Assembly: GCA_001792345.1 (NCBI GenBank)
Contig: MGGJ01000013.1
Coordinates: 21,371-85,370, forward strand
Source of the DNA: Candidatus Woesebacteria bacterium RIFCSPHIGHO2_01_FULL_39_32
GTDB lineage: Bacteria; Patescibacteriota; Microgenomatia; UBA8517
Length of the DNA stretch: 64,000 bases
Direction of reading: 5' to 3'
Part shown: one piece after another, positions 1-64,000 of the stretch
Numbering within the stretch: the first letter of the stretch is position 1
Layout: each line of letters begins with the position of its first letter
Translations under genes and position numbers: made by a program
Notes under the pieces: generated by a model
The model's input: the letters and a program-made list of their open reading frames with translations, nothing else
The model's database searches: none
What the model was told of the DNA's origin: nothing

Positions 1-27
1 GTTAGCGTTGGAGGTAAAAAGGGCGAC

Positions 28-1557
28 TTGTCACAAACGGAAGCAATTAAGATTACTGAAGAAACTTTAGATCAAATAAAAACAAAGGATTCAATTGTTA
101 AGGTAGCTGGAGACATGAATGCGCTAATCCGATTCTTGAACTGGTTCCCCTTGATAAAAAGTGAGGAAAATTTTAGTTTAGGGACAGGATGGAGATATGC
201 AGCAGTTTGTGACACAACCAATGCACTACTCAATGAATTATCTGACGGAACATCATTTTTAGAAGGTTTTTCTGATATTTTTGTAGACTCTTTATTACCA
301 CAAATCAGACAGCTTGATGCAACATCTGCTAAGGGTAGATTTCAAATTCAACTTATTGAAGAAGGCAAATTGTCACCAGAAATATATGATTTAATCCAGA
401 AAAGAGGATCAGAAATAGTAGAAAGAACCTCTGTTGGACTTGTAAATCTGAAAGTAGAGGAAGCAGTAGTTGATCTAAATGAAACTAGACCCAGAGTATT
501 AGTTGGGGGTAAAGCTGCCGGTTTAAGTGAAGCAGTAAAAATATTCGGTAAAGAAAACACCCTCCCTGGATTAACTATTACAACTGAATGGATAAACGAG
601 GTGCTTTTCCAAGACGAAGAGATTAAAACCCTAATTAGTATCTTCGAAAATACAAGTAATATAGGCGAGAAATTTATCCTTGCAAGGGAAATCAGAGATA
701 GGATACATAATTTGAGATTTGTCGACCTGATATCTATACCAACTCATAATAGATATGCCATCAGATCTTCGTCTTATGATGAAGATACCACAAATAATGG
801 TACAGCAGCAGGAGTTTATGAAAGTGTGATTGACGTCGAGGCAACAGGAGTTGAAGCTGCAGTGAAAACTGTTGTCGCATCATTTTTTTCAGAAAAAGCA
901 ATTAGTTTTAGAACCTTACACGGTTTTAGCGACAAACCATCTATGGCAGTAGTAATTAGTCCACTTATCGAAGGAAAGGGCGGAGTTATTATTACCTCAG
1001 GAAACGTAAAAGATTGGGAGCTTTCAGTCGGAAAATCGGCTCAGCATGTTGTTAAAGACGGGGAAACAGGCTTCGACTCTTATAGAAGCATTGATGGAGC
1101 TTTAAAGTATAGATCCGATAATAAAATACTTAAACAAAATGAGGTGCTTATGATTGCTGAGGCGGCCCTTAAAGCAGAACGATTGCTAAAAACCCCCGTA
1201 GATATCGAGTTTGTATTCGATAAGGGGAAGCTGTTAATTCTACAATTAAGGTCTGCATCAAACCAAGGTGATACACAAGCTTATTCATCTGAAAGTACAA
1301 ATGAGATGGAAACAACTACGACTTTACAAGTAGACGATCTTGCAACTCTTTATTCGCTTGGCCAATCGCAGACTAATTTCAAGCTGAGGGTTGGAAAGGA
1401 TATCGACATAGGTCAATTCCAGGGTGAACTGTTAAGATTTCTGGTGGTAAATAGAAACCGTTTAAGGGGGTTAATACTAGAAAGAAGAATACCAAGAACT
1501 AGTCATTTAGCAAATATTTGTGCTAACTTAGGAATTAAAATCGAATTCACGGACTAA
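28..1557 (+). CDS. PEP-utilising enzyme-like protein with an N-terminal PEP/pyruvate-binding (PPDK_N-type) domain
   Basis: Motif VLVGGKAAGLSE resembles the GGKxxxL nucleotide-binding loop of PEP synthase/PPDK N-domains. ORF track 509 aa. Start at window edge is plausible. Confidence 0.5.
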   Translation: MSQTEAIKITEETLDQIKTKDSIVKVAGDMNALIRFLNWFPLIKSEENFSLGTGWRYAAVCDTTNALLNELSDGTSFLEGFSDIFVDSLLPQIRQLDATSAKGRFQIQLIEEGKLSPEIYDLIQKRGSEIVERTSVGLVNLKVEEAVVDLNETRPRVLVGGKAAGLSEAVKIFGKENTLPGLTITTEWINEVLFQDEEIKTLISIFENTSNIGEKFILAREIRDRIHNLRFVDLISIPTHNRYAIRSSSYDEDTTNNGTAAGVYESVIDVEATGVEAAVKTVVASFFSEKAISFRTLHGFSDKPSMAVVISPLIEGKGGVIITSGNVKDWELSVGKSAQHVVKDGETGFDSYRSIDGALKYRSDNKILKQNEVLMIAEAALKAERLLKTPVDIEFVFDKGKLLILQLRSASNQGDTQAYSSESTNEMETTTTLQVDDLATLYSLGQSQTNFKLRVGKDIDIGQFQGELLRFLVVNRNRLRGLILERRIPRTSHLANICANLGIKIEFTD

Positions 1558-2312
1558 TGAACAAAAGAGAATTAGTATTGCTTAAAAAAATTAGTAAAGA
1601 GGCTGTAAGACTAGACTGGGAAAAGGCTTTTAATGGAAAAGCAAAAGGGAACAAGCATCTTTTTAGAGTAAATAAAATTGCAAAGTTTCTTCAAAAAAGG
1701 GAGGGTGGAAACTTATTTTTAATTCTTACTTCAGCCTGGGTACACGACGTCTCTTTAGCGTATGATTGTAACGAATCAGAAAAAAATATAAACAAAAATA
1801 CAAGGCAATTTCTAAGTCAGTTTAACTTACTACCAAATGAAATTAATAAAATAGCCCAATATTCATCTTCACATGAGTCGGGGAGAAAAAATATTCCAAT
1901 AGAGGCCAAGATTGTTCATGATTCTGATGTAATAGATAAAGGTGGAATATTGGGAATCATAAGACATGTCTGGAAAATGACCAATTTACTGGAAAAAAGA
2001 ATATTATCTAATAAGGAAGACCTGGCACAAGTAAAGAAACATCTAAAGGAAAGGGAAAGGAAGGTTTTCACAAAGACATCTAAAAAAATAGTAAAACGAC
2101 TGAATAAAAAAAGAGACGAATTCTTTACTAATGAAGATCGTGCAATTGAGTTGATGAACCAAATATCAATTAAAGCAAATAAGGGTATAAATTCCGACAA
2201 GATTGCCCTCTTCTTGATTAAAACTGAAAAAATATATATTTCTGAAATACTAAGAAATCAACTCGACTGCTCTTATCTAAATCTAAGAATAAAGGAAAAT
2301 TATAAGGAGTAA
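1557..2312 (+). CDS. HD-domain phosphohydrolase
   Basis: H..HD...D motifs (AWVHDVS, HDSDVIDKGG). ATGA overlap with the upstream stop. Confidence 0.55.
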   Translation: MNKRELVLLKKISKEAVRLDWEKAFNGKAKGNKHLFRVNKIAKFLQKREGGNLFLILTSAWVHDVSLAYDCNESEKNINKNTRQFLSQFNLLPNEINKIAQYSSSHESGRKNIPIEAKIVHDSDVIDKGGILGIIRHVWKMTNLLEKRILSNKEDLAQVKKHLKERERKVFTKTSKKIVKRLNKKRDEFFTNEDRAIELMNQISIKANKGINSDKIALFLIKTEKIYISEILRNQLDCSYLNLRIKENYKE

Positions 2313-2401
2313 AAAGTATCAGAGATGAAAAAACTTGTTAAGCCAACTTTGTGTGAAAGATCCCGACGGAGAAATAAAAGAATTTTAAAACTTTTAGAAT
2401 A

Positions 2402-2974
2402 ATGGATAAAGACAGAAAAAATAAATACCAGATACTTATTGATGAACAACATACCAGATGGAAGACGGGTAAACAAGAAGATGGAGAAATAGAGCTTTGG
2501 AAACAATCTTTTGAAGAAAAACCAGCACTTCCGGACCCAAAGGATATGTTTGAAATAGAGATTTCAGACAAAGAAACTCTTCAAAAGATAGGAGTTCCTG
2601 AAGATAGAAAATCCTTATTTATCGAAAGAGAAATAATATTAGATAGCGACCTCGGTGATGAGGTGCTTATAGAAAGAATATATACCTCAAACGCACAAGA
2701 GGAAAAACAAGCAGCATCATATTTAATAATTACTCCGACTGGCGAGACTTTCGGTGACAAATCTATATATAGGTATAACTTATCTACACCCAATCCCAAG
2801 CAAGGATTATCTGGTTTGCTAATTATAAGTAATGTAAGAAGTTTACTCGAAACGCCAATCCCCATAACCCATTCAGAATGGAATCAAGGAAACAGTTTCG
2901 CCGGTCTTTCTAAAAGTGAAGTCAATAAAGCTTTGAGAAACGTAATTGAGTTTAGAGATCGAACAAAGAACTAA
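2402..2974 (+). CDS. hypothetical protein
   Basis: 190-aa ORF with no recognisable motif. Flanked by duplicated copies of the HD-gene 3' end. Confidence 0.35.
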   Translation: MDKDRKNKYQILIDEQHTRWKTGKQEDGEIELWKQSFEEKPALPDPKDMFEIEISDKETLQKIGVPEDRKSLFIEREIILDSDLGDEVLIERIYTSNAQEEKQAASYLIITPTGETFGDKSIYRYNLSTPNPKQGLSGLLIISNVRSLLETPIPITHSEWNQGNSFAGLSKSEVNKALRNVIEFRDRTKN

Positions 2975-2981
2975 TGAACCT

Positions 2982-3110
2982 GATTTCAATAAAAGCAAAT
3001 AAGGATATTAATTCCGACAAGATTGCTTTAATATTGGTTAAAAAAGATAAAACTCCTTTCCCAAAAGCTTTTCTTGAACAACTCCGGTGTAAATATTTAT
3101 AATAGAGTAT
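2982..3110 (+). repeat. degenerate duplicate of the 3' end of the HD-domain gene (partner copy at 2150-2290)
   Basis: About 55 nt at ~85% identity (atgaacc[a/t]gat[a/t]tcaat[t/a]aaagcaaataagg[g/a]tat[a/t]aattccgacaagattgc), then protein-level similarity (MNQISIKANKGINSDKIAL.. versus MNLISIKANKDINSDKIAL..). Confidence 0.6.
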
Positions 3111-3144
3111 TGAGTGAATCTTTAAGTATTGCTAATAAGAATAT

Positions 3145-3173
3145 TTGACAAATGATTAAACCTCCTATAATAT
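3145..3173 (+). promoter_or_regulatory. sigma70-like promoter (TTGACA ... TATAAT/TAATAT)
   Basis: ttgaca at 3145-3150 and tataat at 3166-3171 (15-nt spacer), or alternatively taatat at 3168-3173 (17-nt spacer). Confidence 0.45.
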
Positions 3174-3187
3174 TGCAAATTGCTGTT

Positions 3188-3229
3188 ATGACTACTGGCT
3201 ATTACTATTACTTTAGCCCAAGTTTTTAA
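3188..3229 (+). CDS. leader peptide MTTGYYYYFSPSF (4 tandem Tyr codons)
   Basis: atg act act ggc tat tac tat tac ttt agc cca agt ttt taa. The stop codon lies 5 nt before the terminator stem. It sits between the promoter and the decarboxylase-tyrS operon. Confidence 0.5.
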   Translation: MTTGYYYYFSPSF

Positions 3230-3233
3230 AAGC

Positions 3234-3258
3234 AACGCGCCTTTGAGCGCGTTTTTTT
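3234..3258 (+). terminator. intrinsic terminator / attenuator hairpin
   Basis: aacgcgc-ctttga-gcgcgtt followed by a T7 tract, 16 nt upstream of the decarboxylase ATG. Confidence 0.6.
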
Positions 3259-3274
3259 ATGCAAAAAAAATAAG

Positions 3275-4780
3275 ATGATTGAAGAAAGACAAATACTAAC
3301 AACAGATTTAGAACGAGTAAAAGACTTCTTTGTCGATCCAAGAAACCCACAATCAGCAGAAGATCTTGTTCAAATCGGGGGAGATGCAATACGTGTGATG
3401 GCCCAAATTTATTCCACGGCGGGACAGATTGAGTCAATGCCGCCAAAATTCAGGGATTGGTTGCAAGGCATAAAACCTGGAATGTCGGAACTTGAATCAG
3501 TAACAGGGGAAGTCCTAAGAATGGAAGCAAAAACCCGAAGGTTCGATGAAATGTTCATGGGTCAAATTCATCCACAAGGTAGCAAAATCGGAATAATTTC
3601 TAACTTAGTCGCTGCCTATATGAATAACAATCTAATAGTCGAAGATGTCTCTCAATCTGAAAGAGTAATGGAAAGAGAATCTATTAGATGGCTTGCAGAA
3701 ATTTTGGGATATGAGACCGATTTGGCAGGTGGAAATATCGTTACTGGAGGTACTGAAGCTAATGAAATTGCCCTTATGGTTGCTAGGGAAAAGCTATTGG
3801 ACTCAATGGGTTTGAAGAATCCCCTAAAGAGAGTTAAGAATCCTGTGCAGATGTATGTTTTGACTTCAAGGTGGAAACATTATTCGATAAGTAAAAAATG
3901 TGATGAATTAGGTATTGGTCTTCTGGAAATGCCATCTGATGACTTTAAGATTAATGTTCGCGCAACAGAAAAAGCGGTGAGGAAATTGAGAGAGAGAGGT
4001 AAGCATGTTGTTGCAATAGTCGGGTTAGCCGGCGAAACAGAGACTGGAGCCATTGAAGATCTTGAGGGACTTGCCGAAGTTGCGCATAATACTGATATTT
4101 ATTTCCATGTTGATGCAGCATATGGCGGACCTTTTGTGTTATCTAGAAGAAAAGATCTGTTCAAGGGAATTGAGTACGCAGACTCGGTCACAATAGATCC
4201 ACATAAAATGCTCTACACACCTTATCCTGCAGGAGCAATAGTGTTTAGAAACGCCAGCGATCAAGACTATCTCCACACAGATACTAGATATTTGGGGGCC
4301 GTGGCCTCAACATCCTCTGGATCTAGAAGTACTGCTGGCACAATATCCACTTACGCAACAATTAAACTTCTTGGAAATGATGGTATAGCAACCTTGTTAA
4401 ACCACACACTTGATTTAGTGGAAACAGCATATCATTACGTGGAAGATTCTAGAGTACTTAGAGCTCTACATGAACCGGAACTCAACACTATGTTAATAGG
4501 CCTAACTGATGATGTTAAAACAAGAGCGGCTCAAAGAGGAATTGACGGAAAAGCATACGATGACATGATTTGCGCAGTAATAAGACAAATTGACAATCAT
4601 CGATCTAGAAATCCTTACGTCTCAAACAATAGCGATGTAGATCCTGAAAAACGTTTTGGTAGGATCGGTAAACGAAGTGTTTTTAGATTTATAGCTGTTC
4701 ACCCTTATACAACTCATGAAGATGTCAGAACTACTCTTCAAAGAGTCGAAGAGACAGTTAGTGAAAAAATAGGGCTATAA
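3275..4780 (+). CDS. PLP-dependent group II amino-acid decarboxylase (tyrosine/aromatic decarboxylase-like)
   Basis: SVTIDPHKMLYTPYPAGAI contains the PLP-lysine motif of group II decarboxylases. Confidence 0.8.
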   Translation: MIEERQILTTDLERVKDFFVDPRNPQSAEDLVQIGGDAIRVMAQIYSTAGQIESMPPKFRDWLQGIKPGMSELESVTGEVLRMEAKTRRFDEMFMGQIHPQGSKIGIISNLVAAYMNNNLIVEDVSQSERVMERESIRWLAEILGYETDLAGGNIVTGGTEANEIALMVAREKLLDSMGLKNPLKRVKNPVQMYVLTSRWKHYSISKKCDELGIGLLEMPSDDFKINVRATEKAVRKLRERGKHVVAIVGLAGETETGAIEDLEGLAEVAHNTDIYFHVDAAYGGPFVLSRRKDLFKGIEYADSVTIDPHKMLYTPYPAGAIVFRNASDQDYLHTDTRYLGAVASTSSGSRSTAGTISTYATIKLLGNDGIATLLNHTLDLVETAYHYVEDSRVLRALHEPELNTMLIGLTDDVKTRAAQRGIDGKAYDDMICAVIRQIDNHRSRNPYVSNNSDVDPEKRFGRIGKRSVFRFIAVHPYTTHEDVRTTLQRVEETVSEKIGL

Positions 4781-4795
4781 TCTTTTAAATTAAAT

Positions 4796-5908
4796 ATGCC
4801 TGAGAAAGACATACAATTATTAACTTCCGAAATGATCGCTATTCCTTCTTTGACGACCGATCAAGAAGCTTGCCTTAAGGTACTCGATTATATTTCTTCG
4901 TACCTAGGAAAAGTACATGCAGAAACTTACTTGCATACCGGAGTGTATTCACGCATTTGGGGTGACAACAATACACTTATGAACCCAAGACTTCTTCTTT
5001 CTGGGCATATAGATGTTGTCGACGTAGAGGGTGATGACACTTTATTCCACTCCAAAGAGGAAGCTGGAAAATTGTATGGTAGGGGTGCGGGAGACATGAA
5101 GGGACATGTTGCCTCGATGCTTTACTCTTATAAAAAATGGCTAGAAGAAGGAGGGCCTAGAGGAGTAGGTTTGCTTTTAACTTCAGATGAAGAAATGGGC
5201 GGCTTTAACGGTACGCGGTATGTTGTGGAACAAGGTTTAAAACCCAAAGTTGTATTTATTCCTGATGGAACTCTTGATTTTTCTATTGTCAAATCGCAAA
5301 AAGCGCCCCATCACTTTGTAGTCGAAATTCAAGGACAAGGCGGACACGCTGCAGATTCGTATAAAATTAAGGATCCCATCGATAGCCTAATCGCTTTTTA
5401 TTTACGAGTTCAAGAAAAGTACGATATTGCAACTCCAGAAAACGGTTGGGCTTCAACTTTCAAAATGACCGTTGTAAACACTCCAAACCAATCAAAGAAT
5501 AAAATTCCAGATAGAGTAACGGCAGCTTTTAGTTGGAGGTGGCCACCGGAACAAATCCTTTTTGAGGAAGGTAGGGATGAAATTACCAACTTAGCTAAAC
5601 AATATGGGGTAAAAATCCTTGAAGAGGAAGGTGGAGGTGAAGGATGTATTCTTAACGAAAATGCGGAATTTGTAACTCAATGGAAAACAATTATTGAAGA
5701 AATTATAGGTCGTGGTGTAAAATTCGTCAACATGCATGGTACCACAGATGGCCGACACTTCTATAACAGCAAAGTCGCCGGGACTAAAAATGTACTTGTC
5801 ACCTCAGCAATCTCGGGAGATCACCACCAAAAAGGCGAGTGGGTAGACATTCAAAGTTTGAATCAGTTATCTGGAGCTATTAGTAGGTATATGCGCATTA
5901 GTGAATAA
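4796..5908 (+). CDS. M20 family metallopeptidase (ArgE/DapE/carboxypeptidase-like)
   Basis: Metal-binding motifs LSGHIDVVD and GRGAGDMKG. Confidence 0.75.
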   Translation: MPEKDIQLLTSEMIAIPSLTTDQEACLKVLDYISSYLGKVHAETYLHTGVYSRIWGDNNTLMNPRLLLSGHIDVVDVEGDDTLFHSKEEAGKLYGRGAGDMKGHVASMLYSYKKWLEEGGPRGVGLLLTSDEEMGGFNGTRYVVEQGLKPKVVFIPDGTLDFSIVKSQKAPHHFVVEIQGQGGHAADSYKIKDPIDSLIAFYLRVQEKYDIATPENGWASTFKMTVVNTPNQSKNKIPDRVTAAFSWRWPPEQILFEEGRDEITNLAKQYGVKILEEEGGGEGCILNENAEFVTQWKTIIEEIIGRGVKFVNMHGTTDGRHFYNSKVAGTKNVLVTSAISGDHHQKGEWVDIQSLNQLSGAISRYMRISE

Positions 5909-5910
5909 AT

Positions 5911-7179
5911 ATGTCTTTAGAGCACCATCTTGATCAATTAATAAGTCGAGAACAAGAGCCTGTAACTATTGATGAAACGTTGCGTCGAGGTGTCGAGATA
6001 ATTTTACCTGATCGAAGTAGTCTACAAAGCGAGATGGAACAAAGAAAGGTACGGTTGTATTTAGGAATTGATGCAACCAGCCCAAATCTTCATATAGGTC
6101 ATACAGTCCCACTTCGCAAATTAAGACAGTTTCAAGACTTAGGCCACGAGGTAATATTTCTTTTCGGGGGATTTACTTCCTTGATTGGAGATCCATCAGA
6201 TAAGTCGGCTACTAGGCAAAGATTAACTCCAGAACAGGTTGAATATAATATGGCGACCTATGTTGATCAGGCAGCGAGGATACTTGATTTTTCTCCCAAT
6301 TCACCAAATCCAATTAAAATTATGAATAATGCCGAATGGCTTTCGAAACTTACTCTTGCAGAAGTAATAGATATTCAAGCCAATTTTACAGTGCAGCAAA
6401 TGTTAGAACGAAATATGTTTCAAGAACGAGTGCAAGCAGGAAAACCAATCTGGCTTCAAGAGTTTTCTTATCCATGGATGCAAGGTTGGGATGCTGTTGC
6501 TATGAATGTTGATATAGAAGTTGGAGGTAAAGATCAGCTTTTCAATATGCTTGTTGGCCAAACACTTGTCAGAAGATATAAAGATCACGAAAAATGGGTA
6601 ATAGGCACAAAGCTAATAGAGGATCCAAGCGGCAAGAAAATGGGCAAGACTGAAGGAAATATTGTTAATATACTCGATTGGCCGGAGGTCAAATACGAAG
6701 GAGTCATGGCATGGCCGGATACTGCAATTGGCGTAGGTTTCGAATTAATCACTTCTGTACCAATGGAAGCAGTTTACCAAATACAAGAGGAGGTTTTACC
6801 TCAAACACTTGAGGGAACTAGTGGTATTCACCCCATGGAATTAAAGGAAGCATTAGCGTTTAGGATGGTATTAGAATTAGATGGCGAAGATGCTGCCGTT
6901 TATGCACGAGAAGAATTTGATAGAGTGAAAAGACAAAGACTACTTCCTAGACGAATCCAAGAAATCAACGTTCACGCTGATTCGAGCTTTTTACAAATAT
7001 TAGTTGATTCAAACTTAGCTCCAAACGAAACCGAAGCGCAAAGATTGATTGCATCTGGTGCTATTTATATTGACGGCAAGAAAGAGACAAAAAACAGAAA
7101 TTGGGGAAAAAGCGATGGAACTATTCAAATCGGTACTAAGACAATAAGAAATGTAAGGAGAATCGTTCTACAAGTCTAA
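5911..7179 (+). CDS. tyrS: tyrosyl-tRNA synthetase
   Basis: HIGH motif (NLHIGH), GDPSDK, KMGKTEGN (KMSKS) and a C-terminal S4 domain. Confidence 0.9.
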   Translation: MSLEHHLDQLISREQEPVTIDETLRRGVEIILPDRSSLQSEMEQRKVRLYLGIDATSPNLHIGHTVPLRKLRQFQDLGHEVIFLFGGFTSLIGDPSDKSATRQRLTPEQVEYNMATYVDQAARILDFSPNSPNPIKIMNNAEWLSKLTLAEVIDIQANFTVQQMLERNMFQERVQAGKPIWLQEFSYPWMQGWDAVAMNVDIEVGGKDQLFNMLVGQTLVRRYKDHEKWVIGTKLIEDPSGKKMGKTEGNIVNILDWPEVKYEGVMAWPDTAIGVGFELITSVPMEAVYQIQEEVLPQTLEGTSGIHPMELKEALAFRMVLELDGEDAAVYAREEFDRVKRQRLLPRRIQEINVHADSSFLQILVDSNLAPNETEAQRLIASGAIYIDGKKETKNRNWGKSDGTIQIGTKTIRNVRRIVLQV

Positions 7180-7265
7180 TAAACTACTTCAAAATTAATA
7201 GTAGAATAATTTTATGCTTTGACGCTACGACACTTCTAGACTAAAATATTGATTGAAAGGCTAAA

Positions 7266-8438
7266 ATGCGAAATTTATCCATTGAAGAGGTTCTCACGAG
7301 GGGAGTATCTGATATTTTACCAACTAAAGGGGGCCTCGAAAACTTAATGAAAAGAAGGAAAATAACCCTCTATCAGGGTTTTGACCCTTCTATGCCTAGT
7401 CTTCACTTGGGTAATTATGTTGGAGTACTTAAACTCAGTCAATTTCAGAGGTTGGGTCACAAAGTCATATTTCTTGTAGGGGACTTTACTGGAATGATCG
7501 GAGATCCCAGTGATAAACTGTCCAGTAGAAAACAGCTAACTCGCGAGCAAGTTCTAGATAATGCCAAAAGTTGGAAAAAGCAAATCGAAAACATTCTTGA
7601 CTTTGAAGGAGAAAACAAAACACAAATTCTCTACAATTCAGAATGGAGCGACAAAATTTCTTTTAAGGATTTATTAGAAATAACTTCAAATTTTACCGTT
7701 CAGCAAATGATTGAGCGCGATATGTTCCAAGAGCGCCTCAAATTACAAAAACCAATTCGCCTTCATGAATTTTTATATCCTGTTGCTCAAGGGTACGACT
7801 CTGTCGCTATGGATGTTGACTTGGAAATAGGCGGTAGTGACCAAATATTTAATATGCTTGCGGGAAGAACTTTAATGAAAGCGATAAAAGAAAAGGAAAA
7901 ATATGTCTTGGCTACTAAATTATTGGTCGACAAAGAAGGGAAAAAGGTGGGAAAGACTACGGGGAATGCTTTGTTCTTAGATTCATCACCTGAAAATTTT
8001 TTTGCAGGGATAATGTCTTTTCCAGACGACGTAATTGAACTTAGTTTCGAACTATTAACAGAAATTCTCCTTCGGGGATTGAGTATGAAAATTAAGAAAA
8101 ACCCCTTAGACCAAAAAAAGAGATTAGCATATGAAGTAGTTAAAATTATTTGGGGCGAAACGGAAGCCAAAAAATCACAAGAACATTTTGAAAAGACTTT
8201 TCAGAAAGGAGAAACACCAAGCGAGATAAAGCCTTTGGAAATTAGTGTCAGTGAAAACATTACTGTTACAGATGCCGTTGCCCTAGAAGTAGGGAGCAAA
8301 TCTGAGGCCAAACGACTTTTGGAGCAGAGGGCCATAGAAGTTGATGGAAAAGTAGTTGAAAATCCTAAGGCTGAACTAGTGGATGGAGAAGTTCTGAAAA
8401 TCGGAAAGAAAAAATTCGTAAAAGTTGTCATAAAATGA
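7266..8438 (+). CDS. tyrosyl-tRNA synthetase paralog (HIGH motif altered to HLGN)
   Basis: SLHLGNYVG, IGDPSDK, KVGKTTGN and a C-terminal S4 domain. Tandem to tyrS. A TTGACG-17-TAAAAT promoter-like element lies at 7222-7250. Confidence 0.8.
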   Translation: MRNLSIEEVLTRGVSDILPTKGGLENLMKRRKITLYQGFDPSMPSLHLGNYVGVLKLSQFQRLGHKVIFLVGDFTGMIGDPSDKLSSRKQLTREQVLDNAKSWKKQIENILDFEGENKTQILYNSEWSDKISFKDLLEITSNFTVQQMIERDMFQERLKLQKPIRLHEFLYPVAQGYDSVAMDVDLEIGGSDQIFNMLAGRTLMKAIKEKEKYVLATKLLVDKEGKKVGKTTGNALFLDSSPENFFAGIMSFPDDVIELSFELLTEILLRGLSMKIKKNPLDQKKRLAYEVVKIIWGETEAKKSQEHFEKTFQKGETPSEIKPLEISVSENITVTDAVALEVGSKSEAKRLLEQRAIEVDGKVVENPKAELVDGEVLKIGKKKFVKVVIK

Positions 8439-8607
8439 AAATAAGATTTATCAAAGACAAGAAGAAAGCGTTATTTACTTTAATTTTGGTTCTATCAACC
8501 TTAGGACTTTTGTTGACAACCTTTTTACCACTTCTGTCTCCTTTACTATTCGGATAGGTACCTGCGGGGACAGTCTTCGCAAGTTGTAATATAATGCAAT
8601 TAATAAT

Positions 8608-10644
8608 ATGAAGCTCAGTGCTCCGGTTAGTCGACTGCCAATGGTCGGGCATATTTATGTCAATCGTCTAGAAAAACTCGGTATCAGCACCATCGAAGAT
8701 CTTCTTTACCACGTACCTCACAGATATCAAGATTTCAGAATCGTCTCGGATATCTCTCGAGCTCAAATCGGAGAAGTAGTCACAATTCAAGGAATAGTAC
8801 TATCTATGAAAAATATTTATACGAAATACGGGAAAGTAATACAAAAAGCCGAAGTGCAGGATAAAACAGGACAGATTCAAGTGATATGGTTCAACCAACG
8901 CTATTTGGTTCGTTCGGTCAGAGAAGGGGAAAGGTATTCTTTCTCGGGGAAGGTAGATTGGTTTGATAGAAAAAAGTCTTTAATTTCGCCAGATTTTGAA
9001 AACATACAAAACTCCAACACGACAATTCACACCGGAAGGCTTGTACCAGTCTACCCCGAAACACGCGGAGTGTCTTCGAAGTGGATTCGAGGTAGGGTTT
9101 TCTTTGCGCTAACCGAAGTACAACCATATCTAGAAGAGTTTTTGCCGATCGAGATAATCAAAGAAAATTCATTTATCGATTTACCTAATGCCTTACATAT
9201 TGTCCATTTTCCCGACAATTCTGAAGACGCAGAAAAATCAAAAAAAAGACTGGCTTTTAATGAACTTCTTTTTTATCAGCTAAGAAGTCTTTACCGAAAA
9301 AGTGACTGGAAGAAAATTCCCGCGGTTTTTCAGTTAAATATTAACGAAAAAATAATTAATGAATTTATAAAAACCCTTCCTTTTACTCTAACAAAATCGC
9401 AGCTTCGTTCAATCAAAGAAATTTCCAATGACTTGGAAAAAGAGTATCCAATGAATCGTTTGCTGGAAGGAGATGTTGGTAGCGGAAAAACGGTTGTTGC
9501 AGCAGCAGGCGCTTTTGCTTCATTTGTAAATGGTTATCAGACAGTTGTGATGGCACCAACTCAAATACTTGCCCAGCAGCACTTTGATACATTAAATCAG
9601 ATTTTTGACAAATTTAAAGTACGTGTGAGCCTTATTACATCTGCGGGTGTAAAAGCGGACTTAGGAAAAACAGATATCTTTGTAGGAACCCACGCCTTAA
9701 TCCACAAAAAGGTACAATTCGATAAAGTGGCCTTGGTTGTAATCGACGAACAGCATAGGTTCGGAGTAGAACAGCGTGCACACCTGATACAAAAAACCGG
9801 CAAATCCGCAAGCCGGCGGAAAAAAGCTCCTCACGTTCTAACAATGACTGCAACGCCAATTCCAAGAACCGTTGCATTGACTGTTTATGGGGATCTCGAC
9901 CTATCAACCCTAAATGAACTTCCCAAAGGTAGAAAGCCAGTTACGACCTGGATTGTTCCTCCACATAAACGGGAAGGGGGTTATAACTGGATTCGAGAAC
10001 AAATTAAAAAAGAGGGGGTTCAGGTTTTTATTATCTGCCCCCTAATTGAAGAGTCGCAGGTAGAAACAATGAAACAAGTTAAATCAGCTACAACTGAATT
10101 TGAAAGACTGAAAGATATCTTTCCAGATTTAAAACTAGGGCTTCTCCATGGTAAACAATCGTTGAGCTTGAAAAACGAAGTTTTGGAATCATTTAGAAGC
10201 GGAAAAACACATATCTTAGTAGCTACGCCTGTTGTGGAAGTGGGAATAGACGTTCCTAATGCGACAATTATGATTATAGAAGCTGCTGAGAGGTTTGGAT
10301 TGGCACAGCTGCATCAACTTAGGGGTCGAATTGGTCGCGGAGAAAGAAAATCTTATTGTCTCTTATTCACAAATGTAAGATCAAATACTGTTTTAACAAG
10401 ACTTAATGCACTCACCAAATCAATGTCGGGATTTGAGTTGGCTGAGTTGGATTTACAAATGCGCGGGCCAGGTGAAATGTATGGCATAAAACAGCACGGG
10501 TTCCCAGAATTGAAGGTCGCTTCCTGGAGCGACACAGAGTTAATAAAATATGCACGAGAAGTAGCTCAAGAAGCTCTAGATAAGCCAGAAAAATTTCCTA
10601 AACTTATAAAAATAATCGAATCTAAATCCATCGTCCCGAATTAA
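8608..10644 (+). CDS. recG: ATP-dependent DNA helicase RecG
   Basis: Wedge domain, helicase motifs GDVGSGKT, DEQHRFGV and QLRGRIGRG. Confidence 0.9.
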   Translation: MKLSAPVSRLPMVGHIYVNRLEKLGISTIEDLLYHVPHRYQDFRIVSDISRAQIGEVVTIQGIVLSMKNIYTKYGKVIQKAEVQDKTGQIQVIWFNQRYLVRSVREGERYSFSGKVDWFDRKKSLISPDFENIQNSNTTIHTGRLVPVYPETRGVSSKWIRGRVFFALTEVQPYLEEFLPIEIIKENSFIDLPNALHIVHFPDNSEDAEKSKKRLAFNELLFYQLRSLYRKSDWKKIPAVFQLNINEKIINEFIKTLPFTLTKSQLRSIKEISNDLEKEYPMNRLLEGDVGSGKTVVAAAGAFASFVNGYQTVVMAPTQILAQQHFDTLNQIFDKFKVRVSLITSAGVKADLGKTDIFVGTHALIHKKVQFDKVALVVIDEQHRFGVEQRAHLIQKTGKSASRRKKAPHVLTMTATPIPRTVALTVYGDLDLSTLNELPKGRKPVTTWIVPPHKREGGYNWIREQIKKEGVQVFIICPLIEESQVETMKQVKSATTEFERLKDIFPDLKLGLLHGKQSLSLKNEVLESFRSGKTHILVATPVVEVGIDVPNATIMIIEAAERFGLAQLHQLRGRIGRGERKSYCLLFTNVRSNTVLTRLNALTKSMSGFELAELDLQMRGPGEMYGIKQHGFPELKVASWSDTELIKYAREVAQEALDKPEKFPKLIKIIESKSIVPN

Positions 10645-10691
10645 AGATATCTTAGGATTTACAATTTTTAACTTCTAAGTTAAAATTGCAA

Positions 10692-10853
10692 CATGGCTCC
10701 AGTACCGAAGAAAAAACATACAAGAAGCCGAAGTAATATCAGAAGGAATGCTCCTGCCAATAGGAGGAGTTTGCCTAACCTCTCGAAGTGTCCTTCGTGC
10801 GGAAAGTTGCGCGAACCACATAAGGCATGTCCGCATTGTGGATTCTACAAATA
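10692..10853 (+). CDS. rpmF: 50S ribosomal protein L32
   Basis: MAPVPKKKHTRSRSNIRRNAPANRRSLPNLSKCPSCGKLREPHKACPHCGFYK. Below the ORF-track size cut-off. The antisense 69-aa ORF at 10675-10884 is spurious. Confidence 0.8.
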
Positions 10854-10914
10854 GAACATTCGTTTTAATCTTGTTACTTGCCACCTATTACTTATCGCCC
10901 TTATACTTAATCTC

Positions 10915-11292
10915 ATGAAAACAGCTAAAGATCCGAGACACAAGAACCGAAGAGAAGCTGTAAAAAGTTTATTCGCTGAAACCTTTGTAGGGCAACAGAA
11001 TTTCTCAGAATTAGCACGTGTTGTTCTTTCAAAAAAAGAGGAAGTTGACAGTTATATTCGAGAAGCGGCTCCCGCTTGGCCAATCGACAAGTTAAATAAA
11101 ATGGATCTTGCAATTCTTAGGCTTTCCGTATACGAATTATTACATACTGAAACTCCACCCAAAGTAATTATAGACGAAGCAGTTGAGCTTGCAAAGGAGT
11201 ACGGTTCCGAAGCTTCCGCACCATTTGTAAACGGAGTTTTGGGTACAATATACAAACAAAAGTTTGGAGAGACTGCAGATATTGTCGATTAA
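10915..11292 (+). CDS. nusB: transcription antitermination factor NusB
   Basis: NusB fold motifs (RHKNRREAVKSLF ... FVNGVLG). Confidence 0.85.
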   Translation: MKTAKDPRHKNRREAVKSLFAETFVGQQNFSELARVVLSKKEEVDSYIREAAPAWPIDKLNKMDLAILRLSVYELLHTETPPKVIIDEAVELAKEYGSEASAPFVNGVLGTIYKQKFGETADIVD

Positions 11293-11296
11293 AGGT

Positions 11297-11536
11297 ATGT
11301 TGGACAATAAAAATAATGCAAAGATAGTTTTAGAATTACTCGCGAGCCACCTTGGAGTAGAACCCGATGATGTAAGCGAGGACGATTCCCTAACAACTGA
11401 TCTTCACATGCGCGTGACAGATATCTCGGATTTTTTGGGATCGCTCGAAGAAAAGGGAATAGATGTAGATGAGATCGACTTAGCCGAAATCGAGACAGTC
11501 GGCGAGCTCATCGAAGCTCTGGGAGAAAACTTATGA
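11297..11536 (+). CDS. acpP: acyl carrier protein-like
   Basis: Acidic 80-aa protein with a DSL phosphopantetheine-site motif (EDDSLTTDL). acp-rnc synteny as in Firmicutes. Confidence 0.55.
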   Translation: MLDNKNNAKIVLELLASHLGVEPDDVSEDDSLTTDLHMRVTDISDFLGSLEEKGIDVDEIDLAEIETVGELIEALGENL

Positions 11537-12216
11537 GTAAAAATGATCTTGCTAGTCTTTTTAAAAACTTATTTCTTTACGAACAAGCTTTGACTCATAA
11601 GTCGTGGGTAAATGAACACCCAGGGAAAAGAGGTTCTAATGAACGCTTAGAGTTTCTAGGTGATGCGGTTTTGGAATTTATTGTATCAAAAGAACTATAT
11701 GCGCGTTTTCCAGATAAAGAAGAGGGCTACCTTACGGCTCTCAGGGCTAACCTTGTAAATACGATTAATCTTTCTGAAATTGCAAAGAGCTTAAACCTGG
11801 GTCAGAAACTATATTTAAGCAAAGGCGAGGAAGAAACAGGTGGACGAACCAACCACTCACTTTTGGCAAATACAGTAGAAGCGATTGTAGGAGCGCTTTT
11901 CCTAGATAGTGGACTGGGAGACGTAGAAAAGTTCATTGAAGAACACCTGCTTTCGACTCTAGATAAAAAGCTGGCTCAACCTTTAAAAGATTCCAAGAGC
12001 TTACTTCAGGAATATGTTCAGGCTCTTGGGTATCCTGCGCCTCGTTACGAGGTAGTTGAAGAATCGGGGCCTGATCACTCAAAGCAATTTACTATAGCCG
12101 CAATGGTTAATGGAGACTCATTAGGTAGGGGAAGGGGTAGGAATAAAAGCGAGGCGGCGCAAGAGGCGGCGCGGGTTGCACTTGAGAATGTTATGCAAAA
12201 GCAGTTAAAGGAATAA
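11533..12216 (+). CDS. rnc: ribonuclease III
   Basis: ERLEFLGDAVLE signature plus a dsRBD. Confidence 0.9.
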   Translation: MSKNDLASLFKNLFLYEQALTHKSWVNEHPGKRGSNERLEFLGDAVLEFIVSKELYARFPDKEEGYLTALRANLVNTINLSEIAKSLNLGQKLYLSKGEEETGGRTNHSLLANTVEAIVGALFLDSGLGDVEKFIEEHLLSTLDKKLAQPLKDSKSLLQEYVQALGYPAPRYEVVEESGPDHSKQFTIAAMVNGDSLGRGRGRNKSEAAQEAARVALENVMQKQLKE

Positions 12217-12265
12217 TTGCGCAATAAGTCCATATAAAGTAGAATTATAAAAGTCAGATTAAGGT

Positions 12266-12484
12266 ATGATTAAAATTCGCCTAGCTAGACACGGATCTAA
12301 AAACAAGATTTTTTATAGGATAGTCGCCATAGAAAAAGGTAAAAAGCGCGAAGGAGCGCCCTTGTCTGTATTGGGAATAGTAAACCCGACGAAAAATCAA
12401 AAAGAGATTAATAAAGAGAGACTTAAATTTTGGTTAACAAAGGGTGCAACAATGACTAAAGCAGTCGAGAAAATTTTAAAATGA
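12266..12484 (+). CDS. rpsP: 30S ribosomal protein S16
   Basis: MIKIRLARHGSKNKIFYRIV. Confidence 0.9.
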   Translation: MIKIRLARHGSKNKIFYRIVAIEKGKKREGAPLSVLGIVNPTKNQKEINKERLKFWLTKGATMTKAVEKILK

Positions 12485-12714
12485 AGGATTTATTAGCCTA
12501 CCTTACTGAGAACATTCTTGGTAAGAAAGATTTTGCAATAGAAGAAGAGCTTGATACAGATCAGAACAATTTTAAAATTTTTGCTGAATCCGAAGATCTG
12601 GGAATTATTATTGGAAAGGGTGGTCAAACTATTAAAGCAATTCAAACTCTCGTTCGTGTACGCGGACGGCTTGAAAATAAAAACGTAAATGTCTTCGTTG
12701 AAGAGAAAAAATAA
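12481..12714 (+). CDS. KH-domain RNA-binding protein (YlqC-like)
   Basis: IIGKGGQTIKAIQ KH motif. Follows rpsP. Confidence 0.8.
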   Translation: MKDLLAYLTENILGKKDFAIEEELDTDQNNFKIFAESEDLGIIIGKGGQTIKAIQTLVRVRGRLENKNVNVFVEEKK

Positions 12715-12718
12715 CTCT

Positions 12719-13423
12719 TCAATTGAAAGGATTGGGTCTATCTTTTGGTGTGGAAGGTGTAAGGTTTGTAAATACCGGTTTTTTGAGGCTTTGCATTTTT
12801 GCTAAAACTAACTTTTGATCGTCTGTTAGTTCTTGGATAGGTACCGTTAGTTCTGGAAGAGTTACGGGAAGGTTTGCCCAGAAAATATTAATTTCAAGCT
12901 CACCCGAAAATAAATTTTCTCCAACTGAGTGCTTCTGTACATTCAAGCTCTTAACGCTTTGGATTGGTGCTGAATTTACCAAATCTTTCAAGAAACTGAC
13001 ATAGGAAGGAAATTCTTGATTTTCAGTACTTACTTTAATTTCCATATTTTTGATATCTTCGTCCTCCCCAAGACCAACAATCTTTAGTTCTTTAATGACG
13101 ATTGCCTTCTCGGAAGCTGAAGTTCTTAGATTGGATACTATAAGCGCTGCTGGGTTCTCTGTAGGAAGTGCGATAAGAGTAGCATCCGCTTGATCCAAAA
13201 CACCAACTCTTACTTCTCGCAAGATATTAAGTTTCTCATTAAGTGTTGCTTCAGACTGTTTTGCTTCATTGTGCTGCGTTAACTTGACCCTAACTTGAGA
13301 GTAACCATTTTTAAAGACAACTACGGAAAGTAAAATCACCATAATTATAACTATGGTGGGGCCAAATAATATTTTTATATCTGGACCCAAACGTCTTGTT
13401 ATTGATTTCATATTATTTGACAA
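12719..13423 (-). CDS. PilO-like pilus assembly protein
   Basis: N-terminal TM helix plus coiled coil. Position downstream of pilM/pilN. Confidence 0.4.
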   Translation of the reverse strand: MSNNMKSITRRLGPDIKILFGPTIVIIMVILLSVVVFKNGYSQVRVKLTQHNEAKQSEATLNEKLNILREVRVGVLDQADATLIALPTENPAALIVSNLRTSASEKAIVIKELKIVGLGEDEDIKNMEIKVSTENQEFPSYVSFLKDLVNSAPIQSVKSLNVQKHSVGENLFSGELEINIFWANLPVTLPELTVPIQELTDDQKLVLAKMQSLKKPVFTNLTPSTPKDRPNPFN

Positions 13424-13937
13424 AACCGAATTCCGCTGAATACCCCTCAGTTGGTTTAAACGATAGCGTTACTAGATAAATTGATTTAAACTTTCCTGAA
13501 CCGGCTAATGATAATATAAAACGTGAGAGATTTTGTAAATTATCCGAATATACAGCAACTTTTATTGCTTCCTGGGATAATGTTACTTCTTTGAAAGATA
13601 TTCCTTCCGGAAATAACTCTGAAACTTCATCTAAAACATTGACTCCAATGTTTAGAGATTGCGTATTTTCAACAGCAGTAAACTTGTCTATTCTGTCTTT
13701 CAAAAGGATCAATTTTTGTTCTGTTTCTTGTAAAGCTTTAATTTCGGCTTTCAAATTTTCCTGTTGTATGGCACTTTGACTGAGCAATCGTGTGTAAAAA
13801 ATAAAAATGCTAAAAACAGTTAATGTACCAACTAAAAAAACTATAAGAGAAATCAGTGCAAGTTTTCTTAGATTTTTTGCTAGTGCAACCGCATATCCTT
13901 TTGGCTTTAAATCTTGTGGAAGTAAATTTATGGCCAT
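13413..13937 (-). CDS. PilN-like pilus assembly protein
   Basis: MAINLLPQDLKPK, then a TM helix, then coiled coil. Follows pilM. Confidence 0.5.
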   Translation of the reverse strand: MAINLLPQDLKPKGYAVALAKNLRKLALISLIVFLVGTLTVFSIFIFYTRLLSQSAIQQENLKAEIKALQETEQKLILLKDRIDKFTAVENTQSLNIGVNVLDEVSELFPEGISFKEVTLSQEAIKVAVYSDNLQNLSRFILSLAGSGKFKSIYLVTLSFKPTEGYSAEFGFVK

Positions 13938-13947
13938 GGTAAGTAAG

Positions 13948-14961
13948 TTATTCTCTCATCGCTAAGCCAACCGCTATAGAATAAAAAGGAGCATATCCGG
14001 ATAGGCTCTTTACTGCTTCGGGGTCCACGTTTACCTTTGAGAATGGATTTCCAACTACAACTTCAATACCTAAAAGTTTTGTAAGAGTCGAGGCTGCCTC
14101 AGGCATTCCAGCGGATCCACCAGAAAGAATTGCCGAGGAAGGAGAATCTCCTTTTTCCTCAGACTGATAGAAATGGGTTGCCTTTTTCATTTCGTCTGCA
14201 ACCAACCTGAAAATCGGATCTAGCGCACCTTTAATTTTTCCCTCTAACTGAGTAGAACTTAATCCATATGCCTTTTTATATTCTTCCGCTTGAGCCTCTT
14301 CAACACCCAGGGTTTGGGAAACTGCTCTAGTGAATGCCTCTCCTGCTGTTGGAATTGAGCGAGAAAATACCAATTGACCGTTTCTGGCAATTGCAATGTC
14401 AGAGGAGCGTGCGCCGAAATCTACTAATAATACAGTTTGATCCTCGGGCGCAAGAGATCGAACAAGTGCAATAAGTTCTGTTTCAACAGCAGCCAAGGAT
14501 AATCCCGCCATTTCAACAACCCGTGCGTATTTTTCTACTAATTCCTTTGGGGCTGCTACTAAAAGAACAGAAACCGAAGGGGGAGATGTATCATCTCTTC
14601 TTTCGATGATTTGGTGTTGAACAATGGCCTCATTAACAGGAATAGGAATATACTGCTCAGCTTCCCATCGTACAGCTGAGGCAATTTCCGCATCTGTGAG
14701 CTGGGGGAACTTGATTGTTCGCGTGTAAACCTGAGTTTCAGGAAGTGCAATTCCTACCTCGCGTGATGTGATTTTTGCTTCTTTGTGAAGCTTTTTTACT
14801 GCTTCTGCCAGAAGTCCAAGTTCTTTATCCTCCTTTATATGTTCGGGGGTTTTACTCTTGTGAGCCACAACACCGGAAGCACGCAAACGAAAAGTATTGC
14901 CTTCTTTAGACAATTCCACAATCTTTATAGTTTTCGAACCGATGTCTAATCCAACAGACAT
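13948..14961 (-). CDS. pilM: type IV pilus assembly ATPase-like protein PilM
   Basis: Actin-like fold: MSVGLDIGSKTIKIVEL, ILSGGSAG. Confidence 0.85.
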   Translation of the reverse strand: MSVGLDIGSKTIKIVELSKEGNTFRLRASGVVAHKSKTPEHIKEDKELGLLAEAVKKLHKEAKITSREVGIALPETQVYTRTIKFPQLTDAEIASAVRWEAEQYIPIPVNEAIVQHQIIERRDDTSPPSVSVLLVAAPKELVEKYARVVEMAGLSLAAVETELIALVRSLAPEDQTVLLVDFGARSSDIAIARNGQLVFSRSIPTAGEAFTRAVSQTLGVEEAQAEEYKKAYGLSSTQLEGKIKGALDPIFRLVADEMKKATHFYQSEEKGDSPSSAILSGGSAGMPEAASTLTKLLGIEVVVGNPFSKVNVDPEAVKSLSGYAPFYSIAVGLAMRE

Positions 14962-14966
14962 AATAT

Positions 14967-15851
14967 TTATGGCTTAATTAAATCTTTCATGCTAAAGACA
15001 GCACTGTCGAAAAGTGTAGGGTTTTCCGGATAACTTTGAAAGACATTTACTTTTCTTGTCGAGTCTCCGGCAACGCCTGTCGAGGATATTTGAATCCCTT
15101 GAGGTGGAAGCCCTCCAGCACCAGTAGTCCAAATTCCAATAGGCTTTGTAGAATAGTACATTCGTACCTTAGCCATAAGAAGTCGACCTTCACCTGGATT
15201 ACCGACACAACCTGAACAAATATTATTTACGTTTATTTGAGCACGGCGGGCTGACGAGTCGATAAAATTGCACTGGCTAGTCGAACCAAAGGAACTGCTA
15301 GTTCCTCCCAAGGGACCGAAAGCTCTTCTGTAAACTTGCACATTGGCGTACTTGTTCGAGTTCACTGCTTGTTTTGTGTTTGAATCATAAAAAACTAAAA
15401 CTTCAATTGCAGGATTAGGCGATCCGCTCCCCACACATATATTTATTTCCGAACCCCTGAAGCATGTATCGCCAGCGCATGTTAATTTCCCAGCGTCGTC
15501 GTGTTCTACAAGCCAAAATGTGGCTACTTCACCCGAGGCCAGGGTTCCAGGATATGTAAATTTCCCGTCGTTTTCTGCCAGATCAGCGATTAAAACATCG
15601 TAGGTAGCAGCAGTCGGATCCGAAGGATCTGCTGGGATGGGAGGAGGATCTGCAGGAACAGGATTTAGTAATGCGCTTTCAATTCCTGCTTCTGCAGCAG
15701 AAAAAGCCCGAAGAGCCTCCTCTTCATACGAAGTTATCGCTACATCTGTGACTGAACGGGAAGCAACCGACAAAACTACCGTCAAAATTACGGCCATTGT
15801 AAGAAGAACTACGAGGAGTGCTTGGCCGCTCTGGTTTGGCAGGGATCTCAT
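14967..15851 (-). CDS. PilX-like pilus protein (PilX_N-type N-terminus)
   Basis: N-terminus NQSGQALLVVLLTMAVIL. Confidence 0.45.
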   Translation of the reverse strand: MRSLPNQSGQALLVVLLTMAVILTVVLSVASRSVTDVAITSYEEEALRAFSAAEAGIESALLNPVPADPPPIPADPSDPTAATYDVLIADLAENDGKFTYPGTLASGEVATFWLVEHDDAGKLTCAGDTCFRGSEINICVGSGSPNPAIEVLVFYDSNTKQAVNSNKYANVQVYRRAFGPLGGTSSSFGSTSQCNFIDSSARRAQINVNNICSGCVGNPGEGRLLMAKVRMYYSTKPIGIWTTGAGGLPPQGIQISSTGVAGDSTRKVNVFQSYPENPTLFDSAVFSMKDLIKP

Positions 15852-15898
15852 ATTTTAAGTTTAACAAGCGGAGTAACTTCGGTCAACATGTTATTAGT

Positions 15899-16429
15899 TT
15901 AGTCATACGTTCGCAAAAGCATCTTTGTTTTGGATGTGACTTCATTTCCTTCCGCTCCCGAAGAAGCTTTATCTCTTCCCGTTATCGTGATAATTATTGA
16001 ACGTGGTACAGGACCGGGTGCAGGTGTAGCAGGACAAGAAAATACATTAGAACAGTTAGTAATCGTAACCTCCGAGCTGGTTATCCTAAGGTTTGCAGAA
16101 CCTGAAGCGATATAACAATCAGAACCCGAACACATACATCTAAATCTTCCTGCCTTATCATACTCATCAACATAATTAATTTGCGAGCCGCAGGCACCCG
16201 TAATGCTTTTAGAGTTTCTCAGAAGCCTTTCCATAGTACTTATTGCATAATCAACGTTCTGGCGGGCTCTACTTTGTGCATCACTTTTTCTGGAACCTCG
16301 TAGAGATAAACTTAGAGTTTGGGTTGTTACGATTGCCAAAATACTAAAAACAGCGATCACAACAAGCATTTCAATAATTGAAAAACCCTGTAAATTTGTT
16401 CTTTGTTTATTGTTTCTTGCTCTCTTCAT
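15899..16429 (-). CDS. prepilin-type minor pilin / pseudopilin
   Basis: GFSIIEMLVVIAV class III signal. Confidence 0.75.
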   Translation of the reverse strand: MKRARNNKQRTNLQGFSIIEMLVVIAVFSILAIVTTQTLSLSLRGSRKSDAQSRARQNVDYAISTMERLLRNSKSITGACGSQINYVDEYDKAGRFRCMCSGSDCYIASGSANLRITSSEVTITNCSNVFSCPATPAPGPVPRSIIITITGRDKASSGAEGNEVTSKTKMLLRTYD

Positions 16430-16430
16430 A

Positions 16431-16877
16431 TCATTTGTTCCAATTAGTAAAAGTGGTTATATTGCGAACCTGATGGGTTCCTTGGCCGTCACTCCATTGT
16501 ACGATAACTATTGCCCGGATTTCTTCGCCGTTGAGATTTACCACATTAGAAAACGTTGCACCCCTTCTAAACGGTGTCCCAGGTATATCACACATTCCGC
16601 TTACGCTTATACAGTTAGGTGCTGCGCCATTTAAACATTTTGTATTTGTCGCTTGCAATTTGAAAGCATTCCAACCCGTAGTTCGAAGGGCATTGTCTCT
16701 TTGCTCTCTCAGACATTCACTACCTTCTTGAGCATACTTACTTGCAAGTGCATTATTTTTTGAAAAGGTTGAGTTAGCAATCGACTTTGCCGCTAAACTT
16801 GCTATAGCCACAAGTATTACCGCTGCAATTCCAATAGCAAAAATAACTTCAAAAAGTGACTGGCCTTTATGGTTCAT
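16431..16877 (-). CDS. prepilin-type minor pilin / pseudopilin
   Basis: KGQSLFEVIFAIGIAAV. Start taken at the internal Met (MNHKGQ). Confidence 0.6.
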   Translation of the reverse strand: MNHKGQSLFEVIFAIGIAAVILVAIASLAAKSIANSTFSKNNALASKYAQEGSECLREQRDNALRTTGWNAFKLQATNTKCLNGAAPNCISVSGMCDIPGTPFRRGATFSNVVNLNGEEIRAIVIVQWSDGQGTHQVRNITTFTNWNK

Positions 16878-17427
16878 ATATTTCTCCGCTTGATTTAATA
16901 ATAATATCTTTATAGGCACCGCTACTCGTTTCTCTAACTCTTATAGTCATAGATGGGGTATTTGGAGGAAGGGAAATATAAACACCTCTTCCTAAAACAT
17001 TAAAACGAGGGACTGTATTTACGGGAATCCTAATCAAAGAAAATCCGGTAGGTAAATTTTCTATTTTTACAGATACCGTATAATCAGGTCCCGGAAGACT
17101 TCTGTCGCAGTAGGCACGTATTTCATAACTAGTTGAACTAGCGACAAACTCATAACCTAATAAAAAATCATTTGCAGCACATAACTTCCTTTGAGATAAT
17201 GCATACTCCTGAGCAAGCCTTAAATCTGCTTTAATTTTTCTAGTTACGTTTATTATCCCTTGCCTCGCCTGGAATTCTCTATAACCGGCATAACCCACAC
17301 TAAAAAGCAAGGCCATAACTACTATGACAATTAATAATTCAATAAATGTGAAGCCGTGGTTAACAACAAGTAACTGGTGGTTGCGAGGTTGGGCAGAATT
17401 TCTCTGCATATATAAACTATACACCAA
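16867..17427 (-). CDS. prepilin-type minor pilin
   Basis: GFTFIELLIVIVV. Confidence 0.75.
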   Translation of the reverse strand: MVYSLYMQRNSAQPRNHQLLVVNHGFTFIELLIVIVVMALLFSVGYAGYREFQARQGIINVTRKIKADLRLAQEYALSQRKLCAANDFLLGYEFVASSTSYEIRAYCDRSLPGPDYTVSVKIENLPTGFSLIRIPVNTVPRFNVLGRGVYISLPPNTPSMTIRVRETSSGAYKDIIIKSSGEIYEP

Positions 17428-17448
17428 TCAATATTCACTAATCGCTGC

Positions 17449-17937
17449 CTAAGGGCTTTTTACGTTATATGCACAGGGGCCAGGAACACAACCCATACAG
17501 GGCTGAGCAGGTATCGGGCTAGGGGGTTCTTCCAATCCTGTACAAAGACTATAAGAAGTTGTACCAACAGGCACATATCTGTAACGGGCACCCGAAGTCG
17601 GATCCTCAGGCACATCTGATATATATGTGTTGGAATTAGAGCAGGCCGGACCGTAAGCAGAATTACCTTGTAATGGATTTATCCCATCAGGTAAAGGTGA
17701 TGGTGGATATCTGTTACAGTCAGCTTTATAAAGCTCCAGTCCTGACCTTATTACCTCAAGGTCTGCTTTTCTTTTTGCGTCACGCCCAGACTCACGGGCT
17801 CCTTGCAAAGCAAATATCGAAATTCCAGATAAAATGGCGATAATTCCGATAACGACTAAAAGTTCAATTAAAGTAAATCCTATCTCAATTTTTGATTCTT
17901 TATTTTTGATCTTTGATATTAAAATCATATCGGACAA
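17449..17937 (-). CDS. prepilin-type minor pilin
   Basis: GFTLIELLVVIGIIAIL. Cys-rich C-terminus. Confidence 0.75.
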   Translation of the reverse strand: MSDMILISKIKNKESKIEIGFTLIELLVVIGIIAILSGISIFALQGARESGRDAKRKADLEVIRSGLELYKADCNRYPPSPLPDGINPLQGNSAYGPACSNSNTYISDVPEDPTSGARYRYVPVGTTSYSLCTGLEEPPSPIPAQPCMGCVPGPCAYNVKSP

Positions 17938-18434
17938 TTAGTGCCCCATGAATCAGGACCCCTCTTTAAACCGCTTTCACCAGTGGAACATACAACAAAA
18001 TACTGAATCTGGGCTGGCGATACAGTATCATCCAATATTTCAAGCTGACCCCACAACACATATTGCAACGTAGATGATGCCATGCGGTAATGAGCGGGTG
18101 ATTTTGGGTCGTCGGGGCAAGAAGGTAAAACAAGTGGTCTTGGAGCAGAACCACACTGTGTTACTATATTTGTTGCAGCAACTGTAAAATATTGTCCGTT
18201 ATTTTTATTTGCATAGACTTCCATCGCTGTTTGATACTGTTTAATATCACTCCTTCTAATTGAATCTCTGGCTTTTTTCTGTGCTCCCGGATATGAAGTC
18301 ATGAAAATTGCTGCCAACCCACCCAAAACTGCGATGACTATAAGAAGCTCGATGAGGGTAAAACCAAGTTTGGTGATTAGTGTTTGGTGATTAGTGTTTG
18401 GTGGGGAGGATAATCTTAAATTCTCTTTTATCAT
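17925..18434 (-). CDS. prepilin-type minor pilin with a repeat-expanded leader
   Basis: GFTLIELLIVIAVL. The 24-aa leader contains a 14-nt tandem repeat (18368-18405). Confidence 0.75.
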   Translation of the reverse strand: MIKENLRLSSPPNTNHQTLITKLGFTLIELLIVIAVLGGLAAIFMTSYPGAQKKARDSIRRSDIKQYQTAMEVYANKNNGQYFTVAATNIVTQCGSAPRPLVLPSCPDDPKSPAHYRMASSTLQYVLWGQLEILDDTVSPAQIQYFVVCSTGESGLKRGPDSWGTNCPI

Positions 18435-18557
18435 GGGTAGTAATTATTTACAAATGTCTCATTTAAATAATATAAATAATGACATTTGCTACAGAAATCA
18501 CACCTTATCTAAAAAAATATTGTGATTTCTCTATAACATAATACACTATAAAAATAA

Positions 18558-19175
18558 CTAGTTTCCAGTTTTAGACTTCTCTAAAAGCTGCTGTTCATAT
18601 TCCTCAATTGAAATATCCAAAGGGGTTTCGCCGGAACTTTTTCCAAAGCTGCAAATACCGACTCCGCAAGGTAAATTTCGATTAAACACTCCTGAATTAT
18701 ATTCGTCTTCGTCGACTCCTCCTTCGAGAAATGCGTAAAGCTGAAATCTGTTTGCACTCGAAAAATAAACGTAAGAAAATCCCTCATTCGTTTTCGGATC
18801 GGACGGAATTACTGCTAGGTAGGGAGTATATGAATCATCAGTTACGTCACGGAAAGAATCAACTCCGTACTCACAAGCTCGAAGACCTTGAAAAAAAAGC
18901 TCTCTATCAAAGGTTTCCGTATCTTTTATTTCCGTCAGAATCTCATTAAAATTGTTTCCTTTGCAGGCTCTAATTTTCCTCCCATCGCTTGGTGGGAAAA
19001 AACCAAATTCTTCTTGAAACTTATGAAGTGCATCGGAAATTGCACCCAGATCCGCCTTTCTTTGTACATCACGGCTTCGTCGAATAGAAGCTTGTAAACC
19101 AATAAAAGTTAGACCAAAAACCACTATAAAAATAAGAGTTACTCCAATTAATTCCTGTTTTGAAAATGGCTTCAT
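18558..19175 (-). CDS. pilin-like protein lacking Glu+5 (GspK/PilX-style)
   Basis: ELIGVTLIFIVVFGL then RDVQRKADL, typical of the pseudopilin N-domain. Start taken at MKPF so it does not overlap pilD. Confidence 0.4.
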   Translation of the reverse strand: MKPFSKQELIGVTLIFIVVFGLTFIGLQASIRRSRDVQRKADLGAISDALHKFQEEFGFFPPSDGRKIRACKGNNFNEILTEIKDTETFDRELFFQGLRACEYGVDSFRDVTDDSYTPYLAVIPSDPKTNEGFSYVYFSSANRFQLYAFLEGGVDEDEYNSGVFNRNLPCGVGICSFGKSSGETPLDISIEEYEQQLLEKSKTGN

Positions 19176-19996
19176 GGCATATATGGAATTATATATCGCG
19201 AGAGGCTTTCTCCCCAAAAAAGTGCTATAAAAAAGGAGAAAATTAAAAATGGACCAAAGGCTATATGTTTACCAAATGAGGCTCTTTTTAAAGAAATCAG
19301 AATTAGTCCTAAGATAGCACCTATTACAAAACTTAAAAAAATCCAAGTTATCGTTACCTGCCAAGTAAAAATAGGGGAAAGGGCAAGAACTAGTTTGACA
19401 TCTCCAAGTCCCATACCACGCCCCTTGGTTACAAGATGAAGCATTAAAAAGAAAAGTGATGCCGCAAAAGAAACAAAAAGTATTTCATATAGATTATCAA
19501 CTCTAAAAAGGATGAGTGCCATAATATTTACCACAAATAGTAAAAAAACCAAATTGTCGGGAATAATCTGATGTTCTAGATCGATTACAAAAATCGCAAC
19601 AAGGACTGTACTTACAAGTAGTAGATAGGGGAGTATCCACAATCCTAAAAGATCTGTCCATGCGCAAAAAGGGTTACCTTCAAAGGTGCCACCTTGCAAG
19701 ATAGTCGCACAATTAATGTAAAAATAATAAATTCCAGCGAAAAGTATACCTGTTGAAAACTCTATGAGGGGATAACGCAAGGAAATTTTATTACCACAAT
19801 ATCTGCATTTACCTTTGAGGAGTAGGTAAGAGATAAGGGGAATATTGTCAAACCAAGATATTTTTTTACCGCATCGATCACACTTAGACCGACCTTTTTT
19901 CACACTTATTGTCCTAGGCGAGCGGTATGTGTATAAAGTCAGAAATGAACCGATTATTAAACCAAAAATAAATATGAAGATTGATTGAATTACCAC
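19172..19996 (-). CDS. pilD: prepilin peptidase (A24 family)
   Basis: CDRCGKK...CRYCGNK zinc knuckle and a polytopic membrane domain. Confidence 0.85.
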   Translation of the reverse strand: MVIQSIFIFIFGLIIGSFLTLYTYRSPRTISVKKGRSKCDRCGKKISWFDNIPLISYLLLKGKCRYCGNKISLRYPLIEFSTGILFAGIYYFYINCATILQGGTFEGNPFCAWTDLLGLWILPYLLLVSTVLVAIFVIDLEHQIIPDNLVFLLFVVNIMALILFRVDNLYEILFVSFAASLFFLMLHLVTKGRGMGLGDVKLVLALSPIFTWQVTITWIFLSFVIGAILGLILISLKRASFGKHIAFGPFLIFSFFIALFWGESLSRYIIPYMP

Positions 19997-20128
19997 AACT
20001 TTAATTAAACTACAGAAGCTTAATCAAAAACAATACGTAGACACTAATTCCTTGCTCCCTTTTCACCTCGGAGGAGTCCCTTCGACTTCGCTCAGGGTAA
20101 ACTTTACCCTCCGAGGTGGTAAAAACAC

Positions 20129-20662
20129 TTAATTAAGACAAGCGGTCTCATCTACATCAGGACCAGGAGTCGTAGTTCCACAAACAACACAGCTTCTTCC
20201 GGCTAATGACAAATAAGAAGTGTATGCTCCGTCTGCTGTCGTACAAGTACCCATGTTCAAGTTCTGATCAGATTCAAGATTCGACCAAAGGATAAATGAG
20301 TCCGTATCAGATTCGTAACACCATCCGTTTTGAACAGTACCAGTCGCAGTAGTACACAGTGAAGTGAGTGAGTTCGTTACCTCCCCAGGAACTTGAGCTA
20401 TTTCACCTGATGTTGTTAATTCGGTAAAATCGACGGGATAAACACCACTATTAGTTGTGTAGTAAGCCTGAACCGCACGGCCAAGTTGAGCAACCGTATC
20501 TATTCTTCCTGCGTCTCTTGCTCTTGCTAACTGTTGAACAGGATTAATAGCCACTAGTACTACAACTGCTAAAACACCTAAGATCGCGATAACTATAAGA
20601 AGCTCAATAAGTGTAAAGCCCTGCCTGACGGCAGTCAGGCTTTTTTTAATATAGGCAGTCAT
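20129..20662 (-). CDS. pilA: type IV major pilin
   Basis: MTAYIKKSLTAVRQGFTLIELLIVIAILGVLAVV. C-terminal Cys pair. Strong SD (gggggtgag). The 212-aa extended ORF start is rejected. Confidence 0.8.
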   Translation of the reverse strand: MTAYIKKSLTAVRQGFTLIELLIVIAILGVLAVVVLVAINPVQQLARARDAGRIDTVAQLGRAVQAYYTTNSGVYPVDFTELTTSGEIAQVPGEVTNSLTSLCTTATGTVQNGWCYESDTDSFILWSNLESDQNLNMGTCTTADGAYTSYLSLAGRSCVVCGTTTPGPDVDETACLN

Positions 20663-20688
20663 AAATTCATTCTCACCCCCTTCACATT

Positions 20689-20716
20689 CTAACTTTCTTT
20701 TCAGAAAGAAAGTTAG
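20689..20716 (-). promoter_or_regulatory. perfect 12-bp stem/4-nt loop hairpin between the tandem pilin genes
   Basis: ctaactttcttt-tcag-aaagaaagttag, 27 nt upstream of the pilA1 start. Confidence 0.5.
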
Positions 20717-20809
20717 ACAAACAAAATATAAATAATAAAATTCTTTATTTAAACTAAATCTACTCAAGCGTGCGCCAGGCTAACAAATTTCTCCTGGCGT
20801 TTACACAAA

Positions 20810-21367
20810 TTATGGACAAGACGTACCCGCCCCCGGTTGAGCGCCGGCACAGTATACACAACCTCTACCGCTAGTTGATGAATAGAGAGCATAGGCTGGA
20901 TTAGTACCATTACAGGTACCTCCAGAGGTCTCATTCGTGCTCGCCTCCAGCCTTGCAAAGACAACGAAGGAAGAACCGCCAGTTGCATAACACCACGTAT
21001 TGTTTATGCGATTTGTTGTACAAGGCGTCTTCCCGGCTACATTATAGGCAATTGCTGATGGCACCTGCTTTATTTCTCCTGATAGAATAAGTACTTGGTT
21101 TGGTGGCGCCGTAACCCAACTGTTAGCTCCTGTTGCTGGGGGGTAAACACCATTGTGGCTTGTATAGTAAGCTTCGACTGCATGTCCAAGCTGTGTAACG
21201 CTACTTATTCTTCCCGCATCTCTGGTTCTTGCAAGTTGCTGAACAGGATTAATAGCTACCAAAACAACTACGGCCAAAACTCCAAGGATTGCAATAACGA
21301 TTAGAAGCTCAATAAGTGTAAAACCCCGCCTGACGGTAGGCAGGCTCTTTTTAATATAGGCAGTCAT
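20810..21367 (-). CDS. pilA: type IV major pilin paralog
   Basis: MTAYIKKSLPTVRRGFTLIELLIVIAILGVLAVV. The N-terminal ~70 aa are near-identical to the downstream paralog. Strong SD (aaggaggtga). Confidence 0.8.
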   Translation of the reverse strand: MTAYIKKSLPTVRRGFTLIELLIVIAILGVLAVVVLVAINPVQQLARTRDAGRISSVTQLGHAVEAYYTSHNGVYPPATGANSWVTAPPNQVLILSGEIKQVPSAIAYNVAGKTPCTTNRINNTWCYATGGSSFVVFARLEASTNETSGGTCNGTNPAYALYSSTSGRGCVYCAGAQPGAGTSCP

Positions 21368-21463
21368 ATTTCCTTAATTCTCACCTCCTTAAATGCTCAT
21401 ATTCAGTATTCACTAAATCCGACTCTAATGTCAATACCGATCTATCTTTTTCTTTGACTTAAG

Positions 21464-22708
21464 TTAGTTTCCAAGCTGAGTCGTCAAGTTATAAATCGGC
21501 ATAATTATCGATATAACCATTAGCGCGACGCCCACTCCAAGTACTATCAAAATAATCGGTTCAACTGCAGCAGTAAGAGCTTTTAGTTTTTGGTCGCTTT
21601 CAACTTCAAACACATGACTAATTTTTGATAAAACCTCATCCATTTTTCCCGTTTCCTCACCAACCGCAATCATTTGGGATAGGATAAAAGGAAAAGCCTC
21701 AGGATGACGCGAAAAAGCAAATGCAATTGGAAACCCTTTCTCAATCATCTTTGTAGCATCGATAAGCGCATCGGAAATTATCGAACTACCTACAACTTGT
21801 GAGGTAATAGTTAGAGACTCCATTATCGATACACCTGAACCGATCATTAGGGAAAGTGTCCTTGTCAGATCGGTCAAAATTATTTGCCTTTGAAGGTCTC
21901 CAATGAGAGGTAACTTAAGAGTAATTTCGTCAAATTTTCTTTTTCCGGCACTTGTATGTCGATAAATATTAATAGCATAAAAAATCCCTCCGATAGAGAG
22001 AAGCACGATCGGCCAAAAGCGAACCATAAAATTCGATACTGCTATTAACATTTTAGTCATAATAGGCAAATCTACTTCAAACTGCTCATAAAGGGTAGTT
22101 AACCGGGGAAGGACAAAAATAATCATAATTAATGCAACTGCAAGCATACCGAAAATTATGATAATCGGATAAATTAAGGCTCCTTTAACTTTTCCCCTAA
22201 ATTCAGCTTGTTTCTCCATATCATCAGCTAAGCGGGCAAGAACCTCGTCTAGTACTCCACCAATCTCTCCACTTCTAATAAGAGCAAGGTAAGTTTTTGA
22301 AAAAACTTGCGGGTACTTGCTCATGGCAGAACTTAATGCTTCACCCTCTTCAACATCCGCCAAAATTTGGGAGACAATCTTCGATAGAGATCCTTTCGCC
22401 TGAGACCGCAATATTACAAGAGCTTCGGTCAATGGAAGACCGGCATTAATCATCGTGGAGAGCTGTCTGGTTATTGTTGTTACATCTCCTACAGTTACTC
22501 GATCACTTATTTTTTTGAAAAAGTTAAGTGAAAATTCGGTCTTTGTATCCAAAGATATAACTACCAGACCTTGTTGTCGGACAAGCTTTGCGGCTTGATC
22601 TATGGTGGAAGCTTCTACTTCTCCAGCCACCAACTCACCTTTTTCGTTTTTTGCTTTGTATTTATATCTCTTCATGAGATAGTACAAAGAACAAAGCGCA
22701 AAGTTCAA
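21464..22708 (-). CDS. pilC: type IV pilus platform protein PilC (GspF family)
   Basis: Two GspF repeats and three TM segments. Confidence 0.9.
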   Translation of the reverse strand: MNFALCSLYYLMKRYKYKAKNEKGELVAGEVEASTIDQAAKLVRQQGLVVISLDTKTEFSLNFFKKISDRVTVGDVTTITRQLSTMINAGLPLTEALVILRSQAKGSLSKIVSQILADVEEGEALSSAMSKYPQVFSKTYLALIRSGEIGGVLDEVLARLADDMEKQAEFRGKVKGALIYPIIIIFGMLAVALIMIIFVLPRLTTLYEQFEVDLPIMTKMLIAVSNFMVRFWPIVLLSIGGIFYAINIYRHTSAGKRKFDEITLKLPLIGDLQRQIILTDLTRTLSLMIGSGVSIMESLTITSQVVGSSIISDALIDATKMIEKGFPIAFAFSRHPEAFPFILSQMIAVGEETGKMDEVLSKISHVFEVESDQKLKALTAAVEPIILIVLGVGVALMVISIIMPIYNLTTQLGN

Positions 22709-22757
22709 AGGTTAAAAAACTTTATCTACCTTTGTTCTATGTTCTTTGTCCTTTATT

Positions 22758-23819
22758 CTATTTAGAGGTTCTAACTAAACGCATCAATTCTTCTGGTCGG
22801 AGTGAAAAAGTCTGTGCCGTTTCAAGATCAAGCTTGCCGTCTTTTACGTGCTGGGCAAGTGACATTTCAAGAGTATTCATACCTACCTCGGTCGAAGTTT
22901 GTAGTATATTATCGATTTGGTGAGTTTTTCCTTCTCGTATCGTAGTTTTTATAGCTGAGGTTCCAAGCATTACCTCATAAGCTACCACTCGTCTTCCCGA
23001 AATCGAAGGAACTAACCTCATCGAAAAAACAGCTTCGATAACATTTGAAAGCTGCAGACGAACCTGTTCTTGCTGTTCCTCCGGAAAAACGTCGACAATA
23101 CGGTCAATAGTTTGAGCAGCAGAGTTGGTATGCAATGTTGCAAACACAAGGTGCCCGGTTTCTGCTACAGTCAAAGCCGAGGCAATTGTTTCATGATCGC
23201 GCATTTCACCAACAAGAACAACATCAGGATCTTCACGAAGAACGCTTCTTAATGCAATTTGCCATGAATGTGAATCAAATCCCATTTCTCTTTGAGAAAT
23301 AATTGACTTAATGGGTTTGAAAATAAACTCGATCGGATCCTCAATCGTCACAATATGTTCCGCGCGTGTACTATTAATCTCATTAAGCATCGCAGCCAGT
23401 GTTGTTGATTTTCCGTGACCAGTTGGGCCTGTTACCAAAATAAATCCTTGCCTAAGTCCCGTAAAAGAGTGCAAGATTTTGGGTAGTCCCAGCTTATCTA
23501 TTTCAGGAATTTCCAAAGGAATTCTTCTGAAAGCAATTGCAAGAGTCCCTTTTTGCGTATAGGCATTAACCCTAAAACGAGCATTTTGGTTAAAGGGAAG
23601 GGAGAAATCGATTTCTTTATTAACCGTAAGACGCTCCAGCTGCTCAGAGCTAAGAATTTCTTTGATAAATTTAATTACATGATCGGGTGTTAGGATTGGT
23701 TCATCGGGAATGGGGGAGAGAATTCCTTCAACCCTGAGGTGTGGAGGAATACCAGAAATGATATGTAGATCGCTTGCACTTCTATCGACTGTTAACTGTA
23801 GTAATTGCTTGATTTCCAT
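22758..23819 (-). CDS. pilT: twitching motility/retraction ATPase PilT
   Basis: GPTGHGKSTT Walker A, Asp box, His box. 353 aa. Confidence 0.9.
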   Translation of the reverse strand: MEIKQLLQLTVDRSASDLHIISGIPPHLRVEGILSPIPDEPILTPDHVIKFIKEILSSEQLERLTVNKEIDFSLPFNQNARFRVNAYTQKGTLAIAFRRIPLEIPEIDKLGLPKILHSFTGLRQGFILVTGPTGHGKSTTLAAMLNEINSTRAEHIVTIEDPIEFIFKPIKSIISQREMGFDSHSWQIALRSVLREDPDVVLVGEMRDHETIASALTVAETGHLVFATLHTNSAAQTIDRIVDVFPEEQQEQVRLQLSNVIEAVFSMRLVPSISGRRVVAYEVMLGTSAIKTTIREGKTHQIDNILQTSTEVGMNTLEMSLAQHVKDGKLDLETAQTFSLRPEELMRLVRTSK

Positions 23820-23820
23820 T

Positions 23821-25551
23821 TTATTCCTGAGCTACTCTTAGTACCTCCTCAACTGTAGTTATCCCTTCCAATGCTTTTAAGTAACCGTCTTGTTTAAGAG
23901 TAATCATTCCTTCCTCGCGTGCTTCCTTATCAATTTCTCCAGACGACGCCCTTTCTAATATTAGCCTACTAATTTTTTCAGTCACCGGCAATACCTCAAA
24001 AACCGCAATCCGCCCGTAATAACCTGAATTTGCACATTCTTGATCTCCCGTACCTTTGTATAAAGTATTATCCCGCGCCGATGGCCATAGGTTACCTAAA
24101 ACATTTTTCATTTCTTCAATCACTTTAGGTTCTCCCGAATAAGAAGTCTTACAATCTGCGTGTATTGTCCTTACAACACGCTGGGCAACTATTGCCGTAA
24201 CAGAAGAAGCAATTAGGAAAGGTTCGGCTCCCATATCAATCAATCGTGGCAGTGCACCGGATGAATCATTGGTATGAAGAGTCGCAAAAACAAGGTGTCC
24301 CGTAAGTGAAGCTTGTATGGCTAAATCCGCCGTTTCCTGATCACGAATTTCTCCAACTAAAATTATGTTCGGGTCTTGACGTAAAAAGGCTCTTAAACCT
24401 GAGGCAAAAGTAAGACCTGCCGCCGGATTAACTTGTACCTGATTTACTCCGGCAATTTTATATTCAATGGGGTCCTCTAATGTTACTATATTTACTTTGG
24501 GTGTATTTATTTTTTGAATTATTGAGTAAAGCGTTGTCGTTTTTCCACTTCCCGTTGGACCTGTTATAAGAATAATTCCGTGTGGCCTAAGTATTGCGTC
24601 TTGTAAATTTTTAAGGGCCCTACCTCGAAGACCCAACTCCTGCAATTCCGGAACTCCGCCGGTTTTTCTAAGTAATCTCATCACAATTTTTTCTCCCCAA
24701 GTAGTCGGAAGCGTAGAAACACGTAAATCAACTTCTTCATCTTCTGTTTTAAAATTAAAACGTCCATCTTGTGGAACGCGTTTTTCGTCAATCTTCATTC
24801 CCGACAGAATCTTGATCCTGGAAATAAGAGCATCATGAAGTTCTCTGGGAATTGTTAATTTTTCTTGTAAAATGCCGTCAATTCTATATCGAACCCGCGT
24901 TGCTCTTTCCTGAGACTCAATATGCACGTCCGAAGCCCTTGCCTTAACCGCAAAACCTAAGATATGAGTAACTATTTCTGCAACTTTTTCCTCACGAATT
25001 AAACCTGTTTTTGTTGCGTCAAGCGTTTTTATTTTGTCGCGGGAAGGAGATTCACGTAAAGCTTCTGAAACTTCTTTTGCAAGAGAGGTGGTGTAACCCG
25101 CTGCAATCATCGTCTCGATCTTTGCGGGATCGGCTGCGTGAGGCTTTACGATATAGCCTGTTTTTTGCTCGACGAATTCAATCGCAGTTAAGTTCAGGGG
25201 ATCTGCCATTGCGACAACAACTTGCTTGTTGGGGAGGTCAATTGAAACGGGGAAAACTTTAAATCTCATCGCAACCTCTTGAGGCAAGATTGACAGCGCT
25301 TCCGGGGAAACTGGAATATTAGTTAAATCGATATATGGAATGTTGTATAGAGCAGCTTTTGCTTTTACCAATGCTGATTCATCTACTAAGCCTTGATTTA
25401 TTATTATTTCTTCCTGGGGTTTGCCGGTCTGAATCTCAGAAAGTTTAATTTGTTCAGCACGAGCCGAGTCTAATGCTCCGAGAGAAACCAGAATATCTGC
25501 TAAAGTTTTGGAGTCTGAGTTAGTTAAAGATGATTGTGATTGGGCAGGCAT
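23821..25551 (-). CDS. pilB: type IV pilus extension ATPase PilB (GspE family)
   Basis: TGPTGSGKTTTLY and an N-terminal GspII_E-like domain. 576 aa. Confidence 0.9.
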   Translation of the reverse strand: MPAQSQSSLTNSDSKTLADILVSLGALDSARAEQIKLSEIQTGKPQEEIIINQGLVDESALVKAKAALYNIPYIDLTNIPVSPEALSILPQEVAMRFKVFPVSIDLPNKQVVVAMADPLNLTAIEFVEQKTGYIVKPHAADPAKIETMIAAGYTTSLAKEVSEALRESPSRDKIKTLDATKTGLIREEKVAEIVTHILGFAVKARASDVHIESQERATRVRYRIDGILQEKLTIPRELHDALISRIKILSGMKIDEKRVPQDGRFNFKTEDEEVDLRVSTLPTTWGEKIVMRLLRKTGGVPELQELGLRGRALKNLQDAILRPHGIILITGPTGSGKTTTLYSIIQKINTPKVNIVTLEDPIEYKIAGVNQVQVNPAAGLTFASGLRAFLRQDPNIILVGEIRDQETADLAIQASLTGHLVFATLHTNDSSGALPRLIDMGAEPFLIASSVTAIVAQRVVRTIHADCKTSYSGEPKVIEEMKNVLGNLWPSARDNTLYKGTGDQECANSGYYGRIAVFEVLPVTEKISRLILERASSGEIDKEAREEGMITLKQDGYLKALEGITTVEEVLRVAQE

Positions 25552-25653
25552 ACTTTATCAATTATGCCTTAATATTAGATATCGATCAAGGGAGTGATCT
25601 AAACAGCGTTTGTTTGTAAGTTCCAGAAGTGTTTGTATAAACCTTTTAGCTGC

Positions 25654-26376
25654 TTAAAAAAAATTCATATCTTTTATATCTTTATATGTGTTTATGTTTA
25701 AATATTCTGCCCGTTGTATATCAATCACGAAAACATCGTAATCGTTTTTTAAAGAAGTTTCCATAAAAACAGCAGTTCTTTTGCTGGGGCGAGAAAAAGT
25801 GTTCCTAAAATCGATAATGTGATCGGCATGTATTATTAAAGTGGGACCAGGAGACCATGTTGCATTTTGTTCCCTGTTAATACGTACTATTTTGTTATTA
25901 AGAGTAATAACTCTTGGTGGGATAAGTTTTTTAGGTTTCCATTTAGTAAAAATTGAGCAATGGTTTTCTTTAAATAATTTCACAAAGGACCTTAGCCAAG
26001 ACTTTTTATAAATTACATCTCCTGAGGTATAAAAAAGCGAACTTTTTCCGTCTAGAATTTTTTTACCATCACCAAATTTCAATATATCCATGTAATGCTC
26101 TGTACCGAACGGATGCAATGTTTTAATGTAATTATTTTTTGGCACATATCCCTTCAGCATCAGTAAATCAAATAATTCTGCCTGCCAGGAGTAGTTAAAG
26201 GATATCGTTATATCCTGAAAACCAAAATCAAGCAGAGTTCTTAGTTGATATGACACTAGAGGAAAACCATTAATATTGGCTAAGGATTTCGGAATCACCT
26301 CCATCGTCACCTTTTTAATTCTGCTGCCGTCACCCCCAGCGGCTATAAAAACTTTTATTCTCTTTTCATCAGTCAT
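25654..26376 (-). CDS. sugar-phosphate nucleotidyltransferase-like protein
   Basis: IAAGGDGSRIKK resembles the LAGGxGTRL NTP-transferase loop. Confidence 0.5.
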   Translation of the reverse strand: MTDEKRIKVFIAAGGDGSRIKKVTMEVIPKSLANINGFPLVSYQLRTLLDFGFQDITISFNYSWQAELFDLLMLKGYVPKNNYIKTLHPFGTEHYMDILKFGDGKKILDGKSSLFYTSGDVIYKKSWLRSFVKLFKENHCSIFTKWKPKKLIPPRVITLNNKIVRINREQNATWSPGPTLIIHADHIIDFRNTFSRPSKRTAVFMETSLKNDYDVFVIDIQRAEYLNINTYKDIKDMNFF

Positions 26377-26951
26377 TGTTTTACAATTTTTTCAATTTCT
26401 TCTCCAGATAGTTCATATGTATGATAGCTAATTAGATCAGTGCCCAATTTTTTCAGCTTCTTTCTAGCATTGAAATTTGCACATTCGATATAACTTATAA
26501 ATGCTTTAACCACAATGTTCTGGTTCTTGAGGGATTTTATTGCCGCAGAAGCGGTCTCTCCTGTTAAAATCTCGTCATCAATAAACATAATGCTATTTGG
26601 TGTTTCGATGTTATAAAGATATGCTGGTTCGTCGGGTATGTAAGGATCAAAAAGAGAGATTTTTACCGGCAAATCAAGATTATATTTGTAAGCAACTTTT
26701 AAAGGTTTTTGTAACTTTAAACTGAGGGCAACTGCCAATATGATTCCAGGGCGGTCTCTGGCAACAATGTAATTTGAATTTTTTCTAATGGAAAGGGGTA
26801 TTCTTGACACGATAACGTCTACTACCTTTTTCAATTCACTCGGCTCAACTTTGTTTTCAATACCATCACCTGTAAATGTAATTTTAAATTTCCTTTTCTT
26901 TTTCGGGTTATATCTTTTTGTAATTTTGACGTTGAAAATTTTTGGCACCAT
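26373..26951 (-). CDS. phosphoribosyltransferase-domain protein
   Basis: IMFIDDEILTGETA PRPP-binding motif. 4-nt overlap with the downstream gene. Confidence 0.6.
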   Translation of the reverse strand: MVPKIFNVKITKRYNPKKKRKFKITFTGDGIENKVEPSELKKVVDVIVSRIPLSIRKNSNYIVARDRPGIILAVALSLKLQKPLKVAYKYNLDLPVKISLFDPYIPDEPAYLYNIETPNSIMFIDDEILTGETASAAIKSLKNQNIVVKAFISYIECANFNARKKLKKLGTDLISYHTYELSGEEIEKIVKQ

Positions 26952-26980
26952 CTGATTTGTAAATATTTATTTCGTTATTA

Positions 26981-28735
26981 TCACAATTTTATTTGTAAAT
27001 TCCAAAAGTGTTTGTATAAACCTTTTTCCTTCGCAAGCAAACTCATATGGGATCCTTTCTCAATAATTCTACCTTTTTCCATCACAATTATTTTATCCGC
27101 CCGCATTGCGGTTGAAAGCCGATGGGCAATAATGATAGTGGTTTTATCCTTGGCAACTTTCCATAATGCTTCCTGAATTAACCTTTCATTTTCGGAATCA
27201 AGTTGACTAGTCGCTTCGTCGAAAATAATAATATCGGGATCGGATAAAACCATGCGGGCAATAGCCAATCTTTGTTTTTGGCCTCCCGACAATTTGATCC
27301 CACGCTCACCAACATGGGTGTTATATTTTTTCGCCAGAGATTCAATAAAATTATGTAAATTTGCGATTTTCGCTGCAGCAATAACCTCCTGCTTGGTAGC
27401 TTTTTCATTTCCATAATTTGTCATCCTGCCATAGGCAATGTTATAGCCGATTGTGTTATTAAATAGCACCGGTTCTTGGGGGACAACACCCATAAAGCTT
27501 CTTAAATGACTTTTTGTAAACTTACGAATATCAATATTATCAATAGTAATAGAACCTCTATCAACGTCATAAAATCGCATTAAAAGCTTTATCAGGGTAG
27601 TTTTCCCCGAACCGGATCTGCCGACGAGGGCGATCGATTGCCCCTGACGGATCGGTAAGCTGATATTCTTAACCGCTTCCTTTTTGCTTTCTGAATAGGT
27701 AAACGAAGTATTTTTGAACTCTATTTCACCGCGAACTTTATCAAGGAATTTGGGAATTTCAGGATCCTTTATTTTGATGTCGTTATCTAAAATACCAAAA
27801 TATTTCTCGATGTCGGAGTAACTTTTTGCAATATCCCTAAAACCCCATACCAACTCATAAAGATGCGGAAAGAAACTTTGTAAAAAAACCGCTACTAAAA
27901 TAAAGTCCCCGAGGGTGAAGAACCCCTTTATGGTCATATTCAAAGCATAAAGTAGTATGGAAAATATACTGAGATTAATAAGCGTCCCCATAGAGATATC
28001 TAAACCCCTATACGTGTAAACGTATTTCCAAACAGCCTTTTTCCAATCAATCTGAATTTCTGAAAGTCTTTTCTGTTCCCACGATTCTTTAACGAAAAGC
28101 TTAACTGTTTCAAAGTTGATCATATTATCAACAACTACCGCAGAGATATCATCTTCAAGCTGATTTACTTTTCTTCTTCTTTCGACATTAAATTTAACGA
28201 AGACGAGCATAATGATAGATGCAATAGTGAATGTAGCAATGGTCAGCAGAAATATCGTTGAGTTTAAGTTTTTGAAAAAATAAAGAAGAACTATAAACCT
28301 AACCAGTACGTCGACTATCCTAAAATGGATAGAAAAGTAAAGGTTCCACATTGCACCTTCACCGCGTTTTATCGCACTTATCAATGAGCCGGAGGATTTT
28401 GACGAATGGAAAGCAAAATCCAAATTGTGGATGTGAGAAAAAACTGTGGCCAGCGTTTTTGCCACAGCTTCAAGGCCAAGAATATCCCCAACCAGAAATT
28501 TAGCGCTACTCAGCATTAATGCTATAAACTGAATTCCGATGTAGAAAAGCAAAATTTTCAGCATTAAGTTGTAATCCATCTTTGGAATCGTATCTACGAA
28601 AAGTTTATAAAAGTACGGCGTTAAACTTTCGACTACCGGAGAAAGGATAATTAAAACAATAAACACAAAGGTCCAACCCCTTTTATTAAAGAAGAATTTG
28701 TAGTAAGTCTTGAGAATTTTTAACAAATCTTGCAT
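26981..28735 (-). CDS. ABC transporter, fused permease/ATPase (exporter, MsbA-like)
   Basis: Six TM segments plus GRSGSGKTT, LSGGQKQRLAIARM and IIFDEATS. Confidence 0.9.
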   Translation of the reverse strand: MQDLLKILKTYYKFFFNKRGWTFVFIVLIILSPVVESLTPYFYKLFVDTIPKMDYNLMLKILLFYIGIQFIALMLSSAKFLVGDILGLEAVAKTLATVFSHIHNLDFAFHSSKSSGSLISAIKRGEGAMWNLYFSIHFRIVDVLVRFIVLLYFFKNLNSTIFLLTIATFTIASIIMLVFVKFNVERRRKVNQLEDDISAVVVDNMINFETVKLFVKESWEQKRLSEIQIDWKKAVWKYVYTYRGLDISMGTLINLSIFSILLYALNMTIKGFFTLGDFILVAVFLQSFFPHLYELVWGFRDIAKSYSDIEKYFGILDNDIKIKDPEIPKFLDKVRGEIEFKNTSFTYSESKKEAVKNISLPIRQGQSIALVGRSGSGKTTLIKLLMRFYDVDRGSITIDNIDIRKFTKSHLRSFMGVVPQEPVLFNNTIGYNIAYGRMTNYGNEKATKQEVIAAAKIANLHNFIESLAKKYNTHVGERGIKLSGGQKQRLAIARMVLSDPDIIIFDEATSQLDSENERLIQEALWKVAKDKTTIIIAHRLSTAMRADKIIVMEKGRIIEKGSHMSLLAKEKGLYKHFWNLQIKL

Positions 28736-28921
28736 TTAGTCGACAAAGAAAAATCCCCTCACGGGGCCTTCTTAACAGGAATATTCGATTATATTACAAA
28801 AAGCATTAGATTTTCTATATTAATTTCCACAGACCGATCAAAGTAACGGGTGTCAATAGGAGTACACCCGACGGGTGGATTTAAGTTCGCACCCGTTAAT
28901 CCGGAAATATCCGGTTGTTAC

Positions 28922-28952
28922 TTGACTTCTCAATCAGCGCTTGCCGTATAAT
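28922..28952 (+). promoter_or_regulatory. promoter-like element (TTGACT ... TATAAT)
   Basis: ttgact at 28922-28927 and tataat at 28947-28952 (19-nt spacer), just upstream of the holB-like start. Confidence 0.35.
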
Positions 28953-28960
28953 GATTGGTC

Positions 28961-31572
<2,612 letters not shown>

Positions 31573-31619
31573 AACAAACCTCTTGCAAAGCCGAAAATAT
31601 TAAAATAAAATATGATTTG

Positions 31620-31642
31620 GACTCAAGAAAAGAGTCTTTTTT
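31620..31642 (+). terminator. putative intrinsic terminator after gyrB
   Basis: gactc-aagaaaa-gagtc followed by a T6 tract. Confidence 0.4.
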
Positions 31643-31656
31643 GTATCAAATAATTT

Positions 31657-33666
31657 ATGGATATTCAATTAATTGCTTTATTTGTTGCCCCTTTAACCTC
31701 GATAGTTGCGCTAGCGTACGGAATTTATCTTAGCCGGCGTGTAATCAAAGAAGATGAAGGTTCAGATAAACTTCGAGAAATTGCAAAAGCCGTTCGCGAG
31801 GGAGCAATGTCGTACCTAAATAAACAATTCAAGGTAGTACTTCCAATTATGCTTCTTTTAGCATTTCTTATTTGGATTACTTTGGGGTTCGGAATTGCCG
31901 TAACATTTTTGCTGGGTGCAATATTTAGCGCCATAATCGGATATTTCGGGATGTGGATTGCGGTACGCGCCAACGTGCGAACCGCAAATGCCGCCCAAAG
32001 CGGACTGAACAAAGCGTTAAGAATTGCTTTTGGGGCGGGAACTGTAAACGGAATGTTGGTTGTAGGCTTAGGACTTCTTGGGGTATCCCTAATTTATATC
32101 TGGTCATATTTTAACTTCATCGCAGAGGGATCTGATGTTGTTGCCAAGCATGCAACTGAGGTTCTAGTTGGATACGGATTTGGTGCTGCGCTTTTGGCAC
32201 TTTTTATGAGAGTCGGAGGAGGAATATTCACAAAAGCAGCCGACGTTGGCGCGGACTTGGTCGGTAAAGTCGAAAAAGGAATTCCCGAAGATGACCCCAG
32301 AAACCCAGCTACAATTGCAGATAATGTCGGAGATAACGTGGGGGATTGCGCGGGAATGGCAGCCGACGTTTTTGAATCTTATGCCTTAACGATCGTCGCT
32401 GCAATGATTTTGGGCGGGCAGCTTTTCGGACTTGCCGGAGTTGTTTTTCCCCTTTTGGCCCGCTCGGGTGCAATATTAACCTCAATCTTAGGAACTTTCT
32501 TCGTCAAAGCGAAAAGCGAAAAAGAAAATCCGATTAATCCATTGATACGCGGCTTCATCATTTCTGCGATTTCGGCAGTAGTAATATTTATGCTACTTTC
32601 TACATACCTTTTGAAAGAACCAAGGGCCGGTTATGCCGCAATCACAGGAATATTTTCTATGCTTGCACTTTTGTACGTCACGAAATACTACACAGGTCCG
32701 GGAGAAAAACCCGTTGTTGCTATTGCCAAAGCTTCTCAAACGGGTGCGGGAACCAACTTAATAAGTGGAATGGCGTATGGTATGGAATCGACTTTTGTTT
32801 CAGTACTCATAATTGTTGCAACAATTCTTGTCGGTTATCTTTTCCTGGACTTTTACGGAATCGCACTCGCCGGGATGGGAATGCTGGCAACAACAGGAAT
32901 TATTATGGCTTTGGATACCTTTGGTCCAATTTCAGATAACGCGCAGGGAATGGTTGAGATGGCGGGTTTAAAAGGAAAGGCCGAAGAGGTTACTTCAGGA
33001 CTGGATGCAGTCGGAAATACGACTAAAGCTTTAACTAAAGGATTTGCAGTAGGAAGCGCGGCTGTAGCCGCATCAAGCCTTTTTGCAACATACTTTGAAG
33101 CAACCGGTTTAACTGCTATTAATATCGCGCTCCCTAAAGTTTTTATTGGGCTGCTTTTGGGAACAGCGCTACCATTTTTATTTTCTTCAAGACTTGTAGG
33201 CTCCGTAGGAAGAGCTGCATTTCAAGTTGTTGAAGAAGTTAGGCGTCAATTCAGAGAAATTAAAGGAATTATGCAAGGCCGCGCTAAACCAAACTATTCC
33301 AGGGCCGTTGCAATAGTCACTGCCGCCGCCCAAAAAGAACTTGTAATTCCAGCTGCAATTGTTGTTTTTATGCCTATCATGGTCGGATTTTTGGGCGCAG
33401 AACCATTGGGAGGATTTTTAGGGGGAGTTGTAGCATCGGGTCTCACGCTTGCTTTTTATATGTGTAATACAGGAGGAGCCTGGGATAATGCTAAAAAATA
33501 TATTGAGGACGGAAATCTGGGAGGAAAGGGAAGTGACACCCACAAGGCAGCAGTCGTAGGCGACACGGTTGGAGACCCCCTGAAAGATACGTCCGGTCCG
33601 GCACTTAATCCAATGATGAAAATTGTTCAAATCGTTGCTCTTCTTCTGGCACCGTTTTTGATTTGA
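31657..33666 (+). CDS. hppA: membrane-bound H+/Na+-translocating pyrophosphatase
   Basis: DNVGDNVGDCAGMAAD, GDTVGDPLKDT. Polytopic membrane protein. Confidence 0.9.
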   Translation: MDIQLIALFVAPLTSIVALAYGIYLSRRVIKEDEGSDKLREIAKAVREGAMSYLNKQFKVVLPIMLLLAFLIWITLGFGIAVTFLLGAIFSAIIGYFGMWIAVRANVRTANAAQSGLNKALRIAFGAGTVNGMLVVGLGLLGVSLIYIWSYFNFIAEGSDVVAKHATEVLVGYGFGAALLALFMRVGGGIFTKAADVGADLVGKVEKGIPEDDPRNPATIADNVGDNVGDCAGMAADVFESYALTIVAAMILGGQLFGLAGVVFPLLARSGAILTSILGTFFVKAKSEKENPINPLIRGFIISAISAVVIFMLLSTYLLKEPRAGYAAITGIFSMLALLYVTKYYTGPGEKPVVAIAKASQTGAGTNLISGMAYGMESTFVSVLIIVATILVGYLFLDFYGIALAGMGMLATTGIIMALDTFGPISDNAQGMVEMAGLKGKAEEVTSGLDAVGNTTKALTKGFAVGSAAVAASSLFATYFEATGLTAINIALPKVFIGLLLGTALPFLFSSRLVGSVGRAAFQVVEEVRRQFREIKGIMQGRAKPNYSRAVAIVTAAAQKELVIPAAIVVFMPIMVGFLGAEPLGGFLGGVVASGLTLAFYMCNTGGAWDNAKKYIEDGNLGGKGSDTHKAAVVGDTVGDPLKDTSGPALNPMMKIVQIVALLLAPFLI

Positions 33667-33723
33667 AAACCTAAAATAAGTATTCCGCTATCTTTCTAAA
33701 ACTGCTACACTGATATTTAATTT

Positions 33724-33831
33724 ATGAAACGAGCAGGAGACTTCAAACCTTTTTTGATAATTATCGCGGGTGCTATCTTGGTATTCGGAATTATTATTAT
33801 CAAATCTTTAATTTCCATCCTGTCACATTAG
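33724..33831 (+). CDS. small hydrophobic peptide (35 aa), hypothetical
   Basis: MKRAGDFKPFLIIIAGAILVFGIIIIKSLISILSH has a single TM helix. Sits in an otherwise empty spacer. Not in the ORF track. Confidence 0.25.
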   Translation: MKRAGDFKPFLIIIAGAILVFGIIIIKSLISILSH

Positions 33832-33900
33832 TCAAACTTTTAAAACTTCTATTACTTAGGTTACAGAGAAATAGTTTGGGTACATTCGTTTGAGTCATTT

Positions 33901-34446
33901 TTATCCTACAGGAGAATAATTAATTTTTTTAGACTTACCTCCTAATTTCAGCGTACCTAATTTTTTATCATCCCAATTGTAAATTTTATCTTTCCAGTTT
34001 TTATTCGACTCATAGGAAGCAACAACTTCGCCAAGAAAAAGAACATGATCCATCGCATCATATTCCTCAGCAACTTTGCATTCAAAACATGCAATAGAAT
34101 TATCAATTAATGGTGGTTTAATGTGCTTTGATTGAATGAATTTTAATTTTATATTCTTTGTTTTATCGATTTTCCAACCGTGAACAGAGCCACAATATAA
34201 CACGTCTTCAACTTGCTCAAAAGAAGGAAGACATAAAACAAACTCTTTTGTATCTTTCAAAACTGAAGTTGTATAGTGGGTTTTATAAACGCTTATTACC
34301 CACGCTTTTGGTTCCCAACTCGCTAACGTAAAAAATCCGACGGGACACAGGTCTACTTTTCCCGTTTTATTTTTAGTAATAATTAAAGCAACCGCTTCAG
34401 GAAATCTGTATTTTACCACTCCTTCAATATCGTTATTTTTTAGCAT
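33901..34446 (-). CDS. flavin reductase-like (FMN-binding split-barrel) protein
   Basis: PEAVALIITKN..DLCPVGFFTLASWEPKAWVISV pattern. Confidence 0.45.
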   Translation of the reverse strand: MLKNNDIEGVVKYRFPEAVALIITKNKTGKVDLCPVGFFTLASWEPKAWVISVYKTHYTTSVLKDTKEFVLCLPSFEQVEDVLYCGSVHGWKIDKTKNIKLKFIQSKHIKPPLIDNSIACFECKVAEEYDAMDHVLFLGEVVASYESNKNWKDKIYNWDDKKLGTLKLGGKSKKINYSPVG

Positions 34447-34526
34447 TAAGGTAAATGTAGTTCAAATGTTATCTTTTATCAATAATCTACCATGTTTTAT
34501 TTATCTTTTGGTACAATTAAAAGGAT

Positions 34527-34724
34527 ATGGATAAAAAGAATAAACTTAAAGAACTTAAGGAAAAACTTGCGCACTATGAAGAAAAATTAGCACGAGAGAT
34601 GATAGGGTATAGGGGGGTCAAGCACGAATCCGCCGTATCGGAAATTAAACATGATAAAGTCATGGTACTTCGCGACGTGGTTAACAACCTTAAAGAAGAA
34701 ATCCACAATTTGGAAAAAACTTGA
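34527..34724 (+). CDS. hypothetical coiled-coil protein
   Basis: 65 aa, charged and helical. Confidence 0.3.
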   Translation: MDKKNKLKELKEKLAHYEEKLAREMIGYRGVKHESAVSEIKHDKVMVLRDVVNNLKEEIHNLEKT

Positions 34725-34926
34725 TCAAAATCCGATATTGCAACGTAATCAATCTCCGAAATTGTTTAGCTTTGAATATCGGAAAATGGCAGGCAGATTT
34801 TGCTAAATAAACTTGCTTTTTGACCGAATTTATTGTATATTACCCATCATCACCAAATAACTTCAAGCCTGCTTCAGGATCTCATGTCATCTCTCTAATT
34901 TTTAAAACACTTTAAAAATTTGACAG

Positions 34927-35760
34927 GTGGCTAATATGAGAAACAACCTTAAACACTTCTTAATAGGAGCACTGATTGCGGCAGTGCCAATGTCCTATGT
35001 CGTATACAACAATATACCTCATAAACCTGCTGTAACTATGATTAAAACTCCTCAAAATACCCTTAGAGCGGAGGAATTTTTGTGGAGTTCGAAGCTCAGT
35101 TCACCTAAAAAGGCAGTCAAATTATCCTCAGTGAATCTTAATATTCAAGTTTCAGCTTGGACATTTACAAATACTTTAGACCAAGTAAATATGCCTATCG
35201 AAACTCCAACTCCCACGAGTGAAGCCTCCCCAAGCACGGAGCCCTGGGACATCTTTTCTAAAGATACGCCTTCGGCGAAGGCTTCTAGCCTAGGCTCATC
35301 CATCCCCGAGTACAGAGACTCGGGGAATTCTGAATCTGTTCTTAAACCAACGCTTGCACCCAAACCGACAAGGAAACCGGAACCTAAACCTCAAAGTCAG
35401 ACGGAAGCGTACGTTATTCAATCTCAACCCGCCCCTTCCGACGTTGATACGCTAATAGAGATGTACGCAACGGAATACGGAGTTAATAAAGATATGATGG
35501 TTCACATCGCGAAATGCGAATCCGGATTCAGAAGTAATGCAGTAAATGGCCCTTATGCAGGAATTTACCAATTTGTGGCCTCAACATGGTCTTCAAACAG
35601 GCGTGCAATGGGATTAGACCCAGATCCAACTCTTCGATATAATCTTGAGGAAGCGGTAAAAACCGCTGCCTTTAAAATGTCTCGTGATGGATATGGAGCA
35701 TGGCCGGTTTGCCAAAATAAAGCTAGACGACTTCTTGGTTTAAATTCCCAAGGTATATAA
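34927..35760 (+). CDS. secreted transglycosylase-like (Rpf/Transglycosylas domain) protein
   Basis: N-terminal TM helix, P/T/S-rich linker, then AKCESGFRSNAVNGPYAGIYQFVASTWSS. Confidence 0.6.
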   Translation: MANMRNNLKHFLIGALIAAVPMSYVVYNNIPHKPAVTMIKTPQNTLRAEEFLWSSKLSSPKKAVKLSSVNLNIQVSAWTFTNTLDQVNMPIETPTPTSEASPSTEPWDIFSKDTPSAKASSLGSSIPEYRDSGNSESVLKPTLAPKPTRKPEPKPQSQTEAYVIQSQPAPSDVDTLIEMYATEYGVNKDMMVHIAKCESGFRSNAVNGPYAGIYQFVASTWSSNRRAMGLDPDPTLRYNLEEAVKTAAFKMSRDGYGAWPVCQNKARRLLGLNSQGI

Positions 35761-35778
35761 TCTTCCTAGAGCAATACA

Positions 35779-36522
35779 ATGATTCTAAGTGACCTTAAAC
35801 AAGAACTTCAATCGTTTGCGTCAAAGGGAAAGGCAGAATTTCTTCCGAGATTTTTTAAGGCGGGACCAGGCGGATATGCAGAAGGGGATAGATTTATAGG
35901 GGTAACAGTCCCGAATTGCCGTAAGGTTGCAAAAAAATACAATGATTTGCACTTAACTGAAATTCAAAAACTCCTGAGATCTAAGATTCACGAGGAAAGA
36001 CTAGTTGCGCTTTTGATTCTTGTTGAACAATTCAAAAAGGGAGACATGAAGTTAAAAGAAAAAATCTACAATTTTTATCTCAAAAATACAAAATATATTA
36101 ACAATTGGGACTTAGTTGATTTATCGGCAGACAAAATAGTAGGGAAGTATCTATATAACAATTCGAATTGTGCAACAACCTTTAAAGAGTTGCCCCCTAA
36201 AGGTACGGAGATTCTTAAATATTTGGCTAATTCGGAAAATCTCTGGGAAAGAAGAATCGCGATAATTTCTACATTCAACTTTATTAAAAGACATCGCTTT
36301 AAAGAAACTTTGGAAATTTCAAAAATACTACTAACCGATAAACATGATCTGATTCATAAAGCTGTCGGTTGGATGCTCAGGGAAGTAGGCAAGAGATCTC
36401 AGTGGAACCTTGAAAGTTTTTTAAAAAGACATTATAAACACATGCCTCGTACCATGCTTCGCTACGCGATCGAGCGACTCCCCGAGGAAAAAAGGCAAAC
36501 GTATCTTAATGGTTTGATCTAA
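35779..36522 (+). CDS. DNA alkylation repair protein (AlkD/HEAT-like repeat family)
   Basis: FFKAGPGGYAEGDRFIGVTVPNCRKVAKK N-terminal signature. Confidence 0.65.
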   Translation: MILSDLKQELQSFASKGKAEFLPRFFKAGPGGYAEGDRFIGVTVPNCRKVAKKYNDLHLTEIQKLLRSKIHEERLVALLILVEQFKKGDMKLKEKIYNFYLKNTKYINNWDLVDLSADKIVGKYLYNNSNCATTFKELPPKGTEILKYLANSENLWERRIAIISTFNFIKRHRFKETLEISKILLTDKHDLIHKAVGWMLREVGKRSQWNLESFLKRHYKHMPRTMLRYAIERLPEEKRQTYLNGLI

Positions 36523-36650
36523 GTTACAACCGATCTTGAATAATATCCTTCATAAAGAGCATTTCTCTGTGACGAAAAGTAAATAAAATTACCGTATTTT
36601 CGGTATAATCTTCTTCTTGCCTTAGTATATAAGACAAGATAGAATAGGTA

Positions 36651-36673
36651 TAGGCTTCGAGCCTGCTTTTTTT
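36651..36673 (+). terminator. weak hairpin plus T7 tract before gyrA
   Basis: aggc-ttcga-gcct, then gc, then ttttttt. A TATAAT lies at 36604-36609. Confidence 0.35.
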
Positions 36674-36687
36674 GTCCACAAAAATTT

Positions 36688-39318
36688 ATGGAAATAGGTA
36701 AAGTACAACCCGCAAACATTATTGAGGAAATGCAAAAATCCTACTTGGACTATGCAATGAGTGTTATAGTTGCACGAGCTCTTCCTGATGTCCGAGATGG
36801 TCTGAAACCTGTGCATAGAAGAATTCTTTACGCGATGCACCAAATGGGTCTGACACACACTTCGGCTTTTACTAAAAGTGCAAAAGTGGTAGGAGAGGTC
36901 CTCGGGAAATACCACCCTCACGGTGATATGGCAGTTTACGACTCACTTGTCAGAATGGCGCAAACATTTTCGCTTCGTTATCCATTAATTAAAGGCCAGG
37001 GAAATTTTGGTTCCGTTGACGGAGATCCTCCAGCAGCGATGCGTTACACCGAAGTTAAACTTTCTTCAATCTCCGACTTCGTACTTGCCGATATCGAAAA
37101 AGAAACGGTTGATTTTCTGGATAACTTCGATGCCACACTAAAGGAGCCAGTATATTTACCTTCTCTTTTGCCAAATCTACTTCTCATGGGTTCCGAGGGT
37201 ATTGCGGTTGGAATGGCCACGAAAATTCCCCCTCACAATTTATCAGAGGTCATAGACGCAATCGTGGTCACAATCAAAAAAGGTAAAGTCACTTTTGAAC
37301 AAAAGGCTCAAAAAGATGAAGCTGAATTTGTCATCAAAAAGATTAATCTCTTGGCCTCGGGAGCTGAAGCTAAAACAGTAAACGGTGAACTAAAGCCATC
37401 CCAAGTGGGTTTTGAAAGTGATATTACAATTGAAGAGCTTGTTGAAATAATCCCAGGACCAGATTTTCCAACTGGAGGAGCAATCTATGATGCAAAATCC
37501 CTTGCAGATGTATATGCAACAGGAAGGGGAAGAATTCTGGTTCGGGGAATTGCCGAAATAAAAGAAGGAAGCAAAGGCCGTCAGCAAATTATCATTTCGG
37601 AAATTCCGTATCAAGTTAATAAAGCCAATCTCGTCAAAAAAGTTGCTGATCTAGTAAGGGAGAAAAAAATAGTCGGCATAGCGGATCTGCGGGATGAATC
37701 CGACAAAGACGGTATGCGAGTAGTAATTGATTTAAAGCGTGACGCACGCCCAAAGAGTGTTCTTAATAATCTTTTCAAACATACCCAGCTTCAAACTACT
37801 TTTCCTGCAAATTTTGTCGCACTCGTTGACGGAACACCATATACATTAAATCTCAAACAAATCGTCATCGAGTATATAAAACACCGCCAAAGAGTCGTCA
37901 CTCGAAGAACAATTTTTGAACTTACTGCCGCTAAGCGCCGCGCTCACATTTTGGAAGGATTGAAAATCGCGCTTGATAATTTGGACGAAGTTATCGCAAC
38001 CATCCGTAAAAGTAGAACCCAAGAAGATGCAAAGAGTAATTTGATAAAAAAATTCGGCCTAACCGATATACAGGCAACGGCAATTTTGGATATGCAGTTA
38101 AGGCGCCTTGCTGCACTCGAGCGGGAAAAAATTGAAAAAGAATACGAAGAAGTTAAAAAGCTTATTGATTCTCTCACTGCAATTTTGAAGGATCCCAGCA
38201 AAGTCCTCGAAATTATTGTAAAAGAATTAAGCGATCTCAAGGCTAAATTTGGCGATGCCAGAAAAACAAAAATTTATAAACAAAATATAGGAGAGTTTTC
38301 CGAAGAGGATCTTATTCCCAAAGAAGAAACCCTAATTACACTTACAAAAACCGGCTATGTTAAACGCGTTCCAAGAACTACATATCGAGCACAGCGTCGA
38401 GGAGGAAAGGGTGTAACTGGTATGACCACAAAAGAAGAAGACGAGATCGAGCAAATTATTGCAGCCACAACGCACGACATGCTTTTGTTTTTCACCAACA
38501 CAGGGAAAGTCTTCGGAACAAAGGTCTGGGAAATTCCCGAGTCTTCAAGACAATCCAAAGGTCAGGCTGTAGTAAATTTAATCCAAATTGATCAAAACGA
38601 GAAAATAATGTCAATCCTACCTTTATCTGCAGAGGGAAAAAATATATTGATGGCGACAGAAAAGGGCATTGTCAAAAAAACTCCTACTTCAGAATACAAA
38701 AACTTGAGGGCATCTGGTTTAATTGCGATTCGCCTTGATCCTGACGATTCACTTATGGGCGTTCACCAAACATCGGGGGATGATCATGTACTTTTGGTCT
38801 CTCGAAACGGCAAGGCTATCCGATTCCCGGAAGCAAATACAAGACCAATGGGTCGGGCAACAAGCGGAATGAGAGGAATAAAACTCGAAAGCGGTGACGC
38901 AGTGATTGGAATGGAAATATTCCCAGGAAGGCAGGTAACTCCCAAAGATAAACGCAGGAAGTTTTTTAAAGATATTCTGACAATTTCCGAAAACGGCCTT
39001 GGTAAAAGAACACCAATTCACCTTTTTCCAGTACAAAAAAGGGCGGGAAAGGGAGTTAAGGCTTCCGTCGTAAATGCAAAAACGGGTAAACTTACAGCCG
39101 CGTCGATGGTCACAAATGAGACTGATCAGATAGTAATTACTTCAAAAACAGGGCAAGTTATTAAGCTTCCCTTAAAAAATATTCCTCACTTAGGACGCGC
39201 TACACAAGGAGTTATCTTAATGAGATTTGCCAAAAAAGGCGATGCCGTCGCCGCCGTAGCGCCTCTTAACAAAAACGGGGATGAGGAAGAAGGCGAAGGA
39301 ACCTCAACAGCTGGTTGA
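36688..39318 (+). CDS. gyrA: DNA gyrase subunit A
   Basis: [28 protein letters not shown] and a C-terminal beta-pinwheel. 876 aa. Confidence 0.95.
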
Positions 39319-39345
39319 TAAAAAACTTCTGACATAATAGAATGC

Positions 39346-39840
39346 TTGCAGTTTATTATGTCTACTCGATTAGAATTTGGTACGCAAGAAATTTCTCTCG
39401 AAGCTTATTTAGAACGAGCTGATCCGCATATACTAAACGACCACGACGCTTTATCTAGTCTCATTACACATTTAGATCCTAGAATTATGATCCCTTTTGA
39501 GTCGCTATCGGAAAGATTAATGCCACTTAGAAGAGAAGATTTGGTTGATTTGCGTGTGTTAGCATTCATAAAACCCATGGAGTCAATAGAAACCATAAGG
39601 TTTAACTTTCCACATTCAACGCATGAAGACCACGATTGGTGGGAAGCAATTGGAGATCCCATAAAAACAGTGGAATTACTAAGATTAAACTTAGATCCAA
39701 CAACAGTTGGATTGCAAAATTGGAAACTCTTACTTTTAAGAAGAACTCCTGCAGAACAACCGGGAGATGATTGGGAATTTAGTTTCGGATGGGTCAATAA
39801 AGAAGAGTTAGAAAGATTAAGAGAGATCGCTAAGCTATAA
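39346..39840 (+). CDS. hypothetical protein
   Basis: 164-aa ORF with no motif. Confidence 0.3.
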   Translation: MQFIMSTRLEFGTQEISLEAYLERADPHILNDHDALSSLITHLDPRIMIPFESLSERLMPLRREDLVDLRVLAFIKPMESIETIRFNFPHSTHEDHDWWEAIGDPIKTVELLRLNLDPTTVGLQNWKLLLLRRTPAEQPGDDWEFSFGWVNKEELERLREIAKL

Positions 39841-40333
39841 ACTTTTGAAAGTCTTCAGGATAGGGGTAATTATGATCGGAACGGGGTTTGGAAATGACTT
39901 TCAATTTCGGTTCAACAGAGTGGTAGAATTTTTCGGCTTCAGCATAAGGAACAAATTTATCGTTTTCATTTTGAATACAAAGAATATTTTCAACCGGAAT
40001 TTTTGCTAGGGTGGATTCAACTAATGCATATCTATCTTCTGCAACTACACTTGCGATACCACAAAGGATTACTTTATTTACTTGTGAAGATATTTTTGGA
40101 ATGAGGTTTAGCGCAACAAAAACTCCAACCGATTTTGCAATAATATTTATCTCATCATCAGCGATTTCTCCCAAAATCTTTTCAAGCTCGGATTTAAGGG
40201 ACAAACTTCCGCCTTCCAACCAATGACGCCAGTTATGAACAATTACTTCATGACCAACATTCATCTGACTTGCAATCTCTTCCGCCCATTCACGATTGTG
40301 TTCCGATAATCCCGGCAAAATTACCGTCTTCAT
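39830..40333 (-). CDS. hypothetical protein (possible small alpha/beta-hydrolase, YdeN/RBBP9-like)
   Basis: 167 aa. Weak resemblance only. Confidence 0.3.
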   Translation of the reverse strand: MKTVILPGLSEHNREWAEEIASQMNVGHEVIVHNWRHWLEGGSLSLKSELEKILGEIADDEINIIAKSVGVFVALNLIPKISSQVNKVILCGIASVVAEDRYALVESTLAKIPVENILCIQNENDKFVPYAEAEKFYHSVEPKLKVISKPRSDHNYPYPEDFQKFIA

Positions 40334-41289
40334 TAATTGCCTCCTTTTCCATGAAACGCCTCGTGGATGTCACGCAGATGTTTATGGGTAACGTGGGTGT
40401 AGATTTGAGTTGTTGAGACATTTTTATGTCCAAGCATTTCCTGAACGCTCCTTAAATCAGCTCCAGCCATTAAGAGATCTGTTGCAAAAGAGTGGCGCAG
40501 AACGTGTGGAGTAACTTCTACAGGTAATTTCATTTTTTGACTATACTTTTTGATCATTCTTTGAAACGATCGGGGAGTGAGGCGCATTTTCTCGTCAAGT
40601 GTAGTCGGTTCAACCTTCCCTCTATGACGAATAAAAAGTGGCTTAAACCTGTCTGGGCGAGCTTTTAAATAATCCGAAAGCCATTTGACAGCACGGGTTG
40701 AAAGAAAGACAACACGCGCTTTACCACCCTTTCCGACAATTCCGAACTCACGCCTATCTAGATCAAGTTTATCTTTGTCCAACTTTGCAAGTTCCGACAC
40801 ACGAAGCCCTGTTGAAAATAAAACCTCAAGGATTGCTTTATCTCTTTTTCCTTGAATAGTCGAAAGGCTTGGAGCATTTAAAAGTCGATCAACTTGATCA
40901 CCGCTTAGAAATTTAACTTGCCGCTCGCTAATTTTAGGAAGGTCAATTTTATCAGGTGACATTACCTTGTAGTCATTTTTGATAAGCCAGCGCAGAAATG
41001 AACGAAGCGCAATAACATGATAAGCTTGAGTTTTTCTGCTCAAAGTACTACCTTTTCCATCTGATCGACGCGAAAGATATACCCGGTACTGCCTAACCAC
41101 TTCTGGATTTATATCTCTAAGTTCAAGCCTGATTCCTTCTTTTTCCAGCCATTCAAGATAGCGTTGCAAATAATGTTTATAGTTACGGATTGTTAGGGGA
41201 GAGGAACCTTTTTCAACCTCGAGGTATTCAAGAAACTCACTTATCTTTTTTGCAACCTCTGAAGTCTGAGTTTGGGCAGCTGCAGACAT
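40333..41289 (-). CDS. tyrosine recombinase (XerC/XerD family)
   Basis: HVLRHSFATDLLMAGADLRSVQEMLGHKNVSTTQIYTHV and an N-terminal SAM-like domain. Confidence 0.85.
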   Translation of the reverse strand: MSAAAQTQTSEVAKKISEFLEYLEVEKGSSPLTIRNYKHYLQRYLEWLEKEGIRLELRDINPEVVRQYRVYLSRRSDGKGSTLSRKTQAYHVIALRSFLRWLIKNDYKVMSPDKIDLPKISERQVKFLSGDQVDRLLNAPSLSTIQGKRDKAILEVLFSTGLRVSELAKLDKDKLDLDRREFGIVGKGGKARVVFLSTRAVKWLSDYLKARPDRFKPLFIRHRGKVEPTTLDEKMRLTPRSFQRMIKKYSQKMKLPVEVTPHVLRHSFATDLLMAGADLRSVQEMLGHKNVSTTQIYTHVTHKHLRDIHEAFHGKGGN

Positions 41290-41350
41290 ACTTTAGACAG
41301 TTTACATCGAGTGAAGCGAGATGTCAATATTGTGCGACTAAATAAATTAC

Positions 41351-42052
41351 TTACAATATAGCCGCAACGAAGTTCAGGTTTGCACAACTTCCATTTTCTC
41401 CACTCACCCTAAATAGTCTATCCCGAAACATACCATCAAATCTTCCAATATTAGAAAGTAAAAAAATGTACGCGTCTGTATTTGAAGCAATATCCATTGC
41501 TTGTTCAGGAACGTCCTCAAACATTGCCCCGAGATTAAACATATTTATATTAAAAGATTTCAGAATTCCGCCTTTCATTTCCACAGTGGGCCAAATAGAA
41601 ATATTTTGTCTTGGGATTTTAGGCAATTTTTCCTCATACCATTCATAAGTAGATTTTATTAGTTGAGGGCGCCTGGAAGTTATTACTTTAAAAGGTATTT
41701 TAAGATCAACAAGCTTACTCGTAAACTTTTCCGCTCCCGGGAGTACTTCGGCTTGCATAAGAAAACTGGGATCAAACCAAACGTAATTCTCTAAATCTAT
41801 CGCTCGTTGTTGTGGCCATCCACTCTCAAGGGCCCATTGTCTAACTGCATGCCAATGTCTAATATCAACGTCTCTATAACCAGTTTTAAGTTCACAGTTA
41901 ACAAAATCTAAAACTAAAGTTCTTGTATCACTAATAACACCGTCGTTATCTAGACCTGGATTATTTTCCTTGAAAAATTTTTCTGCTGAGTTATTTACAA
42001 GTCTTTCTATTCTTTCGCGAGTCATGTTTTTAGCAACATGATTATATACCAA
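41351..42052 (-). CDS. HAD-family 5'(3')-deoxyribonucleotidase-like protein
   Basis: TYEWYEEKLPKIPRQNISIW resembles the NT5C-family YEWLxxHFPFIPxQN segment. Confidence 0.4.
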   Translation of the reverse strand: MVYNHVAKNMTRERIERLVNNSAEKFFKENNPGLDNDGVISDTRTLVLDFVNCELKTGYRDVDIRHWHAVRQWALESGWPQQRAIDLENYVWFDPSFLMQAEVLPGAEKFTSKLVDLKIPFKVITSRRPQLIKSTYEWYEEKLPKIPRQNISIWPTVEMKGGILKSFNINMFNLGAMFEDVPEQAMDIASNTDAYIFLLSNIGRFDGMFRDRLFRVSGENGSCANLNFVAAIL

Positions 42053-42139
42053 TATCTTTCTGAATCTATAATAGTTTCGGGTTAAGCATTTCGTAAACCC
42101 AGCATTCCATCAGATCGATTCTAAGACCAGTGTATTAAA

Positions 42140-42940
42140 AAAGGTGGGTAACTTATCGTCTCAACAATAATATTTATTCCCTAATAATTAACACAATCAC
42201 TAAATAACTTAGTAACTTAATCTCTTGTATTTCCGTCGGGGGAGAGGGGTGCAGGACTTGAAAAATAACATATTAACTTCTTCGGTTTATGTTCGGCATA
42301 ACTAATTTTAATAGACTTTTGACGGAGAATAAGAAATAAAATAAAGTTACAAAGTAATTGAGTTACAAAGTAACTAACACAGCAAAAATCATAAAAAAAT
42401 GCTCCACTCTGAGGTCCATTTTACTTACGTCGCAAAAGTATCATTGTACGACATTATAATATTTCCTTCTCTAGGTTCTCTCAATACTTCTAATCAAGCA
42501 ACCGCCCAGAGGATAATTAATCAAAGTCTAACGTTACTAAAAGCATTTTAACGCTAGTTCCCCCTAAGAGAAACGGATAAATATTCACTCACTTAAAAGC
42601 ACTTCTTCGGTAAATATCTAATACGTCGCAATTAGTTATCCACATTGTAAAAGGATCATAACCAAATCTATGCAACTTTTTCATCAGTTTACGTTATGCG
42701 AACATAAATGAGGAGAAAGTAGTCTTTCCAAGGCTGGTAACTATATCATTCTGCATCATCTCTGAGTGCATTTCTCTTCCAGTATCCGCTTCGGTCTTTC
42801 TTTGGAGATCATTGATGTACCGCTGTGTGAAAAAAACCTATAATATTTGTGAAAACATTTCTAGAATACTCATCCTATAATATTAACTATGAGTTACCCA
42901 CTACCCTCTCTCCCCCTTTCTACCTGTCCAGTATTTTTTC
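42140..42940 (+). ncRNA. candidate large structured non-coding RNA (family unknown) in a 926-bp ORF-free region
   Basis: gggggagagggg (42238-42249) complements ccctctctccccc (42905-42917). ggtgggtaact (42144-42154) complements agttacccact (42891-42901). Three cttcgg motifs at 42288, 42605 and 42789. A T-tract follows at 42932-42939. Confidence 0.25.
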
Positions 42941-42978
42941 TTTGCCTGGCTTTCTTTTTTAAAAAAAGTTAGAAAAGG

Positions 42979-43749
42979 TTATCCTCCCCAACGTGTAACT
43001 AAAAACATACCGATAAAAACAGCTGCCCCAATCACAAGGTATTCCCTAACTGTTTGTGAAAAAAGCCGCTCTTCTAAATAAGCCTGGCCTAAACCTAAAA
43101 GCACATAGGTAGATACTGTTAAAAAAAGCGATCCTACTACAATTGACGCAGGCCAGAAAAAAAGCGCAAATGCAATCTCTCCAATCACTAGACTCGTAAT
43201 GACTGACATAGACATCATTTTTTTTGAAAATTGTGTGTCTAAACTTATTGTCCAAAAACCTTGGAAAAATAGAGGAAAAGAACAGAAAGTAATAAGTGGA
43301 ACCAAAAAATACAAAGGCCATTTTAAAGATAATATTGTATCGAATATAAGGAAAAAAGTAAGTAGTGTGAGTACAAAGCCAACTCCCCTTGCGGCCCTCA
43401 TAAGAGCTATCGTTCGAACAGCTGCGACCGTGTAAATATTTACCGTAAGACATAAAGCATAGACCCCAAAACCATAAAGAGCTACAACGGGTATCCGGGC
43501 AAAAATACTTGACGGCAAAAGAAACCAAAAAAGTCCGACTGCAACAGTAAAGAGTATTGGTAAAATTAGTGCCAGTAACGTCATGTTATAAGAAAGCCCT
43601 TCACGAAGAGACCAAGAAAATAAGATAAGTGTAAGTACGCCTAAACTTCCTATGCTCAGAAATCGGTATTGTTGAGGAAAAACCTGGACGGCTATAAATC
43701 CGAGAGATAATAATATTGAAGTAAGTATAAAGCGTCTTCGTTTACTCAT
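42979..43749 (-). CDS. polytopic membrane protein, hypothetical
   Basis: About 8 TM helices. Confidence 0.4.
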   Translation of the reverse strand: MSKRRRFILTSILLSLGFIAVQVFPQQYRFLSIGSLGVLTLILFSWSLREGLSYNMTLLALILPILFTVAVGLFWFLLPSSIFARIPVVALYGFGVYALCLTVNIYTVAAVRTIALMRAARGVGFVLTLLTFFLIFDTILSLKWPLYFLVPLITFCSFPLFFQGFWTISLDTQFSKKMMSMSVITSLVIGEIAFALFFWPASIVVGSLFLTVSTYVLLGLGQAYLEERLFSQTVREYLVIGAAVFIGMFLVTRWGG

Positions 43750-44493
43750 TTAGGTAATTTTCTGAAGTATTTCATCAGGAATGTTTATATTAGCATAAAC
43801 TTTTAGAACGTCGCTTTGATTTTCCAGATTGTCTAGAAATGCCAACACTTTTTTAGCAAGAGTTTCTTCATCCACTACCTGGAAATTTTTGGGTTTCTTG
43901 ATTATTTCAAAGGATGATATAGTTATACCAGCTTCTTGAAGTTTATCGCGAGTGGCACCCAATTTATCAACTTGTACGTAAGCTTCTATGTCGCCGTCTG
44001 TTTCTTCGATATCCTCCACTCCGGCGTCGATTAGTGCTAGCATTTGCTCTTCAGGATTATCTTCTTTTTTTACAACAACAAGGCCTTTTGGTTCGAAGTT
44101 AAAGACAACGCTTCCAGGACCCGCTAAACTCCCCCCTCCCCTTTCGAAAAGATTTTTTATTTCTTGACCAGTTCTATTTCTGTTATCAGTCGCAGTTTCA
44201 ATAATAACTGCAATTCCGTTTGGTCCAAAACCTTCGTAAGTAACCTCTTCTAGGTTCGAGCCTTCGCCAACGCCTTTACTGATCGCCCTCTCAATATTAT
44301 CTTTCGGCATGTTATAACTTCTTGCCGTATCAATTGCATCACGAAGTTTTGCATTAGCATTAGGATCAGGACTTCCTCCAGTTTTAACGGAAATCTGAAT
44401 TGCGCGGGCCATTTTGGAAAAAATTTTTCCCTTGGCGGCATCTTTTAAACCTTTTTGCCTCTTTATTGTAGCGTAGTGCGAATGTCCCGACAT
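43750..44493 (-). CDS. yebC: YebC/PmpR family transcriptional regulator
   Basis: MSGHSHYATIKRQKGLKDAAKGKIFSKMARAI. Confidence 0.9.
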   Translation of the reverse strand: MSGHSHYATIKRQKGLKDAAKGKIFSKMARAIQISVKTGGSPDPNANAKLRDAIDTARSYNMPKDNIERAISKGVGEGSNLEEVTYEGFGPNGIAVIIETATDNRNRTGQEIKNLFERGGGSLAGPGSVVFNFEPKGLVVVKKEDNPEEQMLALIDAGVEDIEETDGDIEAYVQVDKLGATRDKLQEAGITISSFEIIKKPKNFQVVDEETLAKKVLAFLDNLENQSDVLKVYANINIPDEILQKIT

Positions 44494-44555
44494 GTTGAAT
44501 CGATAATATTATACTACACACCCCTTGACAACCTAAATTACGATTCTATACTCAA

Positions 44556-45266
44556 ATGAGTTCAATCTTTAAAGGTATGAATACGGATCTTGCCCAAGAA
44601 GCAATTTCTCTTGCTCTTTCCGGCAACTGGCAAGGGGCATTAAAAATTAACGAGGAAATACTAAAAGAAAACCCTAGTGACGTGGATGCCTTGAACCGCT
44701 TAGCTCGTGCCTACTCCGAAACTGGCAACTTCAGAAAAGCCAAAGAAACAGCCCAAAAGGTTCTGAAAATCGATCCCTTTAACACAATTGCAACGAAATC
44801 TATTGAAAAATGGAAAGGGTTGAAAAAGGGTGAAACATATTCGCAAAAGCCTTCCAATCCTCATTACTTTTTGGAAGAGCCCGGAAAAACAAAAATATTA
44901 ACACTGATTCACGCTGGAAGTCCGAAAGTCTTGGCAAAGCTTGATTCCGGAGATGAAATTCATTTAAATACCCATTCCCACAGGGTGTGTGTACAAACTG
45001 TTAACGGAAAGTATATCGGAAGACTCCCCGATGATTTGTCAGCTCGATTACGAAAGCTGATACAACTAGGTAACACTTATCAGGTAATTGTTAAATCTGT
45101 TAACACTCATGAGGCAAAAATTTTTATACGCGAAACTTATCGCGCGCCATCCCTAAAGGACGTACCTTCATTTTCGGCTGAAAGGATAGATTACGTTTCT
45201 TTTACACCACCCGAGCTGGTTCACAATAAATCCGAGATTCATGTAGAGGTTGAGGAGGAAGAGTAA
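44556..45266 (+). CDS. TPR-repeat protein
   Basis: N-terminal TPR-like helices (ALSGNWQGALKINEEILKENPSDVDALNRLARAY). Confidence 0.45.
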   Translation: MSSIFKGMNTDLAQEAISLALSGNWQGALKINEEILKENPSDVDALNRLARAYSETGNFRKAKETAQKVLKIDPFNTIATKSIEKWKGLKKGETYSQKPSNPHYFLEEPGKTKILTLIHAGSPKVLAKLDSGDEIHLNTHSHRVCVQTVNGKYIGRLPDDLSARLRKLIQLGNTYQVIVKSVNTHEAKIFIRETYRAPSLKDVPSFSAERIDYVSFTPPELVHNKSEIHVEVEEEE

Positions 45267-45267
45267 T

Positions 45268-46221
45268 TTAGTACTCAGTTATAAATGACCTGCCGATACT
45301 AACTTCGATATCAAAGTTACCTTCCGGATTTTCTTCAACCTTAATGCAAGGTAATATTGCGGTTAACTTATCAGAAACATTATTTCTTCCTCTAACCTCG
45401 CAGCCTAGATCGTTAACGTTTTCAGGCCCATCAACCTTCTCAATTGAAGTTATTTTTCCTCCCATAACTTCCAGGATAGAACCCATGTCCGTTGCTAGCC
45501 CGTAAACTCCAGTTCCATCTTTTATGCCGACCCTAAAAGCATTTTCCTCAAAGTTTGGATCCACGAAGTAAACCGCCAACTCTTGAGGCAGTGCCCCACT
45601 TACAATATAGCCTTCTTCCCCATCAGAAAGGGTCAGTTTTTTAATATATCCAGTATTTTCCAAAGGTATTTCGAATCTTTTCGGATTTTTAACAGAAAGA
45701 GAGAAAAATCCAATACTTATCTTGTCCCCCACTCCTAGATTTGTACTATAAGGTAGAAAAGTTGCCTTTAACGTGTCAAACATTCTACCTTTGGAAAACC
45801 CACTTGCGGGATAATCTGCCCAAATAAAAACGGGAAATTTAAAATGTTTTGCCAAAGTTCGTGTGAGTAATAATTCTCCTAAGTCTTGTCTTTTACCCAA
45901 TTCCCAAACACTACCTAACTTCCAAACACCCAAGCCTTTTGCAACCTCGACTTCAGTATTACCGGGAATTGAAATTTGAACAATCTCTTCTACAACAGGA
46001 TCAAATATAATAACATCGACTCCACCCTCTGGATTTCGTACTGCAACTGAGATTTTATCTTTGCCGTTCCAGTACTTACGAGTTATATTTACGTACAATA
46101 ATAAAAAAAGGGGTATTAAGATTAAAAGAATATAGCTTATCGCCTTTAAGGGGAAGCTTTTTTTCTCACGATTCCTATTTTTGATTTTTCTTCTTCGGGC
46201 AGGCATGTTAGGTAAATCCAA
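45268..46221 (-). CDS. membrane-anchored hypothetical protein
   Basis: Basic N-terminus and a single TM helix. Confidence 0.35.
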   Translation of the reverse strand: MDLPNMPARRRKIKNRNREKKSFPLKAISYILLILIPLFLLLYVNITRKYWNGKDKISVAVRNPEGGVDVIIFDPVVEEIVQISIPGNTEVEVAKGLGVWKLGSVWELGKRQDLGELLLTRTLAKHFKFPVFIWADYPASGFSKGRMFDTLKATFLPYSTNLGVGDKISIGFFSLSVKNPKRFEIPLENTGYIKKLTLSDGEEGYIVSGALPQELAVYFVDPNFEENAFRVGIKDGTGVYGLATDMGSILEVMGGKITSIEKVDGPENVNDLGCEVRGRNNVSDKLTAILPCIKVEENPEGNFDIEVSIGRSFITEY

Positions 46222-46286
46222 AACCCCAATTTCAAAATCTAAATAAAATTAATTTGATATTTGTCATTTGGATTTGGGATTTTAAT

Positions 46287-47996
46287 TTATGTGAATATCA
46301 ATCTATTAAAATGACTTTGGCCGGCTTTTTTCAAGCGTTCGCTTCTGGTACCGTAAATACGTAATAGGTTTCTGATGTGGTCTCCGGCCACAACTTCAGG
46401 CACGACGACATAATCTGCTCCCTTCTCATAAAGCTTGAGAGCATGAGTTCGTGAGCTACTGGTGAATATAGTCAGTGGTTTTTCCTCAGCTTCAACCACA
46501 TACTCGAGTAATGTGAGGTTGTCCTGCAAGTTACCTACCGTCGAAATTATAAGTCTGGCGCTAACTATTCCCGCTGCTTCCAAAATTTCAGGATCGGAGA
46601 TATCACCAAATATTACGTTAATATTTTCTGCTGTCAGCTCGTTATACACGCTTGGATTAAAATCTACCACCAAAAAGTCATACTTTTTAGCTTTAAAATA
46701 CCTTATCAACGTCCTGCCGGTTCTATGACACCCTGCTATTACGACGTGGTTTTTAAGCGACGTGGGTATATTATCTATATGCTCCGTCGTCTTTCTTCGT
46801 TCAAATATTGAGAGACTTCGTTGTAGTCTTTTGTATAGTTTATCTCCTCCGAGAATAATATAGGTGGAAACAGTCATTGTAATTGCAGTGACCAAAACAA
46901 CCGTGGCTACATCTGATTGACGGACATGGCCTAGTTGGAGGCCAACTGTCAATAAAATAAGGGAAAACTCCGACGTCTGAGAAACAGTAAGGGCTGATAA
47001 AAAAGAGGTTCTTTTTTTGTACCCCATAATCCCCAGAACAACCAATACACTTATAGGATTTATAAGAAGCACAACTGCTGAAAATAATATGGCCGGAAGC
47101 AGGATGCTCTGAATAGGCACACCCAAAACTAGCTGGGTTCCCAGAAAGACAAAAAAGAGTATCAGAAAAAAGTCGTGTAAGCTGCGGCTGCGTGAAGCAA
47201 TCTGCAGGTGCTCAGGAAGCGTTGATAAAGACAAACCCGCCAGAAATCCACCGATTTCTAAACTAAAACCAACTGGGCCGGCCACAAAGCTTGCAACCCC
47301 CAGAGCCCAGGCAACGCTTACAATAAATAATAATTCGGGGGAACCTGCGACAAATCGTTCGAAAAACGGCGGAATTGCTTTTCTGGCAAATATATAAAGG
47401 CTTATCAATAAAATCGCCAATTTAACGGCAACGAAGAAGTAATCAGACAGGGAACTTCCACCTCCACCCACTCCCGCCAAAAAAATCAAAATTAGTATTG
47501 CTACGATGTCCTGAAAAAGAAGCGAGCCAACCGATATCTTGCCGTATAAAGAAGATAAATCCTTTTTATCAGAAAGCAGCTTGACCATGATAATCGTAGA
47601 GGAAAAGGTCAAAGCCGTTGCAATATAGAGTGCCGGAACTAAAGAGAAGCCCAAAATTAGTGCCAATCCCAAACCGACTACTGCTGTGAGTGCCATTTCA
47701 AAAAAACCCGCAATACTTGCGTGTTTACCTATTGTCGCGACTTCCTTGATGTTCATTTCGAGGCCCAACAAAAAAAGTAATAAGGCAACTCCAATTTTTC
47801 CAAGATTTTCGAGAGCAAAATGGTCTGTGATCAAACCACTAACGGAAAGGGCTACACCTGCAAATAAGTAACCTACAAGAAGCGGCTGTCGTAATAGTTT
47901 AGCAGCAAATGCAAAAACTGCAGCCACGACTAAAAGAATAGATAACTGTGAAAAATCCATCAGCTTAAGCTTAAGGGGTTTGAGAGATCTTTTCAA
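46287..47996 (-). CDS. monovalent cation:proton antiporter (CPA2/Kef-type) with a C-terminal RCK/TrkA-N domain
   Basis: Na_H exchanger TM core plus VVIAGCHRTGRTL Rossmann motif. Confidence 0.8.
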   Translation of the reverse strand: MKRSLKPLKLKLMDFSQLSILLVVAAVFAFAAKLLRQPLLVGYLFAGVALSVSGLITDHFALENLGKIGVALLLFLLGLEMNIKEVATIGKHASIAGFFEMALTAVVGLGLALILGFSLVPALYIATALTFSSTIIMVKLLSDKKDLSSLYGKISVGSLLFQDIVAILILIFLAGVGGGGSSLSDYFFVAVKLAILLISLYIFARKAIPPFFERFVAGSPELLFIVSVAWALGVASFVAGPVGFSLEIGGFLAGLSLSTLPEHLQIASRSRSLHDFFLILFFVFLGTQLVLGVPIQSILLPAILFSAVVLLINPISVLVVLGIMGYKKRTSFLSALTVSQTSEFSLILLTVGLQLGHVRQSDVATVVLVTAITMTVSTYIILGGDKLYKRLQRSLSIFERRKTTEHIDNIPTSLKNHVVIAGCHRTGRTLIRYFKAKKYDFLVVDFNPSVYNELTAENINVIFGDISDPEILEAAGIVSARLIISTVGNLQDNLTLLEYVVEAEEKPLTIFTSSSRTHALKLYEKGADYVVVPEVVAGDHIRNLLRIYGTRSERLKKAGQSHFNRLIFT

Positions 47997-48708
47997 GAGA
48001 AGCTAAAGCATTTTTCAGATCTTTCGGAAGATCCGATTGAATATTTAGCGCTTTTTTAGTTTCAGGATGCGTAAAGGAAATCTTACTCGCATGTAAAAAA
48101 AGTCTAACGCAGAATATTTTATCGCGCCTTGCCGTTTTTCTTCCTGCGTAAAAATTGTCAGAGACGATCGAATGGCCTAGATATTTCATATGAATTCTTA
48201 TTTGGTGGGTTCGACCGGTTTTAGGATGAAGCTCTAAAAAAGTGAATAATACTTGATGATTAGTGATTAGTGAATAATACTTAATTACCTTGTATATTGT
48301 AACAGCGTCACGGCCACCCGGAAGCACACCAAAGCGTTCTCTATTCCAAGGTAAACGACCAACGGGTGCATCAATTTCTCCCTCTCCGCCAGCCGGCGGG
48401 TCTACTTTCCCATGAACCAAAGCAATATATTCTTTCTTCACATTCCTACTCTTAAATTGAACCTGCAAATTTTCAAAAGCAGGGTGTGTTTTTGCTACCA
48501 ACAAAATTCCGCTTGTTTCTTTATCAAGCCTGTGGACAATCCCACTTCTTAATTCCCTATTCGCGACAATCGGATAATTAAAATTTTTCTTAAGCCAAGA
48601 TTGAATTACGGGACTGCCTTTGGTTGTTTCAGCCTCGTTAACTATCCAGCCTGCAGGTTTATCAAGAACCAACAAGTACTCATCTTCATATATTACTTTA
48701 GGTTCCAT
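47971..48708 (-). CDS. RluA-family pseudouridine synthase
   Basis: HRLDKETSGILLVAKT catalytic Asp motif, GRTHQIR. Confidence 0.85.
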   Translation of the reverse strand: MEPKVIYEDEYLLVLDKPAGWIVNEAETTKGSPVIQSWLKKNFNYPIVANRELRSGIVHRLDKETSGILLVAKTHPAFENLQVQFKSRNVKKEYIALVHGKVDPPAGGEGEIDAPVGRLPWNRERFGVLPGGRDAVTIYKVIKYYSLITNHQVLFTFLELHPKTGRTHQIRIHMKYLGHSIVSDNFYAGRKTARRDKIFCVRLFLHASKISFTHPETKKALNIQSDLPKDLKNALASLEKISQTP

Positions 48709-48788
48709 AAGTTTAATTTTACCACTAAAAAACCACCTCTCGGCGGTTATTTTTACTAACTACTCACTACCAACTACCCATAACTAAA

Positions 48789-49211
48789 TTATTTCTCCCT
48801 TTTCGCCTGATCTTTGGCACAAAGAGTTGCTTCGGGATAAATCATTAACCTATCCGTATCAATCATCTGTCCACAATCTTCACATATCCCGTATTTTCCG
48901 ATTTTTATACGAGTCAAAGCCTTTCTTGTCTGAATAATTCTTCTATCGAGTTGCTCTTTTAAGGCAGACGCCCTAGCGTGTCCAAATTGTTCGGCAGCAT
49001 CAGCGTCAGGAGACGCGTTATCAATCAGTCGCGAAGTATCCTTGAAAGGATCATCCTCATCAATTTCGTTTCGTCTTTTTTCAAGTAGGTGTAATTTGTC
49101 TTGTAAAAACCCCGCGACAGGAGATAAAAGTTTACTTGGAAAGTTAATTACGTTTTTAACGGTGCTACTTTTCCTTTTTGATATTTTTGTGTTTTTTTTC
49201 GATTTTTTCAT
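48789..49211 (-). CDS. DksA/TraR-family C4 zinc-finger protein
   Basis: CEDCGQMI...LCAKDQ C-terminus. Confidence 0.5.
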   Translation of the reverse strand: MKKSKKNTKISKRKSSTVKNVINFPSKLLSPVAGFLQDKLHLLEKRRNEIDEDDPFKDTSRLIDNASPDADAAEQFGHARASALKEQLDRRIIQTRKALTRIKIGKYGICEDCGQMIDTDRLMIYPEATLCAKDQAKREK

Positions 49212-49816
49212 GGTGATTTTCTTGCAAGATTAAAAAGCAACAAAAAACAAACGAATGCAGCCACCCCTGAAATCAAAGTCTCGTAAGATCCCACAAAGGA
49301 TAGCACAGAGAGAAACTTTAGTGCAACAAGTGATCGAATCAGAAAAAATCCTCCTGCAATCACTAAACCCGAAAACCCAACTTTCCCCGAAGCATACCAA
49401 GTAAAATGCTTGTAATGTTTATTTAGTAGGAAGTATAAGAAAATACCCAGAATAAGAACTACTGAACCAATACCGGAGAAAACTGTTTTATTAATTGTAA
49501 AATCATGCAAGAATGCAAAAAGGATAAGTATTAAGCCCCCCAATATACCTCCTTCAACTGTTTCGAAAATTCGTAATTTGAATCTGAAGATTCCAACTAA
49601 TATTCCCAGGCTTCCACCGACCAACCCTAAGTAAAACCACCAAGGGGCGGCAAAGAAGTTTGCAATAATATTTCCAGCTCCTACACCAAAAAGTGTATAG
49701 AAAGCCGTAGTAAAAACCTGATTACGCGTGTAGTCTTCCTTAAGTTTTTGCCAGAAAAAGAAAAGAAATAACAATACAGCTGCAAAAGTAAAACTGATAT
49801 TTAAAATTAGTGGCAT
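49208..49816 (-). CDS. membrane protein, hypothetical
   Basis: Six predicted TM helices. Confidence 0.35.
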   Translation of the reverse strand: MPLILNISFTFAAVLLFLFFFWQKLKEDYTRNQVFTTAFYTLFGVGAGNIIANFFAAPWWFYLGLVGGSLGILVGIFRFKLRIFETVEGGILGGLILILFAFLHDFTINKTVFSGIGSVVLILGIFLYFLLNKHYKHFTWYASGKVGFSGLVIAGGFFLIRSLVALKFLSVLSFVGSYETLISGVAAFVCFLLLFNLARKSP

Positions 49817-49867
49817 TGGCTTATGGGCTTGACTTGATTTTTAACAAACTATATCATATCAGATACC

Positions 49868-50332
49868 GTGCTTGAGACGCCACATGTCGTCGTAGCGGCA
49901 GCGATAGCGGTAAAGATTGCTAATCCTGCCTTGGCAATCCCCATAGCTTTGGGCAGTCATTTTGTACTGGAAAAAGTCCCTCATTGGAACCCCCATTTAA
50001 ACACCGAGTTTAAAAAATACGGAAAAGTCACAGAGAGAAGTACAAAGATTGTTGTTGTTGACGCTATTGCCTCACTAATATTGGGAAGTTCAATCGCATA
50101 TATGATGCTTCCAGACGTAAATCATGCTGTTTTCGTTCTGGTCGCCTGCCTATTTGGTGTTTTACCCGATTTAATTGAAGCTCCATATTTCTTTCTACGA
50201 AAGAAAAGCCAGTTTTTAGAAAAAGTTTGGATACCACTCCAAAAGTCCTTACAAGTAGATACTTCTCCACTCCCAGGCCTTACAACTCAATTTATAACCA
50301 TACTTGCAGCATTCTGGTGGATATTGGGTTAA
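49868..50332 (+). CDS. membrane protein, hypothetical
   Basis: Four TM helices. Confidence 0.3.
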   Translation: MLETPHVVVAAAIAVKIANPALAIPIALGSHFVLEKVPHWNPHLNTEFKKYGKVTERSTKIVVVDAIASLILGSSIAYMMLPDVNHAVFVLVACLFGVLPDLIEAPYFFLRKKSQFLEKVWIPLQKSLQVDTSPLPGLTTQFITILAAFWWILG

Positions 50333-50917
50333 TTATTTTGCTCTCTCAACGTACTCTCCGGTCCTTGTATCAACAACGATTTTATCCCCTTTGTTTATAA
50401 AAAGTGGAACTTTGACCGAAAGAGCGTTTTCCAGAGTGGCCGGTTTATACATATTTGTGGCAGAGTTTCCTTTTATGCCAGGAGACGTATCGGCTATTAA
50501 TAAGGTAGCTTTTGGAGGAATTTCTATAGATAGAGGTCTATCTTCTTTACCTTGAGCTCCGCCGAAGGACCAAAAAAGTACGTTAGCATCGTTTCCTTCT
50601 TTAATGTAGGGTAATTCATCTTTAATAATTGTAAGTGGGATTTCCACTTGCTCGTAAGTTTTGGGGTCCATAAATACGGCATTTTGCTGCATCTTATAAA
50701 GAAACTGCAGTTTCCTTTTTGATGTTAAAACATCGTCAACTTTGACGTTAGAGCTGAAAGTCTTATCCTCAATAGCCCCTGTGACTAAATCCTTTGCAGT
50801 AACGCGAACAGTAGCACCACCCCTGCCCATTTTTGTATGGGTATACTTAATCACTCGATAAGGCTTCCCATTTGAGAGAAATGTTGTTCCGTTTTTTAAA
50901 TCAGTTGCCTGTATCAT
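50333..50917 (-). CDS. efp: elongation factor P (Arg at the modification-loop tip)
   Basis: KYTHTKMGRGGATVRV aligns with the E. coli VKPGKGQAFARV loop. Three OB domains. Confidence 0.9.
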   Translation of the reverse strand: MIQATDLKNGTTFLSNGKPYRVIKYTHTKMGRGGATVRVTAKDLVTGAIEDKTFSSNVKVDDVLTSKRKLQFLYKMQQNAVFMDPKTYEQVEIPLTIIKDELPYIKEGNDANVLFWSFGGAQGKEDRPLSIEIPPKATLLIADTSPGIKGNSATNMYKPATLENALSVKVPLFINKGDKIVVDTRTGEYVERAK

Positions 50918-50977
50918 TACTTATTCAAATTTTCTTTTGGAGCAAGCTCGCTTAGGCTCACTCTGAAATAGTTTTTG

Positions 50978-51994
50978 TTATTTAAGTGCATATCTTTCCG
51001 GGTATACCAATAAATTACTCATTGCTTCCGATAAAGGTAGTTTTGTTAAATGCTCGATCCAAAGATATTGGCCATTTGGGTTAATCTCAAAAAAAACATA
51101 TTTACCTTCAGGTGTAACGGCCATGTCAATTGCTCCAAACTGTAATTTAAAATGCTTGCATAAATTAAAACACTTCTTAATGATATCCTTTGGCAATTTA
51201 TATTCTTTATGTGGAATATCAAACGGATTCGCTTTTGTCCAATCAAGTTTTGCATTTTTATTCTCCTGTGAGTAAATAGCACAAGGAAATATCTGATTAC
51301 CGATAATTGTTATACGCAATTCCAATGATTTCTCAATTTTTTCCTGAACTAAAAAGGGATAATCAACTTCTCTTTTTTTGTAATATTCACGAAATTTATC
51401 AATACTAACTAAATAAGTTTGGAAAGTAATACTTTTTTTACCGTAAGTTACTTCAGGTTTACCAAGAACCTTAATAATCATTTGTCCGTCATGATCGGAG
51501 CAAAATTTTTCTATTTCATCATAACGTGTCGATACCAGTGTATCCGGTATTGAGAGTCCGATATTAAAAGCTTTATCTAACTGTAATATTTTATATTTTG
51601 CTTTATTCAAAGCATTATATGGACTAACAACAAAAATACCATTTTCTTCTGCTTTTATAAGAAGTGTATTACAAACCTGTCTAAATTCGTCAATTTTATA
51701 GCGTTCTGACAAAGCCTGTTGTACTTTCAGCTCATTATTAATCATATCGTAACCAAAATACGGTTTCCGAAACCATACTGACCTTATATCGGATAGGGAT
51801 ATTTCTAATTCTTTATCAAATATTGAATAATGACTTGTTTTATTAATTTTTGAAAATCTGATATCTGGAGATTTGATCAAGTTGTTCGTTTCCAGTTTAT
51901 AAAACGGTATACTCCATGCCCTTAGATACTTAACGACTTTATCTACATGGGGGTCAGGTTTACTGGAAACAATAAGTACAAATCCCTTCGCCAT
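50978..51994 (-). CDS. ATP-grasp ribosomal-peptide maturase (MdnC/MvdD graspetide macrocyclase family)
   Basis: SVWFRKP (VWYRRP), ELRITIIGNQIF, KLDWTKA (DWR) and FGAIDMAVTPEGKYVFFEINPNGQYLWIE, all collinear with MdnC. Confidence 0.8.
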   Translation of the reverse strand: MAKGFVLIVSSKPDPHVDKVVKYLRAWSIPFYKLETNNLIKSPDIRFSKINKTSHYSIFDKELEISLSDIRSVWFRKPYFGYDMINNELKVQQALSERYKIDEFRQVCNTLLIKAEENGIFVVSPYNALNKAKYKILQLDKAFNIGLSIPDTLVSTRYDEIEKFCSDHDGQMIIKVLGKPEVTYGKKSITFQTYLVSIDKFREYYKKREVDYPFLVQEKIEKSLELRITIIGNQIFPCAIYSQENKNAKLDWTKANPFDIPHKEYKLPKDIIKKCFNLCKHFKLQFGAIDMAVTPEGKYVFFEINPNGQYLWIEHLTKLPLSEAMSNLLVYPERYALK

Positions 51995-52031
51995 ACTTAT
52001 ACTATAACATTTGAAAAATTACCAAAGAAGT

Positions 52032-52319
52032 TTAATCTGGATCTGTAGTCTGAATATCATAAGAGCCACCCTTTGGAGTATACAAACTTGTGAGATAGCG
52101 CGTAGCTCCTTCCATAGATTGAATATTAGTTAGAGTGGAAGGATCGGGTTTATCAGATCGGGACTCTTGAAAGACAATGGGCTCAGGAGGAGTAATAGTT
52201 TCAATAAAGGGGATAGATTCAGAAGATACAGAAGTTCCCACAGGAGAAGAGGGGTGGACTTCTTGTTCTAAATCAACTAGGATGGGTATTTGTCGTCTAT
52301 TATCTATTTCAGTACTCAT
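52032..52319 (-). CDS. candidate graspetide precursor peptide
   Basis: 95-aa ORF directly upstream of the ATP-grasp gene on the same strand. Pro/acidic leader (IPFIETITPPEP). C-terminal T/S/K/D/E-rich core TSLYTPKGGSYDIQTTDPD. Confidence 0.4.
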   Translation of the reverse strand: MSTEIDNRRQIPILVDLEQEVHPSSPVGTSVSSESIPFIETITPPEPIVFQESRSDKPDPSTLTNIQSMEGATRYLTSLYTPKGGSYDIQTTDPD

Positions 52320-52425
52320 ATATAATTATCTATATTTAATAGCTATAACTTATTAGTTGACGAGTATTGTAATTTAATCCAAAACAATAATCAAGAATCT
52401 ATCAAATAAAGACTAAGAGTCTTAT

Positions 52426-53538
52426 TTACAATTTTACTAACCATTTTCCGTTTCTCTGAACAAGCTTGTCATCGAACCATAATTCTCCACCCCGCCGAAG
52501 ATCCTTAATCATATCCCAGTGAAGTGCTGATACGTTTTTACTACCCGTTTCCTTGTATCCCGATCCTAGTGCTATATGGATACTTCCACCGATTTTCTCA
52601 TCAAATAAAATATCTTTCGTAAAGCGACTTATGGCGAAATTGTTTCCAATCCCTAGTTCCCCGACAAATCTTCCGCCGCGGTCTACATCCAAAATTTTAT
52701 TGAGGGCTTCTTCATTCTTTTCAGCGCTTGCCTTGACAACTTTCCCGTCTTTAAATTCGAGTCTGACGTTATGGAATTCTTTACCGAGGTAAAGAGCTGG
52801 ATACGTATAGGCTATAAATCCATTCGCGGAATTTTCAACCGCTGAAGTAAATACTTCCCCGTCCGGCATATTAAACCTTCCGTCGCCATTTTCTGAACTT
52901 CTACCCTTTTTAGATATTCTTAAATCGGTTTCAGGACCTAGTATATGCATCTCATTTGTCACATCGATAATTTTCCTCAATTTCTCCTGCTCTTTATGTT
53001 TTGCCTCCCAATCAACTTCATTGATGGCGGGAAATACAAAATCTTCATAATCGCTTAAAGACATATCGGCTTCCTGCGCTTGTGCTTCTGTCGGAAACTT
53101 TGTAATAACCCAACGGGTTTTCAGAACGCGATAATCAATTAACGGCCTAACAACTTTTGATCTTGAAGAGATTTTTGCCGCATCAATGTTTGAGAAACCT
53201 CGGGTATTAGCTTGAGCATATAATCTAATCCAAACATCAAGTCCTTTTAATTCCTGATCTGCTAATTTCGGAAATGCTTTAATTTGTTCCGGTTTTGCGT
53301 ATTTAAAATAGCTTTCAGCAAACTCATTGTAAGATCGACTTATCACCTGCTCATCAACATCAACGTGAACTCTTACTTCAGATGCACCTGCCTTAATTAG
53401 TTCTTTATAAACTTCTAAAGCTAAGGGTTTAGCTAACCAATCCGATACAATTAATGCTCTATCGCCCTTTTTGACTTTTGTAGAGTATTTCACCAAAATC
53501 TTGGCCTGTTTTGTAACTCGTGGATCAATTAGAGACAT
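52426..53538 (-). CDS. M29-family aminopeptidase (AmpS/PepS-like)
   Basis: C-terminal IHIALGSGYKETGSKNVSALHWDMIKDL. 370 aa. Confidence 0.65.
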   Translation of the reverse strand: MSLIDPRVTKQAKILVKYSTKVKKGDRALIVSDWLAKPLALEVYKELIKAGASEVRVHVDVDEQVISRSYNEFAESYFKYAKPEQIKAFPKLADQELKGLDVWIRLYAQANTRGFSNIDAAKISSRSKVVRPLIDYRVLKTRWVITKFPTEAQAQEADMSLSDYEDFVFPAINEVDWEAKHKEQEKLRKIIDVTNEMHILGPETDLRISKKGRSSENGDGRFNMPDGEVFTSAVENSANGFIAYTYPALYLGKEFHNVRLEFKDGKVVKASAEKNEEALNKILDVDRGGRFVGELGIGNNFAISRFTKDILFDEKIGGSIHIALGSGYKETGSKNVSALHWDMIKDLRRGGELWFDDKLVQRNGKWLVKL

Positions 53539-53604
53539 GTCTTTTGGGTATTTTAGCGTTAGCTTGGTTTTTATTCAAGGAGTTTGATAAAATACGAGTG
53601 TTAA

Positions 53605-53650
53605 GCCGAGGTGGCGGAATGGCAGACGCGCAGGTCTCGTGCGAGCGTAA
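53605..53650 (+). pseudogene. 5' remnant of a Leu-type tRNA (acceptor, D-arm and anticodon-stem 5' strand only)
   Basis: GCCGAGGTGGCGGAATGGCAGACGCGCAGGTCTC parallels the tRNA-Leu 5' half. No matching 3' anticodon-stem strand or T-arm follows. Confidence 0.4.
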
Positions 53651-53704
53651 TTAAAAGCGAGCAAAAGCGTTAGCGACAAAACCTTTATTGCGAAGCAAGA
53701 ATTT

Positions 53705-53789
53705 GGCCAGGTGCTGGAATGGTAGACAGGCTGGTCTCAAAAACCAGTGGTCATAACAGACCGTGTGGGTTCGACTCCCACCCTGGCCA
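53705..53789 (+). tRNA. tRNA-Leu(CAA)
   Basis: Hand-folded: acceptor GGCCAGG/CCTGGCC, anticodon stem CTGGT/ACCAG, loop CTCAAAA, 17-nt variable arm, T-arm GTGGG-TTCGACT-CCCAC, discriminator A73. No encoded CCA. Confidence 0.85.
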
Positions 53790-53834
53790 CTTTAATACCT
53801 TGTTCGGGAGAGTAACCAATTTGGTTACAAATTG

Positions 53835-53853
53835 TCGACTCCCTCCCTCGGCA
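53835..53853 (+). pseudogene. 3' remnant of a Leu-type tRNA (T-loop, T-stem 3' strand, acceptor 3' strand)
   Basis: tcgactccctcCCTCGGCa then actttatatc. The acceptor CCTCGGC complements the GCCGAGG of the 5' remnant at 53605. The flank mirrors the tRNA-Leu 3' flank actttaatacc. Confidence 0.4.
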
Positions 53854-53861
53854 CTTTATAT

Positions 53862-54737
53862 CTATCTGTAATCAGGTCTATTTACGTCGCTTAACTCAAT
53901 TTGCGCCGAAAATCTTGTTTTTAAATTAAAAACCAGTCTATCTAAAATATGCCTTCTTAAATTTTTCGAGGTCGTAAATCTTCGAGCAGAAGGGTATACA
54001 ATTGCGTCTGGTACAAACTTAATTTCACCTTCGCTTTTAAGTTTCAGCATTATTTCTAAGTCCTCACTTGAGTAACGGCTTTCGTAACCACCCACCCTCA
54101 AAGCTGCTTCTCTAGAATAAGCAGAATTATTTCCTATGGAAAGAATAATTCCTTTTCTTAATCTCTTGTAATCATGGACCTTATCTCCGATTATTTGAAA
54201 TAAATACAACAAAACTCTATCTAAAGGGTCAATTTCCCCCTCAAAACGATCGTAAACCCTCCCATATGAACCGACTACCCCAGCTTGGGATAAGGCGCCA
54301 ATATGAAAACCAACCATTTCTGGATCTACTATCACATCTGCGTCAGTAGTTACTACATGCTTAACTCTTTTATCTAGCGATAACAAGCCCTTCTGCCTTG
54401 CTCGCCCAATACCCTTCTCGGACTCAAAAATTACTCTCGCGCCAAAAGCTTCTGCGATTTGAGAGGTCGCATCGGTGGAACCGTTATCAACTAATAGAAC
54501 TTGAGTAGGTATATCAGGAATTCTTGCCAATGCTTCATTAACTGATGCTAGACAAAGAGGAAGCCTTCTTTCTTCATTCAAAGCCGGTATAACAATTGCA
54601 GCAACCCACTCTCTGGATCCCGCCATTTCGCGTATATATTGCGAGTTGGCCTCTATTAATTTTAGAGTTTTATGCCCCGACAAATCGTTGGGATCAAACT
54701 CAGTAGGATTAAAAGGAAGAGGTATCTCCTTCATCAT
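53862..54737 (-). CDS. family-2 glycosyltransferase
   Basis: VIPALNEE, LLVDNGSTDAT, TDADV (DxD). Confidence 0.8.
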   Translation of the reverse strand: MMKEIPLPFNPTEFDPNDLSGHKTLKLIEANSQYIREMAGSREWVAAIVIPALNEERRLPLCLASVNEALARIPDIPTQVLLVDNGSTDATSQIAEAFGARVIFESEKGIGRARQKGLLSLDKRVKHVVTTDADVIVDPEMVGFHIGALSQAGVVGSYGRVYDRFEGEIDPLDRVLLYLFQIIGDKVHDYKRLRKGIILSIGNNSAYSREAALRVGGYESRYSSEDLEIMLKLKSEGEIKFVPDAIVYPSARRFTTSKNLRRHILDRLVFNLKTRFSAQIELSDVNRPDYR

Positions 54738-54848
54738 ATGATGTATTATAGGATTATCTACCTAATTCGTCTAGTAATTCTGAATTGTAGACAACCTATT
54801 CGTTGATCATCAGTAAAAGAACTTACTTTTACAGAATCTTGTATTCGC

Positions 54849-56177
54849 TCAGTCACTTCGCTTAGTTTCTCTTCCGAAGAACTTCATCTTATCCCCTTTG
54901 AAAACCATTTTTAGGCTTCTTAACGGGCCATTTCGGTGTTTCGCAATATCAAGATTTAGATTCTCGGGATTTTCTTCGTTTTCCTTCCACAAAAATATTA
55001 CAACATCAGCGTCCTGCTCGATACTTCCACTCTCACGAAGATCGGCAAGTTGGGGACGTTTTTCCCCCCTTTGTTCAACAGCTCGGGAAAGTTGCGAGAT
55101 AGCCAGAACGGGAATTTTGAGTTCTCTCGCCAAATTCTTAAGTCCTTGGGATATTTCAGAAACTTCCTGAACCCTATTTTCAAGCCTTCTAGATAAAGCT
55201 AGTTGCAAATAATCAATAATTATTAAATCTACACCAGACTCAACCTGTAAACGACGCGCTTTCGTTCTCATCTCCAAAATGCTCTGTGCCGGCGTATCAT
55301 CGATAAAAATTGGTGCTTCTGCCAGTTCCCCCATTGCATTAGAGAGTTTTGTAAAATCGTCTTCAGAAAGCTTGCCAGTTTTTAACTTCCATGCATCAAT
55401 ATCCGCTTGCACAACCAATAACCTATCCACCAATTCTTCCCTACTCATTTCCAGTGAGAAAAAGCCAACGGGCTGTTTATATTTTACGGCAAGATTCTGA
55501 GCGATATTTAAAGCTAGGGTTGTTTTTCCTATTCCCGGTCGAGCAGCCAAAATAATTAAGTTTGATTTCTGAAGTCCTGCCAAAGTATCATCAAGATCTT
55601 TAAAACCAGTAGGAACACCCCGTAACCCTTCTGCTTGTTTATGAAGCTCATCAAGTCTGTCAAAGCTTTGTGCCAAAGCGTCGCGTACAGGAGTAAAGGC
55701 GTGTTTAATGTGCTTTTGAGTAATTGCAAAGACTTGAGCCTCTGCTTTATCCAGTAGTTCATCTGCTGCCAAACCTTCATCCATTGATAACTCAACGAGT
55801 GTACTTGCAGCTTTCATTAGGGAGCGTTTAGTTGCAGCGTCTTTAACTATCTTACCGTAATGTTCAACGTGCGCTGCTGTCGGAACTTGATTAGCCAAAC
55901 CAACAAGATAACTCACGCCACCTATTTTTTTGAGGATTTTTCTTTTTTTGAGGCGCTCAGAAATTGTTAATACATCAATCGGAGTTCTTTCCTCATAAAG
56001 CTCGAGTGCTGCTAGATAAATCTCTCTATGCCTGTCGTCATAAAAGTCATCGGGTTTTAAAAACTCAGCAATAGCAATAATTGCATCTTTGTCCAATAAA
56101 AGTGCGCCAAGAACTGACCCCTCGGCCTCAGGAGAATGTGGAGGAATACGTACTTGTAGTTGATCCGTAAATGCCAT
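54849..56177 (-). CDS. dnaB: replicative DNA helicase DnaB
   Basis: ARPGIGKTTLALNIA and the RecA-like H1-H4 motifs. 442 aa. Confidence 0.9.
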   Translation of the reverse strand: MAFTDQLQVRIPPHSPEAEGSVLGALLLDKDAIIAIAEFLKPDDFYDDRHREIYLAALELYEERTPIDVLTISERLKKRKILKKIGGVSYLVGLANQVPTAAHVEHYGKIVKDAATKRSLMKAASTLVELSMDEGLAADELLDKAEAQVFAITQKHIKHAFTPVRDALAQSFDRLDELHKQAEGLRGVPTGFKDLDDTLAGLQKSNLIILAARPGIGKTTLALNIAQNLAVKYKQPVGFFSLEMSREELVDRLLVVQADIDAWKLKTGKLSEDDFTKLSNAMGELAEAPIFIDDTPAQSILEMRTKARRLQVESGVDLIIIDYLQLALSRRLENRVQEVSEISQGLKNLARELKIPVLAISQLSRAVEQRGEKRPQLADLRESGSIEQDADVVIFLWKENEENPENLNLDIAKHRNGPLRSLKMVFKGDKMKFFGRETKRSD

Positions 56178-56219
56178 TGAGCCTTTTTACCATCAAAAGA
56201 AGTAGCTGTAAAGTGCATA

Positions 56220-56864
56220 CTAGCGTCTTTCAAGTACAACAACTTTCTTCTCTTCGGTAATATCTCCCTTTTTGATAGAAAGCTTATCAAGATTCTCTGT
56301 TGGCAGCGCTACTTCCTTCAAGAAGTCATCAACTGCTGCCAAACTACCAAATGTAGATTGATCAAGTCCTGAAACCTTATAATGCATCGGAATTGTAATA
56401 GTAGGTTCAATGTTTCGAACGATATCTGAAGCCTCAGTTGGACCAATAGTATAAAATCCTCCTACAGGTACCATGAGTATGTCAACTGTCCCAATATCTT
56501 CAAGAACCTCCTCAGAAAGTTTGTGGCCCAAATCCCCCAAATGTACTACCCGCAAGTCATCTATCTCAAAGACATAGATTGTATTTGTACCCCGTTTGGC
56601 TCCTTTTTCTTCATCATGGAAGGACGGAATCCCTATAATCGAAACGCCCGAAATTTCATACTCCCCAGGTCCTGCAACAACTCTTTTTACGTTCGAAACC
56701 AGTTGTGACTGATTATGATCTTCGTGATTATGAGATATTGTCACAATATCTGCCTCAACTTTGGGAAACTTGAAACCTACGTAGGGTGCATAAGGATCCG
56801 TGACAACTGAAGCTCTCCTTCCTTTCATTCTAAAGGAAGCGTGTCCAAGGTAACTGATATCCAT
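56220..56864 (-). CDS. MBL-fold metallo-hydrolase
   Basis: TISHNHEDHN (HxHxDH). Confidence 0.75.
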   Translation of the reverse strand: MDISYLGHASFRMKGRRASVVTDPYAPYVGFKFPKVEADIVTISHNHEDHNQSQLVSNVKRVVAGPGEYEISGVSIIGIPSFHDEEKGAKRGTNTIYVFEIDDLRVVHLGDLGHKLSEEVLEDIGTVDILMVPVGGFYTIGPTEASDIVRNIEPTITIPMHYKVSGLDQSTFGSLAAVDDFLKEVALPTENLDKLSIKKGDITEEKKVVVLERR

Positions 56865-56946
56865 CGCGTCTCATACTAACAAACTCGTCCTTTCTTGACA
56901 AGAGTCTTAATCTTAACTATATTAACCCTGTCTTAGGAAAGTTTTC

Positions 56947-57972
56947 TTGCCAGCCTTAATGCGAAAAGAGATTCTTATTGCAATTGTCGTGGGAGTGGGA
57001 GTTGGTATTGCCGTTGCCTTCGGAATTTGGAGAGCAAATAGCGCCCTTAAAACTAACTTACCCGAATTACCTTCGCTTTTACAAAAACAGAGCCCAACTG
57101 AAGTCCCTTCCGAATTTAAGATAACCCTTTCGCAACCCGAACAAAATGACGTAATTTCAGAAAGCCCAGTTACGGTCGCAGGCATTACAAAACCTGCCTC
57201 AACCATCGTAATTTTAGGCGAAACCGAGGATTATGTGCTTGAAACTGATAATCAAGGTTCCTTTAGCCAAGAAGTAGAACTAACGTCGGGAGTTAATCAA
57301 ATCTTAATAGCAGCATATGATGCGGCTAGCGAAAACACCCAAAGTAAGCTAACAATTGTTTACTCAAGTGAGTTCGCCAAAGACATCGTAACACCATCGG
57401 TTGTCTCGCCGACCAGTAAAGAAGATAATGCTATTCGAGAAAAGGTACAGGAAAAGCTTCAAGCGGCGCGTAATAACCCAAAGGCCTATATCGGCTCTGT
57501 AACAGACAAAACCCTAGATTCTCTACAAATAAAAGATGAAAGTGATGAAATTCAACTTGTATCGGTAGATCCCGAAAACGTAGCGTTTGCGAAAGTTTTA
57601 ACCAAGTCGACTTCCAAAATTTCTTTTAACGACATTGCGATTGGAGACTTCATAGTTGCTATGGGATTAAAAAACGGAAATAACGTTTTGACTGCAGTAA
57701 GAATCCTCGTGACAGAGCCCCTCGAAACACTTAACCGAAGGATAGTTCTTGGCGAGATAATCAACATAGCAAAAAAGGAGGTAACACTCCAAGAAAAAAA
57801 TGGCAGTGAAATAATATTACAATTTCCTAAAAGCTGGAAAGGGCCTGATCTGGATGAATTAGAAGAAGAAAATATACTTTTCGCTTTCGGAGAATTTGAG
57901 GGAAATGCCTTAAATATCCGAACAATTAAGGTAGCTGAAAAAGAGGTATCCCCCACTCCGGCTGAAGAGTAG
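56947..57972 (+). CDS. membrane-anchored/secreted hypothetical protein
   Basis: N-terminal TM helix then an extracellular beta-rich domain. Confidence 0.35.
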   Translation: MPALMRKEILIAIVVGVGVGIAVAFGIWRANSALKTNLPELPSLLQKQSPTEVPSEFKITLSQPEQNDVISESPVTVAGITKPASTIVILGETEDYVLETDNQGSFSQEVELTSGVNQILIAAYDAASENTQSKLTIVYSSEFAKDIVTPSVVSPTSKEDNAIREKVQEKLQAARNNPKAYIGSVTDKTLDSLQIKDESDEIQLVSVDPENVAFAKVLTKSTSKISFNDIAIGDFIVAMGLKNGNNVLTAVRILVTEPLETLNRRIVLGEIINIAKKEVTLQEKNGSEIILQFPKSWKGPDLDELEEENILFAFGEFEGNALNIRTIKVAEKEVSPTPAEE

Positions 57973-57981
57973 AATTACTAT

Positions 57982-58497
57982 ATGATCCGGATACTAACCC
58001 CCAATGATACCGAAATCTATCGCCAGCTTCGACTCCTATCTTTAAAAACCGATCCTTTGGCATTTTTATCAACCTATGATGTAGAAACTAAGTATGATCT
58101 ATCATACTTTCGGCAAAAGATTTTTAACTCGATAAAGCATCCGCTTTACGGAATATATGGATTATTTGATAAAGACAAATTAGTCGCTTTTGCCCAGCTT
58201 GCGGATTCTTATTATAAAAATAAAAGACACATTGCATATCTAAATGAGGTTTATGTACACACTGATCTTCGAAGGAAAGGTGTTGCATCAAAGCTTGTTA
58301 AATATTTAATAGACAAGGCAAAGGAAAATCTATCTCTTGAGCAACTTCATTTGAGGGTTAATTCAGAAAATTTAAGCGCAATATCGCTTTACGAAAAGTT
58401 GGGATTCGAAAAAGTTACAGTTCTAAAAGATGCTGTAAAAAATCCGGACAACACCTACCAAGACGAATATTTCTATTGTTTTTATATTAAGAGCTGA
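57982..58497 (+). CDS. GNAT-family N-acetyltransferase
   Basis: RRKGVASKLVKYLIDKAKE acetyl-CoA-binding motif. Confidence 0.8.
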   Translation: MIRILTPNDTEIYRQLRLLSLKTDPLAFLSTYDVETKYDLSYFRQKIFNSIKHPLYGIYGLFDKDKLVAFAQLADSYYKNKRHIAYLNEVYVHTDLRRKGVASKLVKYLIDKAKENLSLEQLHLRVNSENLSAISLYEKLGFEKVTVLKDAVKNPDNTYQDEYFYCFYIKS

Positions 58498-58658
58498 TCT
58501 CTCGACTTTGTTCGGAATCAATGGTGAGCAAGGTCGAACCATTGACAAGTTTTATCTATTAAAGTATTATACTTTCCAACATATGAATATTTTTTATTCG
58601 GTTCAAAATCATCACTCCAGCCGAGTCTAACTCGGTTGGTGGTTTATTTATTTGATTT

Positions 58659-58682
58659 ACCCACCTAACCGGTGGGTTTTTT
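58659..58682 (+). terminator. intrinsic terminator
   Basis: cccacc-taacc-ggtggg followed by a T6 tract. Confidence 0.6.
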
Positions 58683-58712
58683 AGTCCTTAAAAAATCTAG
58701 TTCGACTCGACA

Positions 58713-58734
58713 ACCCCGCAGCTGCGGGTTTTTT
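58713..58734 (+). terminator. intrinsic terminator (second, in tandem)
   Basis: aaccccgc-agct-gcgggtt followed by a T tract. Confidence 0.6.
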
Positions 58735-58745
58735 GATGGAAAGAT

Positions 58746-58819
58746 GGTGAGTGTAGTGTAGCGGAAACACGCCAGTTTGTGGAGCTGGAATCGGGGGTTC
58801 GACTCCCCTCACCTACCCA
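58746..58819 (+). tRNA. tRNA-His(GTG) with an encoded G-1
   Basis: Hand-folded: G-1, acceptor GTGAGTG/CACCTAC (one A-C mismatch), anticodon stem CCAGT/GCTGG, loop TTGTGGA, T-arm GGGGG-TTCGACT-CCCCT, discriminator C73 pairing with G-1. Confidence 0.6.
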
Positions 58820-58856
58820 AGGGTGAACTCAAATAATTTGAAAGGAGGTAAATGTC

Positions 58857-58937
58857 ATGAACCGTCAAGAGCGACGGTGGTTAATATATCATGGCCACTG
58901 GCTCCACACCCTACGGCGAGGGGACTACCAATTCTAA
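58857..58937 (+). CDS. SD-led 26-aa mini-ORF (MNRQERRWLIYHGHWLHTLRRGDYQF), candidate leader peptide
   Basis: aaaggaggt lies 7 nt upstream of the ATG and is the strongest SD in the window. Three His codons within six positions. Its stop sits inside the loop of a 9-bp hairpin (58915-58962). Confidence 0.35.
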   Translation: MNRQERRWLIYHGHWLHTLRRGDYQF

Positions 58938-58973
58938 ATACATTTTCTTAATCCCCTCGCCAACCTAATTCAT

Positions 58974-59879
58974 ATGTATATCGATGACGAAAATAGATTT
59001 GAATATTTTTCTAGATGGGATAGAGATGAGGCTGCAAAAAAGGCCGATAATTTCTATAGTTTTATAAAATCTGTCTCCGTTGCTCCGCCCGAAAGACCAA
59101 TAAGAATAAAAGAACTGATACAATATACTGCACTGGGAATAGGAACTCCATTAATCATTAATTGGATCTGTCCAGTAGGAACTCCTTTAGAATTCGACTC
59201 AGAAACAAATAAACTATATAGAAGATATGCGCCAATAGATCCAGTCGAGGGATTCCAAAAAGATTATAGAATTATATCTAGAATTGGCCTTGAAAAAAGG
59301 CTGACAGAAATGATTGGGCAAATCCAATCTTCATTAGAATATGTAAAAATTGTTGCCGACAATAACCCATACTGCTTATATCCAGCCTGTCTTAGACTAG
59401 ACGGAGAGATAGACACAAGAAATGCTATAGAAACATATACAGGTTACGTACAAACTAAACTTGACGAGCTTATAGGATCCAAAAAAGTGGCGGTACTAAC
59501 ACTCTCCTCTCTTCTGGGCCAGCAGGGTTTTGAAGAATTTATGAATCTTTTCAAAGAAACTCAGGTGGACGATTTACTCCCCTTTCTACCAAATGATGTA
59601 TTAAAAACAGAAGTAGATATAATATCAAAGCATACCAAATTAGACCCATTATTAGAACCCAAGTTGGAATCTTTAGCAACTGATGTTATAAGACAATATG
59701 CGGTGGAAGGATTCTATTTATACAAAATGTTCGGAGATTCTGTAATTCTTGCTTGGAATGAGTCCACAAGAAGAAGCCAAATCATAGATTCTTTAAGAAA
59801 AGCTAGAGGAATTCCTCCCCTACCCAAAATATTTGTCTTGCACGAAAAAGGGAAAGGGCTAATTATTGACAATTATTAA
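58974..59879 (+). CDS. hypothetical protein, paralog A of a two-gene tandem pair
   Basis: 301 aa. Shares INWICPVGTPLEFD and YAVEGFYL...LAWNESTRRSQ with the next gene. Confidence 0.4.
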   Translation: MYIDDENRFEYFSRWDRDEAAKKADNFYSFIKSVSVAPPERPIRIKELIQYTALGIGTPLIINWICPVGTPLEFDSETNKLYRRYAPIDPVEGFQKDYRIISRIGLEKRLTEMIGQIQSSLEYVKIVADNNPYCLYPACLRLDGEIDTRNAIETYTGYVQTKLDELIGSKKVAVLTLSSLLGQQGFEEFMNLFKETQVDDLLPFLPNDVLKTEVDIISKHTKLDPLLEPKLESLATDVIRQYAVEGFYLYKMFGDSVILAWNESTRRSQIIDSLRKARGIPPLPKIFVLHEKGKGLIIDNY

Positions 59880-60712
59880 TGAATAAAAAAATTTTAAATA
59901 AAATTAAAGACAAATTCACTTACTCTCCACAAAACTGGAGCAAGCTAGCAAATTTATGGGAATACAACGAACCCATATCTTTCTACAGTTGGGAATGTCC
60001 TCCAAGGCAAATTCGGGAGGACAAAAAGTACGGAAGGTGGGTCAATTTTGACGTTGATATAAAGTCGGTTGTTGGGGGTAAAAAATTAGATAAGTTTACC
60101 GAACTTCCCAGGCTAACCTCTCAATGGAGGAAAGAAAAGTGGTTTTCAGAAAACATTATCCAAAAAAACTCCGAAGCAACATATACCAAGCTCATCGCCA
60201 ATACCAATGGATTATATCTTTACCCCAAATCTAAAAAGATATTGGGTGAAGAAAAAATAAAGTCTTTATCGAAAAAATTTAAAAAAATATTAGAAAAAAG
60301 GGCAAAAAAATTGTTGGGCAAAAACTCTCCCAAAATTGTTCTATATACCGAACTTCAAAATATTTTTAAAGTTGAATATGAAATGTTTTTTAAACTCGTC
60401 TATAGGTATCTCAGCAATAAAGAAAACGCAATCATCCCGAAAAGTATCATTGACTATTGGACGGATAGAATGATAAGCCACGTTGGCTTGACAAAGCAAG
60501 ACGAGAAAGAAAAGTTAATTATTTTAAAAAGAGTTATAGCCTCATACGCGGCAGAAGGCATAATCTTTGCCTTACTGGACAATACCAAGATTATGCCAAA
60601 TCCTGTATGGGTAAATTGGGAAGAAAAACCTGAATCTTCACAAACGTCAGAAATACTGAGAAAAAGATACGGTCTTGATAGTATCCCCGTAATTTACTTT
60701 ACTAAATACTAA
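59879..60712 (+). CDS. hypothetical protein, paralog B
   Basis: 277 aa. YSWECPPRQIRED and YAAEGIIF...VNWEEKPESSQT. ATGA overlap with paralog A. Confidence 0.4.
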   Translation: MNKKILNKIKDKFTYSPQNWSKLANLWEYNEPISFYSWECPPRQIREDKKYGRWVNFDVDIKSVVGGKKLDKFTELPRLTSQWRKEKWFSENIIQKNSEATYTKLIANTNGLYLYPKSKKILGEEKIKSLSKKFKKILEKRAKKLLGKNSPKIVLYTELQNIFKVEYEMFFKLVYRYLSNKENAIIPKSIIDYWTDRMISHVGLTKQDEKEKLIILKRVIASYAAEGIIFALLDNTKIMPNPVWVNWEEKPESSQTSEILRKRYGLDSIPVIYFTKY

Positions 60713-60729
60713 ATGCTAATATTTAAACT

Positions 60730-61986
60730 ATGGACAAACAGATGTTGCAACCAGTCAAAGGGTTTAGGGATTTTTTGCCGAAAGAGGCTAAGAAACGCAC
60801 TTTTCTTAAAAATAAATTCAGAGAGGTGTTTGAACTTTATGGATTCGAACCTTTAGAGACCCCAGCATTAGAATATCAAGAAGTACTCCTTAATAAATAC
60901 GGCGAGGAAGCAGACAAGCTAGTATTTAAATTCGAAGACGAAGGAGGAAGGAGAGTTGCATTACGTTATGACCAAACAGTTCCCACGGCCCGAATACTTG
61001 CCATGTATCAGCAAAATCTCCCAATGCCTTGGCGCAGATATCAAATTCAATCTGCATACAGGGCTGAAAAACCCCAAAAAGGACGGTTTAGAGAATTTAC
61101 CCAGTGTGATGCCGATATATTCGGTACAACCTCTCCCCTATCCGATGCCGAAATACTCGCAGCAGGAAATACCCTACTAACCAGTTTAGGTTTTAAGGAA
61201 TTCAAAATTCTCATTAATGACCGCGATATTTTATTCCAAATCATGGAGAGCGCCGAAATTCCCGAAAATATGCAGCTGCCAGTCATTCAAACAATCGATA
61301 AATTAGACAATAAAACTCGTGGAGAGGTGGAAGAAGAATTGGCCCAGAAAGGCATCTCAATCGATAGTGTTCACCTTCTTTTTGATTCATTAGACAAGGC
61401 TCGACCAACCGATAGGCTAGAAAAAACAATGGGGTTTGCAAGGAAACTGGGAATACCCGATTTTGTATTTTCTTTTACACCACGCTTGGCCCGGGGACTT
61501 GATTATTATAATTCAACAATTTATGAGTTTGTCATTGAGGGCTACGCTGCCGGATCCGTCTGTGGTGGAGGAAGATATGACAATCTCATAAACCAGCTTT
61601 CTGGAGTTAACATTCCTTCAACCGGTTATTCCTGGGGATTTGATCGTGTTATAGAGGCAATGGAACAATTTAAACTCTTCCCGCAAGAAGATAGAAGGCA
61701 AGGGGTTTTAGTTACAGTTTTTTCGCCCGAGCAGATTGAAAGCTCAACAGCCGTAGTTAAAAACTTGCGGGAAAATAAAATTGAAGCAGAAATTTTCCCT
61801 GATGAAAATACCAAACTTGAAAAACAATTACGATATGCCGACAAAAAAGGTATAAAGTGGCTTATTGTAATTGGTCCTGAAGAAGTGGAAAAAAATACTG
61901 TTATTCTTAAGGACTTGGAAACAGGTAAACAAGCGGATGTTAAGTTGGAAGAACTGGTTCGAAAATTTAAAGACACAAATGAATAG
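60730..61986 (+). CDS. hisS: histidyl-tRNA synthetase
   Basis: Class II motifs, VKGFRDFLP, and a C-terminal anticodon-binding domain. Confidence 0.9.
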   Translation: MDKQMLQPVKGFRDFLPKEAKKRTFLKNKFREVFELYGFEPLETPALEYQEVLLNKYGEEADKLVFKFEDEGGRRVALRYDQTVPTARILAMYQQNLPMPWRRYQIQSAYRAEKPQKGRFREFTQCDADIFGTTSPLSDAEILAAGNTLLTSLGFKEFKILINDRDILFQIMESAEIPENMQLPVIQTIDKLDNKTRGEVEEELAQKGISIDSVHLLFDSLDKARPTDRLEKTMGFARKLGIPDFVFSFTPRLARGLDYYNSTIYEFVIEGYAAGSVCGGGRYDNLINQLSGVNIPSTGYSWGFDRVIEAMEQFKLFPQEDRRQGVLVTVFSPEQIESSTAVVKNLRENKIEAEIFPDENTKLEKQLRYADKKGIKWLIVIGPEEVEKNTVILKDLETGKQADVKLEELVRKFKDTNE

Positions 61987-62025
61987 TTCCCTAACTACTA
62001 ACTACTCACCGCCAACTACTAAAAT

Positions 62026-62946
62026 ATGAGTTCACATCGCCTGCGCGCTTATATCTATTTAATACTCACTGCAGCCATTTGGGGGGCAGCCGGACCAATT
62101 ATTAAATACACATTGTCAGGAATTGATCCCCTACCATTTCTCACTTACCGTTTCACGATTGCAGCCATATTTTCTTTAGGCTTTTTTCTTTTAAAAATTA
62201 AAAGAGGTAAGAAATTTCGAAAGTTAAGGGCAAATTTTCCAATCGCAGTATTTTACGGTTTACTTGCCGTTCCAATTGCTCTGGGAATTTTATTTTTTGG
62301 GCTAGACAACTCCACTGTTTTAGATTTAACACTAATCGGCATTATCGGACCCCTGATGGTAACAGCAGGGGGTTCGATATTTTTCCGAGATCGTATAACC
62401 CGTAGGGAAAAGGCTGGCATCTCAATTGTTCTTCTCGGTGTACTGTTAAATTCTTTCTCCCCACTATTCAGAAGTGGGTCTGACGTGAGACTAACGGGAA
62501 ACATTTTACTGTTACTTTTTCTTTCTGCAGACAGCGGCTCAATTCTTGTTGCAAAAAAAGCAGTCCAGAAAAAAATTGTATCGGCAAATCTTACAAACTT
62601 GGCTTTTATTGTTGGAGCCGTTACCTTAATCCCAATAGCACTATTAGCTTATGGGTTAAGTGATTTAATAAACATTATTACCACTCTTCCGCTGAAATAT
62701 CACTTAGGCGTTTGGTATATGGCACTTTTATCAGGCAACCTCGCTTATTTTCTTTATGTGAGAGGCCAGCGATCGATAGAAGTTTCGGAAGCAGTACTTT
62801 TTAATTATCTCCAACCTTTATTTATGGTTCCCTTGGCAATTTTCTGGCTTCATGAAAGCTTATCAACTTCCTTTGTCTTGGGAGGAATAATAATTGCAGT
62901 CGGCCTTGTAATTGCCGAGTCAAAAAAAAGAAGGTATAATACCTGA
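62026..62946 (+). CDS. EamA/DMT-family transporter
   Basis: Ten TM helices and two EamA repeats. Confidence 0.7.
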   Translation: MSSHRLRAYIYLILTAAIWGAAGPIIKYTLSGIDPLPFLTYRFTIAAIFSLGFFLLKIKRGKKFRKLRANFPIAVFYGLLAVPIALGILFFGLDNSTVLDLTLIGIIGPLMVTAGGSIFFRDRITRREKAGISIVLLGVLLNSFSPLFRSGSDVRLTGNILLLLFLSADSGSILVAKKAVQKKIVSANLTNLAFIVGAVTLIPIALLAYGLSDLINIITTLPLKYHLGVWYMALLSGNLAYFLYVRGQRSIEVSEAVLFNYLQPLFMVPLAIFWLHESLSTSFVLGGIIIAVGLVIAESKKRRYNT

Positions 62947-62948
62947 TT

Positions 62949-63269
62949 GTGAAAGCTAGTATTCATCCACAATGGTTTGAGGAAGCAAAGGTAAGTTGCG
63001 CTTGCGGTAATTCATTTACAGTAGGAGCAACTATACCCGAAATACAAGTTGAGGTTTGCTATAACTGTCACCCCTTCTATACAGGCCAGATGAAATATGT
63101 AGATACTGCAGGACGAGTAGATGCATTTCGTACAAAACAGTCTCAAGCCAAAGAGAAAAGAGTTACAAAAACTGAAAAAAGAAGACTAAAGCGCGAGCGC
63201 AAGATTCAGAAAGAACTTGAAAGACCAGAAACTTTGGAAGAGCTTCGAAAAACAGGAAAAAAACACTAG
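62949..63269 (+). CDS. rpmE: 50S ribosomal protein L31 with a Lys-rich C-terminal tail
   Basis: MKASIHPQW...CACGNSF...CYNCHPFYTGQ. Confidence 0.85.
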   Translation: MKASIHPQWFEEAKVSCACGNSFTVGATIPEIQVEVCYNCHPFYTGQMKYVDTAGRVDAFRTKQSQAKEKRVTKTEKRRLKRERKIQKELERPETLEELRKTGKKH

Positions 63270-63351
63270 TAGCAAGTAGATAGTAGCTTGGGAAATCTCT
63301 TGAATAAACATGCTACAAGCTACCAGCTACATTCTACTTCATTACTTAAAT

Positions 63352-64000
63352 ATGGACTCTACAAAACAAGATAACCAATATAATTCAAATTATCGATCGA
63401 TCGACCTTCCCCAAAAAGCATACATTGAAATTCGTGGAGCAACAGGGGGCGACGAAGCCAAGATCTGGGGAGTAGATCTTCTAAGAATGTATATGCGATA
63501 TGCTGCTAAAAAAGGCTGGAAGGTAACACAACTCGATGAAAAAACTGTCCTGATCTCCGGTTTAAATGCCTTTGATCTTTTGAAAAATGAATCCGGTGTC
63601 CATAGGGTCCAAAGAATCCCTATAACAGAAAAGCGAGGTAGAATTCATACTTCAACGGCAACAGTTGCTGTGTTACCGGAAATAAAAGAATCCGAAATTC
63701 AAGTTAATCCGGGAGATCTTGACTGGCAATTTTTCAGAGCTTCAACTCAGGGAGGTCAAAATGTACAAAAGGTCTCAACGGCGGTAAGGCTTATACATAA
63801 ACCTTCAGGCATAATTGTTACCGCACACGAGGAACGCTTCCAGGAAAGAAACCGCGAAATTGCACTCGATTTACTTCGTGCAAAACTCTGGGAACGCGAA
63901 GAAGAAAGAAAAATTCAAGAGATTGCAGATTACCGCTCCCCTATCGGCCGCGGCATGCGAGCTGAAAAAATCCGCACATATAACTACCCCCAAGATCGGA
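63352..64000 (+). CDS. prfA: peptide chain release factor 1 (3' end truncated by the window edge)
   Basis: PIT (PxT) tripeptide and GGQ motif. Confidence 0.8.
   Translation, partial: MDSTKQDNQYNSNYRSIDLPQKAYIEIRGATGGDEAKIWGVDLLRMYMRYAAKKGWKVTQLDEKTVLISGLNAFDLLKNESGVHRVQRIPITEKRGRIHTSTATVAVLPEIKESEIQVNPGDLDWQFFRASTQGGQNVQKVSTAVRLIHKPSGIIVTAHEERFQERNREIALDLLRAKLWEREEERKIQEIADYRSPIGRGMRAEKIRTYNYPQDR

Follow-up and report, generated by a model that had tools for sequence, protein, structure and literature searches.

A candidate tyrosine-sensing leader-peptide attenuator upstream of a decarboxylase operon in Microgenomates

In a 64-kb stretch of Candidatus Woesebacteria DNA (64,000 nucleotides, hereafter the window), a short reading frame with four consecutive tyrosine codons lies between a promoter and a terminator, directly ahead of an operon that encodes a decarboxylase and tyrosyl-tRNA synthetases (TyrRS), and the question is whether translation of this frame controls transcription of the operon. 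To our knowledge, leader-peptide attenuation is found almost only in biosynthetic and aminoacyl-tRNA synthetase operons of Proteobacteria, Actinobacteria and a few Firmicutes, and the leader-peptide attenuators that we know of always employ alternative RNA structures and are always induced by starvation. A first-pass annotation of the locus had proposed a ribosome-mediated attenuator. Our results suggest, with a probability of roughly 0.6, that the element is a tyrosine-specific leader-peptide attenuator of a minimal kind, which lacks an antiterminator and is on when Tyr-tRNA is plentiful.

The elements described around positions 3145-3274 of the plus strand were confirmed. The leader promoter has a -35 hexamer TTGACA (3145-3150), with counterparts in relatives, and a -10 hexamer TAATAT (3168-3173) that is separated from it by 17 nt and recurs as the same hexamer in relatives. 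The annotation had paired TTGACA with TATAAT; both hexamers exist, but the perfect TATAAT at 3166-3171, which overlaps TAATAT, leaves a spacer of only 15 nt, and the functional -10 is probably TAATAT, judging from its canonical spacing. There are 14 nt between the end of the -10 and the leader ATG, and the predicted 5' UTR is about 6-8 nt. The leader ORF, MTTGYYYYFSPSF*, comprises 13 codons plus TAA (3188-3229; ATG at 3188, TAA at 3227-3229) and, as annotated, contains four adjoining tyrosine codons, TAT TAC TAT TAC, at 3200-3211; these proposed sensing codons make up 4 of its 13 codons. The motif (TAY)4 occurs twice in the 64-kb window, both strands counted, versus 0.18 occurrences expected. 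The short 5' UTR without a Shine-Dalgarno (SD) sequence, which had been remarked on at this locus, turns out to be a feature of the whole family described below, and it is unproblematic because SD sequences are hardly used in this genome, where numerous promoters directly adjoin start codons.

The terminator consists of the hairpin AACGCGC/CTTTGA/GCGCGTT (3234-3253; dG -10.4 kcal/mol, z = -2.6) and a T7 tract at 3252-3258. Hairpin and T tract are thus as annotated, but the leader stop codon is separated from the stem by 4 nt instead of 5; the stop begins 7 nt ahead of the stem. From the T tract to the decarboxylase ATG at 3275 there are 16 nt, in agreement with the annotation, and a second promoter between terminator and decarboxylase is ruled out in the window because 16 nt leave no room for one. 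Hairpins of such quality followed by a T run are rare, with six in the window, both strands included. The remaining sites were checked for attenuators; the hairpin and T run at 48748-48731 on the minus strand was rejected as an ordinary terminator 3' of a DksA-like gene.

The first gene of the operon (3275-4780, plus strand) encodes a group II PLP-dependent decarboxylase (Pfam PF00282, 2e-37), with a start supported by the N-terminal alignment of 36 homologues. Its best NCBIfam match is the MfnA tyrosine decarboxylase, at 175 bits and under the curated cutoff of 299, and its relatives in the PDB are MfnA and diaminobutyrate decarboxylase. Assignment of a substrate by family models failed, as the MfnA and PanP matches both fell under their cutoffs; the enzyme is probably a tyrosine-consuming decarboxylase. 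It is followed after 15 nt by an M20 (ArgE/DapE-type) deacylase or peptidase (4796-5908, plus strand) and, 2 nt further on, by a first TyrRS paralogue, TyrS1 (5911-7179, plus strand; TIGR00234, 288 bits versus a cutoff of 114), with intact HIGH and KMGKT motifs. A second paralogue, TyrS2 (7266-8438, plus strand; TIGR00234, 332 bits), lies 86 nt downstream of TyrS1 and is preceded at 7219-7247 by a promoter-like TTGACG-17-TAAAAT site. TyrS2 is 68% identical to its orthologue in locus L001 (CP066686.1), versus 57% for TyrS1; it is probably the housekeeping enzyme with its own promoter. All four genes of the operon that had been annotated are present; the probable separate promoter of the last of them is a correction to the annotation. 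A TyrRS gene is also found 3' of the decarboxylase in L001, L008, L009, L111 and L112.

Comparison with related loci demonstrates the anatomy, conservation, coding signature and amino-acid specificity of the element. Relatives were found by scanning a genome collection with a decarboxylase alignment; a scan of the collection with the single decarboxylase sequence gave no matches. A promoter, a mini-ORF and a terminator directly 5' of an orthologous decarboxylase, 40-57% identical to that of the window, were present in 33 distinct loci of Patescibacteria (Microgenomates), and runs of two to five tyrosine codons (YY to YYYYY) in 27 of them. One further contig (L033), 99% identical and with an identical leader, is uninformative for conservation. 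A reading frame ending in ...HKYYE* is conserved in three distant loci (L071, L072 and L097), but these were left out of the family count because its ATG falls inside the predicted promoter. Tyrosine sensing may be weak or lost in L003 and L004, members whose leaders contain a single tyrosine codon. Of 30 family members, 29 carry a TTGACA or TTGACT at 30-38 nt before the start of the leader; the -10 of the relatives has the form TAnnAT at a spacing of 16-18 nt. The gene upstream varies (HD, TyrRS, M20 or hypothetical), and the promoter lies between this gene and the mini-ORF in all members. Leader ORFs in the relatives have 8-18 codons. In 31 members the terminator hairpin is perfect; 22 different stems occur among them and exhibit compensatory changes, every position of the stem showing CG/GC/AT exchanges. 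All members have a run of 6-9 T, and the gap between T tract and decarboxylase ATG ranges from 0 to 54 nt. These are the comparisons by which the first-pass annotation had suggested judging the proposal: mini-ORF, tyrosine run and hairpin are conserved, and both the synonymous wobble changes (TAT/TAC, TCN and GCN) and the compensatory stem changes were found. The conserved layout supports the attenuator interpretation.

The tyrosine codons bear a clear coding signature. In the leaders of the family, TAY codons account for 92 of 431 in-frame codons versus 5 of 404 and 22 of 404 in the other two frames, and none of 2,000 shuffles reached 92 (mean 25.5, sd 4.7). Tyrosine makes up 24% of leader residues, as compared with 3.1% in the proteins of the window. 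No stop interrupts the leader frame in any of 29 leaders, whereas the other frames of the same spans contain 40 and 31 stops. Both tyrosine codons are used (TAT 66, TAC 26), and the wobble positions of serine (TCN) and alanine (GCN) codons are variable in the clade of L001. YY-containing mini-ORFs ending at a terminator were restricted to one position: 22 of 22 lie 6-41 nt 5' of the decarboxylase, and none was found elsewhere among 65 distinct strong terminators when all loci were compared. It is this comparison across loci, beyond the rarity of the run within the window, that decisively shows that the tyrosine run is not due to chance.

A natural control for tyrosine specificity is provided by a paralogous decarboxylase with 26% identity (in L018 at 5959-7476), which has the same layout with phenylalanine runs in place of tyrosine runs (e.g., MFKKVFEFGFFFFRKELK*). 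At least six loci have minimal leaders of this Phe type (L018, L113-L116 and L118), and the switch to phenylalanine at the paralogous decarboxylase requires amino-acid sensing as an explanation. Classical Phe leaders, which match or resemble Rfam RF01859, occur beside the minimal ones in Phe-type loci; they have an antiterminator and a distance of 25-36 nt from stop to stem. An RF01859 match in L115 (4560-4678), for example, is a separate classical element. The presence of classical and minimal Phe leaders in the same loci indicates that these are two distinct designs.

How the ribosome could act is suggested by the geometry of the leaders. Minimum-free-energy folding of 27 leaders revealed no conserved antiterminator or pause hairpin, the terminator being the sole common structure; a 5' hairpin predicted in the window leader is not common to the relatives. 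The lack of an obvious antiterminator, observed initially at this one locus, therefore holds across the family. In most members the stop codon starts 1-11 nt ahead of the stem; L002 and L061 have it inside the hairpin, and the ORFs of L006, L007, L044 and L051 extend through the hairpin. The stem follows the last tyrosine codon after 14-28 nt, typically 22-25 nt, and there is too little RNA between the tyrosine codons and the stem for the antiterminator and anti-antiterminator on which classical attenuators depend. Transcription would start about 7 nt after the -10, and the leader ORF would be translatable on emergence because it is nearly at the 5' end of the RNA. The polymerase would reach the decarboxylase-M20-TyrRS operon solely through the terminator located 4 nt after the leader stop. 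With plentiful Tyr-tRNA(Tyr), the lead ribosome would match the pace of the polymerase, reach the end of the ORF and cover the 5' arm (3234-3240) while the T tract is transcribed; the hairpin would not form, and the operon would be transcribed. With scarce charged tRNA(Tyr), the ribosome would stall at 3200-3211, 25-34 nt upstream of the stem, and the hairpin would fold and stop transcription. It follows from this scheme that the operon would be expressed only if the supply of tyrosine exceeds the needs of translation. From the sequences we infer termination at the hairpin, translation of the ORF and readthrough when tyrosine is plentiful; this last polarity, favoured by the first-pass annotation, would fit the geometry of stop and stem throughout the family.

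Studies in Escherichia coli have examined the relation between ribosome position and termination. When the distance of a stop codon upstream of the tR2 terminator was shortened from 28 to 5 bp, termination dropped from ~90% to <10%, an effect seen only if the ORF was translated; for the terminator to fold, 10-15 nt of RNA downstream of the A site had to be free (PMC4824070). With a stall site upstream of the pyrL terminator, induction of stalling increased the hairpin-dependent loss of reporter expression from <2-fold to 26-fold (PMC5021804). These quantitative rules are those of E. coli, whereas the host here is a member of the Patescibacteria; by analogy, the experiments support the masking logic.

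The element has features in common with several known systems. With trpL, pheL/pheA, pheM-pheST and hisL it shares a promoter-proximal ORF rich in one amino acid and an intrinsic terminator before the first structural gene, and with classical attenuators in general (the Rfam Trp, His, Leu, Thr and Phe leaders) the principle that ribosome position decides termination. It differs from them in lacking an antiterminator or pause hairpin, in sensing tyrosine, in a near-leaderless mRNA without an SD sequence, in preceding a decarboxylase instead of a biosynthetic gene and in its occurrence in Patescibacteria; its predicted polarity is inverted since the stop abuts the terminator. Closer in geometry are pyrBI and pyrE (rph-pyrE), where a ribosome translating up to or into the hairpin suppresses termination without an antiterminator (PMC4824070, PMC5021804) and where uncoupling of the ribosome restores termination. 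As in these operons, the leader ORF here ends in the hairpin or a few nucleotides before it. The signal in pyrBI and pyrE, however, is UTP-dependent pausing of the polymerase, whereas the variable here would be ribosome speed at the tyrosine (or phenylalanine) run, and the conserved variable feature of the family leaders is the codon run and not a U-rich pause region. The tnaC-tnaAB (tryptophanase) system resembles the proposed one in that a catabolic operon which consumes an amino acid is on when the amino acid is abundant and a ribosome at the end of the leader ORF blocks termination. TnaC, however, senses free tryptophan via the nascent peptide and acts on Rho-dependent termination, whereas the window terminator is intrinsic and the conserved feature is a codon run. 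Actinobacterial ilvB and leuA leaders likewise have codon-run ORFs that overlap terminator hairpins, without a clear classical antiterminator, but they concern other amino acids and biosynthetic operons and have no sequence kinship to this element (PMC1262725). A functional parallel is the tyramine (tdc) cluster of Enterococcus and Lactobacillus, tyrS-tdcA-tyrP, with a T-box on tyrS (PMC3315439), which shares an extra TyrRS linked to a tyrosine-type PLP decarboxylase and tyrosine-responsive termination. In Enterococcus, however, a 322-nt T-box senses uncharged tRNA and starvation induces tyrS (PMC3315439), and the tdc decarboxylase has its own promoter, whereas a leader of ~75 nt precedes decarboxylase and TyrRS together in the window. 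The two decarboxylases also belong to different subfamilies (TIGR03811 gives only 77 bits for the window protein).

A search of the whole window with Rfam at the gathering score detected no T-box or leader family, and a search of 3100-3300 at E values up to 10 gave only weak, terminator-driven matches and no T-box; the best leader-family matches there were Trp_leader (17.5 bits, threshold 41) and Leu_leader (14 bits, threshold 50). No Tyr leader family was found in Rfam. The literature searched contained no Tyr leader peptide, and no attenuation or leaderless translation in Patescibacteria (the candidate phyla radiation, CPR). The proposed attenuator is new in its amino acid, its lineage and its minimal inverted design.

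Other explanations have to be weighed against this proposal. If the polarity were classical, stalling at the tyrosine codons during starvation would permit readthrough and induce the whole operon, TyrRS included, by the logic of pheST or trp. This reading would account for the TyrRS gene in the operon, it accords with the usual induction of synthetase genes by low charging (T-box tyrS, PMC3315439; pheST-type attenuators, PMC1262725), and related genomes do have classical Phe leaders. We nevertheless consider it unlikely: no competing conserved structure appeared in the 27 folded leaders, a ribosome stalled at the last tyrosine codon would cover about half of the distance to the stem, and the gene that leads the operon and is never absent encodes a decarboxylase, not a biosynthetic enzyme. 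Moreover, with a stop that adjoins the hairpin or is located within it, and with four ORFs that continue through it, unimpeded translation would disrupt the terminator, the opposite of what classical control needs (PMC4824070). A different sensor is conceivable, in which a tyrosine-rich peptide with a conserved tail arrests the ribosome at the stop codon in the manner of TnaC, senses free tyrosine or a related metabolite and masks the terminator. Within clades the tails are indeed conserved through synonymous changes: eight Tyr-type leaders share LSK/RxNA*, and RKELK* recurs among Phe-type leaders. The stop codon is preceded at 8-12 nt by an SD-like AAGG(A) or AAAGGAG, and it has exactly the position from which a ribosome held there would mask the 5' arm. 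Such arrest is nonetheless improbable, as the tails are wholly different between clades (FSPSF*, FIGSI*, SLGF*, TNLILE*), the peptides, at 8-18 residues, fall short of filling the exit tunnel, no link to known arrest motifs was found, and the sole universal feature is a codon run of length 2-5, as a codon sensor predicts. That the tails (LSKxNA* and RKELK*), with their free wobble positions, and the SD-like motif mark a programmed hold at the stop codon, maybe tuned by free tyrosine or phenylalanine in the way of TnaC, is a long shot; if true, the leaders would form a new class of arrest peptides that sense amino acids and act on an intrinsic terminator, with paired Tyr and Phe versions before paralogous aromatic amino-acid decarboxylases in Patescibacteria.

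Alternatively, the hairpin might be a constitutive partial terminator with an incidental, non-sensing ORF, which fixes a low level of operon expression or ends upstream transcripts. Same-strand genes at 2402-2974 and earlier could be stopped in this way, and AT-rich DNA abounds in short ORFs; this is very improbable, however, as the promoter follows the upstream gene whichever gene this is, the tyrosine enrichment is frame-specific and unique to the position upstream of the decarboxylase, and the phenylalanine codons before the paralogous decarboxylase would be inexplicable without amino-acid sensing. Even less credence is due to the view that the mini-ORF itself constitutes a gene, for a tyrosine-rich micropeptide or a precursor processed by the neighbouring enzymes, followed by a leaky terminator. 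Promoter, ORF and terminator do form a complete transcription unit, and leaky terminators are often found 3' of precursor-peptide genes. Against this, the short peptides are conserved only in a tyrosine run of variable length and position, and the tight coupling of stop to stem and the ORFs that run through the hairpin are a better fit to regulation; we also know of no PLP decarboxylase, M20 deacylase or TyrRS that acts as a peptide-maturation enzyme. Equally remote is an untranslated RNA or DNA motif, whose UAUUAC repeats would bind tRNA(Tyr) or a protein, much as a T-box or an operator does. TATTAC TATTAC forms a direct repeat, T-boxes use UAC as their specifier for tyrosine, and a T-box was detected by the Rfam search in a related genome (L018, 8816-9100). 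The leader RNA of ~75 nt, however, matches no T-box or other Rfam family and has the terminator as its sole conserved structure, while the strict three-base periodicity, the conserved start codon and the frame that stays open to the stem point to translation.

Our results define a family of 33 Tyr-type and at least six Phe-type members in uncultivated Microgenomates with small genomes. It combines an unusual set of features: tyrosine as the amino acid, no antiterminator, a logic that by geometry would be opposite to the known one, and a near-leaderless mRNA without an SD sequence. By this geometry, production of an amino-acid-consuming decarboxylase should be confined to conditions in which charging of the cognate tRNA is high. 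The leaders also give a sequence-based label, tyrosine- or phenylalanine-related, to two uncharacterised decarboxylase families and offer a rare regulatory handle in the CPR. At ~75 nt, they may serve as a natural test case for the tightness of ribosome-RNA polymerase coupling in Microgenomates. Two counterpoints to the model concern this coupling and the synthetase: the ribosome must initiate and then catch the polymerase within ~75 nt, and it is counter-intuitive that TyrS1 would be off when charging of tRNA(Tyr) is low.

A tiny second ORF, ATG CAA AAA AAA TAA (MQKK*; 3259-3273, plus strand), starts directly 3' of the T tract in the window and ends 1 nt ahead of the decarboxylase ATG. Of 32 relatives, 17 have an ATG or GTG directly 3' of the T run, which in three cases is the start codon of the decarboxylase itself.

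The leader lies on the plus strand of the window, between a promoter and the decarboxylase-M20-TyrRS operon. A first-pass annotation had proposed a Tyr-codon leader-peptide attenuator at 3145-3274, and its promoter, mini-ORF, Tyr run, hairpin and T tract were each recovered when positions 2700-3500 were re-read, scanned for consensus elements and translated. Two details needed adjustment. Both hexamers of the claimed TTGACA/TATAAT promoter are present (-35 at 3145-3150), but the perfect TATAAT (3166-3171) follows a spacer of just 15 nt, and the -10 element at canonical 17-nt spacing is TAATAT (3168-3173), which agrees in hexamer and spacing with the relatives. The leader ORF runs from an ATG at 3188 to a TAA at 3227-3229, encodes MTTGYYYYFSPSF and contains the Tyr codons TAT TAC TAT TAC at 3200-3211. 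The hairpin AACGCGC/CTTTGA/GCGCGTT (3234-3253; -10.4 kcal/mol, z = -2.6) and the T7 tract that follows (3252-3258) are as described, except that the gap after the stop codon is 4 nt rather than 5. The ATG of the 501-aa decarboxylase (3275-4780) follows 16 nt past the T tract; 35 homologues align with its N-terminus from the first methionine on, so this start can be trusted and leaves no space for a promoter after the terminator. Neither element is commonplace in these 64 kb: on both strands, (TAY)4 occurs twice against 0.18 expected, and hairpins of comparable quality with a T run number only six. Between the T tract and the decarboxylase ATG, a tiny ORF, MQKK (3259-3273), opens with an ATG adjoining the former and stops 1 nt short of the latter. 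In 17/32 relatives, an ATG or GTG is present immediately 3' of the T run, and at three loci (L062, L068, L111) it is the decarboxylase's own start; the ATG at this position might serve as a relay for reinitiation or be an evolutionary relic.

The leader ATG was also noted to lie near the transcript start with no Shine-Dalgarno (SD) sequence, which is correct and is usual here. SD sequences are almost absent from window genes, and several start codons have a -10-like box no more than ~10 nt away (e.g., starts at 8608 and 35779, and at 44493, 51994 and 54737 on the minus strand), suggesting that leaderless or short-leader translation is widespread in this Candidatus Woesebacteria genome. A mini-ORF that begins without an SD and almost without a leader therefore conforms to the window's norm and raises no objection.

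Conservation in relatives had been named as a test of the proposal, and the mini-ORF, Tyr run and hairpin are indeed kept. Scans with a decarboxylase alignment over species-representative genomes and metagenome contigs, plus contig look-ups, yielded ~45 distinct loci containing the decarboxylase N-terminus, with homologues from Woesebacteria, Collierbacteria and other Patescibacteria. The leader arrangement precedes the gene in 33 of them (the Tyr-type family; 40-57% protein identity to the window's enzyme). Its order is TTGACA (29/30 scorable members), a 16-18-nt spacer, TAnnAT, a start codon 7-19 nt further on, an ORF of 8-18 codons, a perfect GC hairpin and T6-9, and 27/33 loci have two to five consecutive Tyr codons in the ORF. 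Examples from these homologous loci are MLNSEYYYLSKDNA (L001, CP066686.1), MKIQYYYYYLSKVNA (L043), MEYSYYYYYICKNV (L053), MESMDNYCYYYCYYTNS (L067), MINSYYYFIGSI (L008), MIYYSLGF (L005), MKEYYYYTNLILE (L111) and, with a TTG start, MYQITYKYYYIVGF (L112). The gene 5' of the leader differs among loci (HD phosphohydrolase, TyrRS, M20 or hypothetical genes); the decarboxylase always stands directly 3'. Three more distant loci (L071, L072, L097) share a CATAAATATTATGAGTAA segment (a frame ending in HKYYE and a stop) ~60 nt before the decarboxylase ATG, with no terminator; the ATG of this frame falls inside the predicted promoter.

The enrichment of Tyr codons is specific to the leader frame. Across 27 leaders, TAY makes up 92/431 codons in frame versus 5/404 and 22/404 in the two alternative frames; shuffled leaders contain 25.5 +/- 4.7, and 0/2000 shuffles attain 92. 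Tyr accounts for 24% of leader residues, compared with 3.1% in window proteins. The leader frame is without stops in 29/29 spans, the other two frames of which contain 40 and 31. With more than one candidate, the choice of ORF was made partly by eye, so these exact numbers carry some selection bias, which the Tyr-codon effect far exceeds. Among 65 distinct strong terminators, surveyed in all fetched DNA on both strands, every terminator-ending mini-ORF with YY (22/22) sits 6-41 nt upstream of the decarboxylase. The synonymous variation and compensatory stem changes that the first-pass annotation had asked for were both seen: Tyr is encoded by 66 TAT and 26 TAC, Ser (TCA/TCT/TCG/TCC) and Ala (GCA/GCT/GCG) codons vary in the tail of the L001 clade, and the 31 hairpins are built on 22 different stems, each stem position occurring as CG, GC or AT.

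Other features of the peptides were apparent. Cys (UGY codons) accounts for 4.8% of leader residues versus 0.6% background (e.g., L067, L059, L068, L034), always beside or within Tyr runs; comparison of NYYY in L046 with EYC in L003 suggests decay of Tyr codons by A-to-G changes, and a functional role is conceivable. Asn is at 8.2% versus 4.2%. A tail, CTG TCN nnn nnn AAC GCN TAA, is conserved in L001, L009, L034, L035, L036, L037, L043 and L058; wobble positions are free, yet CTG and AAC are invariant although the genome is AT-rich. The leader stop is preceded at 8-12 nt by an SD-like AAGG(A/T), or AAAGGAG in the Phe-type leaders described next, which, with the conserved tail, might hold a ribosome at the stop codon.

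A paralogous PLP decarboxylase provides a natural control. The enzyme of locus L018 is 26% identical to the window's, and L113-L116 and L118 encode relatives of it (down to 48% identity to L018). These Phe-type loci have the same promoter, mini-ORF and stop-abutting terminator (L018 5840-5958; L113-L116 ~2900-3000; L118 2408-2500), but Phe runs replace the Tyr runs: MNPKDFAFKFFFIEKELK, MNTFFTFFFFVKDI, MFQKYFEFTFFFFRKEFK, MFTKFFGFTFFFRKELQ, MFKKVFEFGFFFFRKELK and MNLINFEFGFFFFKKELK. Gene order is MR_MLE enolase-superfamily protein, aminotransferase, M20, leader, decarboxylase. The identity of the repeated codon thus switches with the enzyme, which is hard to account for without amino-acid-specific sensing, and suggests that the two decarboxylases may be Tyr- and Phe-specific, respectively.

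The leader is real and conserved, and almost certainly regulatory; we put the probability that it is an amino-acid-sensing leader-peptide attenuator at roughly 0.85-0.9. How it might work is suggested by its tightly conserved geometry. In most members the stop codon begins 1-11 nt ahead of the stem (7 nt in the window), the stop falls within the hairpin in L002 and L061, and the ORF continues through it in L006, L007, L044 and L051. The last Tyr codon lies 14-28 nt from the stem, typically 22-25 (25 in the window). In Escherichia coli, a ribosome shields ~10 nt past the A site and hairpin folding needs 10-15 nt of free RNA; bringing the stop codon closer to terminator tR2 (5 instead of 28 bp upstream) cut termination from ~90% to <10%, only when the ORF was translated (PMC4824070). 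With a stall motif upstream of the pyrL terminator, induction of stalling raised hairpin-dependent reporter loss from <2-fold to 26-fold (PMC5021804). By analogy, a ribosome that has reached the stop codon (A site at 3227) would cover the 5' arm (3234-3240) as polymerase passes over the T tract, giving readthrough, and one stalled at 3200-3211 would leave the arm free, giving termination; plentiful Tyr-tRNA(Tyr) would therefore turn the operon on. Such logic would suit a tyrosine-consuming decarboxylase, throttling consumption once tRNA charging is endangered. The near-leaderless start may serve the earliest possible loading of the lead ribosome, which would have to catch polymerase within ~75 nt. 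Built from anatomy and E. coli data, the full model, polarity included, seems to us somewhat better than an even bet.

Classical polarity is an unlikely alternative, as the required antiterminator is missing (the first-pass annotation saw none, and folding of 27 leaders revealed neither an antiterminator nor a pause hairpin, the terminator being the sole common structure) and stop codons lie against the hairpin or beyond it. A TnaC-like arrest peptide would accommodate tails conserved clade by clade and the SD-like AAGG(A) ahead of the stop codon, but the tails are unlike between clades and the peptides very short, making it improbable. That the terminator is constitutively leaky and the ORF incidental is harder still to credit, and we give least weight to a micropeptide or precursor gene and, equally, to an untranslated motif; all three fit poorly with codon runs that are frame-, position- and enzyme-specific.

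The preferred attenuator would work like a hybrid of known systems. It shares the codon run as sensing principle with the trp, phe and his leader peptides, but is without the antiterminator that defines classical attenuators; physical blocking of the terminator hairpin by a closely following ribosome resembles pyrBI and pyrE. For tyrosine genes, the control described at the RNA level is by T-boxes (PMC1262725; PMC3315439). The Enterococcus tyramine cluster likewise links an extra tyrS to tyrosine decarboxylase, but has a 322-nt T-box and starvation-inducible polarity (PMC3315439). In 2010, leader peptides were stated to be known only from Proteobacteria, Actinobacteria and that paper's new Firmicutes cases (PMC2965389). 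The leader matches no Rfam family, and a literature search with incomplete journal coverage returned no publication about Tyr leaders or about attenuation in Patescibacteria.

Classical designs occur in related loci. Directly downstream of Phe-type decarboxylases is a second Phe leader (e.g., MTSKKLFTFFFFTFHNLGEVSA); that at L115 4560-4678 matches Rfam Phe_leader (RF01859; 58 bits, threshold 55). Similar leaders lie just 3' of the decarboxylase in L113, L114, L116, L118, L120 and L018, and also occur in L016, L020, L075, L082 and L096. They have a large alternative helix (antiterminator) and a stop-to-stem distance of 25-36 nt. Their putative target is the following gene, a conserved 58-69-aa ORF with a strong GGAGG SD and the C-terminus RGxxYxLxGGDPDxRNxI. 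A single classical-looking Tyr leader, MKTISKNYYYFLVKAL (L013 10898-11030; stop to stem 29 nt), precedes an unrelated 78-aa ORF. Classical and minimal designs with the same codon in one locus fit with opposite logic. L018, from a Woesebacteria genome, also contains a T-box leader (8816-9100; RF00230, 94.4 bits, threshold 93) ahead of a 366-aa ORF that lacks a Pfam match; hence, a T-box and both leader-peptide designs coexist in the lineage.

Within the operon, the group II PLP decarboxylase (PF00282) has MfnA tyrosine decarboxylase as its top NCBIfam match, under the curated cutoff. An M20 ArgE/DapE-type deacylase starts 15 nt after it, and TyrS1 (5911-7179) 2 nt after that. The 86-nt gap before TyrS2 (7266-8438) holds a promoter-like TTGACG-17-TAAAAT (7219-7247). 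Both TyrRSs score above the tyrS equivalog cutoff and keep HIGH and KMSKS-type motifs; TyrS1 would accompany the decarboxylase to protect charging during its activity, while TyrS2, with its own probable promoter, would be the housekeeping enzyme. A neighbourhood conserved among Microgenomates (window 28-8438; L001, L005, L007, L008, L010) comprises a PEP-synthase/PPDK N-terminal ATP-binding-domain protein, HD phosphohydrolase, (TyrRS), decarboxylase, M20 and TyrRS, suggesting a tyrosine-related functional module. Several of the contigs L008, L009, L011-L013, L016 and L019 are labelled 'uncultured Pseudomonadales' or 'Gammaproteobacteria' despite Patescibacteria-typical genes and the leader, and are probably MAGs with mis-assigned taxonomy. 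Intergenic 2972-3060, ahead of the leader, is a copy at ~80% identity of 2152-2240, the 3'-terminal stretch of the HD-domain gene (1557-2312), and in L001 and L008 the HD gene is immediately upstream of the leader; hence, the 190-aa ORF (2402-2974; no family match) has the look of an insertion between the two copies of the HD-gene end.

Follow-up and report, generated by a model that had tools for sequence, protein, structure and literature searches.

A Tyr-codon leader upstream of a decarboxylase operon with a linked TyrRS paralogue in Candidatus Woesebacteria

In lactic acid bacteria, aaRS genes are linked to tyramine and histamine clusters (PMC3315439), and in the tyrS-tdc-tyrP-nhaC clusters of Enterococcus and Lactobacillus the linked TyrRS forms a clade of its own, apart from the second genomic TyrRS, with expression tied to tyrosine (PMC3315439, PMC12607914). 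The tdc-linked tyrS of enterococci carries a T-box and is induced by low tyrosine (PMC3315439). Two full-length TyrRS enzymes, TyrS and TyrZ, are also present in Bacillus subtilis, one of them auxiliary, conditionally expressed and Thermus-like (PMC9437257), and catabolic or decarboxylase operons can be turned on by a leader when their substrate is abundant, as by TnaC for tryptophanase and by SpeFL for the ornithine decarboxylase operon speF-potE (PMC8429421; bioRxiv 10.1101/604074). The locus described here belongs to Candidatus Woesebacteria bacterium RIFCSPHIGHO2_01_FULL_39_32, a member of the CPR with a tiny genome, and was analysed as a 64,000-nt stretch of contig MGGJ01000013.1 (the window, to which all positions refer). 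The reading that we favour, with a probability of about 0.6, is that of a tyrosine-controlled operon encoding a decarboxylase, an M20 hydrolase and a TyrRS, switched on when Tyr-tRNA is plentiful, plus a separate gene for an ordinary TyrRS.

Four collinear plus-strand ORFs (deC, M20, c1 and c2) occupy positions 3275-8438; these ORFs and their motifs, as given in a first-pass annotation of this DNA, all proved real and correctly placed. The first, deC (3275..4780, plus strand), encodes a group II PLP-dependent decarboxylase of 501 aa with the motif DPHKMLYTPY (Pfam PF00282, Pyridoxal_deC, 129 bits). Its NCBIfam scores are 175 for MfnA (cut-off 299.4), 172 for PanP (cut-off 606) and 76.6 bits for the enterococcal TDC (cut-off 905), and an enterococcal-type TDC identity was rejected on the last of these. 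A grouping with Asp/Glu decarboxylases was also looked for, and deC was found to be about equally near MfnA (Tyr/Asp) and PanP (aspartate) by HMM, under both cut-offs. Archaeal MfnA is the top-scoring curated family and is, with the DABA decarboxylase (2qma), among the closest PDB entries (3f9t); deC is, however, ~120 aa longer, and by sequence it is a member of an uncharacterised clade restricted to Microgenomates (~100 clusters at ≥35% identity, with the next sequences at ≤33%). The earlier likening to a tyramine locus holds for the tyrosine-linked module and not for the enzyme family; we infer that deC is a probable tyrosine decarboxylase, converting Tyr to tyramine. The second gene (4796..5908, plus strand) encodes an M20 metallohydrolase of the ArgE/DapE deacylase type (370 aa; Pfam Peptidase_M20 and M20_dimer; NCBIfam ArgE/DapE 132 bits, under the cut-off of 217.6; closest PDB entry DapE, 72 bits). 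It begins 15 nt after deC in the window, and it abuts or overlaps deC in the related loci L083, L090, L092 and JGI 3300072015. The start of c1 is 2 nt past the M20 gene, which places c1 in the same operon.

Upstream of deC lies a promoter-like site for leader and operon (3145..3173, plus strand; a consensus match, with a perfect TTGACA -35 box, 17 nt and TAATAT), and a perfect TTGACA box occupies the corresponding position in L083, L089, L090, L091, L092, L173 and L094. The site is followed by a leader mini-ORF (3188..3229, plus strand) that reads ATG ACT ACT GGC, then TAT TAC TAT TAC, then TTT AGC CCA AGT TTT TAA and would encode MTTGYYYYFSPSF, with four Tyr codons in succession, and by an intrinsic terminator (3227..3260, plus strand; stem AACGCGC/GCGCGTT at 3234-3253, 6-nt loop, then a U7 run), the A-tract extension of which begins at the leader stop codon. 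The Tyr-run mini-ORF with its terminator occurs at the same place in all nine distinct decarboxylase-clade loci, and the terminators at the other loci are perfect hairpins of different sequence, i.e., the whole stem covaries. Since L173 has the leader with no TyrRS nearby, the leader belongs to the decarboxylase. A composite leader signature had 11 matches, every one of which precedes the decarboxylase, whereas control sequence yielded a single match in 2.6 Mb and none in 1.19 Mb. When the Tyr codons were replaced by those for Asn, Phe, Lys, His or Asp, the signature had no match; Ile codons gave 5. As read from its sequence, the leader gives the operon a link to tyrosine that does not depend on the TyrRS genes, and a Tyr-codon-leader switch of this decarboxylase operon was not described in the literature searched.

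The arrangement resembles the trp, pheA and his attenuators: a short reading frame in which codons for the regulatory amino acid are repeated, and behind it an intrinsic terminator, precede the operon. It differs from them in that (i) no antiterminator is predicted, (ii) the stop codon overlaps the stem or lies ≤12 nt from it across the decarboxylase loci, and (iii) the regulated gene encodes a decarboxylase, not a biosynthetic enzyme. Thermodynamic folding of eight decarboxylase leaders (a set to which L173 does not belong) with a modelled ribosome yielded the terminator in 8/8 when the ribosome was placed at the Tyr codons, with an antiterminator predicted in none; when it was placed at the stop codon, the terminator was abolished in five, that of the window included, and the hairpin core persisted in three (L087, L088 and L090). 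Because no antiterminator is predicted, the operon probably reads through only if Tyr-tRNA is plentiful, a direction that follows from geometry and thermodynamic folding only and that suits a catabolic enzyme.

In the mechanism that we propose, the leader would be translated as RNA polymerase transcribes the terminator. With Tyr-tRNA(Tyr) plentiful, the ribosome would reach the leader stop codon and, because this codon lies within the 5' arm of the stem, would block the hairpin and let transcription enter the operon, while with Tyr-tRNA(Tyr) scarce it would stall at the Tyr codons, which precede the stem by 22-27 nt, so that the hairpin would form and transcription would end. The decarboxylase would thus be made only at tyrosine surplus, most likely to convert Tyr to tyramine; the M20 hydrolase would probably supply it by cleaving peptides or N-acyl forms to set the amino acid free, and c1, made together with deC, would keep tRNA-Tyr charged as the Tyr pool drains and a tyrosine-like amine accumulates. 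In pyrBI and rph-pyrE of E. coli, a ribosome that moves up to or over the terminator likewise stops the hairpin, and read-through hinges on how closely the ribosome trails the polymerase; there the speed of the polymerase varies, set by UTP, whereas here the variable would be the speed of the ribosome at Tyr codons, set by Tyr-tRNA. TnaC and SpeFL differ in sensing the free amino acid in the ribosome exit tunnel and in blocking Rho-dependent termination; the Woesebacteria leader would sense charged tRNA, because it combines a plain Tyr-codon run with an intrinsic terminator.

The same leader can also be read in the opposite direction, as a classical attenuator that turns the operon on at scarce Tyr-tRNA in a tyrosine-starvation response, with M20 freeing Tyr, c1 adding charging and deC being non-catabolic or acting on an unrelated substrate. 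A regulatory-codon run followed by a terminator is the hallmark of biosynthetic attenuators, which the locus resembles; the supply role fits M20 and c1, and the hairpin core survives a ribosome at the stop codon in three of the eight leaders. The T-box on the enterococcal tdc-linked tyrS, too, induces TyrRS at low Tyr (PMC3315439). We nevertheless regard this direction as rather unlikely, given the folding results above and the position of the stop codon, which leaves no room for a 'region 2'. True classical attenuators do occur in the same lineage, upstream of the DAHP synthase-TyrA-TyrRS operons of L087 and L088, where the two TyrRS genes are separated by genes for chorismate mutase, prephenate dehydratase, aminotransferase, DAHP synthase and prephenate dehydrogenase. 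The Tyr/Phe leader of this operon in L087, in which the terminator lies ~50 nt beyond the stop codon and an antiterminator is predicted, appears to follow the classical logic, while its counterpart in L088 gave an ambiguous fold. L087 thus holds both kinds of leader, clearly different from each other, and the opposite designs fit a catabolic and a biosynthetic role, respectively; it would be futile to make tyrosine and to induce a Tyr-linked decarboxylase at the same time.

Tyrosine appears to be sensed by the leader peptide, and the sensor role that the first-pass annotation had considered for a TyrRS is unsupported for either copy in this genome. The upstream copy, c1 (5911..7179, plus strand; 422 aa; HIGH, GDPSDK, KMGKT, GGKDQ and YPWMQGWD), scores 288 bits and c2 332 bits on the tyrS equivalog model TIGR00234 (NCBIfam), both over the cut-off of 113.8; the two are 42% identical, and on sequence comparison their Tyr pockets are nearly identical. 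An S4 domain had been ascribed to both, which for c2 is borne out by Pfam (24.5 bits); the match in c1 is under the Pfam threshold, and it is the AlphaFold model (pLDDT 91.9) that agrees with the structure of full-length TyrRS from T. thermophilus in complex with tRNA-Tyr. Y50, D94, Y187, Q191, D194, Q209, HIGH, K243 and K246, which include all tyrosine-pocket and catalytic residues, are invariant across 43 members of the c1 clade, and the C-terminal tRNA-binding domain is kept in Woesebacteria. From sequence and model, c1 is intact and probably an active TyrRS. Its clade (100% bootstrap; Woesebacteria and Amesbacteria) takes in the deC-adjacent TyrRS of L083, L087, L088, L089 and L091 (Amesbacteria), which points to c1 as a specialised, decarboxylase-linked paralogue.

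A search of relatives for the gene group found the decarboxylase-TyrRS linkage kept across Woesebacteria, Amesbacteria and Collierbacteria, usually with M20 as well. The decarboxylase is ≤2 genes away in 7/9 distinct c1-clade contexts, and at least 36 c1-clade matches lie on records equal in length to the record of a decarboxylase-clade match; the exceptions are L081 and L085, with c1 and no decarboxylase, and L173. In L087, L088 and L090 the TyrRS paralogue lies outside leader control, since it is upstream of the leader. Among 80 other Patescibacteria TyrRS loci (±10 kb flanks), none had a second TyrRS or a homologue of deC and one had a weak M20 match, and the TyrRS-decarboxylase pairing was seen in 1/80 generic decarboxylase control loci. 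The gene arrangement is far from chance.

In gene content, the Woesebacteria operon is a convergent analogue of the tyrS-tdc clusters: a TyrRS gene adjoins the decarboxylase, the linked TyrRS falls in a clade of its own, and the system is tied to tyrosine. To this extent the likeness to a tyramine locus, proposed from the DNA letters at first pass, stands, but the two systems are unlike in decarboxylase family, TyrRS subtype and sensor. c1 is of the Thermus type, whereas the enterococcal and Lactobacillus TyrRS are of the Bacillus type; no T-box was found at the locus, and no Tyr/tyramine antiporter (TyrP), NhaC or any other amine/amino-acid exchanger within the window, which has the M20 hydrolase instead; and a leader peptide controlling deC would sense tyrosine, with a response probably contrary to that of the enterococcal tyrS T-box. 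TyrZ differs in its control by a MarR protein and a T-box, its selectivity against D-Tyr and its lack of a decarboxylase link, and in Woesebacteria both copies are Thermus-like.

Outside the operon, a gene pair directly upstream raises the question of whether c1 serves translation at all. The first gene (1..1557, plus strand; Pfam PPDK_N, 88 bits) is cut by the left window edge, with its frame open from nt 1; what remains, about two-thirds of a PPDK_N-like (ATP-grasp/dikinase-like) protein from its C-terminal end, aligns with residues 270-784 of the homologue in L083 (788 aa) and scores far under the PEP synthase cut-offs. The start of the second, an HD-domain phosphohydrolase gene (1557..2312, plus strand; Pfam HD, 28.5 bits), overlaps the stop of the first. 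The PPDK_N-like gene also immediately precedes the module in L083, L090, L092 and JGI 3300072015, the HD gene is invariably paired with it in relatives, and either is found in 0/80 controls. Together with the weak GNAT matches and, in some relatives only, the EamA transporter genes nearby, this could mean that c1 activates tyrosine, or binds Tyr or tRNA-Tyr, in a small-molecule pathway or as a regulator, with deC, M20, the pair and at times GNAT/EamA leading to a tyrosine- or tyramine-derived compound; such aaRS paralogues are well known (PMC9437257). The deC-adjacent TyrRS of Amesbacteria has GGSEQ, and that of Collierbacteria is degenerate in its motifs (HIGR and KMSSS) and may for this reason be inactive, which is hard to square with a role as nothing but a 'spare synthetase'. 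A non-translational c1 is still doubtful, and clearly so, since the Woesebacteria clade keeps all catalytic and tyrosine-pocket residues and the tRNA-binding domain, c1 exceeds the tyrS cut-off, the pair is absent from L088, L089 and L091 and forms a separate transcription unit in the window, and no biosynthetic scaffold genes were found.

A second aaRS gene in a biosynthetic cluster is often a self-resistance gene, and c1 might protect against a TyrRS inhibitor from the cluster or from neighbouring organisms. TrpRS and indolmycin provide such a case (PMC9437257). For c1 this is scarcely credible: no recognisable inhibitor-biosynthesis genes were found, the two copies hardly differ in their tyrosine pockets, and the operon is wired to tyrosine supply and not to a toxin signal.

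The downstream copy, c2 (7266..8438, plus strand; 390 aa; HLGN, GDPSDK and KVGKT), had been taken for the diverged one, i.e., regulatory, inhibitor-tolerant or weakened, with c1 (HIGH) as the housekeeping enzyme. In a lone sequence the swap does look suspicious, because in B. stearothermophilus TyrRS the second His of the HIGH motif makes contact with ATP at the transition state. Yet an engineered His48Asn TyrRS reportedly retained near wild-type activity in the hands of Fersht's group, and TrpRS naturally carries TIGN. HLGN is the norm among the closest homologues of c2 (115/120; clade bootstrap 100%), and HxGN occurs in 13/80 single-copy Patescibacteria TyrRS of several lineages, which must be active, being the sole copy; Asn for the second His is evidently a recurrent, tolerated natural variant. 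Moreover, c2 has the higher tyrS score and falls in a widespread clade of TyrRS without ties to decarboxylases, the rare, decarboxylase-linked clade being that of c1, and it adjoins a RecG helicase gene (8608..10644, plus strand; NCBIfam RecG, 813 bits; synteny anchor for c2). A RecG gene is next to TyrRS in 18/80 control loci, and likewise in L083, L087 and L089, so that the position of c2 is ancestral. The reading of c2 as the diverged copy is contradicted by the distribution data and is very improbable; the pairing of one housekeeping and one diverged TyrRS stands, with the roles exchanged, and c2 is the ordinary TyrRS of the lineage, presumably with the housekeeping role. The 86-nt gap between c1 and c2 holds a promoter-like site (7219..7247, plus strand; TTGACG, 17 nt, TAAAAT; a consensus match), and no plus-strand terminator-like site was found there; c2 probably has its own promoter.

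Between the HD gene and the leader lies an ORF for a 190-aa hypothetical protein (2402..2974, plus strand) with no family match. Near-copies of the region have been assembled independently, the proteins P0001, P0121 and P0241 of other records being 99-100% identical and the NCBI Woesebacteria protein P0121 100% identical to c2. Finally, a second tiny ORF, MQKK and stop (3259..3273, plus strand; ATG CAA AAA AAA TAA), starts at the end of the U run, and because its stop lies 1 nt before the deC ATG, it may couple translation to deC; the same GCGCGTTTTTTTATG arrangement recurs in L083 and L089, and in L091 that ATG is the deC start.

Four plus-strand open reading frames make up the module and sit exactly where the first-pass annotation had placed them: a group II PLP decarboxylase (3275-4780; Pfam PF00282, 129 bits), an M20 hydrolase (4796-5908; Pfam M20 and dimerisation domains), and two TyrRS genes, hereafter c1 (5911-7179; HIGH and KMGKT) and c2 (7266-8438; HLGN and KVGKT). 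The intergenic gaps measure 15 nt between the decarboxylase and M20 genes, 2 nt between the M20 gene and c1, and 86 nt between c1 and c2, and the first two of these place c1 in a predicted operon with the decarboxylase. The window belongs to Candidatus Woesebacteria: the c2 product matches an NCBI protein of Woesebacteria bacterium RIFCSPHIGHO2_01_FULL_39_32 with 100% identity. The M20 gene product, which carries the Pfam domains and scores 132.4 bits on the ArgE/DapE model TIGR01910 (cut-off, 217.6), is best assigned by sequence to the M20 superfamily as such. An assembly artefact is ruled out, since the region recurs in independent assemblies. At the edge of the window, which truncates it, lies a gene for a PPDK_N-like protein of ~790 amino acids, with only the ATP-grasp region recognisable, in translational overlap with an HD hydrolase gene (1-2312); this pair immediately precedes the decarboxylase module in many loci of Microgenomates and in none of the 80 controls.

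The arrangement had been likened to a tyramine locus in which the HLGN copy was a diverged paralogue; the observation is confirmed, the interpretation is upheld only in part, and for the two TyrRS copies we found the opposite. Both proteins exceed the 113.8-bit cut-off of the tyrS equivalog model NCBIfam TIGR00234 by whole-protein score (c1, 288.1 bits; c2, 331.9 bits), both carry the class I signatures corresponding to HIGH and KMSKS, and the closest TyrRS type for each is the Thermus/Acinetobacter/Helicobacter bacterial type. A TrpRS identity of c2 was also considered and is ruled out by a trpS model score of 20.6 bits against 332 for tyrS. The motif HLGN occurs in 115 of the 120 nearest homologues of c2, and HxGN in 13 of 80 unrelated single-copy Patescibacteria TyrRS loci from several candidate phyla, so that Asn at the second His of HIGH is a variant that recurs in enzymes which have to be functional. 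TrpRS naturally has TIGN, and an engineered His48Asn TyrRS of B. stearothermophilus reportedly retained near wild-type activity. Judged from these sequences, HLGN is an ordinary lineage variant, and the tempting reading of this motif as a sign of decay can be set aside. The neighborhood agrees: RecG (8608-10644) adjoins c2 in the window, and 18 of the 80 controls likewise have RecG beside TyrRS, which marks the position of c2 as ancestral. In a neighbor-joining tree of 106 sequences over 383 columns, bootstrapped with 50 replicates, c2 groups with the TyrRS that adjoin RecG in two relatives' loci, L083 and L089, in a clade characterised by HLGN, and c1 in a separate clade, each with 100% bootstrap; the deeper branches that join the three TyrRS groups, read from neighbor joining only, have values of 16 to 50%. 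A recent tandem duplication as the origin of the pair is ruled out by this separation and by the mere 42% identity of c1 and c2. The c1 clade is also the rarer one, with ~90 clusters at 90% identity, while the c2 homologue search returned at least 8000 significant matches. In our model, therefore, c2 is the probable housekeeping TyrRS. Among genome contigs, a single-protein search with c1 gave no match, and a search with the c1-clade alignment gave, among the matches listed, ordinary Patescibacteria TyrRS only; the 80 TyrRS control loci were drawn from these listed matches.

By sequence and structure prediction, c1 is an intact TyrRS. Its nearest homologues have HIGH or HLGH and share the signature GGKDQ, YP[LW]MQG[WY]D and KMGKT. 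Residues Y50, D94, Y187, Q191, D194, Q209, H61, H64, K243 and K246 are invariant in 43 c1-clade members, and the pocket residues among them are those that we take, from motif alignment, to be the equivalents of B. stearothermophilus Y34, D78, Y169, Q173, D176 and Q195. The tyrosine pocket of c2 is likewise complete in its motifs (LYQGFDP, GDPSDK, YPVAQGYD and GGSDQ). Pfam recognises an S4-like C-terminal domain in c2 (S4, 24.5 bits); in c1 it lies under the Pfam threshold and is recognised from the AlphaFold (AF2) model, which has a pLDDT of 91.9 and superposes full-length, the C-terminal domain barely seen by Pfam included, on T. thermophilus TyrRS in complex with tRNA-Tyr (447 aligned columns; TM, 0.76-0.78). 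No functional difference between c1 and c2 is visible in the c1 structure model.

What makes c1 of interest is the company that it keeps. We inspected long contigs with a c1-clade member: the decarboxylase is no more than two genes away from c1 in L083/L084 (a complete 1.08-Mb Woesebacteria genome), in three further loci (L087, L088 and L089) and in two JGI contigs, as it is in the window. Approached from the decarboxylase side, a c1-clade TyrRS abuts the decarboxylase in the Amesbacteria-like locus L091, and an independently duplicated TyrRS stands beside it in the Collierbacteria locus L090, so the adjacency is kept across Woesebacteria, Amesbacteria-like and Collierbacteria relatives. Moreover, at least 36 c1-clade matches come from a contig identical in size to that of a decarboxylase-clade match, contig size being a proxy for the same contig that was verified for five pairs. 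In the 80 ordinary TyrRS loci we found neither this decarboxylase nor a second TyrRS nor the PPDK_N/HD pair, and a TyrRS is nearby in only 1 of 80 generic group II decarboxylase loci, taken from the matches listed in a metagenome-contig search with the decarboxylase alignment. In L087 and L088, the two TyrRS genes are separated by genes for chorismate mutase, prephenate dehydratase, an aminotransferase, DAHP synthase and prephenate dehydrogenase, which marks the locus as an aromatic amino acid island.

No decarboxylase stands beside c1 in L081 and L085. In L081 (7746-10260), the closest c1 relative of the window (69% identity), a divergent ELFV-family amino acid dehydrogenase replaces the decarboxylase and M20 genes directly 5' of c1, the Tyr leader described below is missing, and a D-Tyr-tRNA deacylase gene lies 5 kb downstream. 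In L085 (7756-10245), a third TyrRS stands in tandem with the c1-clade copy and is highly divergent (28% identity to either window copy; KFGKT and Bacillus-like motifs), and the neighbors are an M15 peptidase and an MR_MLE epimerase.

The 300-nt gap 5' of the decarboxylase contains a promoter-like site with a perfect TTGACA box (3145-3173, plus strand; consensus match), a putative leader mini-ORF, MTTGYYYYFSPSF, with four consecutive Tyr codons (3188-3229, plus strand), and a terminator (3234-3253, plus strand) with the stem AACGCGC/GCGCGTT, followed by U7 and with an A-tract extension from the leader stop codon; the decarboxylase ATG follows at 3275. The same architecture lies directly 5' of the decarboxylase in every other clade locus for which DNA was available, the putative peptides being MLNSEYYYLSKDNA (L083), MNSLVYYYRILISV (L089), MTLLPGYCYYIINTSV (L091), M..IFYYYHN (L088), MDDPLPEYLYSTQ (the decarboxylase leader of L087), MIYYSLGF (L090), MDIYYIFAFES (L092) and M..SNYYYYYFF (L173). 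All nine distinct loci thus have a Tyr run (YYYY, YYY, YCYY, YY or YYYYY), the only feature that these otherwise unrelated peptides have in common, and all nine have a terminator with a perfect GC-rich stem of 6 to 9 bp and a U-run, the stem sequences differing. The decarboxylase of L173 is 35% identical to that of the window and has no TyrRS within 9 kb, which indicates that the leader belongs to the decarboxylase and not to TyrRS. A composite scan (short ORF, clustered Tyr codons, last Tyr codon 20 to 30 nt and stop codon no more than 15 nt before a stem) found 11 matches in the clade loci, 9 of them distinct and all 5' of the decarboxylase, compared with a single match over 2.6 Mb and no match over 1.19 Mb of control sequence. 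Run on the clade loci with Ile codons instead, the scan gave 5 matches; Asn, Phe, Lys, His and Asp codons gave none there. The two other YYY mini-ORFs of the window (25393-25473, plus strand; 29576-29623, minus strand) lie antisense within long ORFs, and we took them to be chance occurrences. Between 2200 and 8800, Rfam reported no T-box at gathering score or at an E value of ≤1 and no other known leader, its subthreshold matches being unrelated sRNA families that overlap the terminator. We regard it as very probable that the leader is a genuine tyrosine-responsive element. A further tiny ORF, MQKK and a stop (within 3259-3277), starts in the last bases of the U-run, stops 1 nt before the decarboxylase ATG and has no obvious Shine-Dalgarno sequence; this arrangement (GCGCGTTTTTTTATG) is kept in L083 and L089, while in L091 that ATG is the decarboxylase start, and the ORF may be a reinitiation device.

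The decarboxylase clade is restricted to Microgenomates, with ~100 clusters at ≥35% identity and ≤33% beyond that. The window member scores 175 bits on the MfnA model TIGR03812 (cut-off, 299.4) and 171.8 on the PanP model TIGR03799 (cut-off, 606.1), and all 45 aligned clade members match MfnA and PanP about equally and below the cut-offs, at E values up to 1e-10 (best, 1e-57 and 9e-56). On the enterococcal TDC model TIGR03811 it reaches 76.6 bits against a cut-off of 905.3, the PDB entries for TDC (5hsi and 7cwx) are matched at only ~72 bits over short stretches, and among solved structures a diaminobutyrate decarboxylase and MfnA come nearest. Homology does not name the substrate, since PanP and MfnA fit equally and below cut-off, TDC lies far below, and the nearest structures are mixed; we consider tyrosine the probable one.

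In gene content, the module comes closest to the tyrS-tdc-tyrP-nhaC cluster known from lactic acid bacteria. Linkage of an aminoacyl-tRNA synthetase gene to amine clusters has been described there as "a general feature", with the linked TyrS in a clade of its own (PMC3315439). As in the TDC operon, tyrS adjoins the decarboxylase, c1 is in the same predicted operon, and the adjacency is kept in relatives; this part of the tyramine-locus likeness stands. On the other hand, three defining features are missing from the window module, namely, the enterococcal TDC family, the T-box and TyrP/NhaC, and the TyrRS subtype is different. The module is thus, as far as sequence can tell, a convergent analogue of the TDC cluster and not a member. 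No transporter gene lies within window positions 1-10644, and no homologue of the relatives' EamA transporter was found anywhere in the window. EamA (DMT-family) transporters and GNAT-like acetyltransferases stand beside the module in some relatives only (L083:10263-12095, L092:12727-13302, JGI 3300072015 and 3300071358), both being absent from the window, and may export or modify an amine product.

The geometry of the leader is unusual. The leader stop codon overlaps the terminator stem or lies within 12 nt of it, and the last Tyr codon is 22 to 27 nt 5' of the stem, exactly 22 nt in five loci. We folded eight of the nine leaders (all except that of L173) with the ribosome footprint masked: with a ribosome placed on the Tyr codons, all eight form the terminator and none has a predicted antiterminator; a ribosome placed on the stop codon abolishes the hairpin in 5/8, the window among them. 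Two features of leader-peptide attenuators are therefore present, a regulatory-codon ORF and a terminator, but the classical antiterminator is missing. A second kind of leader occurs in the same locus of L087, ahead of DAHP synthase, prephenate dehydrogenase (TyrA) and TyrRS (MFVAPTYYYFYFKNLK; 14396-14510), with a terminator ~50 nt past the stop codon; here, folding predicts an antiterminator, in which GGTTGGGTT pairs with AACCCGACC, for a stalled ribosome and the terminator for one at the stop, which is, in the folding model, the classical biosynthetic design. Its equivalent in L088 (MFQSYYYFYYFTK; 14733-14844) is a similarly classical-looking Tyr/Phe leader with a distal terminator ahead of the same three genes, and its fold is ambiguous. 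The TyrRS behind these leaders is, to judge by gene order, co-regulated with Tyr biosynthesis.

Opposite designs in one locus fit biosynthesis being on at Tyr scarcity and the decarboxylase at surplus, the reverse being futile. We therefore favor, with a probability of about 0.65 that draws on the folding models, a decarboxylase operon that is switched on by Tyr surplus. The leader-decarboxylase-M20-c1 operon would be expressed when Tyr-tRNA is well charged, with ribosome speed at the Tyr codons as the input; the decarboxylase would, most likely, convert tyrosine to tyramine, and the M20 hydrolase may supply it with free amino acid. Co-made with the decarboxylase, c1 as an active TyrRS would maintain charged tRNA-Tyr, and with it an open attenuator, as the pool of Tyr is depleted; we give even odds to such a role as a charging safeguard and, as a hypothesis, suggest that c1 may be tolerant of tyramine. 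A caveat to the model is that a paralogous TyrRS lies upstream of the leader in L087, L088 and L090. In mechanism, the switch would resemble pyrBI and rph-pyrE, which are coupling attenuators, its own input being ribosome speed at Tyr codons. In outcome, it would resemble the leaders TnaC and SpeFL, through which the presence of the substrate induces a catabolic or decarboxylase operon (PMC8429421; 10.1101/604074). We found no paper on leader-peptide attenuation in Patescibacteria or on a c1-type TyrRS paralogue.

The interest of these observations lies in the conserved decarboxylase-linked TyrRS clade together with a Tyr-codon leader of unusual geometry, in which a codon run apparently induces a catabolic operon at amino acid abundance. 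To our knowledge, almost nothing is known of gene regulation in CPR/Patescibacteria; a conserved attenuator reading tRNA charging would imply coupled transcription and translation in these bacteria and offers a concrete, testable element. A decarboxylase with a dedicated TyrRS recurs here independently, in a phylum far from lactic acid bacteria, and provides a second system for the old question of why tyramine and histamine clusters carry an aminoacyl-tRNA synthetase gene; if true, pairing such a paralogue with an amino acid decarboxylase would be a convergent design principle common to both groups. It is further predicted that Microgenomates of groundwater and sediment make tyramine or a related aromatic amine, which would bear on the energy and pH economy of minimal fermenters and on exchanges with hosts. 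Taken as a whole, an independently evolved tyrosine homeostasis circuit of Microgenomates, in which an inverse attenuator reads Tyr-tRNA charging via ribosome speed, licenses a tyrosine decarboxylase only in surplus and is joined by a functionally specialised, co-made TyrRS paralogue, is a proposal that we make tentatively and think doubtful. The specialisation of c1 might be, for instance, tyramine tolerance, a different Tyr range or service as a non-catalytic partner, the last being hinted at by the Collierbacteria copy.

That copy (L090:7635-8858; LCHG01000008.1) is an independent duplicate of the lineage's own TyrRS with degenerate catalytic motifs, HIGR and KMSSS, and may by sequence be a non-catalytic paralogue. 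GGSEQ and GDPKTG are found in the c1-clade member of Amesbacteria (L091:10525-11778). The Collierbacteria motifs and the Amesbacteria GGSEQ hint that catalysis is perhaps not always selected. A homologous protein of 659 amino acids (P0098) is a TyrRS homologue fused to the B3_4 domain of the PheRS beta subunit, and a free-standing B3_4 protein adjoins the ordinary TyrRS in L091 (5909-6568); both echo the B2-TyrRS fusions known from CPR bacteria, in a study of CPR TyrRS that concerned archaeal-type enzymes (PMC5370408).

A distant sister decarboxylase (27% identity) belongs to L094, on the metagenome contig Ga0075683_117, with MR_MLE, aminotransferase and M20 genes as neighbors and, further on, another M20 gene and a c2-like TyrRS. 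Its leader region (L094:3983-4112) has a TTGACA/TAGAAT promoter and then a mini-ORF rich in Phe codons, MNPKDFAFKFFFIEKELK; the stop codon of this ORF leads directly into an A-tract, followed by an imperfect hairpin and U8, and the distance from the final Phe codon to the stem is again 22 nt. The L094 enzyme is accordingly predicted to prefer Phe. This one example suggests that the leaders are matched to the substrate of each decarboxylase and may form a family of substrate-matched switches.

Follow-up and report, generated by a model that had tools for sequence, protein, structure and literature searches.

A probable dif locus beside the Xer recombinase gene of Candidatus Woesebacteria

The ORF-free island at positions 42026-42978 of a Candidatus Woesebacteria contig is most probably the dif locus of the chromosome, situated beside its Xer recombinase gene. 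Positions refer to the window, the whole stretch of 64,000 nucleotides that was analyzed; identical proteins assign it to Woesebacteria assemblies from the Rifle aquifer. The assignment is based on the architecture and conservation of a short core palindrome, its occurrence as one copy per locus, the adjacency of xer, the convergence of polar motifs on the site, and the insertion of filamentous, integrase-less prophages at the homologous site in related lineages of the Candidate Phyla Radiation (CPR), a little-studied group of ultra-small bacteria. Full-text literature searches gave no account of dif or KOPS in CPR/Patescibacteria. The initial annotation favored a large structured RNA and offered as a fallback a recombination site beside the XerC/D-type recombinase, with the long-range G/C pairing reflecting a feature of the DNA. 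The fallback is the reading that held.

The island is the largest gene-free gap in the window, as first described, and is AT-rich, with 34% G+C compared to approximately 39% in its surroundings. It contains no ORF longer than 50 amino acids. The length originally given, 926 nt, is corrected to 953 nt because gene callers place the start of the neighboring NT5C-like gene at ATG 42025. On the other side, a terminator-like hairpin with a T-run (42958-42992, minus strand) marks the end of the upstream YebC-DUF5656 operon. Searches of the island against phage and plasmid collections with BLAST gave no match, and no canonical parS was present at up to three mismatches. Literature searches for DUF5656 or the core sequence gave nothing relevant.

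The island is kept between the same flanking genes, DUF5656 and xer-gyrA, in more than 40 Woesebacteria/Microgenomates contigs. The gene order p317-TPR-YebC-DUF5656, then 800-1100 nt without ORFs, then xer-gyrA is found in approximately 20 genomes and approximately 22 metagenome contigs. For this genome, the suspicion of a variable junk segment at an integration site is mistaken, since the island is conserved. In alignments of relatives, the conserved parts are short DNA motifs, and these modules are reordered in more distant lineages. A pseudogene or degraded ORF was ruled out; only short blocks are kept in relatives, and reading frames are not.

The most conserved block of the island among relatives is the dif-like core at 42427-42454 on the minus strand, which reads (at)GTCGTACAA-TGATAC-TTTTGCGAC(gt), with the inner 24 bp at 42429-42452. 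This imperfect palindrome of 24-28 bp has inverted arms of 9-11 nt around an AT-rich center of 6 nt and is built like an Xer/dif site. The consensus GTCGYACAA-N6-TTTTRCGAC is invariant across relatives, and the outer bases are partly conserved. With up to four mismatches allowed, a search of the 64-kb window finds the core once, as does a search of every related locus (12.7 kb each). The core is also found across CPR lineages, in more than 120 metagenome matches and more than 120 IMG/VR matches, where the centers are non-random (e.g., TATATC, TATACC, TAATAC). A dif site has two inverted recombinase-binding arms of about 11 bp with 6-8 bp between them, and the core has this form; the junctions of inserted elements break at the edge of its 6-nt center.

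Position 5 of the arms varies independently between the two arms, giving C-A and U-G combinations without covariation. In this the core behaves as a pair of DNA half-sites, unlike an RNA helix. The arms CGCACAA and CGCAAAA have the inner bases CGCA.AA in common with the first 11 nt (GGTGCGCATAA) of E. coli dif, which we take to be the XerC arm. The complete E. coli dif sequence is GGTGCGCATAATGTATATTATGTTAAAT (PMC3025954).

The Xer-type tyrosine recombinase is encoded at 40333-41289 on the minus strand and carries Pfam Phage_integrase and SAM-like domains. Its NCBIfam scores are 261 for XerD and 259 for XerC, both under the cut-off, and 226.4 for XerA_Arch, above the cut-off of 220. The XerS model gives 137.9, short of its cut-off of 267, and no XerH-named family is listed for the protein in the NCBIfam table. 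Scores on DNA invertase models are low. The protein is 63-86% identical in syntenic relatives. By its domains and its scores on the XerD, XerC, and XerA models, this ORF qualifies as a cognate Xer for a dif site, and it is presumed to be the enzyme of the core.

The recombinase gene lies beside its site, as it does in the XerS/difSL and XerH/difH modules. In the window, xer begins 1.1 kb downstream of the core. The NT5C-like gene (41351-42025, minus strand) separates xer from the island; it is a lineage-variable cargo gene that is missing from most relatives. In relatives without it, the distance is 0.4-0.5 kb. The xer promoter (41299-41338, minus strand) consists of a left-arm half-site of the core, GTCGCACAAT (41338-41329), followed by A-TTGACA and, after a spacer of 17 nt, by TAAACT; the gene starts at ATG 41289. 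The half-site abuts the -35 box, and the GTCGCACAAT-ATTGACA arrangement is also present upstream of xer in 11 relatives. Its location suggests autoregulation by Xer.

Polar motifs of the KOPS type converge on the core, as they do around a dif site. In the 81 kb around the site, GGGNAGGG occurs four times on the plus strand and never on the minus strand to the left, and never on the plus strand and five times on the minus strand to the right. The polarity of GGGG has its best breakpoint at 41-43 kb, with a side effect of -0.35 versus a gene-strand effect of 0.19. In 19 related genomes, the counts of GGGNAGGG are 29:1 to one side of the site and 3:23 to the other (p = 2e-11); most copies on the relatives' right flank are in gyrA, where the count is confounded with gene strand, which is not the case for the GGGG control. 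The switch in GGGG polarity is seen in 19/19 related loci and within both gene-strand classes. A set of 21 mixed metagenome loci gives 10:0 and 0:7 for GGGNAGGG, and phage contigs show no such polarity.

The innermost convergent pair of these motifs is the G-run and C-run that were first noticed as a long-range pairing. GGGGGAGAGGGG (42238-42249, plus strand) does face CCCTCTCTCCCCC (42905-42917), but the match is 11/12 and not perfect. GGGGGAGAGGGG is an inner KOPS-like G-run pointing at the core, and most relatives keep it, read on the minus strand as CTCCCC(T). The supposed C-run is, on the minus strand, the KOPS-like G-run GGGGGAGAGAGGG (42905-42917), which points at the core from the opposite side. 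This site is conserved as GGGGAG(R)GGG at the same position in relatives, and its polarity agrees with the flank-wide polarity of GGGNAGGG and GGGG on its side. The second pairing that had been proposed consists of a perfect 10-mer in a 16-nt arm with 88% complementarity (42144-42159 / 42886-42901); its coordinates had been off by one.

GC3 and AT3, the single-base skews at third codon positions, show no sign reversal at the site in the window or in relatives, which counts against dif. GC3 steps from approximately +0.19 to +0.085 in the orientation of the locus, and AT3 is unchanged. The orientation-corrected GC skew has a terminus-type step with a broad optimum at 33-53 kb. Because the third-codon-position skews keep their sign, replication forks may on average meet tens of kb from the site, or they may terminate diffusely. 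The view that the unchanged sign excludes both an origin and a terminus was considered and found too strong, given the polarity analyses. Two observations on genomic position sit awkwardly with a dif site. The neighboring genes are gyrB, gyrA, dnaB, and ssb-rpsF-rpsR, which are origin-proximal in Firmicutes and count against dif. In the complete genome CP055308.1, the locus is at 94% of the record, which is odd for dif if the start of the record is oriC.

Homologous sites in other CPR lineages are occupied by mobile elements that lack an integrase (IMEX), again as expected of dif. In contig L296, an element of 5.4 kb lies between GTCGCACAATATATCTTTTACGAC and GTCGCACAATATATCTTTT|TTGTG. Its genes include those for Zot and a rolling-circle Rep, and none for a recombinase was detected. 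The same pair of sites is found 5.4 kb apart in L329, enclosing DNA homologous to that of L296. L292 has a further junction that ends exactly after the 6-nt center, and L184 represents the empty site in a relative. The inovirus-like prophages of relatives are positioned exactly at the palindrome and are flanked by direct repeats made up of the left arm and the center, and related CPR contigs carry arrays of different elements at the same site. The occupied sites are in a murG-ftsQ context, and the window has no second copy of the site. Other CPR lineages have an integration hot spot at the homologous site. Integration at dif through the host XerCD is established for inoviruses (PMC5666396, PMC7307601), and inoviruses of CPR have been described (PMC6813254).

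A mode of action can be proposed from these features. Each inverted arm of the core (42427-42454) would be bound by an Xer monomer. Strand exchange would take place at the edges of the 6-bp center, as is typical of the tyrosine recombinase family, and would resolve chromosome dimers. The flanking KOPS-type motifs may steer an FtsK-type translocase to the core by analogy with E. coli. Xer may also regulate its own gene, as the half-site by the -35 box suggests.

The closest known system is XerCD/dif with FtsK-KOPS, as in E. coli and B. subtilis. In both, the palindrome is imperfect and consists of 11-bp arms around a 6-bp center that is AT-rich, and the inner arm bases CGCA.AA ... TT.TG are like those of canonical dif. 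Both also have one copy per locus, convergent GGGNAGGG-type motifs, and inserted inoviruses that lack an integrase. The Woesebacteria locus differs in its new arm sequence (GTCGCACAA / GTCGYAAAA), with both arms resembling the first arm of E. coli dif. It probably uses a single Xer instead of a XerC/XerD pair, and the recombinase gene adjoins the site. The core sits in approximately 900 bp of conserved DNA that contains a DnaA box and no ORFs, and the third-codon-position skews step but do not reverse.

XerS/difSL of streptococci and lactococci and XerH/difH of Helicobacter and Campylobacter are single modules of gene and site, with asymmetric, palindrome-like arms. Gene and site also form one genomic module here. 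In contrast, the protein is not XerS, scoring best on the XerD, XerC, and XerA models, and the gap of 0.4-1.1 kb between site and gene leaves room for cargo genes. Archaeal XerA/dif is similar in that the protein scores above the XerA_Arch cut-off and in that the near-symmetric core fits a homomeric recombinase. However, the host is bacterial, and XerA is not known to depend on FtsK, whereas the KOPS-type polarity of the present locus points to FtsK-type guidance.

The plasmid sites cer and psi are also composed of an Xer core flanked by a few hundred bp of conserved DNA with candidate sites for accessory proteins. The left arm GTCGTACAA presumably has CGTACAA in common with the XerC arm of cer, GGTGCGTACAA. 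Unlike cer and psi, the site described here is chromosomal and has conserved boxes on both sides of the core. The IMEX CTXphi and XacF1 resemble the 5.4-kb Zot and Rep element of related CPR contigs, in which no integrase was found and direct repeats of the site are present. The window differs in having only the variable NT5C-like gene, which lies between the island and xer.

Several further boxes of the island are conserved. A perfect DnaA box, TTATCCACA, is located at 42636-42644 on the plus strand, approximately 190 bp from the core. The initial annotation was right to report a single perfect box, which is unique in 64 kb, and had placed it at 42642. The box is conserved as TGTGGATAA in 17/18 aligned relatives. 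Across loci, perfect DnaA boxes show a 13.6-fold enrichment at distances of up to 800 nt from the palindrome, and some CPR lineages have two to three. We know of no precedent for a conserved DnaA box beside a dif site, which is a point against the dif assignment. Two TTTTCAC boxes (42849-42855 and 42827-42833, minus strand) are 22 nt apart and enclose an AATATTATAGG / CCTATAAT element. The boxes show no variation among 13-18 relatives, are spaced 21-23 nt apart in all lineages, and are two to three mismatches off the DnaA consensus. A direct repeat of TGATAYAG with a 10-nt period is formed by TGATATAG and the degenerate TGATGCAG (42741-42748 and 42751-42758, minus strand).

In relatives, the distance from the core to the CCGAA-N6-CCGAAG boxes downstream of it (42280-42296, minus strand) is constant at 154-157 nt. 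In the window, further copies of CCGAAG are at 42605-42610 and 42789-42794 on the minus strand. These boxes are the plus-strand CUUCGG motifs of the initial annotation, discussed below as RNA. A T-rich spacer (42297-42400, minus strand) has a constant length, and its sequence is not conserved. A hidden small gene in the spacer was ruled out, with frame, length, and start all being inconsistent.

Of the alternatives, a mosaic is a possibility with a modest chance of being correct. It would combine the dif core with one or more small regulatory RNAs or promoters, such as a minus-strand transcript of approximately 300 nt from the palindrome, and is compatible with a dif site. The palindrome is closely preceded by the end of a predicted minus-strand promoter, TTGAGA-17-TATTAT, and in many lineages it directly adjoins a TAnnAT resembling a -10 box. 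In relatives, a hairpin followed by a T-run is found approximately 280 nt downstream. However, neither a structure nor the -35 element is conserved, and the terminator hairpin is missing from the window itself.

The phased boxes and the DnaA box are most simply regarded as candidate binding sites for accessory or regulatory proteins. A more elaborate proposal, rather doubtful at present, places the candidate CPR dif at the center of a nucleoprotein locus of approximately 0.9 kb that involves DnaA and other factors and couples dimer resolution or xer expression to the replication cycle. In another form of this proposal, the locus is a datA-like DnaA-titrating element at the point of KOPS convergence. 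Such factors could bind the TTTTCAC pair, spaced by two helical turns, the TGATAYAG pair, spaced by one, the CCGAA boxes, or the spacer of constant length.

It is very unlikely that the island is the chromosomal origin (oriC) or a different locus through which DnaA controls replication, of the datA/DARS type. Such a role would suit the perfect DnaA box kept in nearly all aligned relatives (17/18), the 13.6-fold enrichment of perfect boxes near the palindrome across CPR lineages, the resemblance of the TTTTCAC boxes to DnaA boxes in the opposite orientation, the AT-rich spacer of constant length, and the origin-type genes nearby. However, the island has one DnaA box at up to one mismatch instead of a cluster. 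The KOPS-type and G-run polarity converges, a terminus signature, where an origin has divergence, and the GC skew steps in the direction of a terminus. No dnaA or dnaN was found in the annotated part of the window, approximately 50 kb, or among the genes called on approximately 17 kb of adjoining contig, and the homologous site is a target of site-specific integration. The doubt about oriC already voiced in the initial annotation was justified because the polar motifs converge on the site and do not diverge from it. A DnaA-titrating or regulatory role may exist on top of dif.

The structured RNA that was originally preferred, a plus-strand molecule of GOLLD/ROOL/OLE size, is not supported by Rfam, folding z-scores, or RNAalifold. 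An ncRNA of approximately 700 nt closed by a G-run/C-run helix, on the plus strand or as a minus-strand equivalent, is very improbable. The length of the ORF-free region and its conservation in a streamlined genome would agree with an RNA, and the G/C closing helix is used in the MFE fold of both strands. Weak terminator-like hairpins are present in relatives, 24 on the minus strand versus eight on the plus strand. The strand-specific enrichment of CTTCGG also stands, with three copies on the plus strand only (42280, 42605, and 42789), approximately 0.09 expected, and 0/2000 shuffles reaching three. The 11-mer ACTTCTTCGGT indeed occurs twice, at 42276 and 42601 and not at 42283 and 42600.

However, none of the three CUUCGG motifs, annotated as tetraloop hairpins, is on a stem; local folds have 0 to -2 kcal/mol and contain no tetraloop hairpin. 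Rfam covariance models gave no match to a large structured RNA. In the window and in 15 related loci, gathering and permissive thresholds identified tRNAs elsewhere only; at the island, there was nothing at gathering thresholds and noise at E <= 10 in the window. MFE z-scores are -1.1 for the minus strand and -1.0 for the plus strand. Consensus energies from RNAalifold are 0 to -2.8 kcal/mol on either strand in four alignments of 13-18 homologues. The same program, run on both halves and strands, predicted zero to six pairs, and the only one compensated on both sides is a weak flanking pair of the palindrome stem.

The pairing of G-blocks and C-blocks within a species is not significantly better than between species (p = 0.07-0.10). 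Long inverted repeats as such are no more frequent than chance allows: six pairs of at least 12 nt with up to one mismatch are present where the mean is 2.4, and 10% of shuffles that preserve dinucleotides have as many. The conserved blocks are primary-sequence motifs whose order differs between lineages, a reordering that a folded RNA would not tolerate, and the palindrome arms vary without covariation.

An invertible, phase-variable segment that has the G-run/C-run repeats at its ends and is inverted by the neighboring recombinase, similar to the fim switch, is extremely unlikely: inverted G/C repeats approximately 660 bp apart do lie beside a tyrosine recombinase gene and promoter-like elements are found inside the segment, but 10 assemblies of the same species and more than 40 related loci all have one orientation relative to the flanks, the repeats are explained by the flank-wide polarity of the same motif, and the recombinase is a conserved Xer type with low DNA invertase scores.

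As a dif site, the core GTCGYACAA-N6-TTTTRCGAC together with the polarity of GGGNAGGG provides a sequence-only marker of the dimer-resolution point in fragmented CPR genomes and can be used for checking CPR assemblies. Giant structured RNAs have one false candidate fewer. The approximately 900 bp of conserved non-coding DNA and the perfect DnaA box around dif are a puzzle in a streamlined genome. The core also helps to spot integrase-less prophages and other elements that hijack Xer, and many "viral" IMG/VR contigs with the core are CPR chromosome fragments carrying such elements. The same palindrome is present in high-G+C contigs, where the adjoining genes are unrelated and of the mobile-element type (IS-like, serine and tyrosine recombinases).

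The ORF-free, AT-rich island described in the initial annotation is real. It has no ORF longer than 50 amino acids, has a G+C content of 34%, and is 953 nt long with the start of the NT5C-like gene at position 42025, where gene callers place it. The island is bounded on both sides by minus-strand genes. Upstream is the gene for a DUF5656 membrane protein (42979-43749, minus strand), the last in the YebC operon, and downstream is the NT5C-like gene (41351-42025, minus strand). Past the NT5C-like gene are genes encoding an Xer-type tyrosine recombinase (xer; 40333-41289) and a serine hydrolase, followed by gyrA. The flanking proteins have identical copies on Rifle aquifer Candidatus Woesebacteria (Microgenomates, CPR) contigs, e.g., MGHH01000013.1 (168 kb). 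The motifs first listed for the island are present, but several of their positions were 1-7 nt off.

The core of the island is a palindrome on the minus strand (42427-42454). Its layout is that of dif, the Xer chromosome dimer-resolution site, with arms around a 6-nt AT-rich centre, and CGCA.AA, the inner bases of the core arms, match those in the first E. coli dif arm (sequence as in PMC3025954). In the lineage of the window, the site adjoins xer, whose promoter has a dif left-arm half-site directly against its -35 box. The recombination locus, originally a fallback reading, is supported: the island is most likely a Woesebacterium dif locus lying beside xer, and its conserved non-coding setting is unusually large. 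When metagenome contigs were scanned with GTCGYACAA-N6-TTTTRCGAC, at least 120 matches came up, and a scan of IMG/VR for the palindrome also gave at least 120. Among the metagenome matches listed, the central hexamers are far from random, with TATATC the most frequent (35 times), followed by TATACC, TAATAC, TGTATA, and TGATAC, and about one quarter of the loci have a Microgenomates gene context. Other neighbours of the site include murG-ftsQ, M23 peptidase-gltX, and genes for ribosomal protein L9 or L27; with neighbours this varied, the site is CPR-wide. It always occurs once per locus in the loci examined.

Identity over the 953 nt is 99.9-100% among ten assemblies of the same species. The order p317-TPR-YebC-DUF5656-[gap]-xer-(hydrolase)-gyrA is preserved in approximately 20 other Woesebacteria/Microgenomates genomes, where the gap is 800-1100 nt long and mostly without an ORF. 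The NT5C-like gene is missing from most of these relatives, so the island directly adjoins xer there. The segment between island and xer (41351-42025 in the window) is variable. The NT5C-like gene occupies it in the window and a few relatives, other ORFs of 140-250 amino acids are found in related loci L013, L016, L017, and L032, and several genes are found in L028, L030, L034, and L036. None of these inserts was found to be flanked by a second copy of the site. In GCA_000995445.1, gyrA is called as two ORFs of 408 and 436 amino acids (L008:6014-8633), probably due to an assembly frameshift; other assemblies have one ORF of 876 amino acids.

Alignment of the relatives reveals short conserved islands of primary sequence separated by variable spacers. 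On the window minus strand, these are, in order, a G-run, GGGGAG(R)GGG; a palindrome of the CCTATAAT type; two TTTTCAC boxes 22 nt apart; ACCCGAA; two TGATAYAG boxes with a period of 10 nt; a DnaA box (42636-42644, TGTGGATAA on the minus strand), kept in 17 of 18 sequences; TGTCGCACAATAATACTTTTGCGACG; a purine block; a T-rich spacer whose length is constant; CCGAA-N6-CCGAAG, always 154-157 nt from TGTCGCACAATAATACTTTTGCGACG; CTCCCC(T); a weak hairpin with a T-run; an AAATCGATTT palindrome; and GTCGCACAAT-ATTGACA-N17-TAAACT (41299-41338), immediately upstream of xer. The perfect DnaA box noted earlier is the sole one in the 64 kb, and across lineages perfect DnaA boxes are 13.6-fold enriched near the palindrome. 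By analogy with cer/psi, accessory or regulatory factors may bind the helically phased boxes and the spacer of constant length. In this species only, the T-rich spacer contains a 16-mer tandem duplication, AATAAAGTTACAAAGT / AATTGAGTTACAAAGT (42340-42371).

The island was originally proposed to encode a large structured RNA, and Rfam, folding, RNAalifold, and pairing tests are all against this. The complementarity of the G-run (42238-42249, plus strand) and the C-run (42905-42917) is there, but at 11/12 rather than perfect. The second long-range pairing holds as a perfect 10-mer inside a 16-nt arm that is 88% complementary. Inverted repeats of such quality are within chance (6 pairs vs. a mean of 2.4; 10% of shuffles reach 6). 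CTTCGG does occur three times, on the plus strand only, vs. 0.09 expected, but the hairpins attributed to it are absent, with 0/3 on a stem. The island has no Rfam match at gathering thresholds, with noise only at E up to 10, and none was found beside the homologous element in 15 other loci. The sole Rfam matches in the window are two tRNA genes (53705-53789 and 58747-58817), the first of which is 85 nt long and probably a class II tRNA. The MFE z-scores of the island are -1.1 and -1.0. RNAalifold, run on 13-18 homologues for each half and each strand, gave consensus energies of 0 to -2.8 kcal/mol and at most 6 predicted pairs, of which only a weak flanking pair in the palindrome stem is compensated. 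Pairing of G-block and C-block within a species is no better than pairing across species (p = 0.07-0.10). The fifth position of the palindrome is C or T, independently in each arm, in the aligned relatives, and all four combinations occur, by our own reading apparently independently, among the metagenome matches listed. Arms that vary independently behave as two DNA half-sites, not as a helix. In distant lineages, the modules retain their identity with a changed order. No conserved small ORF is present in the T-rich spacer. The conclusion is that the island does not encode a large structured RNA; small transcripts may arise from it.

Sequence polarity also centres on the dif-like site. The G-run on the left (plus strand) and the C-run on the right (a minus-strand G-run) are both directed at the core. 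Over 81 kb, GGGNAGGG is distributed 4:0 left of the core and 0:5 right of it, with some copies on the template strand of genes. In 19 related genomes the counts are 29:1 vs. 3:23 (Fisher p = 2e-11), and in 21 mixed metagenome loci 10:0 vs. 0:7. GGGG-vs-CCCC polarity has its best breakpoint at 41-43 kb, with a side effect (-0.35) larger than the gene-strand effect (0.19), and it switches in 19/19 related loci within both gene-strand classes. Phage contigs have no such polarity. Convergence of GGGNAGGG on the site is the known signature of KOPS (FtsK-orienting polar sequences) around dif, and an origin would show divergence. An oriC is therefore disfavoured by the converging GGGNAGGG, as well as by the single DnaA box and the lack of dnaA/dnaN among annotated nearby genes. 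A GC-skew minimum had been suggested as a sign of oriC; in the window as in relatives, neither the GC nor the AT skew at third codon positions changes sign at the site. The GC skew there shows only a step, and the AT skew is unchanged; the mean fork-meeting point may be offset or diffuse. In L033 (Blackburnbacteria, JACPEJ010000001.1), GC3 skew is about -0.22 on both sides, with a sign opposite to that of all other relatives; the locus thus does not have one universal orientation with respect to single-base skew. Within ~30 kb of the dif-like site are dnaB, ychF-rpsF-ssb-rpsR, gyrB, and gyrA (window 54849-56177; L212:16967-19106). Because genes of this kind group around oriC in Firmicutes, gene content in this lineage says little about whether a region is origin or terminus.

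Homologous sites carry integrated elements. Contig L296 has two direct copies of the site 5.4 kb apart (L296:2195-7631), one complete and one a hybrid whose match to the complete site is limited to the left arm, the centre, and four more bases. The insert encodes a Zot-like assembly ATPase and a filamentous-phage-type rolling-circle Rep, and no recombinase gene was detected in it. In L329, the same two sites are likewise 5.4 kb apart, and the DNA between them matches most of the L296 element at ~81% identity. The empty site is represented by the related contig L184, where the flanks and site are shared and no insert is present. At further junctions, different left flanks are joined to the same core, and one ends exactly after the 6-nt centre. 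This pattern is that of integrase-less inoviruses, which integrate at dif through host Xer (PMC5666396, PMC7307601); inoviruses are reported in CPR (PMC6813254). The differing left flanks of different elements on one core suggest arrays resembling the ones at Vibrio dif. Such ~5.4-kb inovirus-like prophages, which encode a Zot-like ATPase, a rolling-circle Rep, and DUF2726 but no detected recombinase, occupy the CPR dif-like site in L296, L329, L292, L332, L243, L272, L234, L238, and L223, with murG-ftsQ on one side and a DUF3048 gene on the other. L128 (772-5591) contains three repeats of a 2398-nt unit that bears the core site, with GGTGGAG after it, as well as an HTH (excisionase-like) ORF; this may be a concatemeric assembly of a small circular element.

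Many "viral" IMG/VR contigs with the site (e.g., L295, L250, L273, L247, L261, L269, and L288) are CPR chromosome fragments (ftsQ, murG) and match metagenome loci; small integrated elements are the probable reason for their viral label. In the murG-ftsQ group (L099-L209), the site comes with conserved GAAC-N7-GAAC boxes (such as GAACAAAAATAGAAC), a TTGAC-N17-TATAGT promoter, and a TT(A/T)TCCACA box that is likewise conserved, at about -250 and +430 nt from the palindrome, and a TraG/VirD4-like ATPase gene is on the far side. Among the IMG/VR matches listed, 37 tailed-phage-like contigs (L215-L334, e.g., L317 and L328) have a large terminase gene within ~0.6 kb of the palindrome. A small terminase gene adjoins it in some of these contigs, and ACCCCTGTT iteron-like repeats flank it in several. 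The same palindrome is found beside mobile-element genes in L119, L114, L137, and L132 (54-59% G+C), including a tyrosine recombinase starting 52 nt from the site in L119, a serine recombinase in L137, and an IS-like protein in L132.
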